Assembly: GCA_021162205.1 (NCBI GenBank)
Contig: JAGGZE010000079.1
Location: 29,189 to 93,188, forward strand
Direction of reading: 5' to 3'
DNA length: 64,000 nt
Source of the DNA: a bacterium
GTDB lineage: Bacteria > UBP14 > UBA6098 > B30-G16
The position numbers and the translations under genes were made by a program. The notes beneath the pieces are model-generated. The model was not told where the DNA came from and ran no database searches. It was given only the letters and a program-made list of their open reading frames with translations. Shown here one piece after another: positions 1-64,000 of this stretch; the first letter of the stretch is position 1; every line of letters starts with the position of its first letter.

Positions 1-222
1 AATATCGGTCAACTCGAAACCATACGATTCGACACAAACCGTTTTTTCTGCGCCATCTATCAAATCGACTGCGCGGGATAGTGTTTCCTCATATCCATAA
101 GGGTCGGTGAATATAGTCTCGAAACTGCCTTCGCCCTCCGATGGTCCGCCGTTTCGCGGTTCGGTGCAGCCTATAAAGAGAATCGATGCGAGCGATAATA
201 TAGCAATTATTTGTTTTTTCAT
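1..222 (-). CDS. Partial lipoprotein (N-terminal 74 aa in window; C-terminus lies beyond window start); possibly phospholipase D-like
   Basis: Reverse-strand ATG at 220-222 gives MKKQIIAILSLASILFIGCTEP..., a lipoprotein signal with a lipobox cysteine. ...AVDLIDGAEKTVCVESYGFELTD weakly resembles the start of a PLD-like domain. The ORF runs off the window edge. Confidence 0.4.
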   Translation of the reverse strand, partial: MKKQIIAILSLASILFIGCTEPRNGGPSEGEGSFETIFTDPYGYEETLSRAVDLIDGAEKTVCVESYGFELTDI

Positions 223-366
223 CTTTTTAATCCTTTTTTTAGTTTTAATAATTCTAATAAACAAAAATATTCGATTTCTCCTATATTATTTTATAAAATA
301 GTAAGAAAACGATTCTATGTTATTTTTGATATTGACTATCGATAAATTTTTTATTATTTTAATTAT

Positions 367-1071
367 ATGAGTATGAATATTCAAGGTAAAATATTAGCGA
401 TAGATACTGCAACCGATTATATAAGTGTTGCGTTTTTTAGTGATAGTAAAATTGTCGCTGAAAACACGATATTCGCTCCAAAAAGACATTCTAATATTTT
501 GCCGGAATTAGTCGATGGTATTCTTAAAATATCCGATGAAAAAATATCCGATGAAACGATTATAGCGATTTCGGCAGGACCTGGTTCGTATACAGGTCTG
601 CGTGTTGGAATATCTTTCGTTCAGGGATTGGCGGCATCGACCGACGCTAAAATTGTATCGATAGACACATTAAAAGCTCTCGCTTATTGTTTTGCCCCGC
701 GGAAAACCGCTGTCGCTGTGGCAATCGATGCTCGCGCAGGTGGAATATATGCCTGTCTTTACGGTGTTCTCGGGAAACCATCCCCGATTATAAAAACGGG
801 AATTTTTGAATTATCTGAATTATGTTATAAATTATCGTCGCGAGGAAGAATTTTATTCGTTAGCGATGAAATTATATACAATGAAATAGTTGAGGGAATC
901 CACGGCACCGATGTTATATATGCGGGCGAACCGAGACCATCGGCGGGAATAATCGCAAAATTAGCGGTTTCCAAAGTGAACAGCGGACAATTTATAGAAC
1001 CCGAAAATTTAGAACCCAAATATCTTCGCCAATTTAAGGCGGGAACGAGAAAAAGAAAACCGATAATATAG
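367..1071 (+). CDS. tsaB: tRNA threonylcarbamoyladenosine biosynthesis protein TsaB (YeaZ)
   Basis: Motifs ILAIDTATDYISVAF and GPGSYTGLRVGISFVQGLA are typical of the inactive Kae1/YgjD paralog TsaB. Length is about 230 aa. Confidence 0.8.
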   Translation: MSMNIQGKILAIDTATDYISVAFFSDSKIVAENTIFAPKRHSNILPELVDGILKISDEKISDETIIAISAGPGSYTGLRVGISFVQGLAASTDAKIVSIDTLKALAYCFAPRKTAVAVAIDARAGGIYACLYGVLGKPSPIIKTGIFELSELCYKLSSRGRILFVSDEIIYNEIVEGIHGTDVIYAGEPRPSAGIIAKLAVSKVNSGQFIEPENLEPKYLRQFKAGTRKRKPII

Positions 1072-1080
1072 GAGGAAATT

Positions 1081-1563
1081 ATGATTATCGAAGGCAAAGT
1101 TCACAAATACGGCGACGATATAAATACCGATGTGATTTATCCGGGGAAATACACATATCAGCAGCTGACCGAAGATGAAATGGCATCGCATGCACTCGAG
1201 GACCTCGATTGCGAATTTGCTCGCAAAGTTAAGCAAGGAGATATAATAGTCGCCGGTAAAAATTTTGGCTGTGGGTCATCGAGAGAACAAGCCGCCGCTT
1301 GCCTGAAATATGCAGGAATAAGTGCAATTATAGCCGATTCCTTCTCGAGAATCTTTTTCAGGAACGCAATAAATTTCGGGTTGCTCGCAATTGCAAATTC
1401 CGAAGCGGCGAAATCTATCGAGAATGGTTCGATTGTTAAAATAGACAGGGATAATGGAATAATCGAATTCGACGATAAAAAATTCAAATTTTCTCCATAT
1501 CCACCCTTAGTTCAAAGTATTCTCGATGATGGAGGACTTATCCCGCACCTCCAACAGGCTTAG
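1081..1563 (+). CDS. leuD: 3-isopropylmalate dehydratase / aconitase-family small subunit (LeuD-like, short archaeal-type, 160 aa)
   Basis: GDDINTDVIYPGKY and GKNFGCGSSREQAAACL motifs match the aconitase swivel domain. AGGAGG RBS lies 7 nt upstream. No large subunit is adjacent. Confidence 0.7.
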   Translation: MIIEGKVHKYGDDINTDVIYPGKYTYQQLTEDEMASHALEDLDCEFARKVKQGDIIVAGKNFGCGSSREQAAACLKYAGISAIIADSFSRIFFRNAINFGLLAIANSEAAKSIENGSIVKIDRDNGIIEFDDKKFKFSPYPPLVQSILDDGGLIPHLQQA

Positions 1564-1570
1564 CCTGTTT
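1553..1570 (+). terminator. Intrinsic terminator of the leuD-like gene (stop codon TAG sits in the loop)
   Basis: Stem aacaggc/gcctgtt with loop tta, followed by tttctttg. Confidence 0.5.
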
Positions 1571-1700
1571 TCTTTGTGCAACTTTCCTCCCGATAAAATC
1601 GGGATTCCCTGTTGCACCAGATTAATAAATACAGACTTAGCCTGTTTTCTTTGTGCAACTTTCCTCCCGATAAAATCGGGATTCATTGTTGCACCGCGGG
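1553..1700. repeat. Two tandem copies (~60 nt, 16-nt spacer) of a hairpin-containing intergenic element (tcccga-taaaa-tcggga)
   Basis: 1561-1620 and 1637-1697 are about 95% identical: ttagcctgttttctttgtgcaactttcctcccgataaaatcgggattc... A related inverted copy lies at 3845-3930. Confidence 0.75.
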
Positions 1701-1782
1701 AATTTTATGGTAGTGTTATGGCATTTTATCGAGTGATTGAAACCTATAGAATTTGCCGACAACCGATGTTTTTGGATTTTCT

Positions 1783-2547
1783 CTACGATATTTTTTCTAT
1801 AATTTTTTTAATCGGTGTGTTTTGAATAATTTCTCGAGTAATATCCTCGCCGTTGAGATAAACACCGATAACTCTTCCCGAACTAAGAACTACATCTCGA
1901 TATGAAGTATCGTGGACTCTGAGTTCTGCTATTTGTGCGAAATTCGGTGATTGCTTAATGACTTTCGATATAATTAAAGAACCGATTGGGCAATATTTTG
2001 GGTAAAAAATATCGATAGCATATTTGCGTTGACGAGGTGGAAGAAGAGAAACAGGACTTTGAAAAGATGGCGGTGAAACATCGGCATATTTTCTAAACAT
2101 CATATACGATGGCATTCCCATAAATTCGCACTCTGTAATTTTTTCAAAACCGAATGCTTCCCAAACAGGATTGTCTATACCACCGGGACTGAAAACAACT
2201 ATCCCATCGTAACCTTTTCTTTCGAGTCTTTCCATAACCTTAATTAAAAGCAAATTTTTATGTTTCGATGTGGACATAACAGGTTGAGTCCAATAACATA
2301 ATATCACAACAATATTATTTCCAAAAATTGGAAGCGGCACATAATCGATTGGCATTTCGATTGAAAATCCCACTATTTTGCCCCAGTCCATCATAAATAA
2401 ACCGGACAAACCGAGTGGTATATTCGCTATATACCAGTTATTGCGCTGTCTTATGAATGATGAGCTCTCGATACCAGTAAGCAAATGTTCGGAGCAGCCT
2501 GCGCCCCAAAATGTTACTAACGATGGTGTTAGTTCTCTAAAATCCAA
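1783..2547 (-). CDS. Hypothetical protein, possible GNAT-fold acyltransferase
   Basis: 254-aa ORF with host-like codon usage. ...KGYDGIVVFSPGGIDNPVWEAFGFEKI resembles a GNAT C-terminal beta-strand/helix. The match is weak. Confidence 0.3.
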   Translation of the reverse strand: MDFRELTPSLVTFWGAGCSEHLLTGIESSSFIRQRNNWYIANIPLGLSGLFMMDWGKIVGFSIEMPIDYVPLPIFGNNIVVILCYWTQPVMSTSKHKNLLLIKVMERLERKGYDGIVVFSPGGIDNPVWEAFGFEKITECEFMGMPSYMMFRKYADVSPPSFQSPVSLLPPRQRKYAIDIFYPKYCPIGSLIISKVIKQSPNFAQIAELRVHDTSYRDVVLSSGRVIGVYLNGEDITREIIQNTPIKKIIEKIS

Positions 2548-2756
2548 AATATATCCCCTTCTTAAGCAATATATAACTACGATTTATTTTTCTTATTGCA
2601 AGTTGGCTAATCGATATAAATTTAAAATTCTCTGTAAGCACTGTCGATACAAGAAGTTATTCGATTTTTAAATGTTCGAATATATAGAGGACTTGACATT
2701 TTCGATATTATCATTATACTAATATAAAAATAGCATAAATATTTATTTTTTATAAT

Positions 2757-3806
2757 ATGTTCACAATATTAGCAGCGATTATAGTATTAGGCATTATCGT
2801 GTTCATCCACGAGTTTGGGCATTTTGCCGTTGCCAAATTATCCGGTATAGCTGTAGAAAAATTCTCTATCGGCTATCCTCCAACAATGATTTCCCATAAA
2901 TTTGGAGAAACAGAATATTGTATCGGCTGGATACCATTCGGTGGATATGTAAAACTTTCAGGTGAAACTCCCGAGGAAATTTCATCGAACCCGCGAGATT
3001 TCAGGGCAAAATCTCCTTTAACACGCATAGCGGTGCTTTTTGCAGGTCCATTTATGAATGTTGTGTTGGGCTTTATCTTAATTTGGTTCGTGCTTATCGG
3101 TTATGGTGAATCCATCCCTCGATATGAAATTCCTAAAATTGGTTCTACTGTGGTTGGAATGCCCGCTGCAAAAGCGAATATAGCAGCAGGCGATATTATT
3201 GTTAAAATCGATGGCGATACTGTGAAATCCTGGAACGATATGGCAGAATTCATTCATTCCAAACCGAATGTTCCAATATCGCTGACAATTAGCAGAAACG
3301 ATTCTTTGCTAACTGTGGTTTGCACACCCGAGCCGAAAACAATCTCGACCGAAACAGGCGATTCTATTATGGGTATGATTGGAATCGTGCCGACTACGAT
3401 TCAGAAAAAAATGTCGATATTCCCCGCATTCATTCGTTCCATTGAAGCCACAATTGCGATTGCTTTCGCCGTATTAAGTTTCCTCATAAATCTTATAATA
3501 GGACACGCATCGCTTTCTGAAGTCGGCGGTCCCGTGATGATAGCTCAAATCGCCGGCGAATCCGCCAGACTCGGTATATGGCAGTTTCTTATGTTTATTG
3601 CCGCATTATCGATAAACCTGGCACTGCTCAATCTTTTCCCGATACCACCTCTCGATGGTGGACAAATTTTATTCACCGTTATCGAGGGTATTCGGAAAAA
3701 AGCTATCAGTCTTAAATTTCAAGCGATTTTTCAACAGATAACTATCGCATTGCTTTTAGCATTTATGCTGTTGGTTACAGTTAAAGATATTCTTCGTTTC
3801 TTTTGA
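2757..3806 (+). CDS. rseP: RIP metalloprotease RseP (site-2 protease, M50 family, with PDZ domain)
   Basis: HEFGHF (HExxH) lies in the first TM helix. There is a central PDZ-like segment and multiple TM segments. 349 aa. Confidence 0.85.
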   Translation: MFTILAAIIVLGIIVFIHEFGHFAVAKLSGIAVEKFSIGYPPTMISHKFGETEYCIGWIPFGGYVKLSGETPEEISSNPRDFRAKSPLTRIAVLFAGPFMNVVLGFILIWFVLIGYGESIPRYEIPKIGSTVVGMPAAKANIAAGDIIVKIDGDTVKSWNDMAEFIHSKPNVPISLTISRNDSLLTVVCTPEPKTISTETGDSIMGMIGIVPTTIQKKMSIFPAFIRSIEATIAIAFAVLSFLINLIIGHASLSEVGGPVMIAQIAGESARLGIWQFLMFIAALSINLALLNLFPIPPLDGGQILFTVIEGIRKKAISLKFQAIFQQITIALLLAFMLLVTVKDILRFF

Positions 3807-3844
3807 ACCTTCGTTTCTTTTTAAATTAGGAATATTTATTTTGA

Positions 3845-3930
3845 TTAATCGGGTGTTGCAGGGAATGTCCCGACTTCATCGGGATTCAGAAAAGTGCAAT
3901 GCAAAGAAAACAGGCGAATGCCTGTTTTTA
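3845..3930. repeat. Inverted-orientation copy of the 1553-1700 element, ending in a bidirectional terminator hairpin
   Basis: Reverse complement gcctgttttctttgcattgcac...tcccgatgaagtcggga...ccctgcaacacc parallels the 1561-1620 copy. Hairpin aaaacaggc-gaat-gcctgttttt is at 3907-3930. Confidence 0.6.
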
Positions 3931-3987
3931 TTCTTGCCATCACGATGAAATGAAATATTTTATTCTCAATTATAAAGGGGGATTATT

Positions 3988-5928
3988 ATGCGGAATATTT
4001 TTATTATAATTGCGATATTATCGATTTTGTGCGCTCTGTATGGCGAGATGGATGGCTTCCCTGTCGGCTTCGGTATCGATGATGATATTTCAATCTGGGG
4101 GTCACCTGCATTTGTGCAATTGGATACGAATTGTATCATCGTTTGCGGTTCGACAAACGATACATTATATGGATTCGGTTTCGATGGTTCGACAGCAAAC
4201 GGTTTCCCGATATATGTCGGCGGTGTTGTCCACTCCAAAATTGCATGGACACAAATCGATAGTTCGATTGCAATTTTCGTCCTGACCTGCGATGGCATTT
4301 TATCTCGTATCGACTGGGATGGCACGAATTCCACGATAGTTTTCGATACGACACTCGGCGAAAGTTCGAATTACATTTCTCCCGTTCTCGCAGACATAGA
4401 TGAGGATGGCACAGTCGATATAATCGCTGCGGTGGATACGATATTATTTTGCCTCGATATCGATGGTAATGTTTTATGGAATGCGAATTTCATTTCATCC
4501 ACAGGATTTGCGGTCGCTACACCATCCTGCGGTGATATCGATGGCGATGGTTTTTCTGAAATCACTGTCGAGGGTTATCAAACATTGAATATGTTTTCAG
4601 CCACAGGTGATGAAATCACTGGATTCCCTATCGAACTCGATTCCGATGAAGCATTCAGTTATTCATCGGCATTGCTTTTCGACTATGACAAGGATGGTGC
4701 TTACGAAATATTCTGCGGACTTCATCGAACGAGCGGTGCGCAATATGGTATAATTAAAGCATTCGAGAGTGATGGCAGCGAAATCGGCGACCCATTTTTT
4801 ACTATATGGTATTCATACGGTGGATGGATTTATTCTTCGCTTTCCATTGGTGATGCCGATGGCGATTACAGTCCAGACATTTGTTTCGGCAATGTCCCCG
4901 GTGAACTTTACGCGATAAATATCGAGGGTAATATATCCAGTTTCGGTGGAACGGGAAGAGACCAGCAGGGACATATCTACGGTTCGGTTCTGATGTGCGA
5001 CCTCGATGGCATACCTGGTCCCGAATATATTTTTCAGACTATAAATGAAAGCGATTCAAATTCTATAATGTTCGTTATGGATCCAGCTGCAAACAATGTT
5101 CTCGGTTTCCCCGATACGATGGAATCGAGTCTCGGCGGAATTTTGACTCCTGCAATTTGCCAATTCGGCGAAACCACCTATGTTTCCGCTATTACCGGCG
5201 ATGGAAATCTTCACCTATGGGGCATTCCAAATATTCCATTGCCGGGATATGCAAATTGGTTGCAATTATACGGCGATAGCCAAAATCGAAATGTTGCACC
5301 GCCAGCGAATGTAGAACTTACTCTAAAAAAAATGGATTCGAGTTATTACGGGCTCGACTGGCAGATGAGTTCCAATCCAGAATTTGCTCGATACCTAATT
5401 TATCTCGCGACCGATTCCGCTGGAAGCAGTTGTGTCCTGCTCGATTCGATTGCAGATATTGCCGAAACGAGCTATACGCACGAATCTGAGACTTCGCCGG
5501 AATCGTTGTGGTTTTTTGTGTTAGTCGAGGATATTTTTGGGAGAACATCGCTACGCAGTGTCCCGAAATCCACCTATGACACGACTTATATCGATGAAAA
5601 AATTTTGGTCCCCTGCCAAATTTCATTGAGCATTTCGCCGAATCCATTTAATTCATCGTGCAGGATAATGTGGGAGGCATCTCCCGATGCCGATTATCGA
5701 GACCAGAAGGTCTCTCCAACAATCGAGATATTCGATTTACGGGGGAATGTTGTGGTAGGGGCAGGTTCGCAACCTGCTCAAAAGGGACATAGGTCGGGTT
5801 TGGAACCCACCCCTACAAACCGCACATTCATCTGGCAACCCGATGAATCGATTTCATCGGGGATATATCTCGTGCGAGTGACTTATGATGGGAAAGCGAT
5901 TACCAAAAAAATAGCATATTTAAAATAG
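3988..5928 (+). CDS. Secreted FG-GAP/VCBS-repeat protein with T9SS C-terminal sorting domain
   Basis: N-terminal signal peptide. Repeated DIDGDG / DIDEDGTVDI / GDADGDYSPD calcium-binding FG-GAP-like motifs. C-terminus ISPNPFNSS...IFDLRGNVV...SGIYLVRV is a Por/T9SS CTD. RBS aaagggggatt. Confidence 0.7.
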   Translation: MRNIFIIIAILSILCALYGEMDGFPVGFGIDDDISIWGSPAFVQLDTNCIIVCGSTNDTLYGFGFDGSTANGFPIYVGGVVHSKIAWTQIDSSIAIFVLTCDGILSRIDWDGTNSTIVFDTTLGESSNYISPVLADIDEDGTVDIIAAVDTILFCLDIDGNVLWNANFISSTGFAVATPSCGDIDGDGFSEITVEGYQTLNMFSATGDEITGFPIELDSDEAFSYSSALLFDYDKDGAYEIFCGLHRTSGAQYGIIKAFESDGSEIGDPFFTIWYSYGGWIYSSLSIGDADGDYSPDICFGNVPGELYAINIEGNISSFGGTGRDQQGHIYGSVLMCDLDGIPGPEYIFQTINESDSNSIMFVMDPAANNVLGFPDTMESSLGGILTPAICQFGETTYVSAITGDGNLHLWGIPNIPLPGYANWLQLYGDSQNRNVAPPANVELTLKKMDSSYYGLDWQMSSNPEFARYLIYLATDSAGSSCVLLDSIADIAETSYTHESETSPESLWFFVLVEDIFGRTSLRSVPKSTYDTTYIDEKILVPCQISLSISPNPFNSSCRIMWEASPDADYRDQKVSPTIEIFDLRGNVVVGAGSQPAQKGHRSGLEPTPTNRTFIWQPDESISSGIYLVRVTYDGKAITKKIAYLK

Positions 5929-5939
5929 GAGGATTTTTT

Positions 5940-6905
5940 ATGAATATATACGAGCGGCACGATTGGAAGATGGTGCCATCGAGAAATGGTTTTGGTCGAG
6001 CGCTCACCGAACTCGCCGAACGACATCCCGAACTTGTGGTTATCGGTGCGGATTTGACAGAATCCACTCGGGCGAACTATTTTTCTGAGAAATATCCTGA
6101 CAGATTTTTCAATGCCGGTATCGCCGAGCAAAACGCAGCGGGAATGGCGGCTGGACTCGCTCTCACTGGAAAAATACCCGTGTTCTCGACTTATGGAGTT
6201 TTTGCTGCTGGACGAGCATTCGACCAAATACGAACTACGATTTGCTATTCCAATGCGAATGTGAAAATCGGCGGTGCTCACGGCGGGCTTTCGGTCGGTC
6301 CCGATGGTGCTACACATCAGGCACTCGAAGAAATCGCTCTTATACGTGTTCTTCCGCATATGACACTTTTCACTCCTGCCGATGACGAGGAAACTCGCAA
6401 AGCTACAATCGCTGCGGTGGAACAAATTAACGGACCCGTATATATCAGGTTCGGAAGAGCACCCGTGCCATCGATTACCGATGAAAGCACACCGTTCGAG
6501 GTCGGCAAAGCTCGAATCGTTAAAGATGGTGAGGATATTACGATAATCGCTTGCGGTGCGATGGTTGCGGAATCGATTCTTGCATCGGAAATTCTCGAAA
6601 GAGATGGTATTTCGGTTCGAATAATCGATATGCACACAATAAAACCGATAGATAGACAGGCAATCGAGGAATCCGCTCGAAAAACAGGTGCAATATTGAC
6701 AGTCGAGGAGCATCAAATCGAAGGTGGACTCGGCGGAGCGGTTGCCGAGGTCGTGGTGCGAACTTATCCTGTTCCGATGGATTTCGTAGCGGTGAACGAT
6801 AGATTCGGCGAATCAGGTGAACCGATGGAGTTAATTAAGAAATTTGAACTCGATTACGAATCGATTGCTCGAAAAGCTCGTGAACTATCGAAGAAAAAAG
6901 CATAA
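5940..6905 (+). CDS. Transketolase C-terminal section (split transketolase subunit B); no N-terminal subunit gene adjacent
   Basis: NAGIAEQNAAGMAAGLAL, GGAHGGLSVGPDGATHQALEEIALIR and the pyrimidine-binding plus C-terminal domains are present. AGGAGG RBS. Confidence 0.85.
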   Translation: MNIYERHDWKMVPSRNGFGRALTELAERHPELVVIGADLTESTRANYFSEKYPDRFFNAGIAEQNAAGMAAGLALTGKIPVFSTYGVFAAGRAFDQIRTTICYSNANVKIGGAHGGLSVGPDGATHQALEEIALIRVLPHMTLFTPADDEETRKATIAAVEQINGPVYIRFGRAPVPSITDESTPFEVGKARIVKDGEDITIIACGAMVAESILASEILERDGISVRIIDMHTIKPIDRQAIEESARKTGAILTVEEHQIEGGLGGAVAEVVVRTYPVPMDFVAVNDRFGESGEPMELIKKFELDYESIARKARELSKKKA

Positions 6906-6992
6906 TGTAAATCGAGATGCTTACTTGACTTTTGTTTTGAGAAACTTATATTTTATAAGAATTTTTAATATTTTTTTTTGGAGTGGTATTCG

Positions 6993-7733
6993 ATGCGAAA
7001 AATAGTCTTTATAATCACTATTTTTGCGGCGGTTCTGATTTTTTCCGAAAGTCTCGATGAATTATTCAAGGTAGGCGATTACTTTTTCAACAGAGGCGAA
7101 TATGCCGATGCCTTGAAAAACTATCGCAATGCGGAAAACATAAACCCCGACAATCCGCAGGTATTGTGGCGACTCGGAGCGGTATATAATAGACTCGCTA
7201 TGAATTTGGTCGGTAAAGCTCAAATCGATACTTTACATAAGTCTAACGGCTATCTTACTCGAACATTGAAAACAGATAAAAAAATTGCCAAGGCACACTG
7301 TGAACTTGCCTACAATCTTGCATTTATGGGACTTTTGCAGGAAAATTTTCAGAATTTTATGCTTGCAAACAGAATCAAAGAAGAACTCGATTACGCCCTG
7401 AAATTGGATTCCGAACTCGCCGATGCTTATTTTCTATATGGACTATGGAACAGACAGGTTTGCACGATATCGATACTTAGGCGGAAACCGCACGGTCTCG
7501 GTGATGCATCATCTGAAAATGCACTCGAAAATTTTCAGAAAGCGGTTCAATTCGATACCGATAAAGCACAATACTGGCTCGAATACGCTTTTCAGACAAT
7601 CGCTATGGGCGATACCGCAAAAGCTTTTAAATTACTGAAACGAGCATCTGAATCACCGAAAATACCTATCAATAGACCGTATATCGATAAAGCTAATGAA
7701 GTGATTCAAAAACTTTACGAAAATAAAAATTAA
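6993..7733 (+). CDS. TPR-repeat protein (secreted)
   Basis: Signal peptide MRKIVFIITIFAAVLIFS. TPR-like helices (YFFNRGEYADALKNYRNAENINPDN...). RBS ggagtgg. Confidence 0.5.
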   Translation: MRKIVFIITIFAAVLIFSESLDELFKVGDYFFNRGEYADALKNYRNAENINPDNPQVLWRLGAVYNRLAMNLVGKAQIDTLHKSNGYLTRTLKTDKKIAKAHCELAYNLAFMGLLQENFQNFMLANRIKEELDYALKLDSELADAYFLYGLWNRQVCTISILRRKPHGLGDASSENALENFQKAVQFDTDKAQYWLEYAFQTIAMGDTAKAFKLLKRASESPKIPINRPYIDKANEVIQKLYENKN

Positions 7734-7749
7734 ACGGGGAGTTGTAATT

Positions 7750-9831
7750 ATGAAAAAAATAATTTTCCTTTGTGCGATTATTATTACGGTCTTGAGTGCA
7801 TCTGCTTTTCGCGATATTATTTTTCTTCACAATGGCGAAGAAGTTAGATGCAATGTGAAAAAAATCGATAGCAAAACAATAGTTGTCGAAACTATCGATG
7901 GCACGAAGAAATTTTCTAAATCCGATGTTATTAGACTCACGATGACTCATCCGCGCATGGGCGATAATTGGGAAACGATGAAAGATATCGACGATTCGCT
8001 TCTGTTAGCGACAATCGAAAAAGTAGGCGAGGCGAAAAAGTATCCCAGTGCATCCTCGATTACGCTGTATCACTCGATAGATTATACATTCGATTCCGAT
8101 AGAAGTTGCCGAGAAACTGTGCGGAAAATAATTTTAATTCTCAACGAGCGTGGAAAGAATATGAATTCCACGAGTTTATTTCAATTTATCGAGCCGAATC
8201 AAACAGGCGATGTGGATTTCTGTCGAACTATAATCATTGCCGATAGTTCGATATATCATCTCGACGATGCCGCACTCGAATTTGCAGAACCGAGTTCACA
8301 ATATCCGCAGTATAATTTTCGGAGACGAATCAAATTTGCTCCACCGCAGATGTCTATCGGTGCGGTTATAGATTTTCAATACCATATCGACCAGAAAATC
8401 ACCGACCCGATTCATCCGCTTGTGGCAAAAGTTATTTTCGGGGATAGTGAACCGATATTGCATAAAGAGTTTAAAATTTCCATTCCCAAAAATATTTCGG
8501 AGAATTTCATTAAATATACAGGATATTTGCCGCCGATTCAAAAAAGCGAAAATGGGGCGAATGTATATCTATGGGAAAAAGATGATATTGCACCGACAGT
8601 TCGCGAGAACTGGCAAGCGCCATTCGAGATGTTTCTGCCGACTGTTTGGGTCGGTTTCGGCATAGATGAGGGAAAATTATTGAAAGCGCTTTCCGATTCG
8701 TTTAATATCGCCCTCGATGGCTCACCGCAACTCGATGCTTTGGTCGATTCATTGACTCAAAATGCGAAAACGTCGAAGGAAAAGTTCGATAAAATTTATG
8801 AATATCTTAATCTATCGTTTCGCAAAGCTTATGTTGGAATGGGTAGCTGTAAATATTTTCCAAGAAAAGTATCCGATATATTCAGTGATGGCATAGCCAA
8901 TAACCTCGATATTTCGGTTCTTATGTGTTATATGTTGAATCATCTCGGTATCGAATCGAAATTGGTTTTGGGGTCGAGCATTTTAAATAATTCCGCTATT
9001 TCCAATATTCCATCATTGAGTTTTTTTAGTTCGCCATCGACTGCTGCTAAAATCGGCGGCAAATGGATTTTCGCAAATCCGATGTCGAAATATTCTCCAT
9101 CGAATATAATATCGTCGAATTTTGCTGGACAACAAGCTCTATGGATTGGGAAAAAGTCTGTGCAGATGGCTAAATCGCCATACAATCCACTCGATATATA
9201 TACCGATACCGACACACTATGGATTTTGCTTAAACCCAATGGCGATGCCGATGTTAAGGAAAAAAATGTTTATGGTCTCGCTAATGGTATCAGCACTAAA
9301 TATTACCGTGAAACTCAAAAGGAGCAACTCGATAATTATTTCCAAACATCTGCGGGGGATTTTCATCCGGGTGCGAGTCTAATCGATTATTCAATTATCG
9401 GGCTGAATGGACTCGATTCTAATGCTGTTATAAATGAAAATATTTCCGCGCCGAATTTGGCTCAAACAGCAGGTAAAAAACTTCTCGCATTTCAAATCCC
9501 CGGACTCGAATACAATGCGGGTGGATTCGGTCAACCTATGCGTAAAACACCGATTTGGCATTCGACTCCGAGTGTGTATAACTGTATCTGGATTATAAAA
9601 TTACCTGAAAAATATAAACCCGATTATATTCCCGAACCGCTGTCTATAAAACTCGACTCGCTGACATACGATTTGAGTTTCAAGTATGACAAAGTTAGTC
9701 GATCGCTTACGGTTATCGAGCATTCCGAGCGCACCGATAGGTTTGTTCCCGTCGATGATTATCAGAAATTGCGTGCTGCAATGTTTCAGCGTGCAAAGGG
9801 CTCGAAAAAATGGATTGTCCTGGAAAAGTAA
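7750..9831 (+). CDS. DUF3857/transglutaminase-like domain protein (secreted)
   Basis: Signal peptide. Central segment GMGSCKYFPRKVSDIFSDGIANNLDISVLMCYMLNHLGIESKLVLG has transglutaminase-like core architecture (Cys ... followed by the GIxxR/K-like helix). 693 aa. Confidence 0.45.
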   Translation: MKKIIFLCAIIITVLSASAFRDIIFLHNGEEVRCNVKKIDSKTIVVETIDGTKKFSKSDVIRLTMTHPRMGDNWETMKDIDDSLLLATIEKVGEAKKYPSASSITLYHSIDYTFDSDRSCRETVRKIILILNERGKNMNSTSLFQFIEPNQTGDVDFCRTIIIADSSIYHLDDAALEFAEPSSQYPQYNFRRRIKFAPPQMSIGAVIDFQYHIDQKITDPIHPLVAKVIFGDSEPILHKEFKISIPKNISENFIKYTGYLPPIQKSENGANVYLWEKDDIAPTVRENWQAPFEMFLPTVWVGFGIDEGKLLKALSDSFNIALDGSPQLDALVDSLTQNAKTSKEKFDKIYEYLNLSFRKAYVGMGSCKYFPRKVSDIFSDGIANNLDISVLMCYMLNHLGIESKLVLGSSILNNSAISNIPSLSFFSSPSTAAKIGGKWIFANPMSKYSPSNIISSNFAGQQALWIGKKSVQMAKSPYNPLDIYTDTDTLWILLKPNGDADVKEKNVYGLANGISTKYYRETQKEQLDNYFQTSAGDFHPGASLIDYSIIGLNGLDSNAVINENISAPNLAQTAGKKLLAFQIPGLEYNAGGFGQPMRKTPIWHSTPSVYNCIWIIKLPEKYKPDYIPEPLSIKLDSLTYDLSFKYDKVSRSLTVIEHSERTDRFVPVDDYQKLRAAMFQRAKGSKKWIVLEK

Positions 9832-9853
9832 AGGAAACAATAGGCGGGTTATT

Positions 9854-10054
9854 ATGTGTGAAGAGATATGCAATGAATGTGGCAGAAGCGTGAAATTTGG
9901 CTCCGGACTTTTCGTCAATAGGGTCGTTAGCTTGAATGATGTAGAGACGCGAATTGAAATGGACAAGCCATTTCCAGAAGGCGATTTCATCTGCCCTGAG
10001 TGTGAAATATTAATACAAGAAATCTCCCGTTCATGGGGTCATAAAAAATGTTAG
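9854..10054 (+). CDS. Small zinc-ribbon protein (66 aa, CNEC...CPEC)
   Basis: MCEEICNECGRSVKFG...DFICPECEIL has two CxxC pairs. It sits at the left edge of the compositionally atypical island. Confidence 0.45.
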   Translation: MCEEICNECGRSVKFGSGLFVNRVVSLNDVETRIEMDKPFPEGDFICPECEILIQEISRSWGHKKC

Positions 10055-10175
10055 AGATAAAGGAATCGCAAACAGAAGATATGTTTATCACTCAATCGAA
10101 TTAAGTGAGTAAATATGGATAGTTTTATGAATACCCTATATTACGGCAAAAACCAGAAAAATATTGGAGAATAAA

Positions 10176-10919
10176 ATGGCAATAACAGAAGTCCTAATCG
10201 AAACTGAGAATCAAGAGATTTTAATAAAATTACCAATAACCAGACCTACTGGAAAAGTACGAGTCAAAAGGAGGGAGAGAGGTTTTGGAGAACCAGTTGC
10301 AACCAGACAATATCCAATGTTAGATTCTGATTACATTGAATGGCAGATAGGTTATGATACAAATAAAATTGAAAAACCCACTGTCGTCCGTGAATTGATT
10401 GTTCCTAAAACAAATGAAACAAGATATGGATATGAATTATCTAAAATTATCTGGGACGCAAGGAGAATTGGAATTTTGAATGATGATGATTTTGACGAGC
10501 TTGATAAATTCATTAATAATATAAATAATACAGATACACTCGAGGAAAATGAAGAAATTGTTTTACAAAAAACAAACACGGAGGTTTTGGGCGGATTTAT
10601 AAAAGCAATTCAAAAGGTTCCTGTGTTTATTAAGAATAATGGTGAATATTTTGTGGAGATAAAATTAGAGCATAAACAAAGAGCAGTTGGCCTTCAGGCA
10701 ATGATATATTTATGTATTTGGCTCAGATATTGCGAAGATGATGCTGGCAATCAAATTCTGAATAGGAACGCAGAAATGAAAGAAATGTGCACCTACAAAA
10801 TAGATATATCGAAAAAGGATTTGATAAAAGATGTAATAAAAGCATTCGCTATCGCTTCACAAAAACATAAGCGTGATATTGGATTAATTGTGCAACAAGT
10901 GAGGGAAAAATGCAGCTAA
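10176..10919 (+). CDS. Hypothetical protein; candidate restriction endonuclease partner of the downstream methyltransferase (context only)
   Basis: RBS ggaga 5 nt upstream. The stop overlaps the start of the MTase gene by 10 nt (translational coupling). CpG-poor foreign composition. Possible ExK element GEYFVEIKLE. No recognisable family. Confidence 0.45.
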   Translation: MAITEVLIETENQEILIKLPITRPTGKVRVKRRERGFGEPVATRQYPMLDSDYIEWQIGYDTNKIEKPTVVRELIVPKTNETRYGYELSKIIWDARRIGILNDDDFDELDKFINNINNTDTLEENEEIVLQKTNTEVLGGFIKAIQKVPVFIKNNGEYFVEIKLEHKQRAVGLQAMIYLCIWLRYCEDDAGNQILNRNAEMKEMCTYKIDISKKDLIKDVIKAFAIASQKHKRDIGLIVQQVREKCS

Positions 10920-12385
10920 AGACGGAATATAATTCCCAGCAAAGCACAAGACACTTCAGACACAAGGAGAAAATACTTGGGCAATTCTGGACACCCTATG
11001 AGATTGCCGAGTTTATAGTCAGGCTTTGCACAAAATTCGTTAGCGGAAACGAATTTGCGATGGACCCAGCTTGCGGGGATGGTGTTTTTCTTGAAAGCGC
11101 AAAAAATGTTGGATTTGAAAAGATTATAGGCATAGACATAGACGATTCTGTTTTGGCTCATGCAAATAATGAATTTAAAAAAAATATTATTATCGCTGAT
11201 GCCTTGAAAATGAAGGAATTTGATAATTCTGCTGATCTGGTAGTAGGTAATCCACCATTTTCTTCAAAATATGGGAAGCTTGTTGAAAAGCAAATACTGA
11301 GAAAATATGATATTTCAAGAGGAAAAAAAGCACAGAGTTTGGAAATTTTATTCCTTGAGAAATTCATTCGTCTTGCTAAAAAAGATGGGATGATTGGAAT
11401 AATTCTTCCAATGGGCATATTTGCAAATACAAATCTTGGATATGTCCGAGACTACATTCTGAAAAATATTCAATTGGAAGTCCTCATTTCTCTTCCAAGA
11501 AGTATTTTCCGAAGCTTGCATGTAAAAACTACTTCAAAAACGATTGTTATGATAGGAAAGAGAAATAATGGGGGGCATAAGGGGAAAGTCCTAATGAGTA
11601 TCCTAAGTGATATTTCTCAATTACATAAATCCAGCATAGATGATTTAGGTGGTGAATTTGTCGAATTAGAAGACAATGTTTTATATCCTGAATACTATCT
11701 CAATAGATTAAAGCTCAAAGCGGATTTCCGACTCGACGAAATTGTTGAAATGAAAAATGGCTATGCTGAATATGGGGAAAAGAGAAAATTTGGTGCAAAC
11801 GGGAAACATTTGATTACTGCAAAGAATGTGACCAGATATGGAATAGACTACAATAGATCAAAAAAGATTGTTACACCTGGCTCTTCTATGGATAGGGAAA
11901 GCGCATATGTATTTGTCGAGGATATTGTCTTTGTCAGGGTGGGTGAAGGATGCATGGGGCGAGCTGCAGTAATTGCAGAAAAGGAGGATGAAGGAATAGC
12001 AGATGATTGGATTTACATTTTAAGAAAAGCTGGACTATTCAGCAATGATATTAGCCCATATTACATAGCCCTTTATCTGCAAACTCCTTTAATCCAAAAG
12101 GAAATTAGAAGTTTATCAAGGGGTGTGGGCACTCCTACAATACCCAGAAGAGAACTGGCAAAAATTCCCATGTTAATAGATAATGAACTTAACGAAAAAG
12201 CTGAAGAAATATATAAAAGAATTCGTTTGTTATACAAAAACGGGAAGAAAAATGAAGCTGAATCATTGCTAACCCAATCATTAAAGAATATTGAGCGAAT
12301 AATATTACAGCAATCATCTTTGGTGAACGAGCAAAAAGAATTCCCGAATTCCCAAGCTCTTCTCTCAACGATACGATTGATATAA
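10910..12385 (+). CDS. N6-adenine DNA methyltransferase, gamma-class (TaqI/Eco57I-like) with fused C-terminal target-recognition domain
   Basis: Motif X GQFWTPYEIAEF, motif I MDPACGDGVF, motif IV VVGNPPF and FLEKFIRLAKKDGMIGIILP are present. A roughly 250-aa C-terminal TRD-like region follows. 491 aa. Confidence 0.8.
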   Translation: MQLKTEYNSQQSTRHFRHKEKILGQFWTPYEIAEFIVRLCTKFVSGNEFAMDPACGDGVFLESAKNVGFEKIIGIDIDDSVLAHANNEFKKNIIIADALKMKEFDNSADLVVGNPPFSSKYGKLVEKQILRKYDISRGKKAQSLEILFLEKFIRLAKKDGMIGIILPMGIFANTNLGYVRDYILKNIQLEVLISLPRSIFRSLHVKTTSKTIVMIGKRNNGGHKGKVLMSILSDISQLHKSSIDDLGGEFVELEDNVLYPEYYLNRLKLKADFRLDEIVEMKNGYAEYGEKRKFGANGKHLITAKNVTRYGIDYNRSKKIVTPGSSMDRESAYVFVEDIVFVRVGEGCMGRAAVIAEKEDEGIADDWIYILRKAGLFSNDISPYYIALYLQTPLIQKEIRSLSRGVGTPTIPRRELAKIPMLIDNELNEKAEEIYKRIRLLYKNGKKNEAESLLTQSLKNIERIILQQSSLVNEQKEFPNSQALLSTIRLI

Positions 12386-12709
12386 TAAGCCAAAAGGATA
12401 AAAAGCGAGCATTAGAGGTTGCAGCTTTCTATATTGACCTATTCGATTCTATTTCAAATGTATCCAAAGTCATTAAGACGGGTGGCTATGCCTGTTATGT
12501 AATCGCAAACAGAAAAGTAAAAAACACAACTCTCCCAACCGATAGCGCAATTCGAGATTTCTTTGAATATTTTGGATTCCAGCACATCGATACATTCGAG
12601 CGTTCGATTCCAAACAAGCGAATGGCATTGCGAAATAGTCCTTCAAATATTCCAGGTGAAGTGGATAATACGATGGTAAAAGAATTTATTATCGTTATGA
12701 AAAAAATAT
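12293..12709 (+). pseudogene. Start-less ORF resembling an internal/C-terminal fragment of a second DNA methyltransferase (remnant)
   Basis: The +2 frame is open for 139 codons, overlapping the 3' end of the MTase gene, with no ATG/GTG/TTG start until codon about 110. ...FYIDLFDSISNVSKVIKTGGYACYVIANRKV... parallels the FxExxxxxLKxGGxxxxVxP post-motif-IV segment of gamma-class MTases. Confidence 0.25.
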
Positions 12710-12782
12710 AATCGTCAAATCGACCTTGTCAAATTTCATTTTTTTATTATTTTTCATAAAATTTAATTCAGGAATTAACATT

Positions 12783-13262
12783 ATGAAAGTTCTCGGAATA
12801 GACCCTGGCACAAGAATATTGGGCTGGTGCGTAGTCGATGGCAACAGGCGGATGCAGAAATTTATCGCCGGCGGAATATATCGTGTCGGTGCGAAAAAAA
12901 CCGAGCGCGGACTTTTGAAAATTTACGATGCGGTTTCTGAACTTATCGAGAAATTCTCTCCCGATATTCTCGTGCTCGAAAGTCCTTTTTTCGGGATGAA
13001 TGCTCGCACACTGATTCGTCTCGGTGAGGCACGAGGTGCGATTTTAGTCGCTGGTTCACACAGAGATATTCCTATCGAAAGTATATCTCCCGCCGAGGCG
13101 AAACTCGCTCTCACGGGCAATGGCAATGCCACAAAAGAACAGGTAGCATATATGGTGAAAAATATTCTGAAACCCGATATGGAACTTACTCTCGATGCCT
13201 CCGATGCCGCCGCTGTGGCGATAGCGTATCTTCATAGAAAAGAATTCGATTTACGAACATAG
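12783..13262 (+). CDS. ruvC: Crossover junction endodeoxyribonuclease RuvC
   Basis: MKVLGIDPGTRILGWCVV... LVLESPFFGMNARTLIRLGEARGAIL matches the RuvC catalytic core. 159 aa. Confidence 0.9.
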   Translation: MKVLGIDPGTRILGWCVVDGNRRMQKFIAGGIYRVGAKKTERGLLKIYDAVSELIEKFSPDILVLESPFFGMNARTLIRLGEARGAILVAGSHRDIPIESISPAEAKLALTGNGNATKEQVAYMVKNILKPDMELTLDASDAAAVAIAYLHRKEFDLRT

Positions 13263-13310
13263 TCGGCGATTATGCTTGACTTTCAGCATTTCAGTCCGAT
13301 TTTTATACCT

Positions 13311-14342
13311 ATGAAACATTCGATTTTCACAATTATTTTAATTTTAGCCGTTTTATTCATCGGTTGTTCGAATTTCAAATCCGAGGCAATCGGTAGTTTC
13401 AATTCTGTCTATGCTTTCGCCGACGATGAAGAACTCGATTTAGTCGAAGAGCCACTCGAAATCGCTATCGCACAACCGATAATCACACCTCGTCCGGAAA
13501 GATTATTTAGAATATTCTGGGGCGATACAACAAATTTCGATAATGCCACGAAACATCATATCGTTCTCGTTGCGGCATCTTTCGAGTCGCCGGGACATTT
13601 CGGAGCACTTGTAAGAATGTCGCTTTCCAAAGCCGCTTACGACAGCGTAATGACAGGCAAATACAATATTTTTGTCAAGCATAATCCGTGGTCGAAAAAC
13701 CAAATTCTTGTGATTTTAACCGCTCCGACAGCCGACCAGTTGCGAGCATATATTTTAACTCACACCGATGAAATATTCGACCAGATTAACGATTATACCG
13801 ATGAACATGTTGCCCAATGGATATTCAGCAAATTTCAAGGGAAAAGCGAAAAGTTCGATATCGAGAAAAAAATCGCCGACGATTATGGTTTCAAAATTCG
13901 AGTTCCGCGGATGTTCGATTGGGAAAAAGGCACAGCAGAAAAGCATTTCCTTTGGCTGCGAGCGCTCGAACCCGAACGATGGGTTTTTGTCTATTGGACA
14001 CTGCCAGATTCTGCGATGAAGGGCAAAATATCGTTGAAATGGCTGGTTCACACGAGAGATAGTCTCTGTGCAATATATTACGAGGGCGATTCGATTGTCG
14101 ATGGCACATTGACCTATGAGCATACGAATTTCCATAACATTCCTGCGATAAAATATCGTGCGAGATGGAAAAATCGGAAAGCGGTTGCCGGTGGTCCTGT
14201 GGTCGGTTATATTTTCGATGACACATTGCACAATCGGCGATACATTCTCGATGGCGCGGTTTTTGCACCGGGAATCCGCAAAGAACCGTATTTAAGGCAT
14301 TGCGAGGTAATAATGCGTTCGTTCGATTTCGATACATTATGA
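13311..14342 (+). CDS. Lipoprotein, DUF4837-like
   Basis: Lipobox LFIGCS. About 340 aa with an architecture recalled for the Bacteroidota DUF4837 lipoprotein family. The call is from memory. Confidence 0.4.
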   Translation: MKHSIFTIILILAVLFIGCSNFKSEAIGSFNSVYAFADDEELDLVEEPLEIAIAQPIITPRPERLFRIFWGDTTNFDNATKHHIVLVAASFESPGHFGALVRMSLSKAAYDSVMTGKYNIFVKHNPWSKNQILVILTAPTADQLRAYILTHTDEIFDQINDYTDEHVAQWIFSKFQGKSEKFDIEKKIADDYGFKIRVPRMFDWEKGTAEKHFLWLRALEPERWVFVYWTLPDSAMKGKISLKWLVHTRDSLCAIYYEGDSIVDGTLTYEHTNFHNIPAIKYRARWKNRKAVAGGPVVGYIFDDTLHNRRYILDGAVFAPGIRKEPYLRHCEVIMRSFDFDTL

Positions 14343-15148
14343 AAAGAAAAACAGCAATAATTCTTTCGATAATATGGGTGATTCTTGCAATCGGGATTTT
14401 TGCAGGATTTTATTTACACAAATCATCTACGAATAAAAATGCACTCACTCCTGCAAAATATACCTATCGAGTTGTCGAGATATTTCCTCACGATACATCG
14501 GCATTCACGCAGGGTTTGGAATTTTACGATGGCTATCTATACGAAAGCACAGGGCTTAATGGTAGTTCGTCATTGCGCAAGGTCGAACTCGAAACAGGTA
14601 AAGTCGTTCAGCGATACGATATCCCGCAGAAATATTTCGGCGAGGGAATCACTATATGGCAGGATAAAATAATTCAATCGACCTGGCGTTCGCATATCGG
14701 TTTTATCTATGATAGAGATACTTTTAAACCCATCGGTGAATTTCACTATTCCACAGAGGGTTGGGGACTCACTCACGACAGGGGAAAAATCATTATGAGC
14801 GATGGCACATCTACACTACATTTTCTCGACCCGAATAGTTTGCGGGAAATCGGCAGTGTTAATGTATTCGATGACACAGGTTCGGTGAAATATCTCAATG
14901 AACTGGAATATATCGATGGCAAAATTTATGCAAATATCTGGAGGACATATAAAATTGCGATAATCGAACCCAAGACAGGACAGGTTGTTTCGTATATCGA
15001 CCTTACAGGGATTTTGCCCGATTCGGTTCGCACTGGATACGAGGATGTTCTCAATGGTATCGCTTATGATAAAATTAGAGGACGGCTTTTTGTTACGGGG
15101 AAAAAATGGGGAAATATGTTCGGAATCGAATTGAAACAGGTGAAATAG
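14339..15148 (+). CDS. Glutaminyl-peptide cyclotransferase (plant/bacterial-type, beta-propeller QC)
   Basis: YRVVEIFPHDTSAFTQGLEFYDGYLYESTGLNGSSSLRKVELETGKV...FGEGITIW...STEGWGLTHD are hallmark motifs of PF05096. The ATG overlaps the upstream stop (ATGA). Confidence 0.8.
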   Translation: MKRKTAIILSIIWVILAIGIFAGFYLHKSSTNKNALTPAKYTYRVVEIFPHDTSAFTQGLEFYDGYLYESTGLNGSSSLRKVELETGKVVQRYDIPQKYFGEGITIWQDKIIQSTWRSHIGFIYDRDTFKPIGEFHYSTEGWGLTHDRGKIIMSDGTSTLHFLDPNSLREIGSVNVFDDTGSVKYLNELEYIDGKIYANIWRTYKIAIIEPKTGQVVSYIDLTGILPDSVRTGYEDVLNGIAYDKIRGRLFVTGKKWGNMFGIELKQVK

Positions 15149-15264
15149 AAAAATCAACCGAATAAATTAGCGTGTATTCGATTTTGAAATATGCAGTGTT
15201 TAATTTTAAACTTCATTTGACATTTTGGCTTTGAACTTTGAACTTTGCCATTTATTATTATTCT

Positions 15265-16452
15265 ATGAAATTCGATTTTGGACTTTTCGCAATAGCATTG
15301 GCACTTTCGCTCATCGGGATTGTGATTATCTATTCCGCTGTTGTCGGAACAGGTCTCGAGATGTTATATCTCCGCCAGTCGGCATTTTTGCTTATTGGAA
15401 TCGGCGTGATGTTTTTCCTTTGGCGGATTCCTGTTAGAATCCACGATGGACTCGCTTATGTCTATTACATCTCGATTATAATTCTGCTCGCTCTGACATT
15501 GTTTCAGGGCGCCGATGTCAAAAGATGGCTCGGTATAGGGATGTTCAAATTGCAACCGTCTGAATTTTCAAAATTGATTATGGTGTTTGCACTCGGCAGA
15601 TGGCTTCGAGACCATCTTAAAGATGTCGATTCGATTTTTATAATCATGGCTTCGATTTTTTTGATAATCCCGCCGTTTTTCCTCGTAGTTCGCGAACCCG
15701 ACCTCGGCACAGGAATCGTCTTTTCGGTGTTGCTTTTTGTGATGCTCTATGCCGCAGGAACTCGTCCGCTATATCTTTTTCTGCTTCTGACACCACTTCT
15801 TGCGATGGTCAGTGCAGTCCACTGGATTGTTTGGCTTGTGTATTTCCTGATTCTGATATTTATCCTTATCCGATGGCGAGTGTCCCCCGGATTATTCATC
15901 GGTGTTATAATTATAGCGATTTTCATCGGCGTATCTACACCGTATGTCTGGTCGAAACTACATCCATATCAGCGTGAGCGAATTATGGTATTTCTAAATC
16001 CTCATCACGACCCATTCGGTGCGGGTTATCAGTTGATTCAATCGAAAATCGCAATCGGTTCGGGTGGAATACTCGGCAAGGGTTTGCTCGAAGGCACACA
16101 GACAAAACTGGCATTTTTACCCGCTAAACATTCCGATTTTGCATTTTCGGTGCTCGGTGAACAGTTCGGTTTCATCGGAACAATCGTTCTACTGTTTCTA
16201 TTCTGGTTGCTGTTGATGAAAATTCTCGCACTATCACGGCTGGCAAGAACACCGTTCGCATCGATTGTTACGATGGGAATAGCGGGTATAATATTTTTTC
16301 AAGTTTTCATCAATATTGCAATGACATTAGGTCTCGCACCGATTACGGGGATTCCGCTGCCATTTATATCCGCTGGTGGGTCGTCGCTGATTTTATTCTG
16401 GGCGATGGTCGGTGTTCTACAAAATATCCGCTCACAGATTGTAGAAATATAA
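15265..16452 (+). CDS. SEDS-family peptidoglycan glycosyltransferase (RodA/FtsW)
   Basis: Ten TM segments. GAGYQLIQSKIAIGSGGILGKGL and FAFSVLGEQFGFIGTIVLL are SEDS signatures. No mrdA or ftsI is adjacent, so the RodA-versus-FtsW assignment is open. Confidence 0.8.
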   Translation: MKFDFGLFAIALALSLIGIVIIYSAVVGTGLEMLYLRQSAFLLIGIGVMFFLWRIPVRIHDGLAYVYYISIIILLALTLFQGADVKRWLGIGMFKLQPSEFSKLIMVFALGRWLRDHLKDVDSIFIIMASIFLIIPPFFLVVREPDLGTGIVFSVLLFVMLYAAGTRPLYLFLLLTPLLAMVSAVHWIVWLVYFLILIFILIRWRVSPGLFIGVIIIAIFIGVSTPYVWSKLHPYQRERIMVFLNPHHDPFGAGYQLIQSKIAIGSGGILGKGLLEGTQTKLAFLPAKHSDFAFSVLGEQFGFIGTIVLLFLFWLLLMKILALSRLARTPFASIVTMGIAGIIFFQVFINIAMTLGLAPITGIPLPFISAGGSSLILFWAMVGVLQNIRSQIVEI

Positions 16453-16490
16453 ACGATTTATCTAATATGTGAGATTAAACTAATTATTGT

Positions 16491-16859
16491 TTAATCATTT
16501 TCTTTTGGATTTGTTCCATAATCATTTTCACCTGATTCGCTATCGGTGCACATCAGAACCAGCAGCCAAATAGGACCGATAAAAGGAATCAATGAAATAA
16601 GTATAAACCAACCGCTTTTGCCGATATCGTGTAATCTTCTGACCGAAACCGCTAAACCGGGTATAAAAACCGCTAAACAATATAATAGATATATTGGACC
16701 ATATCCAACATTTTCAATGGCTATTCCAATAATATTATCGAGTATCATTGCAACAAAAGAAAAAATTATATTGAATAAAACAAACATCCAATATTCTTTT
16801 CGTCTCGCTCGCCCACTGAATACGGCATAATTCTTTAATACTTTTACATACCAACTCAT
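16491..16859 (-). CDS. DUF805 family inner-membrane protein (YhaH-like)
   Basis: RRKEYWMF ... VRRLHDIGKSGWFILISLIPFIGPIWLLVL ... NDYGTNP matches DUF805. Confidence 0.8.
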   Translation of the reverse strand: MSWYVKVLKNYAVFSGRARRKEYWMFVLFNIIFSFVAMILDNIIGIAIENVGYGPIYLLYCLAVFIPGLAVSVRRLHDIGKSGWFILISLIPFIGPIWLLVLMCTDSESGENDYGTNPKEND

Positions 16860-17020
16860 AGTTTTCCTCCTTTTAATTTTGAATTCTAGGTCATTATATC
16901 GATAAAATTCACAATGTCAAATGAATTTTAAAAATATAATTGCGAATTTTTGTCTTGGAAATTGAATTTGCATCGATTAAATATATACTTGGAAATTGAA
17001 ATCTCGATTAGGAGGCAAAA

Positions 17021-17851
17021 ATGCTCGAAATTCGCAAACAACTCGATGAAACAATACCGTTAATCCGCAAATATTATCGAGGGACACCCAAAATCGGTAT
17101 AATACTCGGCACAGGTCTCGGCAAAGTCGTAGAATCTATCGATGTCGAGACAGAAATACATTACGAGAAAATTCCACATTTCGCTGTTTCCACTGTCGAA
17201 AGTCACGCGGGGAAACTTATTTTCGGGACACTTGCAAGTGTGCCTGTTATGGCGATGCAGGGAAGATTCCACTACTACGAGGGCTGGACTATGAAGCAAA
17301 TCACATATCCTGTGCGAGTGATGAAGGCGCTGGGAATAAATATTTTGCTCGTGTCCAACGCTGCGGGTGCGCTAAATCCATTGTTTCGCCCGGGCGATAT
17401 TATGCTCATCACAGACCATATCAATCTCATCGGCGACAATCCACTAATAGGCCGAAATGACGACACACTGGGACCGCGTTTCCCCGATATGTCCGATGCC
17501 TACACGAAAGAATTTCGTGATATAGCCGAGAAAACCGCTCTCGAAATCGGCATCAGACTTGTGCAGGGAGTTTATGTCCCCGTATCTGGACCGAATCTCG
17601 AAACACCCGCCGAATATCGCTATTTGCGGACAATCGGTGGCGATGCTGTCGGAATGTCCACAGCTCCAGAGGTTATTGTCGCCGTGCATTCGGGAATGAA
17701 AACGCTGGGATTTTCGATTATCACAGATATGTGCCTTCCAGATGCTATCGAGCCCGTAACACTTGCGGAAATTCTATCGACAGCGGCTACAGCGGATATG
17801 AAAATGGCGACTCTTGTGAAAGCTATTCTGCCGAAAATAGTGGATATGTAG
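17021..17851 (+). CDS. Purine nucleoside phosphorylase (PNP family 2, PunA-like)
   Basis: GIILGTGLG, MQGRFHYYEGW and GMSTAPEVIVA are present. AGGAGG RBS. Confidence 0.8.
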   Translation: MLEIRKQLDETIPLIRKYYRGTPKIGIILGTGLGKVVESIDVETEIHYEKIPHFAVSTVESHAGKLIFGTLASVPVMAMQGRFHYYEGWTMKQITYPVRVMKALGINILLVSNAAGALNPLFRPGDIMLITDHINLIGDNPLIGRNDDTLGPRFPDMSDAYTKEFRDIAEKTALEIGIRLVQGVYVPVSGPNLETPAEYRYLRTIGGDAVGMSTAPEVIVAVHSGMKTLGFSIITDMCLPDAIEPVTLAEILSTAATADMKMATLVKAILPKIVDM

Positions 17852-18023
17852 GAGGCATCTCCTGATGCCGATTTATCCCGATGCCGATTACACAATTATA
17901 TCAAGGTCAGGAGACCTCTCCTACACAAAACAAACGATATAAAAAAGGGCAGCGATACCAAAATCACTGCCCCAATTTTTTCTATATTATTGTTTTGGAA
18001 TATCCGCTATTTCTATTCCCCGA

Positions 18024-21000
18024 TTATCGCACCAACAAAGCTTTTTGAGTAATTTCACCATTTGCAGTGTTAAGTCTGATTAAATACAATCCAGCGGGCA
18101 TATCCTCATTGGAATCGCCGGTGCCATCCCAAACAGTCGAGTAAATACCACTGTTAACCTCGCCAGCGAATAGATGTTTCGATATATGCCCATTCAAATC
18201 CAGCACATCGATTGTAGCATAAGTGTTCGCAGCGGTTTTGAATGCGATATTTGTCGATGAATTGAACGGTGTAGGATACACTTTCATCGTAAGTGATTTC
18301 GGTAATAGTGAATTGTTATCGAGAGATGGTGGAGGTGGAGGAGTTCCTGTCTCGATATTTCCCGATGCAAACCCACGGAAAAATCCCGCATAAGTTCTAT
18401 CGATTGTGTATTCGCCATCGCCGCTGACAAATATCCAGTATCCATTACCCGGTTCGAGAAGTGGTGCGGTCGAATATCCAGTGCCGCCATCGTAAGCGAA
18501 TGCGGGTGGAACAATCGAACCAGCGGGTTCGGTATGTATCGAACCCAATGGGTATCCACTCGGTATCATCGGAGAACCGACCAATAACCAGCCATATGTG
18601 AAATCGCCCGTTATATGAAATACTGGAATGCCTGAAATATTTACATCGACATCTGCGATAGAATAAAGCCAATAACCGATTCCGGATTCGATAGAATCGA
18701 CAACATCGTATGCTCCAAGTTCGTTATCGTATTCGAATAGAGCGAGACCGCTCGGGAACAAGTTTTGCCACGAATTAGTTTCGGGAATAATCGGCAGTGA
18801 AATTAAATTCCATCCGCGGTGAAGTGAAATAGTGCAATTAACATCGTCGTCATCGCTCGGGTCGTTCGGGTCTGTGCCGAGTGCGACCTCATCGCCATCT
18901 GAAAGACCGCCGTCATCACTATCCGAATTGTGTGGGTCGGTGTGATTCTCGTATTCCGCAAGATTATTCAAACCATCGCCATCGTCATCGCGATTGGCAA
19001 GTCCCCTGATTGTATCCGAGCCGAAGAAATAATTTTCCCAATCATCGGCTATCCTATCGCCATCTTCATCCATATCAGAATTCGGGTCGAGAATAGGCGA
19101 TGCGATTTCTGAAAGGTCTGAAACACCATCACCATCGCTGTCGAGATTGTTCGGGTCGGTTCCAGCAAGATATTCATTGCGATTATTCACTAAGTCGCTG
19201 TCCGCATCGTCGGTCGGCTCGCAGAATTCGGGACCATCGAAATAGAAATTCTCCCACCAATCTGGAATGCCATCGCCATCTTGGTCTGCAACATCATAAA
19301 ATGCTGAAACGATTGTATCCGGCACACTCAAATTCAACGATGAGTCCACAGCGACAATAGTAAGGACATAATCTGCACCGGGCATAAGTTTTTCCGCAGT
19401 ATATTCGGATAGGTCGCCCGACAACTGAGTTTGCAGGAAAACATCGCCATCTGTATTGCTTATAGTCAGCGAATAAGAATAGACATCGTCATCGCCAGTC
19501 CAGTATATTGTCAGCAAACGCTCGGCAATGTTTGGAACGGTATAGTCGAAAGCAACTGCTGGTGGAATCGTATCCCGTTCTGTCGGGTCGAGACCTGTTG
19601 GGGAAACGACATATATTTCGCTTTCATTTCCCGCGTTGTCATACGCAGAAATCCCGAATACAAAGGACTCTCGCAAACTATCGGCGAGCATAACCTTTGC
19701 ATTATCGAAAAGGAAATAATTTGCATTTGCGACATCGTTAGTTTCCCACCAATCTACACTGCCGCCATCGTTCCAGCCCTTGTATACTTTATATCCAGCG
19801 ACATCGGGTTCGGAACATCGCTGCCAGGTGAATCTGATATTTTCATCATCGACCCACGATGCGATTGCAAAGCCCGGTGCCGAAGGTGCTATCAAATCTT
19901 CGGGGAAATGAATGTTCGTTGCATCATCGGTGAAATCTGCAAATCGATTAAGATTATCCTCGGCGTAAGCCATCAATTTATAATCTCCCTCGACAAAACC
20001 GAGTTGGTCGAATGTGAAAGATGTATCGATTGTGAAATCGCCCGTCAGCATCATCTCTGCGATAGGTCTCCCACCTGCATCGACATCATCGGGTTTAAGC
20101 ATAATCGTGAGATATACTGTGTCATCCGCATCGACACCGTCGACTGCGCCGGAAATATCGAAACCATCGGGTTGCAACTCTGTCGAGAGAGCGAGCGACA
20201 TCGGGTTGTGGAAACCCTTAACTTGAACTGGATGGTCGCTGTCGCCAGCTGGCAGTCCCGAAAGATGAACTGTCCAGACACCGGAAATGTTTCGCTTAAT
20301 CATCATCCCGCGATAGAAATGGCCATCGTAATAACCCTCGATTCTGACAAGTGGTGCATCGTCGTCGAACGAGCAGGAATCGAGTGTGATAATATCGCCA
20401 TCTGGGGTTTCGATAGACATATTCGGTCTAACATCGCTATCGGTTCGCACAGTGAACAGATTCATATCTGTCGAACCGAGTTCATATCGAATATCCTCGT
20501 CGGCTGTTGCATCTTTATAGAATGTTCGATACATTTCCATCGCATTGTAGGATTCGGCATCGCCGAGCAGCGAAACATGACCATCTATGTATGCAATCGA
20601 TGGTCTAAGTCCGAAGAAATTGAGATATGCTTCGCCCTTGACACCCCAATGTCCACCGGAATCGCCGCCGTGTCTAAATTCTCCATAATAAAGTGTGCCG
20701 TCGACCTCGATATCATGTGTCGGGAACAGCCATGCGATAGCGTGATGCTGGATATGAACCTCTACGCCGGAGTTTCCAGTAAGATGAAATCTCCCAGCGG
20801 GTTCACGCCACATCGAAAGTTCGGTTCCTCCGCGTGCCCATATATAATCGTTGATTCCAGTTCGAAGATTCGCATATCCATTAAGCGCCCATCCGCCACC
20901 GCCATAGTTCCACCAGTATCGAAATCCTGCCGAACCGCGAGCGAGATTATTGAGAAATCTGACATCGCCATTGAATGCGAACATATCCTCGCCGAAATCT

Positions 21001-24000
21001 ATCGAGACAGTCGGTTCCATTCTCACAACCGAGCCGAAATAAGGCACAGATGGTCCGCCGGAAAGTTGACAACCGAACTCGATATATAGATTTTCAGGTT
21101 CTGTTATGTGGTCGACCTCACCCTCGACACCTGTCAGGAAGAAACCTGTCGCCCCTAATGGTATTCCAGGGCTGAAACCCATAAATTCAAGTCTGACATC
21201 GTCGATACCGGCATCGCGAATGATTGTTACATAAGCACCGATGTATGTCTCGCTGCCGAGGTCCGGCATAAGTCCTGAAATCGATAATCTTCCACCGCCG
21301 GAGAATCTTGTTATTTCGCCATCGTCCCATACCAATCGCAATTTCGCTTTTCGGATTCCGACTGTATGCCCGCCAGCAGGGAATACGAAATCTGGGAATG
21401 TAATCGCAAGGTCTAAATCGATAAGTTCGCCGTGATATATCGCCAGAGACCTCGCATTTATCTCGAAATAACCGCCACTTATGAATGTAGTCGATGGAAT
21501 CAGCGATGAATTGACTTTAAGATAAATCTGACTCGCCTCGATTGTATCGTTATTAACATATAAATCGTGGAATTTGAACTTGAAAGCATTATCCCATAGA
21601 CCGAGTTCAAAATCTTCGATAAAATATTCGACAGTGCCATCGTAATAGCTTCTGCGATGAATTCCGACAGACCCCATAAAGTTAGCACCATTATTGATAG
21701 AGATTTCACCCGAAATATCCCAGTATCCATTATCGACATCGATTTCCGCCGGGTCGAGCGAAATGGAATATGCGAACGGTGCACCGAGCAGTGAATCGGG
21801 TGTGATTTTGTCTCGAATCGAATCTGGAAGCATATCTGTCGATGGGTCGAAACGGAATTTGATTCCCCAATATGTGAGGTCGAATGCGCCGCCATAGACA
21901 TACGGTTTCGAGCCATCCTCGTGAACAAATCTCGCTACACCCGTTCCTGCTGCTACATCGAGGTCGATATACGCCCCGACCTCGCCGATAGAACCTATCA
22001 TCGCAATCGTGTCGCCCAAATCGTTCACGAGACGGATGTTGCCATAAATTCTATCGCCATCGATATTGTCTGAACAAATTTGATACGAGCCATAATCGAC
22101 GCAGGTCATCTCTGCCCAGGCAGTTCCATTAAGCGAAATTGTGTATTCGCCGACTTCGGATTGAACAATCAAAGTCCCAACATAAGCGGTTGCAGAAGAA
22201 TATGGACAAAATCGAATCGTGATATATTTCCATGAATCGGGATTAACTGTGAATGTGTCATTTCCTGTTATCGTGAATGCTCCCGAACCGAGAAGTATCA
22301 TTCCATTAACTCTTATAGGACTCGTGCCATTATTCCGCACCGTAATTCTTTTACTCTGGCAGTCACTGAAACTGACACTGTCGAATTCGAGACTTGTCGG
22401 GGTGAGTGATAAATCGGACATCGGTGTTTCAACACCGGTTCCTCTGAGTGGCGCACTTCTAATCGGAGTATGCGGGTCGTTCGAGAATATCGCCATAATG
22501 GCATCGATTTCACCTGTATAGGTCGGGCAGAATTGAACCTCGATTGTGTCCCATTCACCAGGAGCAATTGTCATAGGTTCGGGAACCGACGCTGAATAAT
22601 TTGCATCGACAATCATAACGGAATCGATTATTAGATTTGCATCGCCGACATTTCCGACAGCGAGGTATTGCGGACCGCATCCACCGACAGAGACCTCGCC
22701 GAATTCGAGTATCGCAGGTGTTATCGTGATTTGTGCTCCGAGTGGTGCATAAACCCAGATTGTAACATAGGCAGTATCGACAGCACCGCAGGCATCGAGC
22801 GTAATCAATGAAACATTATATGTGCCGGCGGTATTATATATATGCTCTACCGATGATGTCGTATCTGTCGAGCCATCGCCGAAATTCCATACTCGTGAAA
22901 CCACGATGCCTGTGGAACTATCCAAGAATGAAACTGTCAATGGAGCATTGCCCGATACAGTAGAGACCGAAATATTAGCGGTCAATTCAGGGCAACCGAC
23001 CGTGATTTCGACAGTCGATGTCTCTGTTATGCAGAAATTCGACGCCACAAGCATTGCCTCATAATTTCCGGGAACAGTATATATATGAACGATAGAATCC
23101 TCGGTCGAGCTTTCGCCATCACCGAAATAAATAGTGAAATTATCCACCGAACCTGTGCTTTGATTTTTTAACATTACATTTAGAGGTGCGGTGCCCGTTG
23201 TCGGGAAAGCGTAAAGACTTGCAGAAAGTTCATCGCAGCAATTTTTATCGAATTTTATATCGTGGTCATCGGCGGAAAAAATATTTTCCCATACGATTAC
23301 AGGACAACCACCAGGAGCTTCATTTGAAACAGCGATAGCGGGGAATATCTCGTAAGCGGTAGACTCGTCGGAAACATCTACATCGCTACCCCAGTATCCA
23401 CCGAATGGACAGGATTCAAATTCGATTTTCCCTTGTTTCCAATATGCTATCATAAACGAGTTTTCGCCGGCAGCGATGTCTGCAAATTTCTCATTATAAA
23501 AAGAATAAGTAACCGAGCCATTTTCCCAGGTAGTTCCACCATCGGTTGTGTGAATATATTTAATATCGTGGTCGGAATCCGAACATTTGTATGTATAAAC
23601 AACCATCGCCTCATCGCCATTCGCAGCGATTCTGGGATATGCTCCAGTCGATGCGATATTAGCTCCAGCACTCCAACTCGCACCATAATCCGAACTTGTA
23701 GCAGACCAGATAGCACCTGTTTCATCGGCATTGGTTTGCGTTACTACTGCGAGTTTCCCGCTTCCAAGATATGCAATATCGCAATATTCAGCACCTTGGT
23801 TTGTGAAATCTACTTGTGTCCAAGTTATCCCAAAATCTGTCGAGCGAGCAAGATGAACATCGGTATCGAACATACCATTGCAAATATATGCCGCATATAG
23901 ATAATAGTATGAGTCGGTATCGGTGATAATTTTCGCCCTTCGTTTTCCAGACAATGCCGAACCATCGATAGAATGGGCTTCTCCACCACTACCCGTGAAA

Positions 24001-24575
24001 CTGAAACGGGCTACACTAACTTCGTTGTTCGATGTATTATAACTCAAGAACACCCAATCTTGTTCGCCCTCGCCAATCGTGAGTTGAGGATATTCTAAAT
24101 CGTAAGATGGATCGGTTACAGTCACTAATGGTATCCAGCTTGTGCCGCCATCTGTAGATTTGGCAACCATAATAAATTTGTGTGGAATTGTATCGTCGGT
24201 TGTCACATAAGCCGCAAACATCGTGCCATCACTCGATATAGCGATTGCGGGACTGCACTCGGAATTCGAGCTAAATGCGATATAACCATCCGTATCGAAA
24301 GATTTATCTGCTCTCGATGGAATTTCGGCAAGTGGAGAAATAACCGAACTGCATTCGAGCGATATAGGTGCAGGAATATGCCCAAGTCGGTCGAGTCTCG
24401 GCTGAATTGAGTTCACCTGTTCGGAATTACCCGAAATTTTCGCCTGCGACAATTCATTTAAAATTTCGGCAGAAATCGGATATGAATTTGGCGCATAAAA
24501 CATTTGTTTCGATGCTGGATTTTTTGCGAGCAAAACACTCGCAATGCAAGTTAATACAATAATAGCTTTTTTCAC
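18024..24575 (-). CDS. Giant T9SS-secreted surface protein (2183 aa) with BNR/Asp-box repeats, PKD domains, thrombospondin type-3-like Ca-binding repeats and a Por CTD
   Basis: GTG start at 24575 with GGGAGG RBS. Signal peptide. Asp-box repeats (STDGGTSW, STDFGITW, SSDYGASW, TDGGTTW). PKD-like FGDGSTDTTSSVEHIYNTAGTYNVSL. DxDxDG runs (DQDGDGIPD, DSDGDGVSD, DDDGDGLNN). C-terminus KVYPTPFNSSTNIAF...GLYLIRL is a T9SS CTD. Confidence 0.75.
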   Translation of the reverse strand: MKKAIIVLTCIASVLLAKNPASKQMFYAPNSYPISAEILNELSQAKISGNSEQVNSIQPRLDRLGHIPAPISLECSSVISPLAEIPSRADKSFDTDGYIAFSSNSECSPAIAISSDGTMFAAYVTTDDTIPHKFIMVAKSTDGGTSWIPLVTVTDPSYDLEYPQLTIGEGEQDWVFLSYNTSNNEVSVARFSFTGSGGEAHSIDGSALSGKRRAKIITDTDSYYYLYAAYICNGMFDTDVHLARSTDFGITWTQVDFTNQGAEYCDIAYLGSGKLAVVTQTNADETGAIWSATSSDYGASWSAGANIASTGAYPRIAANGDEAMVVYTYKCSDSDHDIKYIHTTDGGTTWENGSVTYSFYNEKFADIAAGENSFMIAYWKQGKIEFESCPFGGYWGSDVDVSDESTAYEIFPAIAVSNEAPGGCPVIVWENIFSADDHDIKFDKNCCDELSASLYAFPTTGTAPLNVMLKNQSTGSVDNFTIYFGDGESSTEDSIVHIYTVPGNYEAMLVASNFCITETSTVEITVGCPELTANISVSTVSGNAPLTVSFLDSSTGIVVSRVWNFGDGSTDTTSSVEHIYNTAGTYNVSLITLDACGAVDTAYVTIWVYAPLGAQITITPAILEFGEVSVGGCGPQYLAVGNVGDANLIIDSVMIVDANYSASVPEPMTIAPGEWDTIEVQFCPTYTGEIDAIMAIFSNDPHTPIRSAPLRGTGVETPMSDLSLTPTSLEFDSVSFSDCQSKRITVRNNGTSPIRVNGMILLGSGAFTITGNDTFTVNPDSWKYITIRFCPYSSATAYVGTLIVQSEVGEYTISLNGTAWAEMTCVDYGSYQICSDNIDGDRIYGNIRLVNDLGDTIAMIGSIGEVGAYIDLDVAAGTGVARFVHEDGSKPYVYGGAFDLTYWGIKFRFDPSTDMLPDSIRDKITPDSLLGAPFAYSISLDPAEIDVDNGYWDISGEISINNGANFMGSVGIHRRSYYDGTVEYFIEDFELGLWDNAFKFKFHDLYVNNDTIEASQIYLKVNSSLIPSTTFISGGYFEINARSLAIYHGELIDLDLAITFPDFVFPAGGHTVGIRKAKLRLVWDDGEITRFSGGGRLSISGLMPDLGSETYIGAYVTIIRDAGIDDVRLEFMGFSPGIPLGATGFFLTGVEGEVDHITEPENLYIEFGCQLSGGPSVPYFGSVVRMEPTVSIDFGEDMFAFNGDVRFLNNLARGSAGFRYWWNYGGGGWALNGYANLRTGINDYIWARGGTELSMWREPAGRFHLTGNSGVEVHIQHHAIAWLFPTHDIEVDGTLYYGEFRHGGDSGGHWGVKGEAYLNFFGLRPSIAYIDGHVSLLGDAESYNAMEMYRTFYKDATADEDIRYELGSTDMNLFTVRTDSDVRPNMSIETPDGDIITLDSCSFDDDAPLVRIEGYYDGHFYRGMMIKRNISGVWTVHLSGLPAGDSDHPVQVKGFHNPMSLALSTELQPDGFDISGAVDGVDADDTVYLTIMLKPDDVDAGGRPIAEMMLTGDFTIDTSFTFDQLGFVEGDYKLMAYAEDNLNRFADFTDDATNIHFPEDLIAPSAPGFAIASWVDDENIRFTWQRCSEPDVAGYKVYKGWNDGGSVDWWETNDVANANYFLFDNAKVMLADSLRESFVFGISAYDNAGNESEIYVVSPTGLDPTERDTIPPAVAFDYTVPNIAERLLTIYWTGDDDVYSYSLTISNTDGDVFLQTQLSGDLSEYTAEKLMPGADYVLTIVAVDSSLNLSVPDTIVSAFYDVADQDGDGIPDWWENFYFDGPEFCEPTDDADSDLVNNRNEYLAGTDPNNLDSDGDGVSDLSEIASPILDPNSDMDEDGDRIADDWENYFFGSDTIRGLANRDDDGDGLNNLAEYENHTDPHNSDSDDGGLSDGDEVALGTDPNDPSDDDDVNCTISLHRGWNLISLPIIPETNSWQNLFPSGLALFEYDNELGAYDVVDSIESGIGYWLYSIADVDVNISGIPVFHITGDFTYGWLLVGSPMIPSGYPLGSIHTEPAGSIVPPAFAYDGGTGYSTAPLLEPGNGYWIFVSGDGEYTIDRTYAGFFRGFASGNIETGTPPPPPSLDNNSLLPKSLTMKVYPTPFNSSTNIAFKTAANTYATIDVLDLNGHISKHLFAGEVNSGIYSTVWDGTGDSNEDMPAGLYLIRLNTANGEITQKALLVR

Positions 24576-24756
24576 GATGAACCTCCCATTTGGATTTTTT
24601 CATTTTAACTAATATTTTTGAATATAGATTATATATAGTAAATTGTCAAATGAAAATAATATTTGAAAAAAAGGAACTTAATTGAATGCCCTTGCATTAT
24701 TTGTTTTTCCTTCTGTTGCAGGGGTAGTGTTTATATAGTCTTATATTTTACTATTA

Positions 24757-26283
24757 TTATCGAACAATTATATTTACCAAAGACACAATAAACAATGCCA
24801 TTAGAAAATACCCCAATATTAGTTCAATTACAAATAGTATTTTATTAAGTCCTTGGGGCCTTTCATTTTGAAATGAGCCTGTAAAAAAGCATATTACTGA
24901 GAATAGAATAGATTTAATCAGAGCATTTTTCCATCTTACAATAAAACTTTCTCTTATTAAAATCTTTCGATTTTTTGATGAGTGCGATTTTCTATGTCCA
25001 TTTTCCTTTTTGAAATAGTATGGCTTGGGACGAAATTGCCTTGCCATATAGAAAACAGAAAACAAAAGAATGATTGCGATTATCCATTTGAATGTTATAT
25101 ACGGAACAAGTGCGTATCCTGAAAAGGTTCCCATTAATAGCAAGAAGAACCATTTAAGGAACTGCTTTCGTTTCCATGCCAGCGATCTTTCAAAATTCTT
25201 AGCTTCAATTAACAAAGCATCATGGTCAGCCATACGATTCTGCTGCAACTGATTCCGATATATTAAGGCATATGTTCGCAATATATAATCATAGCTATTA
25301 TCATCCGCTCCTTTTGCATATTCTGGTTCGTAAAACCATATAGATGGTTTTGGCATACTGGAAGCAGGTATTGCTATATCACCTTTCAATCTAATATTGC
25401 TTATAAGAATTGAACCAGCCAAGTCATTTTTTCTAAAAGATGAGCAATCCAAATCTACAAGTTGTTTCTCTGGAATCGATATACTTTGAAAATCTAAGAA
25501 ATAATTAAAATTAACTTTTCGGAATTCGGCACCACCATCAAAAGTAACGGATGAAAAAAGTGCGGATGAATCAAAATGACATTCGCTAAAATTTGCTTTG
25601 TAAATAAAGTTCACTGATGAGAAATCAGCATCTTTAAAGAAGTGGCACCCTCCAAAATCGGCTAGACTATCAAATGTGCAATCTCCAAACAAAGCGGGAC
25701 CGTGGAATTTTATAGCACAGAATAGTGCTTGACCAAGAAAAAAGTTGTTCTTAAAATTCGCTATAGAATCCACAACTGCAAATCTAAATTCAGGATTTAT
25801 GTATGTGTACCAATTTGACCAATGAAAGTCCATATTTCTATAGAAATGAGCTTTTTGGAATCTTGCTTGAGTTATGAAATGGCATTTACTAAATTCAACA
25901 TTTCCAAGAAATTCACACTCGTCAAATTGGGCACAATCCTCAAAATAACACTTCCTAAAGGCTAAATCACTTTTGAACACTGCCTTTGTCAGAATTCCTT
26001 TCTTGAAAATACATTCACTAATGACAATAGGTCTGTATATTGTATCTTTTATTTCTCCTATTTTTCCAGAGAAAGGTATTACTGGGCTTACGATGGCGAA
26101 ATTGTCTAAGAATAGCGTGTCTTGGGTTCTTTCCTCCATTTGTCGTGAGACTTCCTCACCATTTTTCATTCTTGCCCAGGTTCTTTCATTTGGTTTGGAA
26201 TGGCGAATTAATTTGGTGTAATATTGTGAATAGCAAGCACCTATATAAGCGAGCAAGCAAAGTATTATCAATTTTTTGTTCAT
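24757..26283 (-). CDS. Pentapeptide-repeat protein with N-terminal signal/lipobox and C-terminal transmembrane helices
   Basis: Start MNKKLIILCLLAYIGACYS (RBS ggggaaagaa). A long run of A(D/N)LxF-type pentapeptide repeats (FSKCHF, FQKAHF, FSECHF, FRKVNF...). Three hydrophobic helices at the C-terminus. Confidence 0.6.
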   Translation of the reverse strand: MNKKLIILCLLAYIGACYSQYYTKLIRHSKPNERTWARMKNGEEVSRQMEERTQDTLFLDNFAIVSPVIPFSGKIGEIKDTIYRPIVISECIFKKGILTKAVFKSDLAFRKCYFEDCAQFDECEFLGNVEFSKCHFITQARFQKAHFYRNMDFHWSNWYTYINPEFRFAVVDSIANFKNNFFLGQALFCAIKFHGPALFGDCTFDSLADFGGCHFFKDADFSSVNFIYKANFSECHFDSSALFSSVTFDGGAEFRKVNFNYFLDFQSISIPEKQLVDLDCSSFRKNDLAGSILISNIRLKGDIAIPASSMPKPSIWFYEPEYAKGADDNSYDYILRTYALIYRNQLQQNRMADHDALLIEAKNFERSLAWKRKQFLKWFFLLLMGTFSGYALVPYITFKWIIAIILLFSVFYMARQFRPKPYYFKKENGHRKSHSSKNRKILIRESFIVRWKNALIKSILFSVICFFTGSFQNERPQGLNKILFVIELILGYFLMALFIVSLVNIIVR

Positions 26284-26597
26284 TTCTTTCCCCGAATTTT
26301 GCCACTTTCTCTCCTCAAATTTACCCAATCCATCCCTCTTCCGCAATAAAATTCTCATTAATTTCAGAATGGATTTTACAGAACCGTCAGCTAAAGCAGA
26401 CGGCAATGATATTTCATTTTCTTTTTTCATTCTCTTCATTGCCGTTCCGCTTCAGCGAACGGAGAATGATATTATCGTTTCTAAATATGCTTTGTCAAGC
26501 CATAAACATGATTTCTCGTTTCCTAAATACGAACCGTGAGTTGCTACGAATGATTTGCGACCTCGGAGATGTGAATTATGCGGTTGGATTTTATTTG

Positions 26598-27623
26598 TTA
26601 CACATTGAACCTAAATGCGACATAATCGCCATCCTGCATAGCATATTCCTTGCCCTCGATTCTGAAATATGCTTTTGTTCTGGCTTGTGCATAACCGCCT
26701 GCTTCGATAAATTTATCCCAACTGACGATTTCGGCGCGGATGAAACCTCGACCGATATCCGAATGAATTTTCCCGGCGGCATCGACTGCGATAGTTCCTT
26801 TCGGTATCGACCATGCACGAGCTTCCTTTTCATTTCCGGTATAAAATTCGATGAAACCGAATTTTTCGTATATATCTCGTAAGGTTTTGTCGATGATATT
26901 TTTCGGGATATCGAGTTCATCCATAAAGGATTTTGCTTCATCGAGTTCGAGTTCGGCGAGCTCGAGTATAAATTTAGCGGGAATGACCGATATATTTTCA
27001 CCGAGTATCGAGCCGAATTTTTCCATATCTAATGATTCGCAGCTATCCTCGGTATTTACGATAGCGAACCATTTTTTTGCTGTCAAAAGTCCCTGATTTC
27101 GAGCGAGTTTTTTTTCATTTTCATCGAGTGCCAATTCGCCGACTAATTTTCCATCATTTAAAATGTCGGCAAATTTTTTCAATGTTTCGAGATTTTTCTC
27201 GATAATTTTTCTATCATCTTTCGAGTGAGGTTTCCCAATTTCGGCATTCAACGAATTAATTCTTGTCTCGGTTGCAGACAAATCGAAAAGGATTAGATTT
27301 TCACGGATATTGCGAGCATCGTCGATAGGATTAGGTGTTCCGAAACCGCAGTCGAAACCGCGCAGAACGATAATAAGTCCGAATGCTCCTTGAATATCGG
27401 AGAATATCGTTCCGCCGTGAGTTATATCGCCCACAGTATCCTGAAATTCGAGTTCGATTTGAGTAATCTTTTTTGCATTCACGACATCGGCGATTTTCAT
27501 AAGTCGCTCATCTGGCAATTTTACCGCAGCGATATTCTCGCTATGTCCGGTATGCCCACCGGATAATGCTTTCCAAACAGTTGTTCGCCCGCACTGTGGA
27601 AGTCCTATTATTGCGAAACGCAT
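26598..27623 (-). CDS. ychF: Ribosome-binding ATPase YchF-like (Obg-family GTPase with TGS domain), divergent
   Basis: P-loop MRFAIIGLPQCGRTT. C-terminal ...EGKEYAMQDGDYVAFRFNV matches the YchF TGS signature. The G1 motif is unusual. Confidence 0.65.
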   Translation of the reverse strand: MRFAIIGLPQCGRTTVWKALSGGHTGHSENIAAVKLPDERLMKIADVVNAKKITQIELEFQDTVGDITHGGTIFSDIQGAFGLIIVLRGFDCGFGTPNPIDDARNIRENLILFDLSATETRINSLNAEIGKPHSKDDRKIIEKNLETLKKFADILNDGKLVGELALDENEKKLARNQGLLTAKKWFAIVNTEDSCESLDMEKFGSILGENISVIPAKFILELAELELDEAKSFMDELDIPKNIIDKTLRDIYEKFGFIEFYTGNEKEARAWSIPKGTIAVDAAGKIHSDIGRGFIRAEIVSWDKFIEAGGYAQARTKAYFRIEGKEYAMQDGDYVAFRFNV

Positions 27624-27651
27624 ATTATCTCCCTCGTCTTTTATTTTTTCC

Positions 27652-27790
27652 TTGACAATAACTTTACAATGCTCAAGTTATAAACAGATAAAAAAGTTTT
27701 TGTCCGGTGCCGATTTTTGCGGCTCGATATGGTTTGCCCAGCCGGACACCATTTTTTACAGAAAACGGGGTTGGAAAATCCCGTCTTTTT
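27652..27790 (+). ncRNA. Candidate small RNA cassette (copy 2) convergent on and overlapping the 3' end of DUF3800 gene 1
   Basis: TTGACA at 27652 lies about 78 nt upstream of the shared core atatggtttgcccagccgg. Stem gtccgg...ccggac. Plus-strand hairpin acgggg-N9-cccgt followed by T9 at 27764-27792. The -10 box is weak. Confidence 0.3.
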
Positions 27791-37559: not shown

Positions 37560-37823
37560 TTATAACCATCGTTTTCTTCGTCTTCGCATTCTTTTCCCTC
37601 GCAATGGTCTAACTTTAATAAGTGCCGCCTCGTTTCCACGAAGAGAAACAGATGTGCCGAGTATCTCGACCTCGATTGGGTCGCCGAGTGGCGCAAATCG
37701 GATAATCTCGACGACTCTTCCAGGAAGGAAACCGATGTCCAAAAGTCTTTGACGAATCTCACCATCGCCGAGTATCTCGACTATCTCACATAAATCGTCG
37801 GGTTTCAGCATTGATAAAAGCAT
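37560..37823 (-). CDS. feoA: FeoA-domain protein (stand-alone, no feoB in window)
   Basis: LKPDDLCEIVEILGDGEIRQRLLDIGFLPGRVVEIIRFAPLGDPIEVEILGTSVSLRGNEAALIKV matches the FeoA SH3-like domain. It lies 10 nt downstream of the gingipain gene on the same strand. Confidence 0.7.
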   Translation of the reverse strand: MLLSMLKPDDLCEIVEILGDGEIRQRLLDIGFLPGRVVEIIRFAPLGDPIEVEILGTSVSLRGNEAALIKVRPLRGKRMRRRRKRWL

Positions 37824-37833
37824 TTTTGCCTTT

Positions 37834-40800
37834 CTATTTTATATATAATATTTTTCTTACAATAGATGTTTCTCCGATATTGAAAATCACAAAATACATC
37901 CCCGAACCGATGTTTTTCTCTGGATGCCAAATCATTTTGCCCGATTTAATTCTGCCAATATCGAATCTATTCACGATTTTGCCATCGATATTCACAATTT
38001 TCCCGAGCATTTTATCGCCGTTTGGATTTGCAAAATCGACAGACACCGTGCTATTGAATGGGTTCGGTTGCGGTATCCCGATGAAAAATTTATCGGGAAC
38101 AATCTCGTGAACATAATCTATACGATGAATTATCATATCGATTCGGGTCGGATGAAAGGCATCGATATGAACAGAAATCGTCGTATCGCGATAACTAACT
38201 CGTTGGAATAATACAGAATAATCGCCGGATTCCGCCATAACAACAAATCTGCCATCGCCGAATGACGAATCGGTAACAGTTTCTGTTCCTGTCGATGTTA
38301 TTTGAGTCAAACTCGCAGGAGAACCCGTTTCGGTGGTTATATCGCCATAAATTATTCCTTTATTTGTAACAGGCGGAAGAACAAAATCGACAAGATTTAC
38401 AAATATACTCGGTGCCACAAGCGATGATGTGAAACCATCGACATAGGATACCCCGAAAAATACACTTCTCGCAAATCCTCTGTGTTCGCTGTCGGGGAAA
38501 ACGGAAATACAGCCCGAAGTCGAGTCGCTATATTTTGCATATAAAAGATAAGAGTCGCTATCGGGTTTGACTATATCGAAAAATGTCGGTGTGCCGAGTC
38601 CTGTTACTGTTGTATATGTGCGGAAAAGGAAATTGGGATTGTAAAATGTGATACTGTCTTGTCCATCGGGACCTACGACTAATCCTGTGTCTCCAACGAC
38701 ATCGCTTTCATAAGAACTAAGATGGAATAAATCGGTTGCGAATTCCGGCGAGAAACCACCGTGAGCGATAACCTGATATGCAAGGTCGCCGCCCTCGAAA
38801 ATTATTCTACCACCGCCTTTATGATAATCTAAAAGTGTTTGCAGGCAAGATGTTGTCGCAGCATCGGATTCATCGGCAGCGGAAACAACGATTGCATTGT
38901 ATTGCCACATCTCCGATGTATCCGGGAAAACGGTTGCGTTCGTTGCAGTGTAATCGAGTGAATCGAGGTCGCGACGAATGATTGTTATCGAATAACCGAT
39001 TCCTGTTAAATCGATAAGAAGAATATCATAATCGTTCGGTTCGAGCACGACATCGAGCGATGTGGTGTCCCCTGATGGTATGAAATCGATTCTTCCCGGT
39101 GAATAACCTCTGCTGCGGGCGATTAGAATGTATTCGCAGAAAGGTTGCTCGGAAAGTGTGAAATTTCCAGTTTCGATTTCGTTGCCGATTCCTACAAGTT
39201 CTCTCGTATCGGCGGTCAAAAGTTGAACTTCCGCAGAAACAGGATTACCATCACCATCCTTAACACGAACCATTATTTCACTTCGAGGTGCAGGTGTCAG
39301 TGCAAATTCGTAGTTTCCAATTATATTTAAAAGAAATGTGAACGATGTATCGTAATATCCGAACGCAGAAATTTCGACGGTGTATGTGTCGCAGGGAAGT
39401 TCACCGGGAAGTGTGAACGAGCCATCCCAATCGCCGCGGAAAGTCGAGATTGTATCGCCGTAATGGTCGAGAAAAGTTATATTGGGTCGAACAGTCAGCG
39501 AACCGCCAGCGGTGTCGATTACTACGCCGTCGAACGGTCCCGTCGCAGATATTATCGGGAATGTATCGCATATAACATTATATCCATTTTTTGCAAACAT
39601 AACGACAGCCGAGTTTCCATCGCTGGGATTAAACGATACCATTCCAGCATTTTCCGAAAAATCGACCGCCATATAAACCGAGCCGGCGAACACATAGCAA
39701 CTGAAATCGATTTCCGATAGAGTGAACGAGATATTGCCAGCGAAACCGATAGCCAATGTTCCCGTAAGTTCGATAGATGGCACCGAAACTGAAATCGAAT
39801 CTAACGACCAATCGAGTCCACCGTAAGTTTCGATTTCACGGGATAGAATTTTTCTGCCGCTGTTATATGCCTCGAGAGTCAGCGGAATTCCATAAGGCGG
39901 GTTCACTGTCATCGATGCGTATCCATCGGAATTTGTGATACTCGTTTCGGCGACACCGAGTCCCGAAATAATCACGATTGTGGTGTCATAACCGATGCTG
40001 TCGCCATCTAAAATCGTGATTTCAAAATCGTTGTCTATACCGACTTGCAGACTTTCCGGTGAATATTCTGTAATCGAAAGAAAATCGTTGGGAACTGTTA
40101 GAATGAAAGGCGAATAAAAATTCGGTTTTGTTGCGACAATTAGAGCAGAACCGACTTCTGTTGGAATGAATTCGGGAACGATATGAGCGATTCCACCTGA
40201 TGAAATCGCCGAGCCGATTTGTTCGCCATCACGATAGAGCGAGACCAGCGCATCATCTTCGGATACGGGGATATCGTAATAATCCTCACCCAGTGGCAGA
40301 TGACCACTCCAGTCCGAGAGGTCCACAGTAATCGGTGTAGTTTCGCCCCAATAAAGATACAACGATGGGTCGCCAAGATTTTGATATACCTCGAAATAAT
40401 ACTGTCCCTCATCGCCGATTGCCAGATTAACAGCGAGTCCACCCTTATATGTAGCGCCGGCGATCGACGTGTAGCCCTCGTCGAAAATAGCATCGAACCA
40501 TTGTTTTTCCCAGATATCGTCGCCATCCCAGTATGTCGAACTACTTCCGCCGATAAACGCTGTCGCACCCTTGTGTGATGCACGAATCCATGCCTCGCCG
40601 AAACATTCGGGTTCATCGAATTTTGCAGTTAAACAGGCATTGGAAATCACAAGCGGATACATTCCATCGTTCGTTAGTTCATATACATTCGATGATTCCA
40701 TAGATGGATTGCCCCATCCGTTTTCCCAGCCGTGTCCAGAATAGTTCACAAGAAGAGCACCATCGTTAACGGCGGAGATAACATCGGCGGTCGATGCACC

Positions 40801-42009
40801 ATCGAAAGCCCAAAGCGATTCCGGTTCGAATTCGGGTGGAGTTAGCCAGGTTGTGAAAACATATCGGTGAGTGCTTTCAGCGAGTTCATAATCGCCATCC
40901 GTTCCGCAGGCGACAAATACAGGATTGTGCAGAAAACTTGTATCGCTCATCTCGAATTTCTCATAGTAGACAGTTTTCTCTACGATTGCCGATACCTGAC
41001 TATCTGTTGCACAGGAGAACCGTCCATATAAAATATCGGGTAAATAATCGTCGCCATCGACAGTATAATAATATAGGTCGGTGTAGTGTCCATCCGCACT
41101 GTTCGATGGGATTTGTTCGATATCGCCGACGAGAAGCACGAAATCGGGTGAATTTTCCCAGTTATCGTAAGCATTTTGCACAGCAGCAGAAATATCGTCG
41201 GTCGTCGCACCGATTTCGGAAATTGCTGTGGCGACAACATCGTAGCCCATCTGTTCTTTCCATTGGATAAACGGCGATATGGCATCGTAGAAATCATCGT
41301 AATAAATTACCCAATACACAATCGGAAAATCGGGTTCAGGCGGTATATCGAAAGGCACAGGCATCACATCTTTGAGAAGATGAGAGAATATTTTCGAGCG
41401 AGATGCCTTATTGTTGTGGGAAATACTCATTTCATAATTTATTGTAATTTTTGCATCGCTGACATATTCGATTTCACCCGTCCGCGGATTGTAATAAAGT
41501 ATCGGCAGGATTTCTAAAATTCCAACTCTTTGCCCACGGATAATACCGAGAGGTTCGATTTTCGCACTCGAATTCGGTTCGATTGAGAAAGTCGAATCGG
41601 AATAATATGAATTTTGAATTCTAAACGGTGCGGAATTAACATTTTTCGGTAAATCGGGTTGATTTGGAATCACATAGTTCGGTAATCCCTGCGATGATAA
41701 CAATATTCGTTCCGTCTCGATTATTCGAATATCGACCGAGAAATTATCATTATCGGGCAGTGGAACGAGTTTTCTAATCGCTGGAAATTTCGGTTTGCCG
41801 ATTTCACCGTAGCGAGCATCCTCGCCGTTTAATTCGATTCTTGTGAAATCGCCCTGTCTCGAAATATCTAACGATGGTATCGATAGAGTGAATTCGATTC
41901 GATTATCCGATGAATTATCTAAGTGCAAAGTGTTTGCGGAAACAACCGAAAGTAAGAATAAAATAAAAATCGAAATCGTGGTAAGGTTTATAAAAAACTT
42001 ATTTTTCAT
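37834..42009 (-). CDS. Peptidase C25 (gingipain-family cysteine protease) with T9SS C-terminal sorting domain
   Basis: Start MKNKFFINL... (RBS ggaggg). N-terminal propeptide-like region. Catalytic His in NYSGHGWENGW and Cys in ISNACLTAKFD. Multiple Ig-like/carboxypeptidase-regulatory-like domains. C-terminus PQPNPFNSTVSVDF...SGMYFVIF is a Por CTD. Confidence 0.8.
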   Translation of the reverse strand: MKNKFFINLTTISIFILFLLSVVSANTLHLDNSSDNRIEFTLSIPSLDISRQGDFTRIELNGEDARYGEIGKPKFPAIRKLVPLPDNDNFSVDIRIIETERILLSSQGLPNYVIPNQPDLPKNVNSAPFRIQNSYYSDSTFSIEPNSSAKIEPLGIIRGQRVGILEILPILYYNPRTGEIEYVSDAKITINYEMSISHNNKASRSKIFSHLLKDVMPVPFDIPPEPDFPIVYWVIYYDDFYDAISPFIQWKEQMGYDVVATAISEIGATTDDISAAVQNAYDNWENSPDFVLLVGDIEQIPSNSADGHYTDLYYYTVDGDDYLPDILYGRFSCATDSQVSAIVEKTVYYEKFEMSDTSFLHNPVFVACGTDGDYELAESTHRYVFTTWLTPPEFEPESLWAFDGASTADVISAVNDGALLVNYSGHGWENGWGNPSMESSNVYELTNDGMYPLVISNACLTAKFDEPECFGEAWIRASHKGATAFIGGSSSTYWDGDDIWEKQWFDAIFDEGYTSIAGATYKGGLAVNLAIGDEGQYYFEVYQNLGDPSLYLYWGETTPITVDLSDWSGHLPLGEDYYDIPVSEDDALVSLYRDGEQIGSAISSGGIAHIVPEFIPTEVGSALIVATKPNFYSPFILTVPNDFLSITEYSPESLQVGIDNDFEITILDGDSIGYDTTIVIISGLGVAETSITNSDGYASMTVNPPYGIPLTLEAYNSGRKILSREIETYGGLDWSLDSISVSVPSIELTGTLAIGFAGNISFTLSEIDFSCYVFAGSVYMAVDFSENAGMVSFNPSDGNSAVVMFAKNGYNVICDTFPIISATGPFDGVVIDTAGGSLTVRPNITFLDHYGDTISTFRGDWDGSFTLPGELPCDTYTVEISAFGYYDTSFTFLLNIIGNYEFALTPAPRSEIMVRVKDGDGNPVSAEVQLLTADTRELVGIGNEIETGNFTLSEQPFCEYILIARSRGYSPGRIDFIPSGDTTSLDVVLEPNDYDILLIDLTGIGYSITIIRRDLDSLDYTATNATVFPDTSEMWQYNAIVVSAADESDAATTSCLQTLLDYHKGGGRIIFEGGDLAYQVIAHGGFSPEFATDLFHLSSYESDVVGDTGLVVGPDGQDSITFYNPNFLFRTYTTVTGLGTPTFFDIVKPDSDSYLLYAKYSDSTSGCISVFPDSEHRGFARSVFFGVSYVDGFTSSLVAPSIFVNLVDFVLPPVTNKGIIYGDITTETGSPASLTQITSTGTETVTDSSFGDGRFVVMAESGDYSVLFQRVSYRDTTISVHIDAFHPTRIDMIIHRIDYVHEIVPDKFFIGIPQPNPFNSTVSVDFANPNGDKMLGKIVNIDGKIVNRFDIGRIKSGKMIWHPEKNIGSGMYFVIFNIGETSIVRKILYIK

Positions 42010-42243
42010 TTTTCCCTCCATAAAAAATTTTAATCTGTAAAATAAATAATAAATATTTAAAAACAAGTATTTTAAAAAATCGAAATTTTATCTCGCAATT
42101 AAAAGACAATAGACTACTCACATTTAACAAATAAGAAATTTTAAAAATGAGAAAATTTTAATGATTAAAAACCACTTGACATAAAAATGGGAGTAAATAG
42201 ATTTAGTTATGTGAAAATATTAACATAATTTATGGGGGTAATT

Positions 42244-43281
42244 ATGGAATCTTATTTTCTGCCCATAGAAAAAATAGGCGAATTCACTGCTCATCTGTCG
42301 AATTTCGGCAAAATCTATCGCTGCGAGCAGACCGAAACAGGACCGAGAATTAAGCTTCTGGAAGAGAAAGATTATGGCAATTATTCATTTCCCGAAGTGA
42401 GAACAGGAGAACCTGCAAAATTTATGTTCATCAAGGCGAAACGAAAAGTTGCAGAATATTTCGACGATTCCTGGCGACAGGTCGAGGTGAAAAAAGAACC
42501 TAAAGTTCTTTTCGGACTTAAGGGCTGCGATTTGGCAGCTATTAAAATTTGGGATAATGTTTTTCGCGACGACCCCGATTATAAGGATGTTTTCTATTCT
42601 ACCGTTCGCGAAAATACTTTGCTTATCGGTGCCGATTGCACAGGAATTTGCGAGACTTGTTTCTGCAATTTACTCGGGAATAAACCGTATCCGAAAGATG
42701 GCGAATTCGACCTGTCGATTTCCCCCGTCGATGGCGGATTTGTTCTATTTGTCGGTAACGAAAAGGGCAAAAAGGCAATCGATGGTTTTTCTATGCCCAA
42801 AGCCGAACCGAGTATGTTGAAAAAAATTGAGGAGCGCAGAAAAAATTTGCTCGGGAAATTGAACGAACAGAATAAAAAATTCGAGACGAAATCTAAATGG
42901 CGCGACCTCGTCGAGAAAAATCCCGATAGCAAATCATGGGCGGAAAATGGCGCTACCTGTGTTGCCTGCGCAGCCTGCACCTATGTTTGCCCGACTTGTT
43001 TCTGTTTCCAGATTTACGATAATACTTGTCCCGATGGCAAACACGAAAGATTTATCGCACTCGATTCCTGCAAATATCCGCGGTTCTCATTTATGGCTGG
43101 CGGAATGAATCCCCGTGGAAGACTTATCGAGCGATTCAAACATAGATATAATCATAAATTTTTCCATTACGATTGGCGATACGACATATATGCCTGCACT
43201 GGCTGCGGAAGATGTATCGAAAACTGTATGGGAAAAATCGATATGCGAAAAACATTGAAAGATATCGAAAAACTTGGATAA
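42244..43281 (+). CDS. AsrA/HydB-like iron-sulfur subunit (anaerobic sulfite reductase subunit A / sulfhydrogenase beta-like)
   Basis: Cys clusters CTGICETCFCN, CVACAACTYVCPTCFC and CTGCGRCIENC. 346 aa. GGGGG RBS. Confidence 0.65.
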   Translation: MESYFLPIEKIGEFTAHLSNFGKIYRCEQTETGPRIKLLEEKDYGNYSFPEVRTGEPAKFMFIKAKRKVAEYFDDSWRQVEVKKEPKVLFGLKGCDLAAIKIWDNVFRDDPDYKDVFYSTVRENTLLIGADCTGICETCFCNLLGNKPYPKDGEFDLSISPVDGGFVLFVGNEKGKKAIDGFSMPKAEPSMLKKIEERRKNLLGKLNEQNKKFETKSKWRDLVEKNPDSKSWAENGATCVACAACTYVCPTCFCFQIYDNTCPDGKHERFIALDSCKYPRFSFMAGGMNPRGRLIERFKHRYNHKFFHYDWRYDIYACTGCGRCIENCMGKIDMRKTLKDIEKLG

Positions 43282-43303
43282 TCAATTATCAGGAGATAAA
43301 AAA

Positions 43304-44143
43304 ATGGCTGAAAAAATAGAAAATATCTACTATCCGATGCCTGCGAAAGTAACGGAAATTATCGATGAAACCTCGACAATCAAGACATATAGGTTTCAGA
43401 TGGAGAAACCGTTCACATTTCGTGCAGGGCAGTTCGTTCAATTGACGATTCCCGGAGTCGGTGAGGCGCCATTTACTCCATCATCGAAACCTGGAACATC
43501 GCCCGAATTGGAAATCACGATTCTCGGCGCGGGAAAAGTAACCAATAAACTTCACAAAGATACCAAAGTCGGCGATATGTTGGGTATTCGAGGTCCATTC
43601 GGCAAGGGTTACCCGATGGAAAAAATGAAAGGACACGAGATTCTTGTAGTCGGCGGCGGTGTCGGACTCGCTCCGCTTCGTGCAGGTCTATATAGTCTTT
43701 TCGAGAATATCGACGACTACAAAAGAGTTTCGATTAAATATGGTTCTAAAACACCGAACGACCTCGTTTTCAAATACCAGCACGAACAATGGGCTAAAAT
43801 GCCGAAAACCGATGTGAAATTGACTATCGATAAACCATATCGGGGATGGAGCGGAACTGTCGGCGTAGTTACTGTGCTGCTCGATAAGGAAAACGGTTTC
43901 GATATGAATATCGACGATTGCTATGTCATAATCTGTGGACCCGAAATAATGCTGAAATTCGTTACATATAAACTTTTGGATATCGGTTTCGCTCCCGAAA
44001 AAATATATCTTTCGATGAACCGAAGAATGTCCTGCGGCGTGGGAATGTGCCACCGATGTAATATAGGTCCATATTACCTTTGCAAAGATGGTCCAGATAT
44101 GTGCTATGCGAAAATAAAAGACTATCCGAATGTGTTTTCCTGA
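43304..44143 (+). CDS. AsrB/HydG/PyrK-like FAD/NAD(P)-binding subunit with C-terminal 2Fe-2S
   Basis: FNR-like fold (RAGQFVQL...; GGGVGLAPLRAG), C-terminal CGVGMCHRCNIG...C motif. AGGAG RBS. Immediately follows asrA-like. Confidence 0.75.
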   Translation: MAEKIENIYYPMPAKVTEIIDETSTIKTYRFQMEKPFTFRAGQFVQLTIPGVGEAPFTPSSKPGTSPELEITILGAGKVTNKLHKDTKVGDMLGIRGPFGKGYPMEKMKGHEILVVGGGVGLAPLRAGLYSLFENIDDYKRVSIKYGSKTPNDLVFKYQHEQWAKMPKTDVKLTIDKPYRGWSGTVGVVTVLLDKENGFDMNIDDCYVIICGPEIMLKFVTYKLLDIGFAPEKIYLSMNRRMSCGVGMCHRCNIGPYYLCKDGPDMCYAKIKDYPNVFS

Positions 44144-44144
44144 T

Positions 44145-44699
44145 TTATTCGGTTGTGTCAGATTTAGCGGTCGAATCTTGTTCGGGTCGATTTGAAATTC
44201 CCGAAACATTTTTCAACGCATTCATAAATTGCGAATCGAGCGGTGTCGGCGCACCGACTGTGCGAGATATTATTTTCCCTTTACTTACAAGAATCCGCGT
44301 GGGTAAATTTTTCACCTTGCAAATTCTGAAAAAACTGGAATCGACGGTAGCGATTGGCATGCTTATTTTCAAACTTTCCAGCAAAGTTTTGTAAAAGTCG
44401 GGGGACTCGTAAGTTACAGCGAGTGCGAAAAGATTTTTATATTCTTTTGCGAGACTATCTATCTGTATAAGTTCATAGCCGCACGGTCCGCACCAACTCG
44501 CTACAAAAGATATTATCCCTGTGCCTTTGTAGAATGGCTTCTGCGTGATTTTCTTGCCATCGAAACTCGTGAATTCGAATTTTGGAAGTTTTTCAAATTT
44601 TTGTTTATTCTCATTTTTTTCCGATGAACCGCATCCCGCAAGCAGTAGAACAACAGCAATCGATAGCGATAATATTTTTATTTTGTCCGATAGTTTCAT
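44145..44699 (-). CDS. TlpA/ResA-like thiol-disulfide oxidoreductase lipoprotein
   Basis: Lipobox LLAGCGS. Thioredoxin active site WCGPC. Confidence 0.7.
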   Translation of the reverse strand: MKLSDKIKILSLSIAVVLLLAGCGSSEKNENKQKFEKLPKFEFTSFDGKKITQKPFYKGTGIISFVASWCGPCGYELIQIDSLAKEYKNLFALAVTYESPDFYKTLLESLKISMPIATVDSSFFRICKVKNLPTRILVSKGKIISRTVGAPTPLDSQFMNALKNVSGISNRPEQDSTAKSDTTE

Positions 44700-44708
44700 A
44701 TTTCTCCT

Positions 44709-45314
44709 TCACTCGATTATCTCGATTTTAGATTTTCCTCTGGTGATATTGGCGACAAATTCGTTTAGTTCATCGATATTATCCTCGGGAATTTTTGCCT
44801 CGATAGATATGTCCTGCTCGAATTTTTGTTTTAGTATAATTCCGCCGAGATTATCGGTTAAAATAGCGAATTGTGAGATTGTTCCATAGGGAATTTTCAC
44901 TTTTATCCGCACCATTTTGATATATGGGATAATCCCTGCATTTTCGATTGCCAATCCTGCGGTATTTCCATAGGCACGAGCGAGTCCTCCTGTGCCGAGT
45001 TTTGTCCCGCCGAAATATCTGACTACAAGCACGAGTGTATCGATTAAATTTCTGCCCTGTAAAATTTTGATAATCGGTGCACCCGCTGTCCCCGATGGCT
45101 CGCCCGAATCTGTGAAATATTCATACACTCCACCCGAACCGAGCCGGAAAGCATATACGATATGCGTGGCATCGGAAAAATCCTTTTCGAGTGCCGATTT
45201 TGTTTTATCGACCTCGTTACGGTTCGTAACCGGATATGCAAAACCGTAAAATTTCGAGTGTTTTATCTCGATTGCGGATTCGCCTGTTTTGCCGAGTGTA
45301 AATTCAGTATCCAT
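44709..45314 (-). CDS. yigZ: IMPACT-family protein YigZ (UPF0029)
   Basis: SKFYGFAYPV... ATHIVYAFRLG.....EYFTDSGEPSGTAGAPI ... VVRYFGGTKLGTGGLARAY matches the family signature. Confidence 0.85.
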   Translation of the reverse strand: MDTEFTLGKTGESAIEIKHSKFYGFAYPVTNRNEVDKTKSALEKDFSDATHIVYAFRLGSGGVYEYFTDSGEPSGTAGAPIIKILQGRNLIDTLVLVVRYFGGTKLGTGGLARAYGNTAGLAIENAGIIPYIKMVRIKVKIPYGTISQFAILTDNLGGIILKQKFEQDISIEAKIPEDNIDELNEFVANITRGKSKIEIIE

Positions 45315-45497
45315 AATTAAATTATAAATTGAAATATTATCTTTGGCAATCGAGAAATGAATTTTAATTTTGCCCGATATATTAAAATATCGAATTTGTT
45401 AAATTGTTTCTCAAACTTTTTACTTGCATTGTAAAAACCAGTCGAGTATTTTGTAAAAATCTTTTAGTATTTTGGAAAATAAGAATAGGAGGATTCG

Positions 45498-47384
45498 ATG
45501 GCTCGAACAAATTTTATGAAAAAACTTCGTGAGAAAATGGGAGTTATTTTCTTTGTAGTCGCTATATTATTCATTGGGATGATGGTTTTTCAATGGGGAA
45601 TGGATTTTACAGGAAATAAGCAAACACAAAGCGAAAATATAATCGCTGTAATCGATGGAAAGGATAAAGTCGATTATTCGGATTATATAAAGGAATATGA
45701 AAGCTATATTCAAAATGCCTATAATCGTCAGCAGGATGTAGATGATTTTGTCAGCGAGGATTTGAAAGAGCAAGCTTGGAACGCTCTTATAAATAGAACG
45801 ATTCTGAAATATCAGTTCGATGAAAAACTCACAGCGGGATTTACCGGTAAAGAAATCTATGAAAAGCTTAAGCGAAACCCGCCCGAGTGGATTTTGAACC
45901 AACCTCAATTTCAGCAGGATGGCAAGTTCGACTATCAAAAATATATTCAGCTTTTAAATGACCAGAATGCCGACTGGCAGCCCGTGGAACGAGCTGTCGC
46001 AGCAAATCTTCCTTATGATAAACTAAAAACGCTAATTTCCACAATTACTTTTGTCACGATGCCCGAAGCTATGGACCAATATAATTTTGAAAACACCAAA
46101 GTGCGTGGCGAATTTATTATTTTCTCACAGGGAACGCTCGATGTTAATGTGGATACATCCGAGACCGCTTTGAAAAAATATTACGAGCAGCACAAGGATG
46201 TGCTTGTGGACCATCCATATATAAAATATAAGTATGTGCAAATTCATTATCTACCATCGCACCGCGATAGCGTCGAAATCAAAACTGATGTCGATACGGT
46301 AATGGCGAGACTTCGTTCAGGTGAGGATTTCGAGGAACTTGCTGGAGCATATTCTCAGGATTTAAATAGTGCGCAAAATGGCGGAGAACTCGGCTGGTTC
46401 AAACGAGGACAACTCATTCCCGAATTCGAGAATGTCGCTATGAAACTCGACAGTGGACAAATCTCCGACCCTGTGCTGACAAAATATGGCTGGCATATTA
46501 TCCGAAGTCTCGGTTTTAAGGTAGAAAAGGATTCTGCAACAGGCATAATAGATACATTGTGGGATGTTCAGCATATTCTTTTCAAAATCGAACCGGGATA
46601 TGAAACAACCGACAGTCTCGATAATTTAGCTAACGGTATTTACGAAAGCACTATAAAAAATGGAATCGATAAAGCTGTGGCGAAATACGGTCTCGAAGTG
46701 ATATCGACGCCGGAAGTTCCTATAGATGAGGCTATTCCCGGAATCGGTCTTCGCACGATAGTTAACGAATATGCGATGAAACACGGTATCGGCTCTGTTC
46801 CCGATGTTGTCAAAAGCAATGAATCGTATTTTATTTTGCAAGTAACCGATGTTGTGCCTAAAAAGTTTACCGATTTCGAGTCTGCAAAAAATTATGTGAA
46901 AGGGAAAATAGTTAAACGAGCATATAAGCAAAAGCGTAAAGAATTTGCCGTTCTGACTCTTCAGAAAATTAAATCGGGCGAACCGCTCGATAAAGTCGCA
47001 AACGAAGTCGGCGCAATTTACGATACTACCGGCTGGATTGGAGCATTTAGCCCGATAGATGATTACGGTTATTTCCCATGGATAAATGGAACTCTTCTTG
47101 GTTTGCGAACTCCAGGTGCAGTATCGCAGGTAATCGAGGGTGATAACGACAGTTTCTATATCGTTCGCTTAACCGAGCGTATCGATGCCGATATGTCGAA
47201 ATTCAATGACCAGCGTGATAATGTTCGTCAAAATATATTCAAGGCAAAAAAAGATAACGCATATTCGCAATGGTTCACCAGTCTACGTAGCCGAACATCT
47301 GTTCAGGATTTCAGATTAAAATATCTCGCAGGAGAAACAGAGCAGGAGGATACATCTGGTGTTTCTGCGGATAGTGTGGAATAA
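45498..47384 (+). CDS. ppiD: Periplasmic chaperone PpiD-like (N-terminal membrane anchor plus parvulin PPIase domain)
   Basis: N-terminal TM helix, SurA-like N domain and parvulin motif GGELGWFKRGQLIPEFENVAMKL...KYGWHII. AGGAGG RBS. Confidence 0.7.
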   Translation: MARTNFMKKLREKMGVIFFVVAILFIGMMVFQWGMDFTGNKQTQSENIIAVIDGKDKVDYSDYIKEYESYIQNAYNRQQDVDDFVSEDLKEQAWNALINRTILKYQFDEKLTAGFTGKEIYEKLKRNPPEWILNQPQFQQDGKFDYQKYIQLLNDQNADWQPVERAVAANLPYDKLKTLISTITFVTMPEAMDQYNFENTKVRGEFIIFSQGTLDVNVDTSETALKKYYEQHKDVLVDHPYIKYKYVQIHYLPSHRDSVEIKTDVDTVMARLRSGEDFEELAGAYSQDLNSAQNGGELGWFKRGQLIPEFENVAMKLDSGQISDPVLTKYGWHIIRSLGFKVEKDSATGIIDTLWDVQHILFKIEPGYETTDSLDNLANGIYESTIKNGIDKAVAKYGLEVISTPEVPIDEAIPGIGLRTIVNEYAMKHGIGSVPDVVKSNESYFILQVTDVVPKKFTDFESAKNYVKGKIVKRAYKQKRKEFAVLTLQKIKSGEPLDKVANEVGAIYDTTGWIGAFSPIDDYGYFPWINGTLLGLRTPGAVSQVIEGDNDSFYIVRLTERIDADMSKFNDQRDNVRQNIFKAKKDNAYSQWFTSLRSRTSVQDFRLKYLAGETEQEDTSGVSADSVE

Positions 47385-47437
47385 TCGAGTTCACCGGCGA
47401 CTTTCAATTCGAGGGTCGCCTTTTTTATGAGGATATA

Positions 47438-47950
47438 ATGTCAAACTTACCATCACATATCGACAAACAAAATAAAGTCGGTGCAGCCGAAGAGGAGGGA
47501 ATCGTTGTCGAGACCGACAGGAAAGTCGTGCGTGTGAAAATCACAAAAGGTGCTGCGTGTGCAACCTGTGCTGTCGCATCGAATTGCCCATTTAGTATTG
47601 CGGCACCAAATGATTGGAAGGTATGGGCAAGAAATAAATTAGATGCAAAAATCGGCGATAAAGTCAAAATTTCGATTGCTCCATCGAGATATTTGTTAAT
47701 CGCTGTAATTGTTTTCATTTTACCTGTAAGCGTATTGATTGTAAGTTATTTACTTGCTAAATTAGCAGGTGCACAGGAAAATTTGTCTGTCGCTATATCG
47801 GTAACATTCGCATTTCTCACTTATTTTATTATTAGAGGAATCGACCGAAGTTCGATGCGACAACCATCGTATACGATAGTTGAAATTTTGCCGAATGAAA
47901 CCGAAGGATTAAAATCCATAACAGAAAATCGAGGAGAAAACGATGGCTAA
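47438..47950 (+). CDS. RseC/MucC-family protein (SoxR-reducing system component-like)
   Basis: N-terminal GIVVE...VRVKITKGAACATCAVASNC followed by two TM helices is typical of RseC. Confidence 0.5.
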   Translation: MSNLPSHIDKQNKVGAAEEEGIVVETDRKVVRVKITKGAACATCAVASNCPFSIAAPNDWKVWARNKLDAKIGDKVKISIAPSRYLLIAVIVFILPVSVLIVSYLLAKLAGAQENLSVAISVTFAFLTYFIIRGIDRSSMRQPSYTIVEILPNETEGLKSITENRGENDG

Positions 47951-49226
47951 ATACTTGCTTAAAAATGGGCATTTGGTAGACCCGATACAAAAAATCGATG
48001 AAGTGTGCGATATTTTAATTTCCGACGATTATGTCGATGCGATAAATCCAGAATCTGTTCCAGATGATGCCGAAATAATCGATGTTTCGGGGAAATTTAT
48101 TTTCCCCGGTCTTGTCGATATGCACACTCACGCCCGTGAACCCGGTGAGGAATATAGGGAAGATATCGAAAGTGCATCCTATGCGGCGGCAGCAGGTGGA
48201 TACACGACAATCGTTACGATGGCTAACACGAAACCGCCTATCGACACAGCCGATAGAATAACATTCATCTACGAACGCGCTATGACCGCACATACTCGGG
48301 TATATCCTGTCGGCGCGGTATCTAAAAATCTCACTGGCGAACAACTTTCCGAACTCGCCGATATGGCGCAATCGGGTGCTGTGGCGTTTTCCGACGATGG
48401 TTATCCTATCGCAAATCCAGAACTTATGCGGAATGCACTGACATATTCCGCTCAACTGAATCTTCCAATTCTCGTTCACGAAATCGACCCTGCACTTTCG
48501 GCTAATGGGCAAATAAACGAGGGCAAAGTATCATCGTTGACTGGAATGAAAGGGATACCCGCTGCTGCCGAGACATCTATGGTCGCTCGCGATATAGATT
48601 TGCTTAAACTCACCGGCGGGAAACTTCACATCCAACATATTTCTACATCTGATTCTGTCGAACTTATCCGAAAAGCGAAATCCGATGGTTTGGCGATTAC
48701 TTGCGAGGTTACTCCGCATCATCTTGTGCTGACCGAGGATGATGTTTTGGAATCAGGATTCGATTCGAATTTCAAAATGATGCCGCCGCTTCGCACATCG
48801 GACGATGTAGAGGCATTGAGAAAAGGTTTAGCCGATGGCACAATCGATGCGATTGCGACAGACCATGCTCCGCACGCAGTTCACGAAAAAGATAATCCAT
48901 TCGACATGGCAAATTTTGGTATAATCGGTCTCGAAACCGCACTCTTGCTCGTTTGGACAAAACTCGTATCGACAGGGATAATCGATAAATCGAGAATGGT
49001 CGAACTGATGTCGGTGAATCCTGCGAAAATATTAGACATTCCAGCAGGAACATTGAAATCCGGCGAGTATGCCGATATAACAGTGTTCGACCCCGAGAGC
49101 GAATGGACAGTGAATCCAAACGATTTCAAATCGAAATCTAAAAACACACCGTTCGCGAATTGGAAAACTTTGGGAAAAGTAATTATGACAATAGTTTCAG
49201 GCGATATAGTATTTAAGCTGCGATAG
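47943..49226 (+). CDS. pyrC: Dihydroorotase (multifunctional-type, PyrC)
   Basis: PGLVDMHTHAREPG (HxH), ...DGTIDAIATDHAPH. 427 aa. Overlaps the rseC stop by 8 nt. Confidence 0.8.
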   Translation: MAKYLLKNGHLVDPIQKIDEVCDILISDDYVDAINPESVPDDAEIIDVSGKFIFPGLVDMHTHAREPGEEYREDIESASYAAAAGGYTTIVTMANTKPPIDTADRITFIYERAMTAHTRVYPVGAVSKNLTGEQLSELADMAQSGAVAFSDDGYPIANPELMRNALTYSAQLNLPILVHEIDPALSANGQINEGKVSSLTGMKGIPAAAETSMVARDIDLLKLTGGKLHIQHISTSDSVELIRKAKSDGLAITCEVTPHHLVLTEDDVLESGFDSNFKMMPPLRTSDDVEALRKGLADGTIDAIATDHAPHAVHEKDNPFDMANFGIIGLETALLLVWTKLVSTGIIDKSRMVELMSVNPAKILDIPAGTLKSGEYADITVFDPESEWTVNPNDFKSKSKNTPFANWKTLGKVIMTIVSGDIVFKLR

Positions 49227-49289
49227 CACTTGACCGCGAATTTATTTTTTATATCTTATAAAGTTATATCATTTTAAGGAGGAATTTCT

Positions 49290-50582
49290 ATGCGTTTAAA
49301 ATTTGTCTTACCGATTGTCTTTTCGATGCTTGTTCTGATTGCTATTTTCATTTCCTGCGCACCGCAAACGGAAAAAGTCGAAGCCCCGACTCAGCAGCCC
49401 GCTGTCGATTCAACCGAACTTAAAAAACAGATAAATATGTATCTTTCGCTCGGCTGGGAAAATTACAAGAACAAACAGTATGGCCGTGCAATCGAGCATT
49501 TTAAAAAAGTTCTAAAAATCGACCCGAAAAATGAAAAAGCGTATAAATATCTTAGCGATGCCTGTCTTAGACATCCCGATTCGACATATATCGATACAGC
49601 TTTGACACTTTTCAATCAAGCTATTAAAAAGTTTCCCGATAACTGTTATTTTTATAGTGGACAGGGTTATATTTATCAGAAACTCGCTACCCAATTCGAT
49701 AATAAGGCAGATTCTACAGATGATTCCACCCTAATCGCTCGATATAAATTTCAATCGGATTCTCTCGAAAAACTCTCCCAAAAGGATTTTATAAAAGCTT
49801 GTTCACTCAACAAAAAAGATGCTGCAAGCTCAGGTGCATTGGGAACAATCTACTTGAAAAGAGGAAAGCTCGATTCTGCGATGGTGTGGTTTGAAAAATC
49901 TGTCGCAGCGGATTCAAATCGGGTTTCGATTTGGAAAATTCTTGCAAAACTTTATGTCGCAAGGTCGAATTATTCGAAAGCTGCGACCTCGTATTTTAAT
50001 CTCGCCCGTCTCGTTCCCGATGAACCTGAATATCAACTCAAAGTCGGGCAGTATTATGCAAAATCGGGCAAGTTTGGCGAAGCTGTTAAAATACTTCAGA
50101 AATATATCGATGCTAATCCAGACGATTATCGCGGCTATCAATATATGGGTCTTGCGCTCGCCGCCGATGGCAAATTCAACGATGCTCTTCCACAACTTAA
50201 AAAAGCCGAAAAACTCAATTCAAAAAGCGTTAAGCTAATGTGTGATATAGCATCGACTTACAACGATATGAAGCGATATAGTAATGCTCGAGCATATATT
50301 ACGAAAGCCAAAGCAATCGACAAATCTTATGGATATATTTACATAGTCGAGGGCGATACTTACGAGAAGCAGGCGATGGATGAGGTTCCTAAATCCGGGC
50401 AATTGAATATGGACATCAAGTGTCGATTTGTCAAGGCGACGAGAATATATAAAAAGGCGCTTCGCGACCCAGATTGGAGCGGTTTCGCTCGAAGTAAAAT
50501 CGAATATCTCAAACCATATATCCCCACGAAAGAGGAAATCGCAGCGTATAAATTCATCGAAAATAAACCGTGTGGAGAGTGA
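49290..50582 (+). CDS. TPR-repeat lipoprotein
   Basis: Lipobox FISCAP. Multiple TPR units. AAGGAGG RBS. Confidence 0.55.
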   Translation: MRLKFVLPIVFSMLVLIAIFISCAPQTEKVEAPTQQPAVDSTELKKQINMYLSLGWENYKNKQYGRAIEHFKKVLKIDPKNEKAYKYLSDACLRHPDSTYIDTALTLFNQAIKKFPDNCYFYSGQGYIYQKLATQFDNKADSTDDSTLIARYKFQSDSLEKLSQKDFIKACSLNKKDAASSGALGTIYLKRGKLDSAMVWFEKSVAADSNRVSIWKILAKLYVARSNYSKAATSYFNLARLVPDEPEYQLKVGQYYAKSGKFGEAVKILQKYIDANPDDYRGYQYMGLALAADGKFNDALPQLKKAEKLNSKSVKLMCDIASTYNDMKRYSNARAYITKAKAIDKSYGYIYIVEGDTYEKQAMDEVPKSGQLNMDIKCRFVKATRIYKKALRDPDWSGFARSKIEYLKPYIPTKEEIAAYKFIENKPCGE

Positions 50583-50618
50583 GTTAGCGCATTATTATTT
50601 AATTAAAGGGAAGTAAAT

Positions 50619-51251
50619 ATGGCAAGCAGAATAATAGAACTATTCGACGACAAAGCAACAGTTACAGGGATTCAAGAGAAACTGCCATATTTGTTTCAGA
50701 TTGCGGAAAAAGATAGCTCGAGAGCGGGAAAAGTCGGGATGCAGGTGGGTTCGCTTCGTGAAAGAATAATTGTTGCCTTGCTTATATACAAATTCGGTGA
50801 GGCGAATGTAGAAACTGAAATCCCGATAACCGAACCGGAAGTCGATGTGAAAGTTTATGGTGCGCCAATATCAATCAAGACAAAAACGGGCAAGGGATTT
50901 ACCGGCATAAAAGTATCATGGACAGTGGATGCACAAACCGCAAAAGAATTTCAAAAGCTATATGAACCTGTCTGTGATATATTGTATATCAATATCGTTT
51001 GGGGTGGGATTGGGGGTTTCTATTATATTCCAAAGCGAGTTCAGAAAGCGGTCTTGAAAAAAATGGGGAATAAAAACTATATCAAACTTCCAAAGGCGGG
51101 AACTAATCCGAGAGGTATAGAATTTACACGAGATGCGTTTTCAAGTTTGATTGAACACAAGCTTACAAGGGTTATCGAGATTCAATGGGATAAACGAGAA
51201 ATAAACTATGACCCATACAAGAGATGGCTGGACTATTGGAGGGAAGATTAA
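50619..51251 (+). CDS. Hypothetical protein; candidate Type II restriction endonuclease (context only)
   Basis: 210 aa. The stop overlaps the MTase start (TAATG). CpG-poor foreign composition. Possible PD-(D/E)xK-like element TEPEVDVKV. No family recognised. Confidence 0.4.
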   Translation: MASRIIELFDDKATVTGIQEKLPYLFQIAEKDSSRAGKVGMQVGSLRERIIVALLIYKFGEANVETEIPITEPEVDVKVYGAPISIKTKTGKGFTGIKVSWTVDAQTAKEFQKLYEPVCDILYINIVWGGIGGFYYIPKRVQKAVLKKMGNKNYIKLPKAGTNPRGIEFTRDAFSSLIEHKLTRVIEIQWDKREINYDPYKRWLDYWRED

Positions 51252-52177
51252 TGACACGAAGACGAAGAAAAGATGGCGGGACTAAAACAAGCTCCTTCGG
51301 TTCGCCGGGGAGAATCGGACATGATTCATCGAGTTTCTATGCAAGCCGACTATACGAGGGACAGGCAAAAGCAAAGAAAGTTCAGTATGTCGAAAATAAA
51401 ATACCCGCTGAATTTCTCGACAAGATAATTTGCTCATCCAGCGAGAACATGAAGGAACTTCCCGACAATAGCATTCATATTATGGTTACTTCTCCGCCCT
51501 ACAATGTTGGGAAAGATTACGATGATGATTTGACTCTTTCGGAGTATCTCGCATTCTTGAAAAGTGTTTGGAAAGAAACGCTTAGGGTTCTTGTGCCGGG
51601 TGGTCGTGCCTGCATAAATGTTGCAAATCTCGGCAGAAAACCTTACATCCCGCTTGCCTCATTCATTGTTGATGATATGCTCGATTTGGGTTTTCTCATG
51701 CGTGGCGAATTGATTTGGGATAAAAACACGAGCGCAAGCCCATCTACTGCATGGGGAACTTGGCTTTCTCCAAGAAATGCTATTCTTCGTGATATTCACG
51801 AATATATTCTTGTCTTTTGCAAGGATACATTCACGAGAGAGAATCCCCAAAAGCGAGAGAGCACAATAACAAAAGAAGAATTTTTGGAATATACCAAAAG
51901 TGTCTGGCAATTCTCCGCTGTGCGTGCAAAGAAAATCGGTCATCCTGCGCCGTTTCCAAAAGAACTTCCCTATCGCTGCATTCAATTATATACATTCAAA
52001 GACGAGATTGTTCTCGACCCATTTATCGGAAGCGGACAAGCCGCCATTGCCGCAATAGAATCCGGCAGACATTTTGTCGGCTATGATATAGACGAAGAAT
52101 ATGTTAGACATGCAAATGAAAGAATTTCAGCATCGGCAGGGCAGGAATTATTTCCGCTTTCAAAATCTCGATATTGA
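51251..52177 (+). CDS. DNA methyltransferase, beta-class (N6_N4_Mtase family; SPPY motif suggests N4-cytosine)
   Basis: Motif IV IMVTSPPYNV precedes motif I VLDPFIGSGQAAIAA, with C-terminal GYDIDEEYV. An upstream ATG at 51224 would overlap the preceding gene; 51251 is preferred. Confidence 0.85.
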   Translation: MTRRRRKDGGTKTSSFGSPGRIGHDSSSFYASRLYEGQAKAKKVQYVENKIPAEFLDKIICSSSENMKELPDNSIHIMVTSPPYNVGKDYDDDLTLSEYLAFLKSVWKETLRVLVPGGRACINVANLGRKPYIPLASFIVDDMLDLGFLMRGELIWDKNTSASPSTAWGTWLSPRNAILRDIHEYILVFCKDTFTRENPQKRESTITKEEFLEYTKSVWQFSAVRAKKIGHPAPFPKELPYRCIQLYTFKDEIVLDPFIGSGQAAIAAIESGRHFVGYDIDEEYVRHANERISASAGQELFPLSKSRY

Positions 52178-52211
52178 CATTAGAATAAATTAAATCATAA
52201 TAGGTATCGAT

Positions 52212-52970
52212 ATGAAATATATAAAAATAACGATATTGGTTTCATTAGTTGCGATGAGCGCTTTTTTGTCCGGGTGTTTCGCCAGCAAGGAAGAAAAAAT
52301 GCGGAATAATGCTGTGCCATTTTACAATGAAGCACTGGAATATTTCTTGAATGGCAAACCCGATATGGCTCGCGAGAAAGTTCTTATGGCAATCGACCGA
52401 TACCCGACATTTGTCGAGGCGCATATACTTTACCAGCGAATCCGTGCAGGGAAACTCGAAACGAAAGAACTTCTAAAGGAATATCGCAGGTTGATGAAAG
52501 AAAACTCGAATGAACCGCGATATATTTATCTATATGCCCGTCTTTTAGATGATTTCGATGAGCAGGAGCGGCTTTACAGGAAAGTAATCGACCTCGACAG
52601 CGATTGTTCATGGGGATATTTCGGTCTCGGATGGGTATATTATAAGACGCAGCGCTATCCCGATGCTGCGGAGCATTTCGAGCAAGCTGTGAAACTCGAA
52701 CCGAATAATGCACTATTTCATCTCGACCTCGGAGCGGTATATTATCTAATGCAACATAATCACGATGCCGAAGTCGAACTCAAAAAAGCTGTCGAAATTT
52801 TACCGCGTCTTGTCGAGGGCTGGAGCGATTTGGGAGCGATATATTATCAACGAGCAGAATTCACCAAAGCTGTCGAATCGCTGCGTAAATATCTTAACTT
52901 GTATCCAGCGGCTCCGGATAAAAACAAAATCAAAAAAGTCGTTATGCAATTAAGCGGTGGAAAAATTTAG
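52212..52970 (+). CDS. TPR-repeat lipoprotein
   Basis: Lipobox LSGCFAS. TPR helices. Confidence 0.55.
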   Translation: MKYIKITILVSLVAMSAFLSGCFASKEEKMRNNAVPFYNEALEYFLNGKPDMAREKVLMAIDRYPTFVEAHILYQRIRAGKLETKELLKEYRRLMKENSNEPRYIYLYARLLDDFDEQERLYRKVIDLDSDCSWGYFGLGWVYYKTQRYPDAAEHFEQAVKLEPNNALFHLDLGAVYYLMQHNHDAEVELKKAVEILPRLVEGWSDLGAIYYQRAEFTKAVESLRKYLNLYPAAPDKNKIKKVVMQLSGGKI

Positions 52971-53076
52971 AACTTTAAGTTCTTTTTATCTTTTAGTTCG
53001 GAACAGTTTTTCCGAAAACATTTTAATAGAACTTTATCGAGTTTTAGGCATAGATTAGGATAAAATTGGGGGGGAT

Positions 53077-53982
53077 ATGAATAATTATGAGATAGGAAGG
53101 ATTTATCTCGGTTCGGGTGAATCGAAAATTGCTGAGAAATTTTTGAGGAAAGCAGTGGAAGAAAATTCCAATTCAGCTAACTATTGGGCTGCATTCGGAG
53201 AGTGTTTAGCGGTGTTGGGAAAATATGATAATGCGAAAGATGCACTAAAAAAATCGCTCGCTATCGATTCTAATCAGGTGAAAATTTTATTATTGCTATC
53301 CCAGATATATAAAGAACTCGGTGAAGAGAATAAATCCGTCGAATATTTTATGAAGGCAGAGGAACAAAATGTCGCCATCAATGAAGTGTATTCCATTATC
53401 GGTAGATTTGCTTTGAATATGAATAAGTTGGAGGAAGCCGAGGAATATTTGAAACGAGCTTTATCTCTTAATCCCCAAAATGCCAAGATTTATAATACAC
53501 TCGCACTTCTTGCGCGTAAGAGCGATATTGAACAAGCAATAAAATTAGTGAAAAAGGCATTAAAACTCAAACCCGACTCGGCAAGTTTTTATTTCAATCT
53601 CGGTAATTTTTATAAATTTGAATTAAAAAACTATGATGAAGCGATAAAATATTATGAGAAATCATTAGAGCTAAATTCCAACAGTTTTACAACCTGGAAT
53701 AATATTGGAATAACTTATATGGGAAAAGGAGAATATAAAAAAGCTGAGGAATGTATTTTGAAATCTATCGAGATTGCACCCGTTCATTTTCGAGCATATT
53801 ATAATCTCGCCTGTTTGTTTTCTCTTCAAAACAAATTGGATAAAGCTTTGCAATATCTCGAGAAATCATTCGAACTTGTCCCTGAAAATATCTGTAGAAA
53901 AGTGCCTAATGACCCCGATTTGCATAACCTTTGGGAAGATTATCGTGTCGCACATCTTCTTTCTAAATATTGTGGGGAATAA
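53077..53982 (+). CDS. TPR-repeat protein (cytoplasmic, ~8 TPR units)
   Basis: Repeated W/Y-A-G-Y-A-P pattern TPR units. Confidence 0.55.
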   Translation: MNNYEIGRIYLGSGESKIAEKFLRKAVEENSNSANYWAAFGECLAVLGKYDNAKDALKKSLAIDSNQVKILLLLSQIYKELGEENKSVEYFMKAEEQNVAINEVYSIIGRFALNMNKLEEAEEYLKRALSLNPQNAKIYNTLALLARKSDIEQAIKLVKKALKLKPDSASFYFNLGNFYKFELKNYDEAIKYYEKSLELNSNSFTTWNNIGITYMGKGEYKKAEECILKSIEIAPVHFRAYYNLACLFSLQNKLDKALQYLEKSFELVPENICRKVPNDPDLHNLWEDYRVAHLLSKYCGE

Positions 53983-53989
53983 ATTTAAA

Positions 53990-56900
53990 TTATTTCAGGT
54001 CGAGTTTCAAATCGCTCATCTTAATCGAAACTATACGCGAAACGCCATCCTGTTCCATCGAAACGCCATAAAGGAAATCCGCATGCTCGAGTGTTCGTTT
54101 ATTGTGCGAAATAATTATAAATTGAATGTTTAAACTGAATTTTTGCACGAGTGTCAGAAATCTACCGATATTTGCATCGTCGAGTGGAGCATCGACCTCG
54201 TCCATAAGGCAGAATGGTGATGGTTTCACAAGATATAGCCCGAACAGTAATGCAAGCGATGTCATCGCTTTCTCGCCTGCGGAAAGCTGCGATAGGTGAA
54301 GTGTTTTTTTACCGGCGGGTTTGACTTTAACAAGTATATCCGATGTCAACGGCTCATCGCTATTTTTCATTAGAAGGTCGGCTTCACCGCCCTCGAACAA
54401 TTCCGCAAATATCTCCTTAAATTTGATACGGGCTTGCTCGAATGTCTCCACAAAAAGCCGTGTCGCCTCGGTATCGAGCCGGTCGATAGTCTGTTTCAAA
54501 TCGTCTGTCGATTTAGTGATATCGGTTTTCTGTTTAATAAGAAAATCGAGTCGGTTTTTTACAGCATCGTATTGTTCCTCAGCCTCGAGATTTACACCGC
54601 CAGATTGCTCGAGTCTTCGCTTTGCATTTATCGATTTTGTTTGAAGTCGAATTTCATCTTTCTCGGTGAATTGTTCATTTAGCGAAGGAATCTCACCGAA
54701 TTCTCGTTTTGCATCGGTGCGAATTTGCTCGAGCAATGCTCGATTCCCAGCCAATTTTTCATTAAGTGTAGCAATCGTTTCTTGAATGGAATCCTTTTTC
54801 GCTGAAAGCTCCCTTTCCGATTTGTTTCTATGCGATATTTCTTCGGCGCATTCATCCATTTCGGCTCGAATTTTTTCTCGTTCCCGTTCGATTTTGTCGG
54901 ATTCATCGAAAAGTTTTTGAACGGTTGCTTTAAGCTCGTTCACTTTAGAATTGCTATCATCGATTGTGATTTTCGCATTTTTCACCGCTCGTTCGATTTC
55001 ACCGATTTTCTTTTCGCTATCGGCTATCGTTATGTTAGAACGCTCGATTTCATTTTCCGCAGTGCGAATTTCTCCCTCGATTCCAACTCGTTCTACCTGT
55101 TTCCCTGCAAGTTTGCCATCGAGTTCACGATGATTTTGCTCGAACTGAAATATTTTATCATCTAATTTATCCCGTTCGATAACTATCGAATCGTATAATT
55201 CCTCGATTTGTTCGAGCTCGGTCTGCCATTGTGATATATTGTCATTATTATTCCCGATTTGTTTATCGATAGAATTCAACGATTGCTGTGAACTATCAAA
55301 ACTTTGCTGAAAATTTTCTATCTGAATAGAAATAGCAGTCTGTTCACGCTGAGCACCTGTTAGTTTTGAATTTATTTCGTTCGATAGAGTTTCAAGCTTT
55401 TCTGTTTGCGTTCGAGCATCGGAAAGTTCTCGGTTCGATAATGACATCGCAGATTCATTTTTCTCGATAGTTTTTTCAATTTTCTCGAGTTCGGATTCGA
55501 GCTGCTGTATCTGATTTCTAATTGTAATTGCACCAGCGGGATTTTCACCTTTGATAATACGCAGTTCGCCTTTACGACGAATCGTTTTGCCATCGTTCGA
55601 GACGATGGTAGAATTCGACAATTTACTAAAATCGTCATCGATATCGACATCTGCAATGAGTGCGGAAAGCTTGTCATCGGTGGATGAAAACCAATCGGGG
55701 GTTTGCGAACAGTTATCGAGTTCATCGAGAATTATAAAACCGATATTGCCGACATCGTCTAAAAGTTTATCCAACGCGGTTTTTGCATCGTCGATAGTCC
55801 GAACGACTGCGAAATTTATCTTTTCGCCGAGAATTTGTTCGACAACCGCAGAATATTGCGGTTTCACATCGATTAAATCGGCGACAATCCCGATTATTCC
55901 GAACTTTTCGCTGTTTTCTGCGAGAATATGTGCACCACGACCTATATCCCGACCACTTTTTACGATGCCTTCGAGTTCTTGAAGTCTGCCGAGAATTTGA
56001 GATTTTTTTTGCTTGATTTCGGACAGTTCGTTTTTTTTCGTTTCGAGTGCCGATGAAATTTCTAAATATTTCTGACGGGATATTTGCAATTTTTCACCGA
56101 GTTCGGTGGATTCATCAGAATATTTTGAAATTTGCTTCTCGATATTGTCGAGACTCGATTTCAATTCATTTATTGTGCTATCTTGTTTCTCGATTTGGTT
56201 TTGAAGTTTTTCTTTTTGCTCTCGATATTTTTCTAATTCAGCTTTTGCAAATGCGATTCGGTTCTGAAGACTTATTTTTTTGTTATTTATATTCCCTATT
56301 TTCCCGTCTAATTCTGTTTTTTGTTTCCGCATCGATAACATATTTTTATCGAGTCGACCGATTTCATTTTCCATTTTTTTGATAATCTTTTCGGCTTCGG
56401 TCAACCTTTCACGATTAAGCTGAATTACTTGCCGATTTTTTCCCAATTCGATTTTTGCATTTTCCACATTGGAATCGATTTCCATACGAGCAGATTTGGA
56501 ATTTTCGATAGCTCGATGGGAATTTTTGACTCGTTCCTCTAAAACAGCAATTTCCCGCTCGTTCTGCGATATTTGTGTGGATAACCGCCGATATTCCTGC
56601 TCGATTTGATTGCGTTTGGTCTCGATTTCATTTTGCTGCGCTGAATATTTCTGGATTTCAGCTCGAAATTGGGCAAGTTCCGTCAAAACTTTTTGAATTT
56701 CCAATTCCTTCTGTTCGAGTTCTGCAGAAAATCCTTTACGCTCATTTTCAAGAGTATAAACTTTCCCGGCGATAAGCTGCAATTCGATTTCTTTTACCTG
56801 TTGCTGGATTTTCTTATATCGTCTTGCGCGAAGAACCTGTCTTCTGAGTATCGCTTCCTGTTCGGATATCTCACGCAGAATATCTTCGACACGAATCATA

Positions 56901-57466
56901 TCGTTTTGAGTAGCTTTTAGTTTCAATTGAGTCGCGGCTTTATCGGATTTATATTTGGCGATACCCGCTGCCTGCTCGAACAAAGTGCGTCTATCCTCGG
57001 TCGAGCCATCTATCATTTTGGCAATCATTTCCTTATCGATAACGGCATATCCGACATCTCCAAGTCCGACCGATGTGAGAATCCCGCGGATATCTTTAAG
57101 TCTCATCGGAGCACCATTTATGAAAAATTGACTGTCGCCCTCACGGAATGCACGCCTGACAATTCGGATTTTGTCGGCTTTAATATCGTATGGCAACAAT
57201 CCTTCTGCATCGGCTAACTGAACCGAGACATCGGCAAATTTGAGTGAACGCATTTGAGCGGAACCATCGAAAATGATATCCTCGAGCATAGAACTACGCA
57301 GAAGCGAAAGTCGTTGCTCGCCGATTGCCCAGCGGATAGCATCGAAAATATTACTCTTACCGACACCATTGGGACCCATCACTACGCAAAGACCTGGACC
57401 GAATTTCAGCTCGGTTTTTTTCGCAAACGATTTGAAACCGAATATTTCTACCCGTTCGATGAACAT
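53990..57466 (-). CDS. smc: Chromosome segregation protein SMC
   Basis: Walker A GPNGVGKSNIFDAIRW. Long coiled coils, hinge region and C-terminal signature LSGGEK plus Walker B LDEVDAPLD. 1158 aa. Confidence 0.9.
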   Translation of the reverse strand: MFIERVEIFGFKSFAKKTELKFGPGLCVVMGPNGVGKSNIFDAIRWAIGEQRLSLLRSSMLEDIIFDGSAQMRSLKFADVSVQLADAEGLLPYDIKADKIRIVRRAFREGDSQFFINGAPMRLKDIRGILTSVGLGDVGYAVIDKEMIAKMIDGSTEDRRTLFEQAAGIAKYKSDKAATQLKLKATQNDMIRVEDILREISEQEAILRRQVLRARRYKKIQQQVKEIELQLIAGKVYTLENERKGFSAELEQKELEIQKVLTELAQFRAEIQKYSAQQNEIETKRNQIEQEYRRLSTQISQNEREIAVLEERVKNSHRAIENSKSARMEIDSNVENAKIELGKNRQVIQLNRERLTEAEKIIKKMENEIGRLDKNMLSMRKQKTELDGKIGNINNKKISLQNRIAFAKAELEKYREQKEKLQNQIEKQDSTINELKSSLDNIEKQISKYSDESTELGEKLQISRQKYLEISSALETKKNELSEIKQKKSQILGRLQELEGIVKSGRDIGRGAHILAENSEKFGIIGIVADLIDVKPQYSAVVEQILGEKINFAVVRTIDDAKTALDKLLDDVGNIGFIILDELDNCSQTPDWFSSTDDKLSALIADVDIDDDFSKLSNSTIVSNDGKTIRRKGELRIIKGENPAGAITIRNQIQQLESELEKIEKTIEKNESAMSLSNRELSDARTQTEKLETLSNEINSKLTGAQREQTAISIQIENFQQSFDSSQQSLNSIDKQIGNNNDNISQWQTELEQIEELYDSIVIERDKLDDKIFQFEQNHRELDGKLAGKQVERVGIEGEIRTAENEIERSNITIADSEKKIGEIERAVKNAKITIDDSNSKVNELKATVQKLFDESDKIEREREKIRAEMDECAEEISHRNKSERELSAKKDSIQETIATLNEKLAGNRALLEQIRTDAKREFGEIPSLNEQFTEKDEIRLQTKSINAKRRLEQSGGVNLEAEEQYDAVKNRLDFLIKQKTDITKSTDDLKQTIDRLDTEATRLFVETFEQARIKFKEIFAELFEGGEADLLMKNSDEPLTSDILVKVKPAGKKTLHLSQLSAGEKAMTSLALLFGLYLVKPSPFCLMDEVDAPLDDANIGRFLTLVQKFSLNIQFIIISHNKRTLEHADFLYGVSMEQDGVSRIVSIKMSDLKLDLK

Positions 57467-57497
57467 AAATTATAAATTGAAAGAAAGTTTAATTTAC

Positions 57498-58496
57498 TTA
57501 TTCTGAAATTTCAGCCAAAAGTTTTTCGATTATATCGTCGGTTGAAATACCCTCGGCTTCCGCATTAAACGATGTGATAATTCTGTGCCTGAAAACAGGA
57601 TAAGCGACCGCTTTAACATCGTCGAGCGATGGCGTAAGCCGGCCATATAAAATAGCGCGGGTTTTCGCTCCGAGAATAAGATATTGGCTCGCTCGCGGAC
57701 CCGCTCCCCATCGGACATATTTTCTCACAAAATCGAGTTCTGTGCGTTTCGGACGAGTGTGATTCGATAATCTCACCGCAAATTCGACGAGTCTATCCGA
57801 AACGGGAACTCTTCGCACAAGTTTTTGTAAATCGATAATATCCTCGGCGGTAAGAACTGGCTTAATTTCCTGCTCGCTCGCACCCGTAGTTTGTTTGACA
57901 ACCTCGACCTCCTCATCCTCGCTGGGATAGTCGATATTGACATCGAACATAAACCTATCTAATTGAGCTTCCGGTAATGGATATGTGCCTTCCTGCTCGA
58001 TTGGATTCTGTGTTGCCAGCACAAAAAATGGGTCGGGCAGTTTATATGTCTTATCGCCGGTGGTAACCTCGTGTTCCTGCATCGATTGAAGCAGTGCCGC
58101 CTGTGTTTTCGGCGGTGTTCGATTGATTTCATCCGCTAAAATTATGCTCCCGAAAATAGGACCTTTGACGAACTTAAAATATCTCTCGCCTGTCGTGCGG
58201 TCCTGTTCTAAAACCTCGGTTCCTGTGATATCCGATGGCATCAAGTCGGGCGTGAACTGGATTCGTGAAAATTTCAAATCGAGTGCCTCGGCGAGTGTGG
58301 AAATCATCAATGTTTTAGCGAGTCCTGGGACACCGATTAGAAGCACATGCCCGCCCGAAAGCAGTGCGATTAGAAGTTGCTCGATAACCTGTTCTTGCCC
58401 GACAATTCGTTTGCTTATCTGACCCTTTATTGTCTCGACCGCTTCGCCGAGAAATTCCGCTGCCTGTGCATCGTTTTCGTTCGTGAGTTTCGACAT
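57498..58496 (-). CDS. MoxR-family AAA+ ATPase
   Basis: GHVLLIGVPGLAKT (Walker A), ILADEINR (Walker B). About 330 aa. Confidence 0.85.
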   Translation of the reverse strand: MSKLTNENDAQAAEFLGEAVETIKGQISKRIVGQEQVIEQLLIALLSGGHVLLIGVPGLAKTLMISTLAEALDLKFSRIQFTPDLMPSDITGTEVLEQDRTTGERYFKFVKGPIFGSIILADEINRTPPKTQAALLQSMQEHEVTTGDKTYKLPDPFFVLATQNPIEQEGTYPLPEAQLDRFMFDVNIDYPSEDEEVEVVKQTTGASEQEIKPVLTAEDIIDLQKLVRRVPVSDRLVEFAVRLSNHTRPKRTELDFVRKYVRWGAGPRASQYLILGAKTRAILYGRLTPSLDDVKAVAYPVFRHRIITSFNAEAEGISTDDIIEKLLAEISE

Positions 58497-58591
58497 TTCG
58501 CCTCCCGATAATCTTTAAATTTAAACTCAAACAAAATACTATCGAATCGGAGGGCTGTCAAACTTTTATTGAAGGTGTAAATTATATTTTT

Positions 58592-64000: not shown

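What the first reader, a model, noticed from the sequence alone, without database searches (positions are those of the whole stretch)
9854..12709. Compositionally foreign restriction-modification-like island: zinc ribbon, unknown 247-aa protein, TaqI-like gamma-class methyltransferase and a methyltransferase remnant
Between a housekeeping surface-protein gene and ruvC the sequence abruptly loses the host's CpG-rich codon bias. The island encodes a gamma-class N6-adenine methyltransferase with a fused target-recognition domain (motifs X-I-IV in TaqI/Eco57I order). It is translationally coupled to an upstream 247-aa protein of no recognisable family, which could be a new or highly divergent Type II endonuclease or specificity/controller partner. 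A small CxxC...CxxC zinc-ribbon protein precedes the island. The 110-nt leader at 10055-10175 contains a short inverted repeat (actca...tgagt) that could be an operator.
Basis: partly seen in the sequence, partly recalled or inferred. Interest (0 to 1): 0.5.

Follow-up and report, generated by a model that had tools for sequence, protein, structure and literature searches.

The report
PabI-type base-excising restriction-modification cassette
The "unknown" 247-aa protein belongs to the known R.PabI family of restriction enzymes, which cut out a base instead of cutting the DNA backbone; it sits next to its usual methyltransferase in a foreign two-gene cassette that overwrote an older restriction-modification cluster, so this is a well-defined but ordinary new member of a known family.

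Summary
The ORFs, coordinates and foreign composition are confirmed.

- **Restriction enzyme.** The 247-aa protein (10176-10919) is an R.PabI-family (HALFPIPE) restriction DNA glycosylase. It matches Pfam PF09522 above threshold and PDB R.PabI at E=1e-32 over its full length. The AF2 model matches only R.PabI/R.CcoLI folds. All three catalytic and ten base-contacting residues are conserved.
- **Methyltransferase.** The 491-aa protein (10910-12385) is an M.PabI-type gamma N6-adenine enzyme, 46% identical over its full length to a Pyrococcus M.PabI homologue. It overlaps R by 10 nt.
- **Already annotated.** The exact proteins are in NCBI nr as "R.Pab1 family restriction endonuclease" and "N-6 DNA methylase".
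- **Likely mechanism.** M makes GTm6AC. R excises adenine from unmethylated GTAC.
- **Flanking relics.** The zinc-ribbon ORF, a 17-codon gene stub in the "leader", and the 3' methyltransferase remnant come from an older MvaI/BcnI-type cluster. A relative (L021) still has the intact 425-aa methyltransferase at this locus. The R-M cassette (~10100-12312) replaced the middle of that cluster.
- **Inverted repeat.** The leader repeat is no more than chance.
- **Gene order.** R-then-M, overlapping, differs from the two published arrangements.

Verdict: new member of a known kind.

The parts
9854..10054 (+). 66-aa zinc-ribbon ORF (CxxC...CxxC). It is a relic or companion of an older MvaI/BcnI-type cluster, not a component of the PabI system.
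   Evidence: About 50 homologues at 56-79% identity. In L102 and L103-L106 the homologue lies directly upstream of a 340-aa gene (weak NucS-like and HTH hits) that in L102/L103 is followed by an MvaI_BcnI endonuclease gene. No homologue lies next to R in the surveyed loci outside the window's own lineage. It is absent from the orthologous locus in L021. No Pfam or PADLOC family reaches threshold.
10048..10104 (+). 5' stub (17 residues after the Met, then a stop) of the 340-aa gene that normally follows the zinc-ribbon gene.
   Evidence: The translation MLEIKESQTEDMFITQSN* matches residues 3-17 of the L103/L102 340-aa proteins (73% and 67% identity). Its position relative to the zinc-ribbon stop is about the same as in those loci (here the ATG overlaps the stop; there the gene starts 2-3 nt after it). 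DNA 10063-10085 is 91% identical to L103 911-933.
10105..10175 (+). Junction and 5' untranslated region of the R gene, of unknown origin. A GGAG Shine-Dalgarno sequence lies at 10166-10169, 6 nt before the ATG.
   Evidence: Read from the sequence. No homology to L001, L021 or the zinc-ribbon loci. No sigma-70-like promoter or terminator was found here.
10176..10919 (+). R gene: 247-aa PabI-family (HALFPIPE) restriction DNA glycosylase, predicted to be specific for GTAC.
   Evidence: Pfam PF09522, E=1.6e-13. PDB 2dvy R.PabI, E=1.1e-32 over residues 5-238; 7cfa R.CcoLI, E=6.5e-22. PADLOC REase_II, E=4e-36. AF2 pLDDT 93.9; Foldseek TM 0.77-0.89 to R.PabI and R.CcoLI only. Catalytic Y60/H231/D234 and base-contact K27, R29, E55, Q57, I58, Q168, Q174, M176, Y178, F224 are conserved and invariant in 22 homologues (residue roles from PMC7806768). 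dN/dS 0.19 against L001.
10910..12385 (+). M gene: 491-aa M.PabI-type gamma-class N6-adenine methyltransferase with a C-terminal target-recognition domain. It overlaps R by 10 nt. Its last ~24 codons (12313-12385) are read from relic DNA in another frame.
   Evidence: Pfam N6_Mtase 2e-24 and Eco57I 2.6e-12. PADLOC MTase_II PDLC03311, 460 bits over 3-463 of 464. 46% identity over 457 aa to the methyltransferase next to R.PabI in Pyrococcus kukulkanii (L019), including the target-recognition domain. dN/dS 0.17 against L001. The C-terminal junction is shown.
12313..12711 (+). 3' relic (equivalent to codons 294-425) of a resident PF01555 DNA methyltransferase with motif I N-terminal and motif IV SPPY towards the C-terminus. 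It has no start codon.
   Evidence: 72.7% aa identity to residues 294-425 of the intact 425-aa methyltransferase at the orthologous position in L021. That L021 protein hits PF01555 at E=1.4e-10. 87.8% nt identity to L015. Homologues lie next to MvaI_BcnI endonuclease genes in L008, L009 and L012. Composition is host-like.

Best explanation
Window ~10100-12312 is a horizontally acquired two-gene Type II restriction-modification cassette of the PabI family.

**Mechanism**
- Shown: the downstream gene encodes an M.PabI-type gamma-class N6-adenine methyltransferase.
- Shown: the upstream gene encodes a HALFPIPE-fold restriction DNA glycosylase.
- Inferred: the methyltransferase converts host GTAC to GTm6AC.
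- Inferred: the glycosylase binds unmethylated GTAC as a homodimer, flips out the adenine and hydrolyses its N-glycosidic bond.
- Inferred: the resulting paired abasic sites become strand breaks through beta-elimination or host AP endonucleases.
- Inferred: the lysine that gives R.CcoLI its strong AP-lyase activity is an arginine here (R82). The enzyme may therefore be mainly monofunctional, even though it has the CcoLI-like beta-sheet insertion.
- Shown: the two genes overlap by 10 nt. Inferred: they are co-transcribed and translationally coupled, either from the short upstream region or by read-through from the preceding genes.

**History**
- The ancestral locus held a PF01555 methyltransferase between the DUF3857/transglutaminase gene and ruvC. 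The relative L021 still has it intact.
- In this lineage, codons 1-293 of that gene are gone.
- In their place lie a zinc-ribbon gene, a 17-codon stub of its usual 340-aa partner, and the PabI cassette.
- The cassette therefore overwrote the middle of an older MvaI/BcnI-type restriction or defence cluster. The order of the individual events is not resolved.
For: **Family membership of R**
- The catalytic triad and all ten base-recognition residues are conserved (roles from PMC7806768, read).

**Family membership of M**
- It aligns over its full length, including the target-recognition domain, with a Pyrococcus M.PabI homologue at 46% identity.
- PADLOC gives a full-length 460-bit match.

**Both genes look functional**
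- Both are intact.
- Both are under purifying selection against an 83%-identical copy in a different genomic context (L001, next to a peptidase M19 gene). dN/dS is 0.19 for R and 0.17 for M.

**Foreign origin**
- Composition is extreme relative to the rest of the window.
- Homology with L001 starts exactly at the R start codon.
- The relative L021 has an intact methyltransferase gene instead.

**GTAC specificity**
- GTAC occurs only twice in 64 kb against 63 expected, and one of the two sites lies inside R itself.
- In the short loci sampled, PabI-carrying loci from other bacterial lineages show fewer GTAC sites than expected, while three loci without PabI show little or none. Pyrococcus (L019) carries PabI but is not depleted.

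**Origin of the relics:**

**Prior annotation:** NCBI annotates the exact sequences as an R.Pab1 family restriction endonuclease and an N-6 DNA methylase.
Against: - No biochemical or methylome data exist. Specificity and activity are inferred from residue conservation.
- GTAC avoidance is not specific to this system. GATC, CTAG, GGCC, ACGT and CATG are avoided just as strongly. The relative L021, which lacks the cassette at this locus, also has 0 GTAC against 21 expected.
- R lies upstream of M, with no controller gene and no upstream methyltransferase. How the system establishes itself safely in a new host is unexplained.
- No promoter was identified.
- The native C-terminus of M was replaced by ~24 codons of out-of-frame relic DNA. 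This could in principle affect function, although homologues end at about that point.
- The AP-lyase lysine is not conserved (R82).
Confidence: 0.85

Rival explanations
1. The restriction gene is inactive or on its way to decay, and the methyltransferase acts as a de facto solitary (epigenetic) GTAC methylase.
For: R.PabI homologues are frequently disrupted in Helicobacter and Campylobacter (PMC4615327; PMC10273834). R precedes M with no obvious safeguard. The AP-lyase lysine is replaced by R82.
Against: The R ORF is full length. All 13 catalytic and base-contact residues are intact. dN/dS is 0.19 against L001. The AF2 model is confident (pLDDT 93.9). The near-identical contigs L016-L018 and L022 all keep R intact.
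Confidence: 0.1
2. The pair is a PabI-family system but recognises a sequence other than GTAC.
For: R is only 35-41% identical to Pyrococcus R.PabI and belongs to an environmental branch that has not been characterised. Many homologues in that branch carry a second, beta-class methyltransferase, which a simple palindromic m6A system would not need.
Against: All ten residues assigned to G, T, A and C recognition are invariant across 22 diverse homologues. R.CcoLI, at 27% identity in the structural alignment, still cuts GTAC (PMC7806768). The target-recognition domain of M is well conserved with the Pyrococcus M.PabI homologue. GTAC is depleted in this host and in most other hosts sampled.
Confidence: 0.1
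3. One reading: the 247-aa protein is a new or highly divergent Type II endonuclease, or a specificity or controller partner, of unknown family. The zinc ribbon and leader operator would belong to the same system.
For: NCBIfam has no model for the protein. The Pfam model covers only its C-terminal half.
Against: There is a full-length match to solved R.PabI at E=1e-32. Only the HALFPIPE fold is returned by Foldseek. The protein is already named in nr. The zinc ribbon belongs with a different gene set. The inverted repeat is at chance level.
Confidence: 0.01
4. The zinc-ribbon protein has been co-opted as a regulator of the R-M operon, in the way a controller protein would act.
For: The ORF is intact with all four cysteines. 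It lies 121 nt upstream on the same strand, and no terminator is predicted between it and R.
Against: In the surveyed loci it is not found next to R outside the window's own lineage (L016-L018, L022). Its conserved partner elsewhere is the 340-aa gene, of which only a stub remains here. PGAP apparently did not call it: the protein accessions run consecutively from the upstream gene to R.
Confidence: 0.04

Closest known systems
PabI restriction-modification system of Pyrococcus abyssi (R.PabI, PDB 2DVY/3WAZ; M.PabI)
   Same: R shares the HALFPIPE fold (TM 0.77-0.89). It keeps the catalytic Tyr/His/Asp and all base-recognition residues. M is a gamma-class N6-adenine methyltransferase with a C-terminal target-recognition domain, 46% identical to a Pyrococcus M.PabI homologue. 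R is closer in sequence to the archaeal enzyme (E=1e-32) than to R.CcoLI (E=6.5e-22).
   Different: The host is an unclassified bacterium ('[bacterium]' in NCBI) with 40% GC, not a hyperthermophilic archaeon. The genes are co-directional in the order R then M with a 10-nt overlap, whereas the archaeal pair is tail-to-tail (PMC4615327; L019). R has an 18-aa insertion after the catalytic Tyr that R.PabI lacks.
R.CcoLI / R.HpyAXII systems of Campylobacter and Helicobacter (PDB 7CFA)
   Same: R carries an insertion of similar length right after the EWQIGYD motif, modelled as beta-strands 71-77 and 82-85. The Asp next to the catalytic Tyr (D61, equivalent to CcoLI D53) is present. The query-normalised TM score is highest against 7cfa (0.83).
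   Different: The gene order in Campylobacterales is M then R; here it is R then M. The AP-lyase lysine (CcoLI K71, PabI K73) is R82 here. Those methyltransferases are shorter (PMC4615327).
Environmental three-gene operons M1(beta-class PF01555)-R-M2(gamma), e.g. the Elusimicrobia MAG locus L005-L007 and L002-L004
   Same: These are the closest larger group of homologues: R is 45-50% identical and M2 42-47% identical. R and M2 have the same overlapping order.
   Different: The upstream beta-class methyltransferase M1 is missing in the window and in L001, L032, L038 and L039. As far as the papers I read go, this operon type is not described in the PabI literature.

Membership tests
PabI family restriction DNA glycosylase (HALFPIPE, Pfam PF09522) | Full-length sequence homology to R.PabI | tested here: met
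   PF09522 scores 51.3 bits against a cutoff of 25. 2dvy matches at E=1.1e-32 over query residues 5-238. PADLOC REase_II matches at E=4e-36.
PabI family restriction DNA glycosylase (HALFPIPE, Pfam PF09522) | HALFPIPE fold | tested here: met
   The AF2 model has pLDDT 93.9 and pTM 0.91. The 16 significant Foldseek PDB hits are all R.PabI or R.CcoLI chains, with TM up to 0.89. This rests on a predicted structure, not a solved one.
PabI family restriction DNA glycosylase (HALFPIPE, Pfam PF09522) | Catalytic triad Tyr68/His211/Asp214 (R.PabI numbering) | tested here: met
   The equivalents Y60, H231 and D234 are invariant in the 22-sequence alignment. Residue roles come from PMC7806768.
PabI family restriction DNA glycosylase (HALFPIPE, Pfam PF09522) | Ten base-recognition residues for G, T, A and C of GTAC | tested here: met
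   K27, R29, E55, Q57, Y178 (G); Q174, M176 (T); I58, F224 (A); Q168 (C). All are conserved.
PabI family restriction DNA glycosylase (HALFPIPE, Pfam PF09522) | Adjacent adenine methyltransferase homologous to M.PabI | tested here: met
   The overlapping downstream gene is 46% identical over 457 aa to the methyltransferase next to R.PabI in Pyrococcus.
PabI family restriction DNA glycosylase (HALFPIPE, Pfam PF09522) | Methyl-sensitive excision of adenine at GTAC | not testable with these tools
   This needs a glycosylase assay or a methylome. Indirect support only: GTAC is found 2 times against 63 expected in the window.
PabI family, published gene arrangements (archaeal tail-to-tail; Campylobacterales M upstream of R) | Gene order and orientation as described in PMC4615327 | tested here: not met
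   R lies upstream of M on the same strand with a 10-nt overlap. The same order occurs in L001 and, with an extra upstream methyltransferase, in about 20 metagenome loci.
Bifunctional (AP-lyase-proficient) HALFPIPE enzymes such as R.CcoLI | Beta-sheet insertion after the catalytic Tyr, plus a lysine equivalent to CcoLI K71 | tested here: inconclusive
   The insertion is present (residues 61-80; strands 71-77 and 82-85 in the model). The aligned lysine is R82. Other lysines (K64, K67, K75) lie in the insertion.
M.PabI-type gamma-class N6-adenine DNA methyltransferase | Motif order X-I-IV with NPPF/Y and a C-terminal target-recognition domain | tested here: met
   DPACGDG (motif I) and GNPPFS (motif IV) are present, with N6_Mtase and Eco57I domains at 17-230 and conserved C-terminal 260-470. 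PDLC03311 matches over its full length.
   No such Pfam, PDB or Foldseek hit was found.
Controller(C)-protein-regulated Type II restriction-modification system | HTH controller gene with an operator inverted repeat upstream | tested here: not met
   No HTH ORF lies in the cassette. The leader inverted repeat is at chance level.
PF01555 (N6_N4) DNA methyltransferase, MvaI/BcnI-linked type (for the remnant) | Orthology to an intact family member | tested here: met
   The remnant is 72.7% identical to residues 294-425 of the L021 425-aa protein, which hits PF01555 at E=1.4e-10 and has SPPY. The remnant alone hits no Pfam family.

The most novel reading that the evidence does not exclude
The cassette may represent a large, uncharacterised environmental branch of the PabI family.
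- NCBI source names among the homologues include Elusimicrobia, WOR-3, Alphaproteobacteria and a methanogen-related archaeon.
- The commonest form among the closest homologues is a three-gene M1(beta)-R-M2(gamma) operon. If that is the ancestral form, the window carries a reduced R-M2 version.

Enzymes in this branch combine the CcoLI-type insertion with loss of the AP-lyase lysine. They could behave differently from all studied members, for example as a strictly monofunctional mesophilic restriction glycosylase that depends on host AP endonucleases, or as part of a dual-methylation system.
Probability: 0.2. Interest if true: 0.5.

Novelty: new member of a known kind. Interest (0 to 1): 0.3.

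Why it matters
Base-excising restriction enzymes are a small, unusual class. The literature describes them as confined to Campylobacterales and a few (hyper)thermophilic archaea and bacteria.

This locus adds three things:
- an intact pair in an unclassified bacterium;
- a third gene arrangement (R then M, overlapping);
- a clear example of one restriction-modification system overwriting another inside a defence hotspot.

For the window itself the result is mainly a corrected annotation. The "unknown partner" is a known enzyme type, and the zinc ribbon, leader and remnant are debris from an earlier system.

The wider survey suggests the family is much more widespread and more varied in architecture than published. 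That may be worth a dedicated study.

Tried and rejected
- **RNA genes.** An Rfam scan of the whole window and a tRNA scan found nothing, so there is no tRNA-linked integration site.
- **Promoters and terminators.** The sigma-70 promoter and terminator scan of 9700-12900 was at shuffle level, with nothing in the leader.
- **Repeats.** Searches found no flanking target duplication at the junctions. One perfect 14-mer (10064-10077 and 12501-12514) lies inside the stub and inside the relic, away from both junctions. Both copies sit in sequence that matches the parent genes elsewhere (L103 for the stub, L015 for the relic), so I treat it as chance.
- **Family libraries.** NCBIfam has no model for R, the zinc ribbon or the remnant. 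Pfam on the remnant alone was uninformative.
- **Viral contigs.** Only 1 distant R relative was found, so there is no sign that phages carry the cassette.
- **Host taxonomy.** NCBI labels the MAG only as 'bacterium'. The one genome relative is an 'uncultured bacterium' MAG.
- **Frameshift fusion.** I considered a -1 frameshift fusion of M with the relic at the A-run 12333-12337. There is no evidence for it, so I dropped it.
- **Relic as a live gene.** I considered that the relic might be an independent functional gene. Its frame is open and its dN/dS against L015 and L021 is ~0.12. However, it has no start codon, so the low ratio more likely reflects divergence accumulated while the genes were intact.
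Full report
**Observation**

The ORF map matches the finding.
- A 693-aa DUF3857/transglutaminase gene ends at 9831.
- A 66-aa CxxC...CxxC ORF lies at 9854-10054.
- A 247-aa ORF lies at 10176-10919, with GGAG 6 nt upstream of its ATG.
- A 491-aa ORF lies at 10910-12385 and overlaps the 247-aa ORF by 10 nt.
- ruvC starts at 12783.
- Between the methyltransferase stop and ruvC, a 138-codon frame (12295-12711) is open but has no ATG, GTG or TTG start.

The compositional break is real. I compared 9832-12320 with every other same-size stretch of the window.

| Measure | 9832-12320 | Rest of window |
|---|---|---|
| CpG O/E | 0.74 | 1.55 +/- 0.15 (minimum 1.02) |
| GC | 0.35 | 0.41 |
| TCGA per kb | 2.8 | 13.5 |

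The stretch is also the most deviant of all in tetranucleotide content. The remnant at 12321-12709 is host-like (CpG O/E 1.45).

**The 247-aa protein**

It is not an orphan.
- It passes Pfam PF09522 (RE_R_Pab1) at 51 bits against a cutoff of 25.
- It matches the R.PabI crystal-structure sequence (2dvy) at E=1.1e-32 over residues 5-238, and R.CcoLI (7cfa) at E=6.5e-22.
- It matches a PADLOC Type II restriction-enzyme profile at E=4e-36.
- An AlphaFold model built on 22 homologues is confident (pLDDT 93.9).
- Foldseek against the PDB returns only R.PabI and R.CcoLI chains (16 hits, TM up to 0.89). The next hit has E=0.07.

R.PabI enzymes are restriction DNA glycosylases. They flip out and excise the adenine of unmethylated GTAC rather than hydrolysing the backbone (PMC7806768, PMC7229829, PMC10273834).

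The conserved residues are as follows (roles).
- The catalytic triad Tyr68/His211/Asp214 corresponds to Y60/H231/D234 here.
- The ten residues assigned to base recognition correspond to K27, R29, E55, Q57, I58, Q168, Q174, M176, Y178 and F224.
- All thirteen are present, and all are invariant columns in my alignment of 22 diverse homologues.

The protein also has an 18-aa insertion right after the catalytic Tyr, modelled as beta-strands. This is the position where R.CcoLI and R.HpyAXII carry the insertion linked to AP-lyase activity. However, the lysine responsible in R.CcoLI (K71) aligns with R82 here. Intrinsic lyase activity is therefore uncertain.

**The methyltransferase**

- It has motif I (DPACGDG) and motif IV (NPPF).
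- It hits Pfam N6_Mtase and Eco57I, and PDB M.TaqI.
- It aligns end to end, including the C-terminal target-recognition domain, with the methyltransferase next to R.PabI in Pyrococcus kukulkanii. Identity is 46% over 457 aa.
- It hits one PADLOC Type II methyltransferase profile over its full length at 460 bits.

It is therefore an M.PabI-type enzyme. Together with R it forms a PabI-family restriction-modification pair.

The exact sequences are already in NCBI nr. MCD6594875.1 is 'R.Pab1 family restriction endonuclease [bacterium]' and MCD6594876.1 is 'N-6 DNA methylase [bacterium]'.

**Are the genes functional?**

Both genes are intact in three 100%-identical contigs and in a 97%-identical (nt) variant.

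An 83%-identical copy (L001) lies in a different context, directly after a peptidase M19 gene. Homology between L001 and the window begins exactly at the R start codon. Between the two copies dN/dS is 0.19 for R and 0.17 for M. These values indicate purifying selection on a mobile two-gene unit.

**Specificity**

The conserved contact residues and the conserved target-recognition domain predict GTAC.

GTAC occurs twice in 64 kb against 63 expected (O/E 0.03, z=-8.8). One of the two sites lies inside R itself. In the short loci I sampled:
- PabI-carrying loci from other bacterial lineages show fewer GTAC sites than expected (0-7 observed against 8-26 expected).
- Three loci without PabI show little or no depletion.
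- The Pyrococcus locus L019, which carries PabI, is not depleted (28 against 21.8).

This evidence is supportive but not specific, for two reasons. The host avoids GATC, CTAG, GGCC, ACGT and CATG just as strongly. The relative L021, which lacks the cassette at this locus, also has no GTAC in 15.5 kb.

**What surrounds the cassette**

*The remnant.* One genome relative (L021; 76-82% nt identity on both flanks) has the same DUF3857 gene and ruvC. Between them it carries a single intact 425-aa PF01555 methyltransferase with motif I N-terminal and SPPY near residue 265. The window's remnant is 72.7% identical to residues 294-425 of that protein. Homologues of this methyltransferase elsewhere lie next to MvaI/BcnI-family endonuclease genes.

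*The zinc ribbon.* It has about 50 homologues. In the loci I could inspect, it lies immediately upstream of a 340-aa gene with weak NucS-like and HTH hits. In L102 and L103 an MvaI/BcnI endonuclease gene follows.

*The leader.* Window 10048-10104 encodes MLEIKESQTEDMFITQSN*. This matches the N-terminus of that 340-aa protein, in about the same position relative to the zinc-ribbon stop.

*A related contig.* The short contig L015 carries the 3' end of the 340-aa gene directly followed by a copy of the same methyltransferase relic, 88% identical in nt.

*Reconstruction.* The zinc ribbon, the stub and the remnant are debris of an older MvaI/BcnI-type cluster. The PabI cassette (left edge between 10096 and 10175, right edge near 12313) replaced its middle. 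The last ~24 codons of M are read from relic DNA in another frame. Homologous methyltransferases end at about that point, so little native sequence was lost. Replacement of other restriction genes by PabI systems has been described before (PMC4615327). I could not resolve whether one or several events produced the present arrangement.

**Comparison with what is known**

The literature describes two arrangements: archaeal tail-to-tail, and M upstream of R in Campylobacterales. It presents the family as largely confined to those groups plus a few others. Here R lies upstream of M on the same strand, overlapping it.

My searches gave the following picture.
- The protein search found 119 homologue clusters.
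- The metagenome scan found at least 447 loci.
- Among 80 retrieved loci, those closest to the window (41-50% identity) mostly carry a three-gene operon: M1 (beta-class PF01555), then R, then M2 (gamma). This includes an Elusimicrobia MAG.
- R-M2 without M1 occurs in the window, L001, L032, L038 and L039.

This extends the family's known range and architecture, but the system type itself is known.

**Rejected elements of the interpretation**

- The leader inverted repeat (5-nt arms) is at chance level: 4 observed against 2.7 +/- 2.2 in shuffles.
- There is no controller-type HTH gene.
- No promoter or terminator stands out.
- No flanking target duplication lies at the junctions.

**Verdict**

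This is a correct detection of a foreign restriction-modification island. Its 'unknown' component is a recognisable and already annotated PabI-family restriction glycosylase.

| Claim | Confidence |
|---|---|
| Family assignment | about 0.95 |
| GTAC specificity | about 0.8 |
| Current activity | about 0.75 |

Novelty: new member of a known kind. Interest 0.3.

Noticed in passing
Loci L046-L101 (except L057, L078, L083, L089, L091), e.g. L053 4923-5738 and L055 4923-5744: A clade of R.PabI-like proteins (35-40% identical to the window R, mostly 267-300 aa) has an N-terminal signal-peptide-like segment, for example MKKLIAILFVLISLALHAFCADADYK. 43 of 45 have the hydrophobic run, and 37 of 45 keep the catalytic and recognition motifs. 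In the ten loci inspected they sit among housekeeping genes (rpsL-fusA, aconitase, an M16-like peptidase). No ORF with methyltransferase motif IV occurs in their flanks (~270 kb of sequence in all), against 22 of 23 control PabI loci that have one. This may be an exported, methyltransferase-less HALFPIPE glycosylase.
   Followed up: partly
L002-L007 and L023-L037 (e.g. L005 5226-8222): Most environmental homologues closest to the window's R lie in a three-gene operon with overlapping genes: a beta-class PF01555 methyltransferase (~240-263 aa), then R, then an M.PabI-like gamma methyltransferase. It is unexplained why a system expected to target a palindrome would need two methyltransferases.
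   Followed up: partly
Whole window 1-64000; also L021: Many 4-bp palindromes are extremely avoided: GATC 8 observed/341 expected, GTAC 2/63, CTAG 3/65, GGCC 7/106, ACGT 4/54, CATG 44/187. In contrast TCGA is very abundant (845 copies) and CpG O/E is 1.55. The relative L021 shows the same pattern.
   Followed up: partly
L009 5129-6402, L011 93-1366, L012 5328-6390; compare L021 7540-8817: The MvaI/BcnI-linked PF01555 methyltransferase is one 425-aa ORF in L021. In two other lineages it is encoded as two adjacent overlapping ORFs: an N part of 233-290 aa that includes SPPY, and a C part of 129-133 aa. All 13 database homologues of the remnant are short (109-184 aa). This could be a split two-subunit enzyme or recurrent frameshift decay; I did not resolve which.
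   Followed up: no
window 12295-12711: The methyltransferase relic is still an uninterrupted 138-codon frame (chance about 0.003 at the window's stop-codon frequency). Its dN/dS is 0.125 against L015 and 0.122 against L021, although both the window and L015 copies lack the N-terminal two-thirds of the gene. An A-run (CAAAAAG, 12332-12338) lies where the M frame and the relic frame are both open.
   Followed up: partly
window 10064-10077 and 12501-12514: A perfect 14-nt direct repeat, AATCGCAAACAGAA, flanks the PabI cassette. One copy lies in the 340-aa gene stub and the other in the methyltransferase relic. Neither lies at a junction, and both sit in sequence that matches the parent genes elsewhere, so this is probably coincidence.
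   Followed up: partly
window ~18000-22600 (minus strand) and 16400-17000: Apart from the island, the next most compositionally deviant stretches are at ~18.8-20.4 kb and ~24.2-24.4 kb; the first falls within a very large (>1500 aa) minus-strand ORF. There is also a GC dip to 0.30 at 16.4-17.0 kb. I did not examine these.
   Followed up: no
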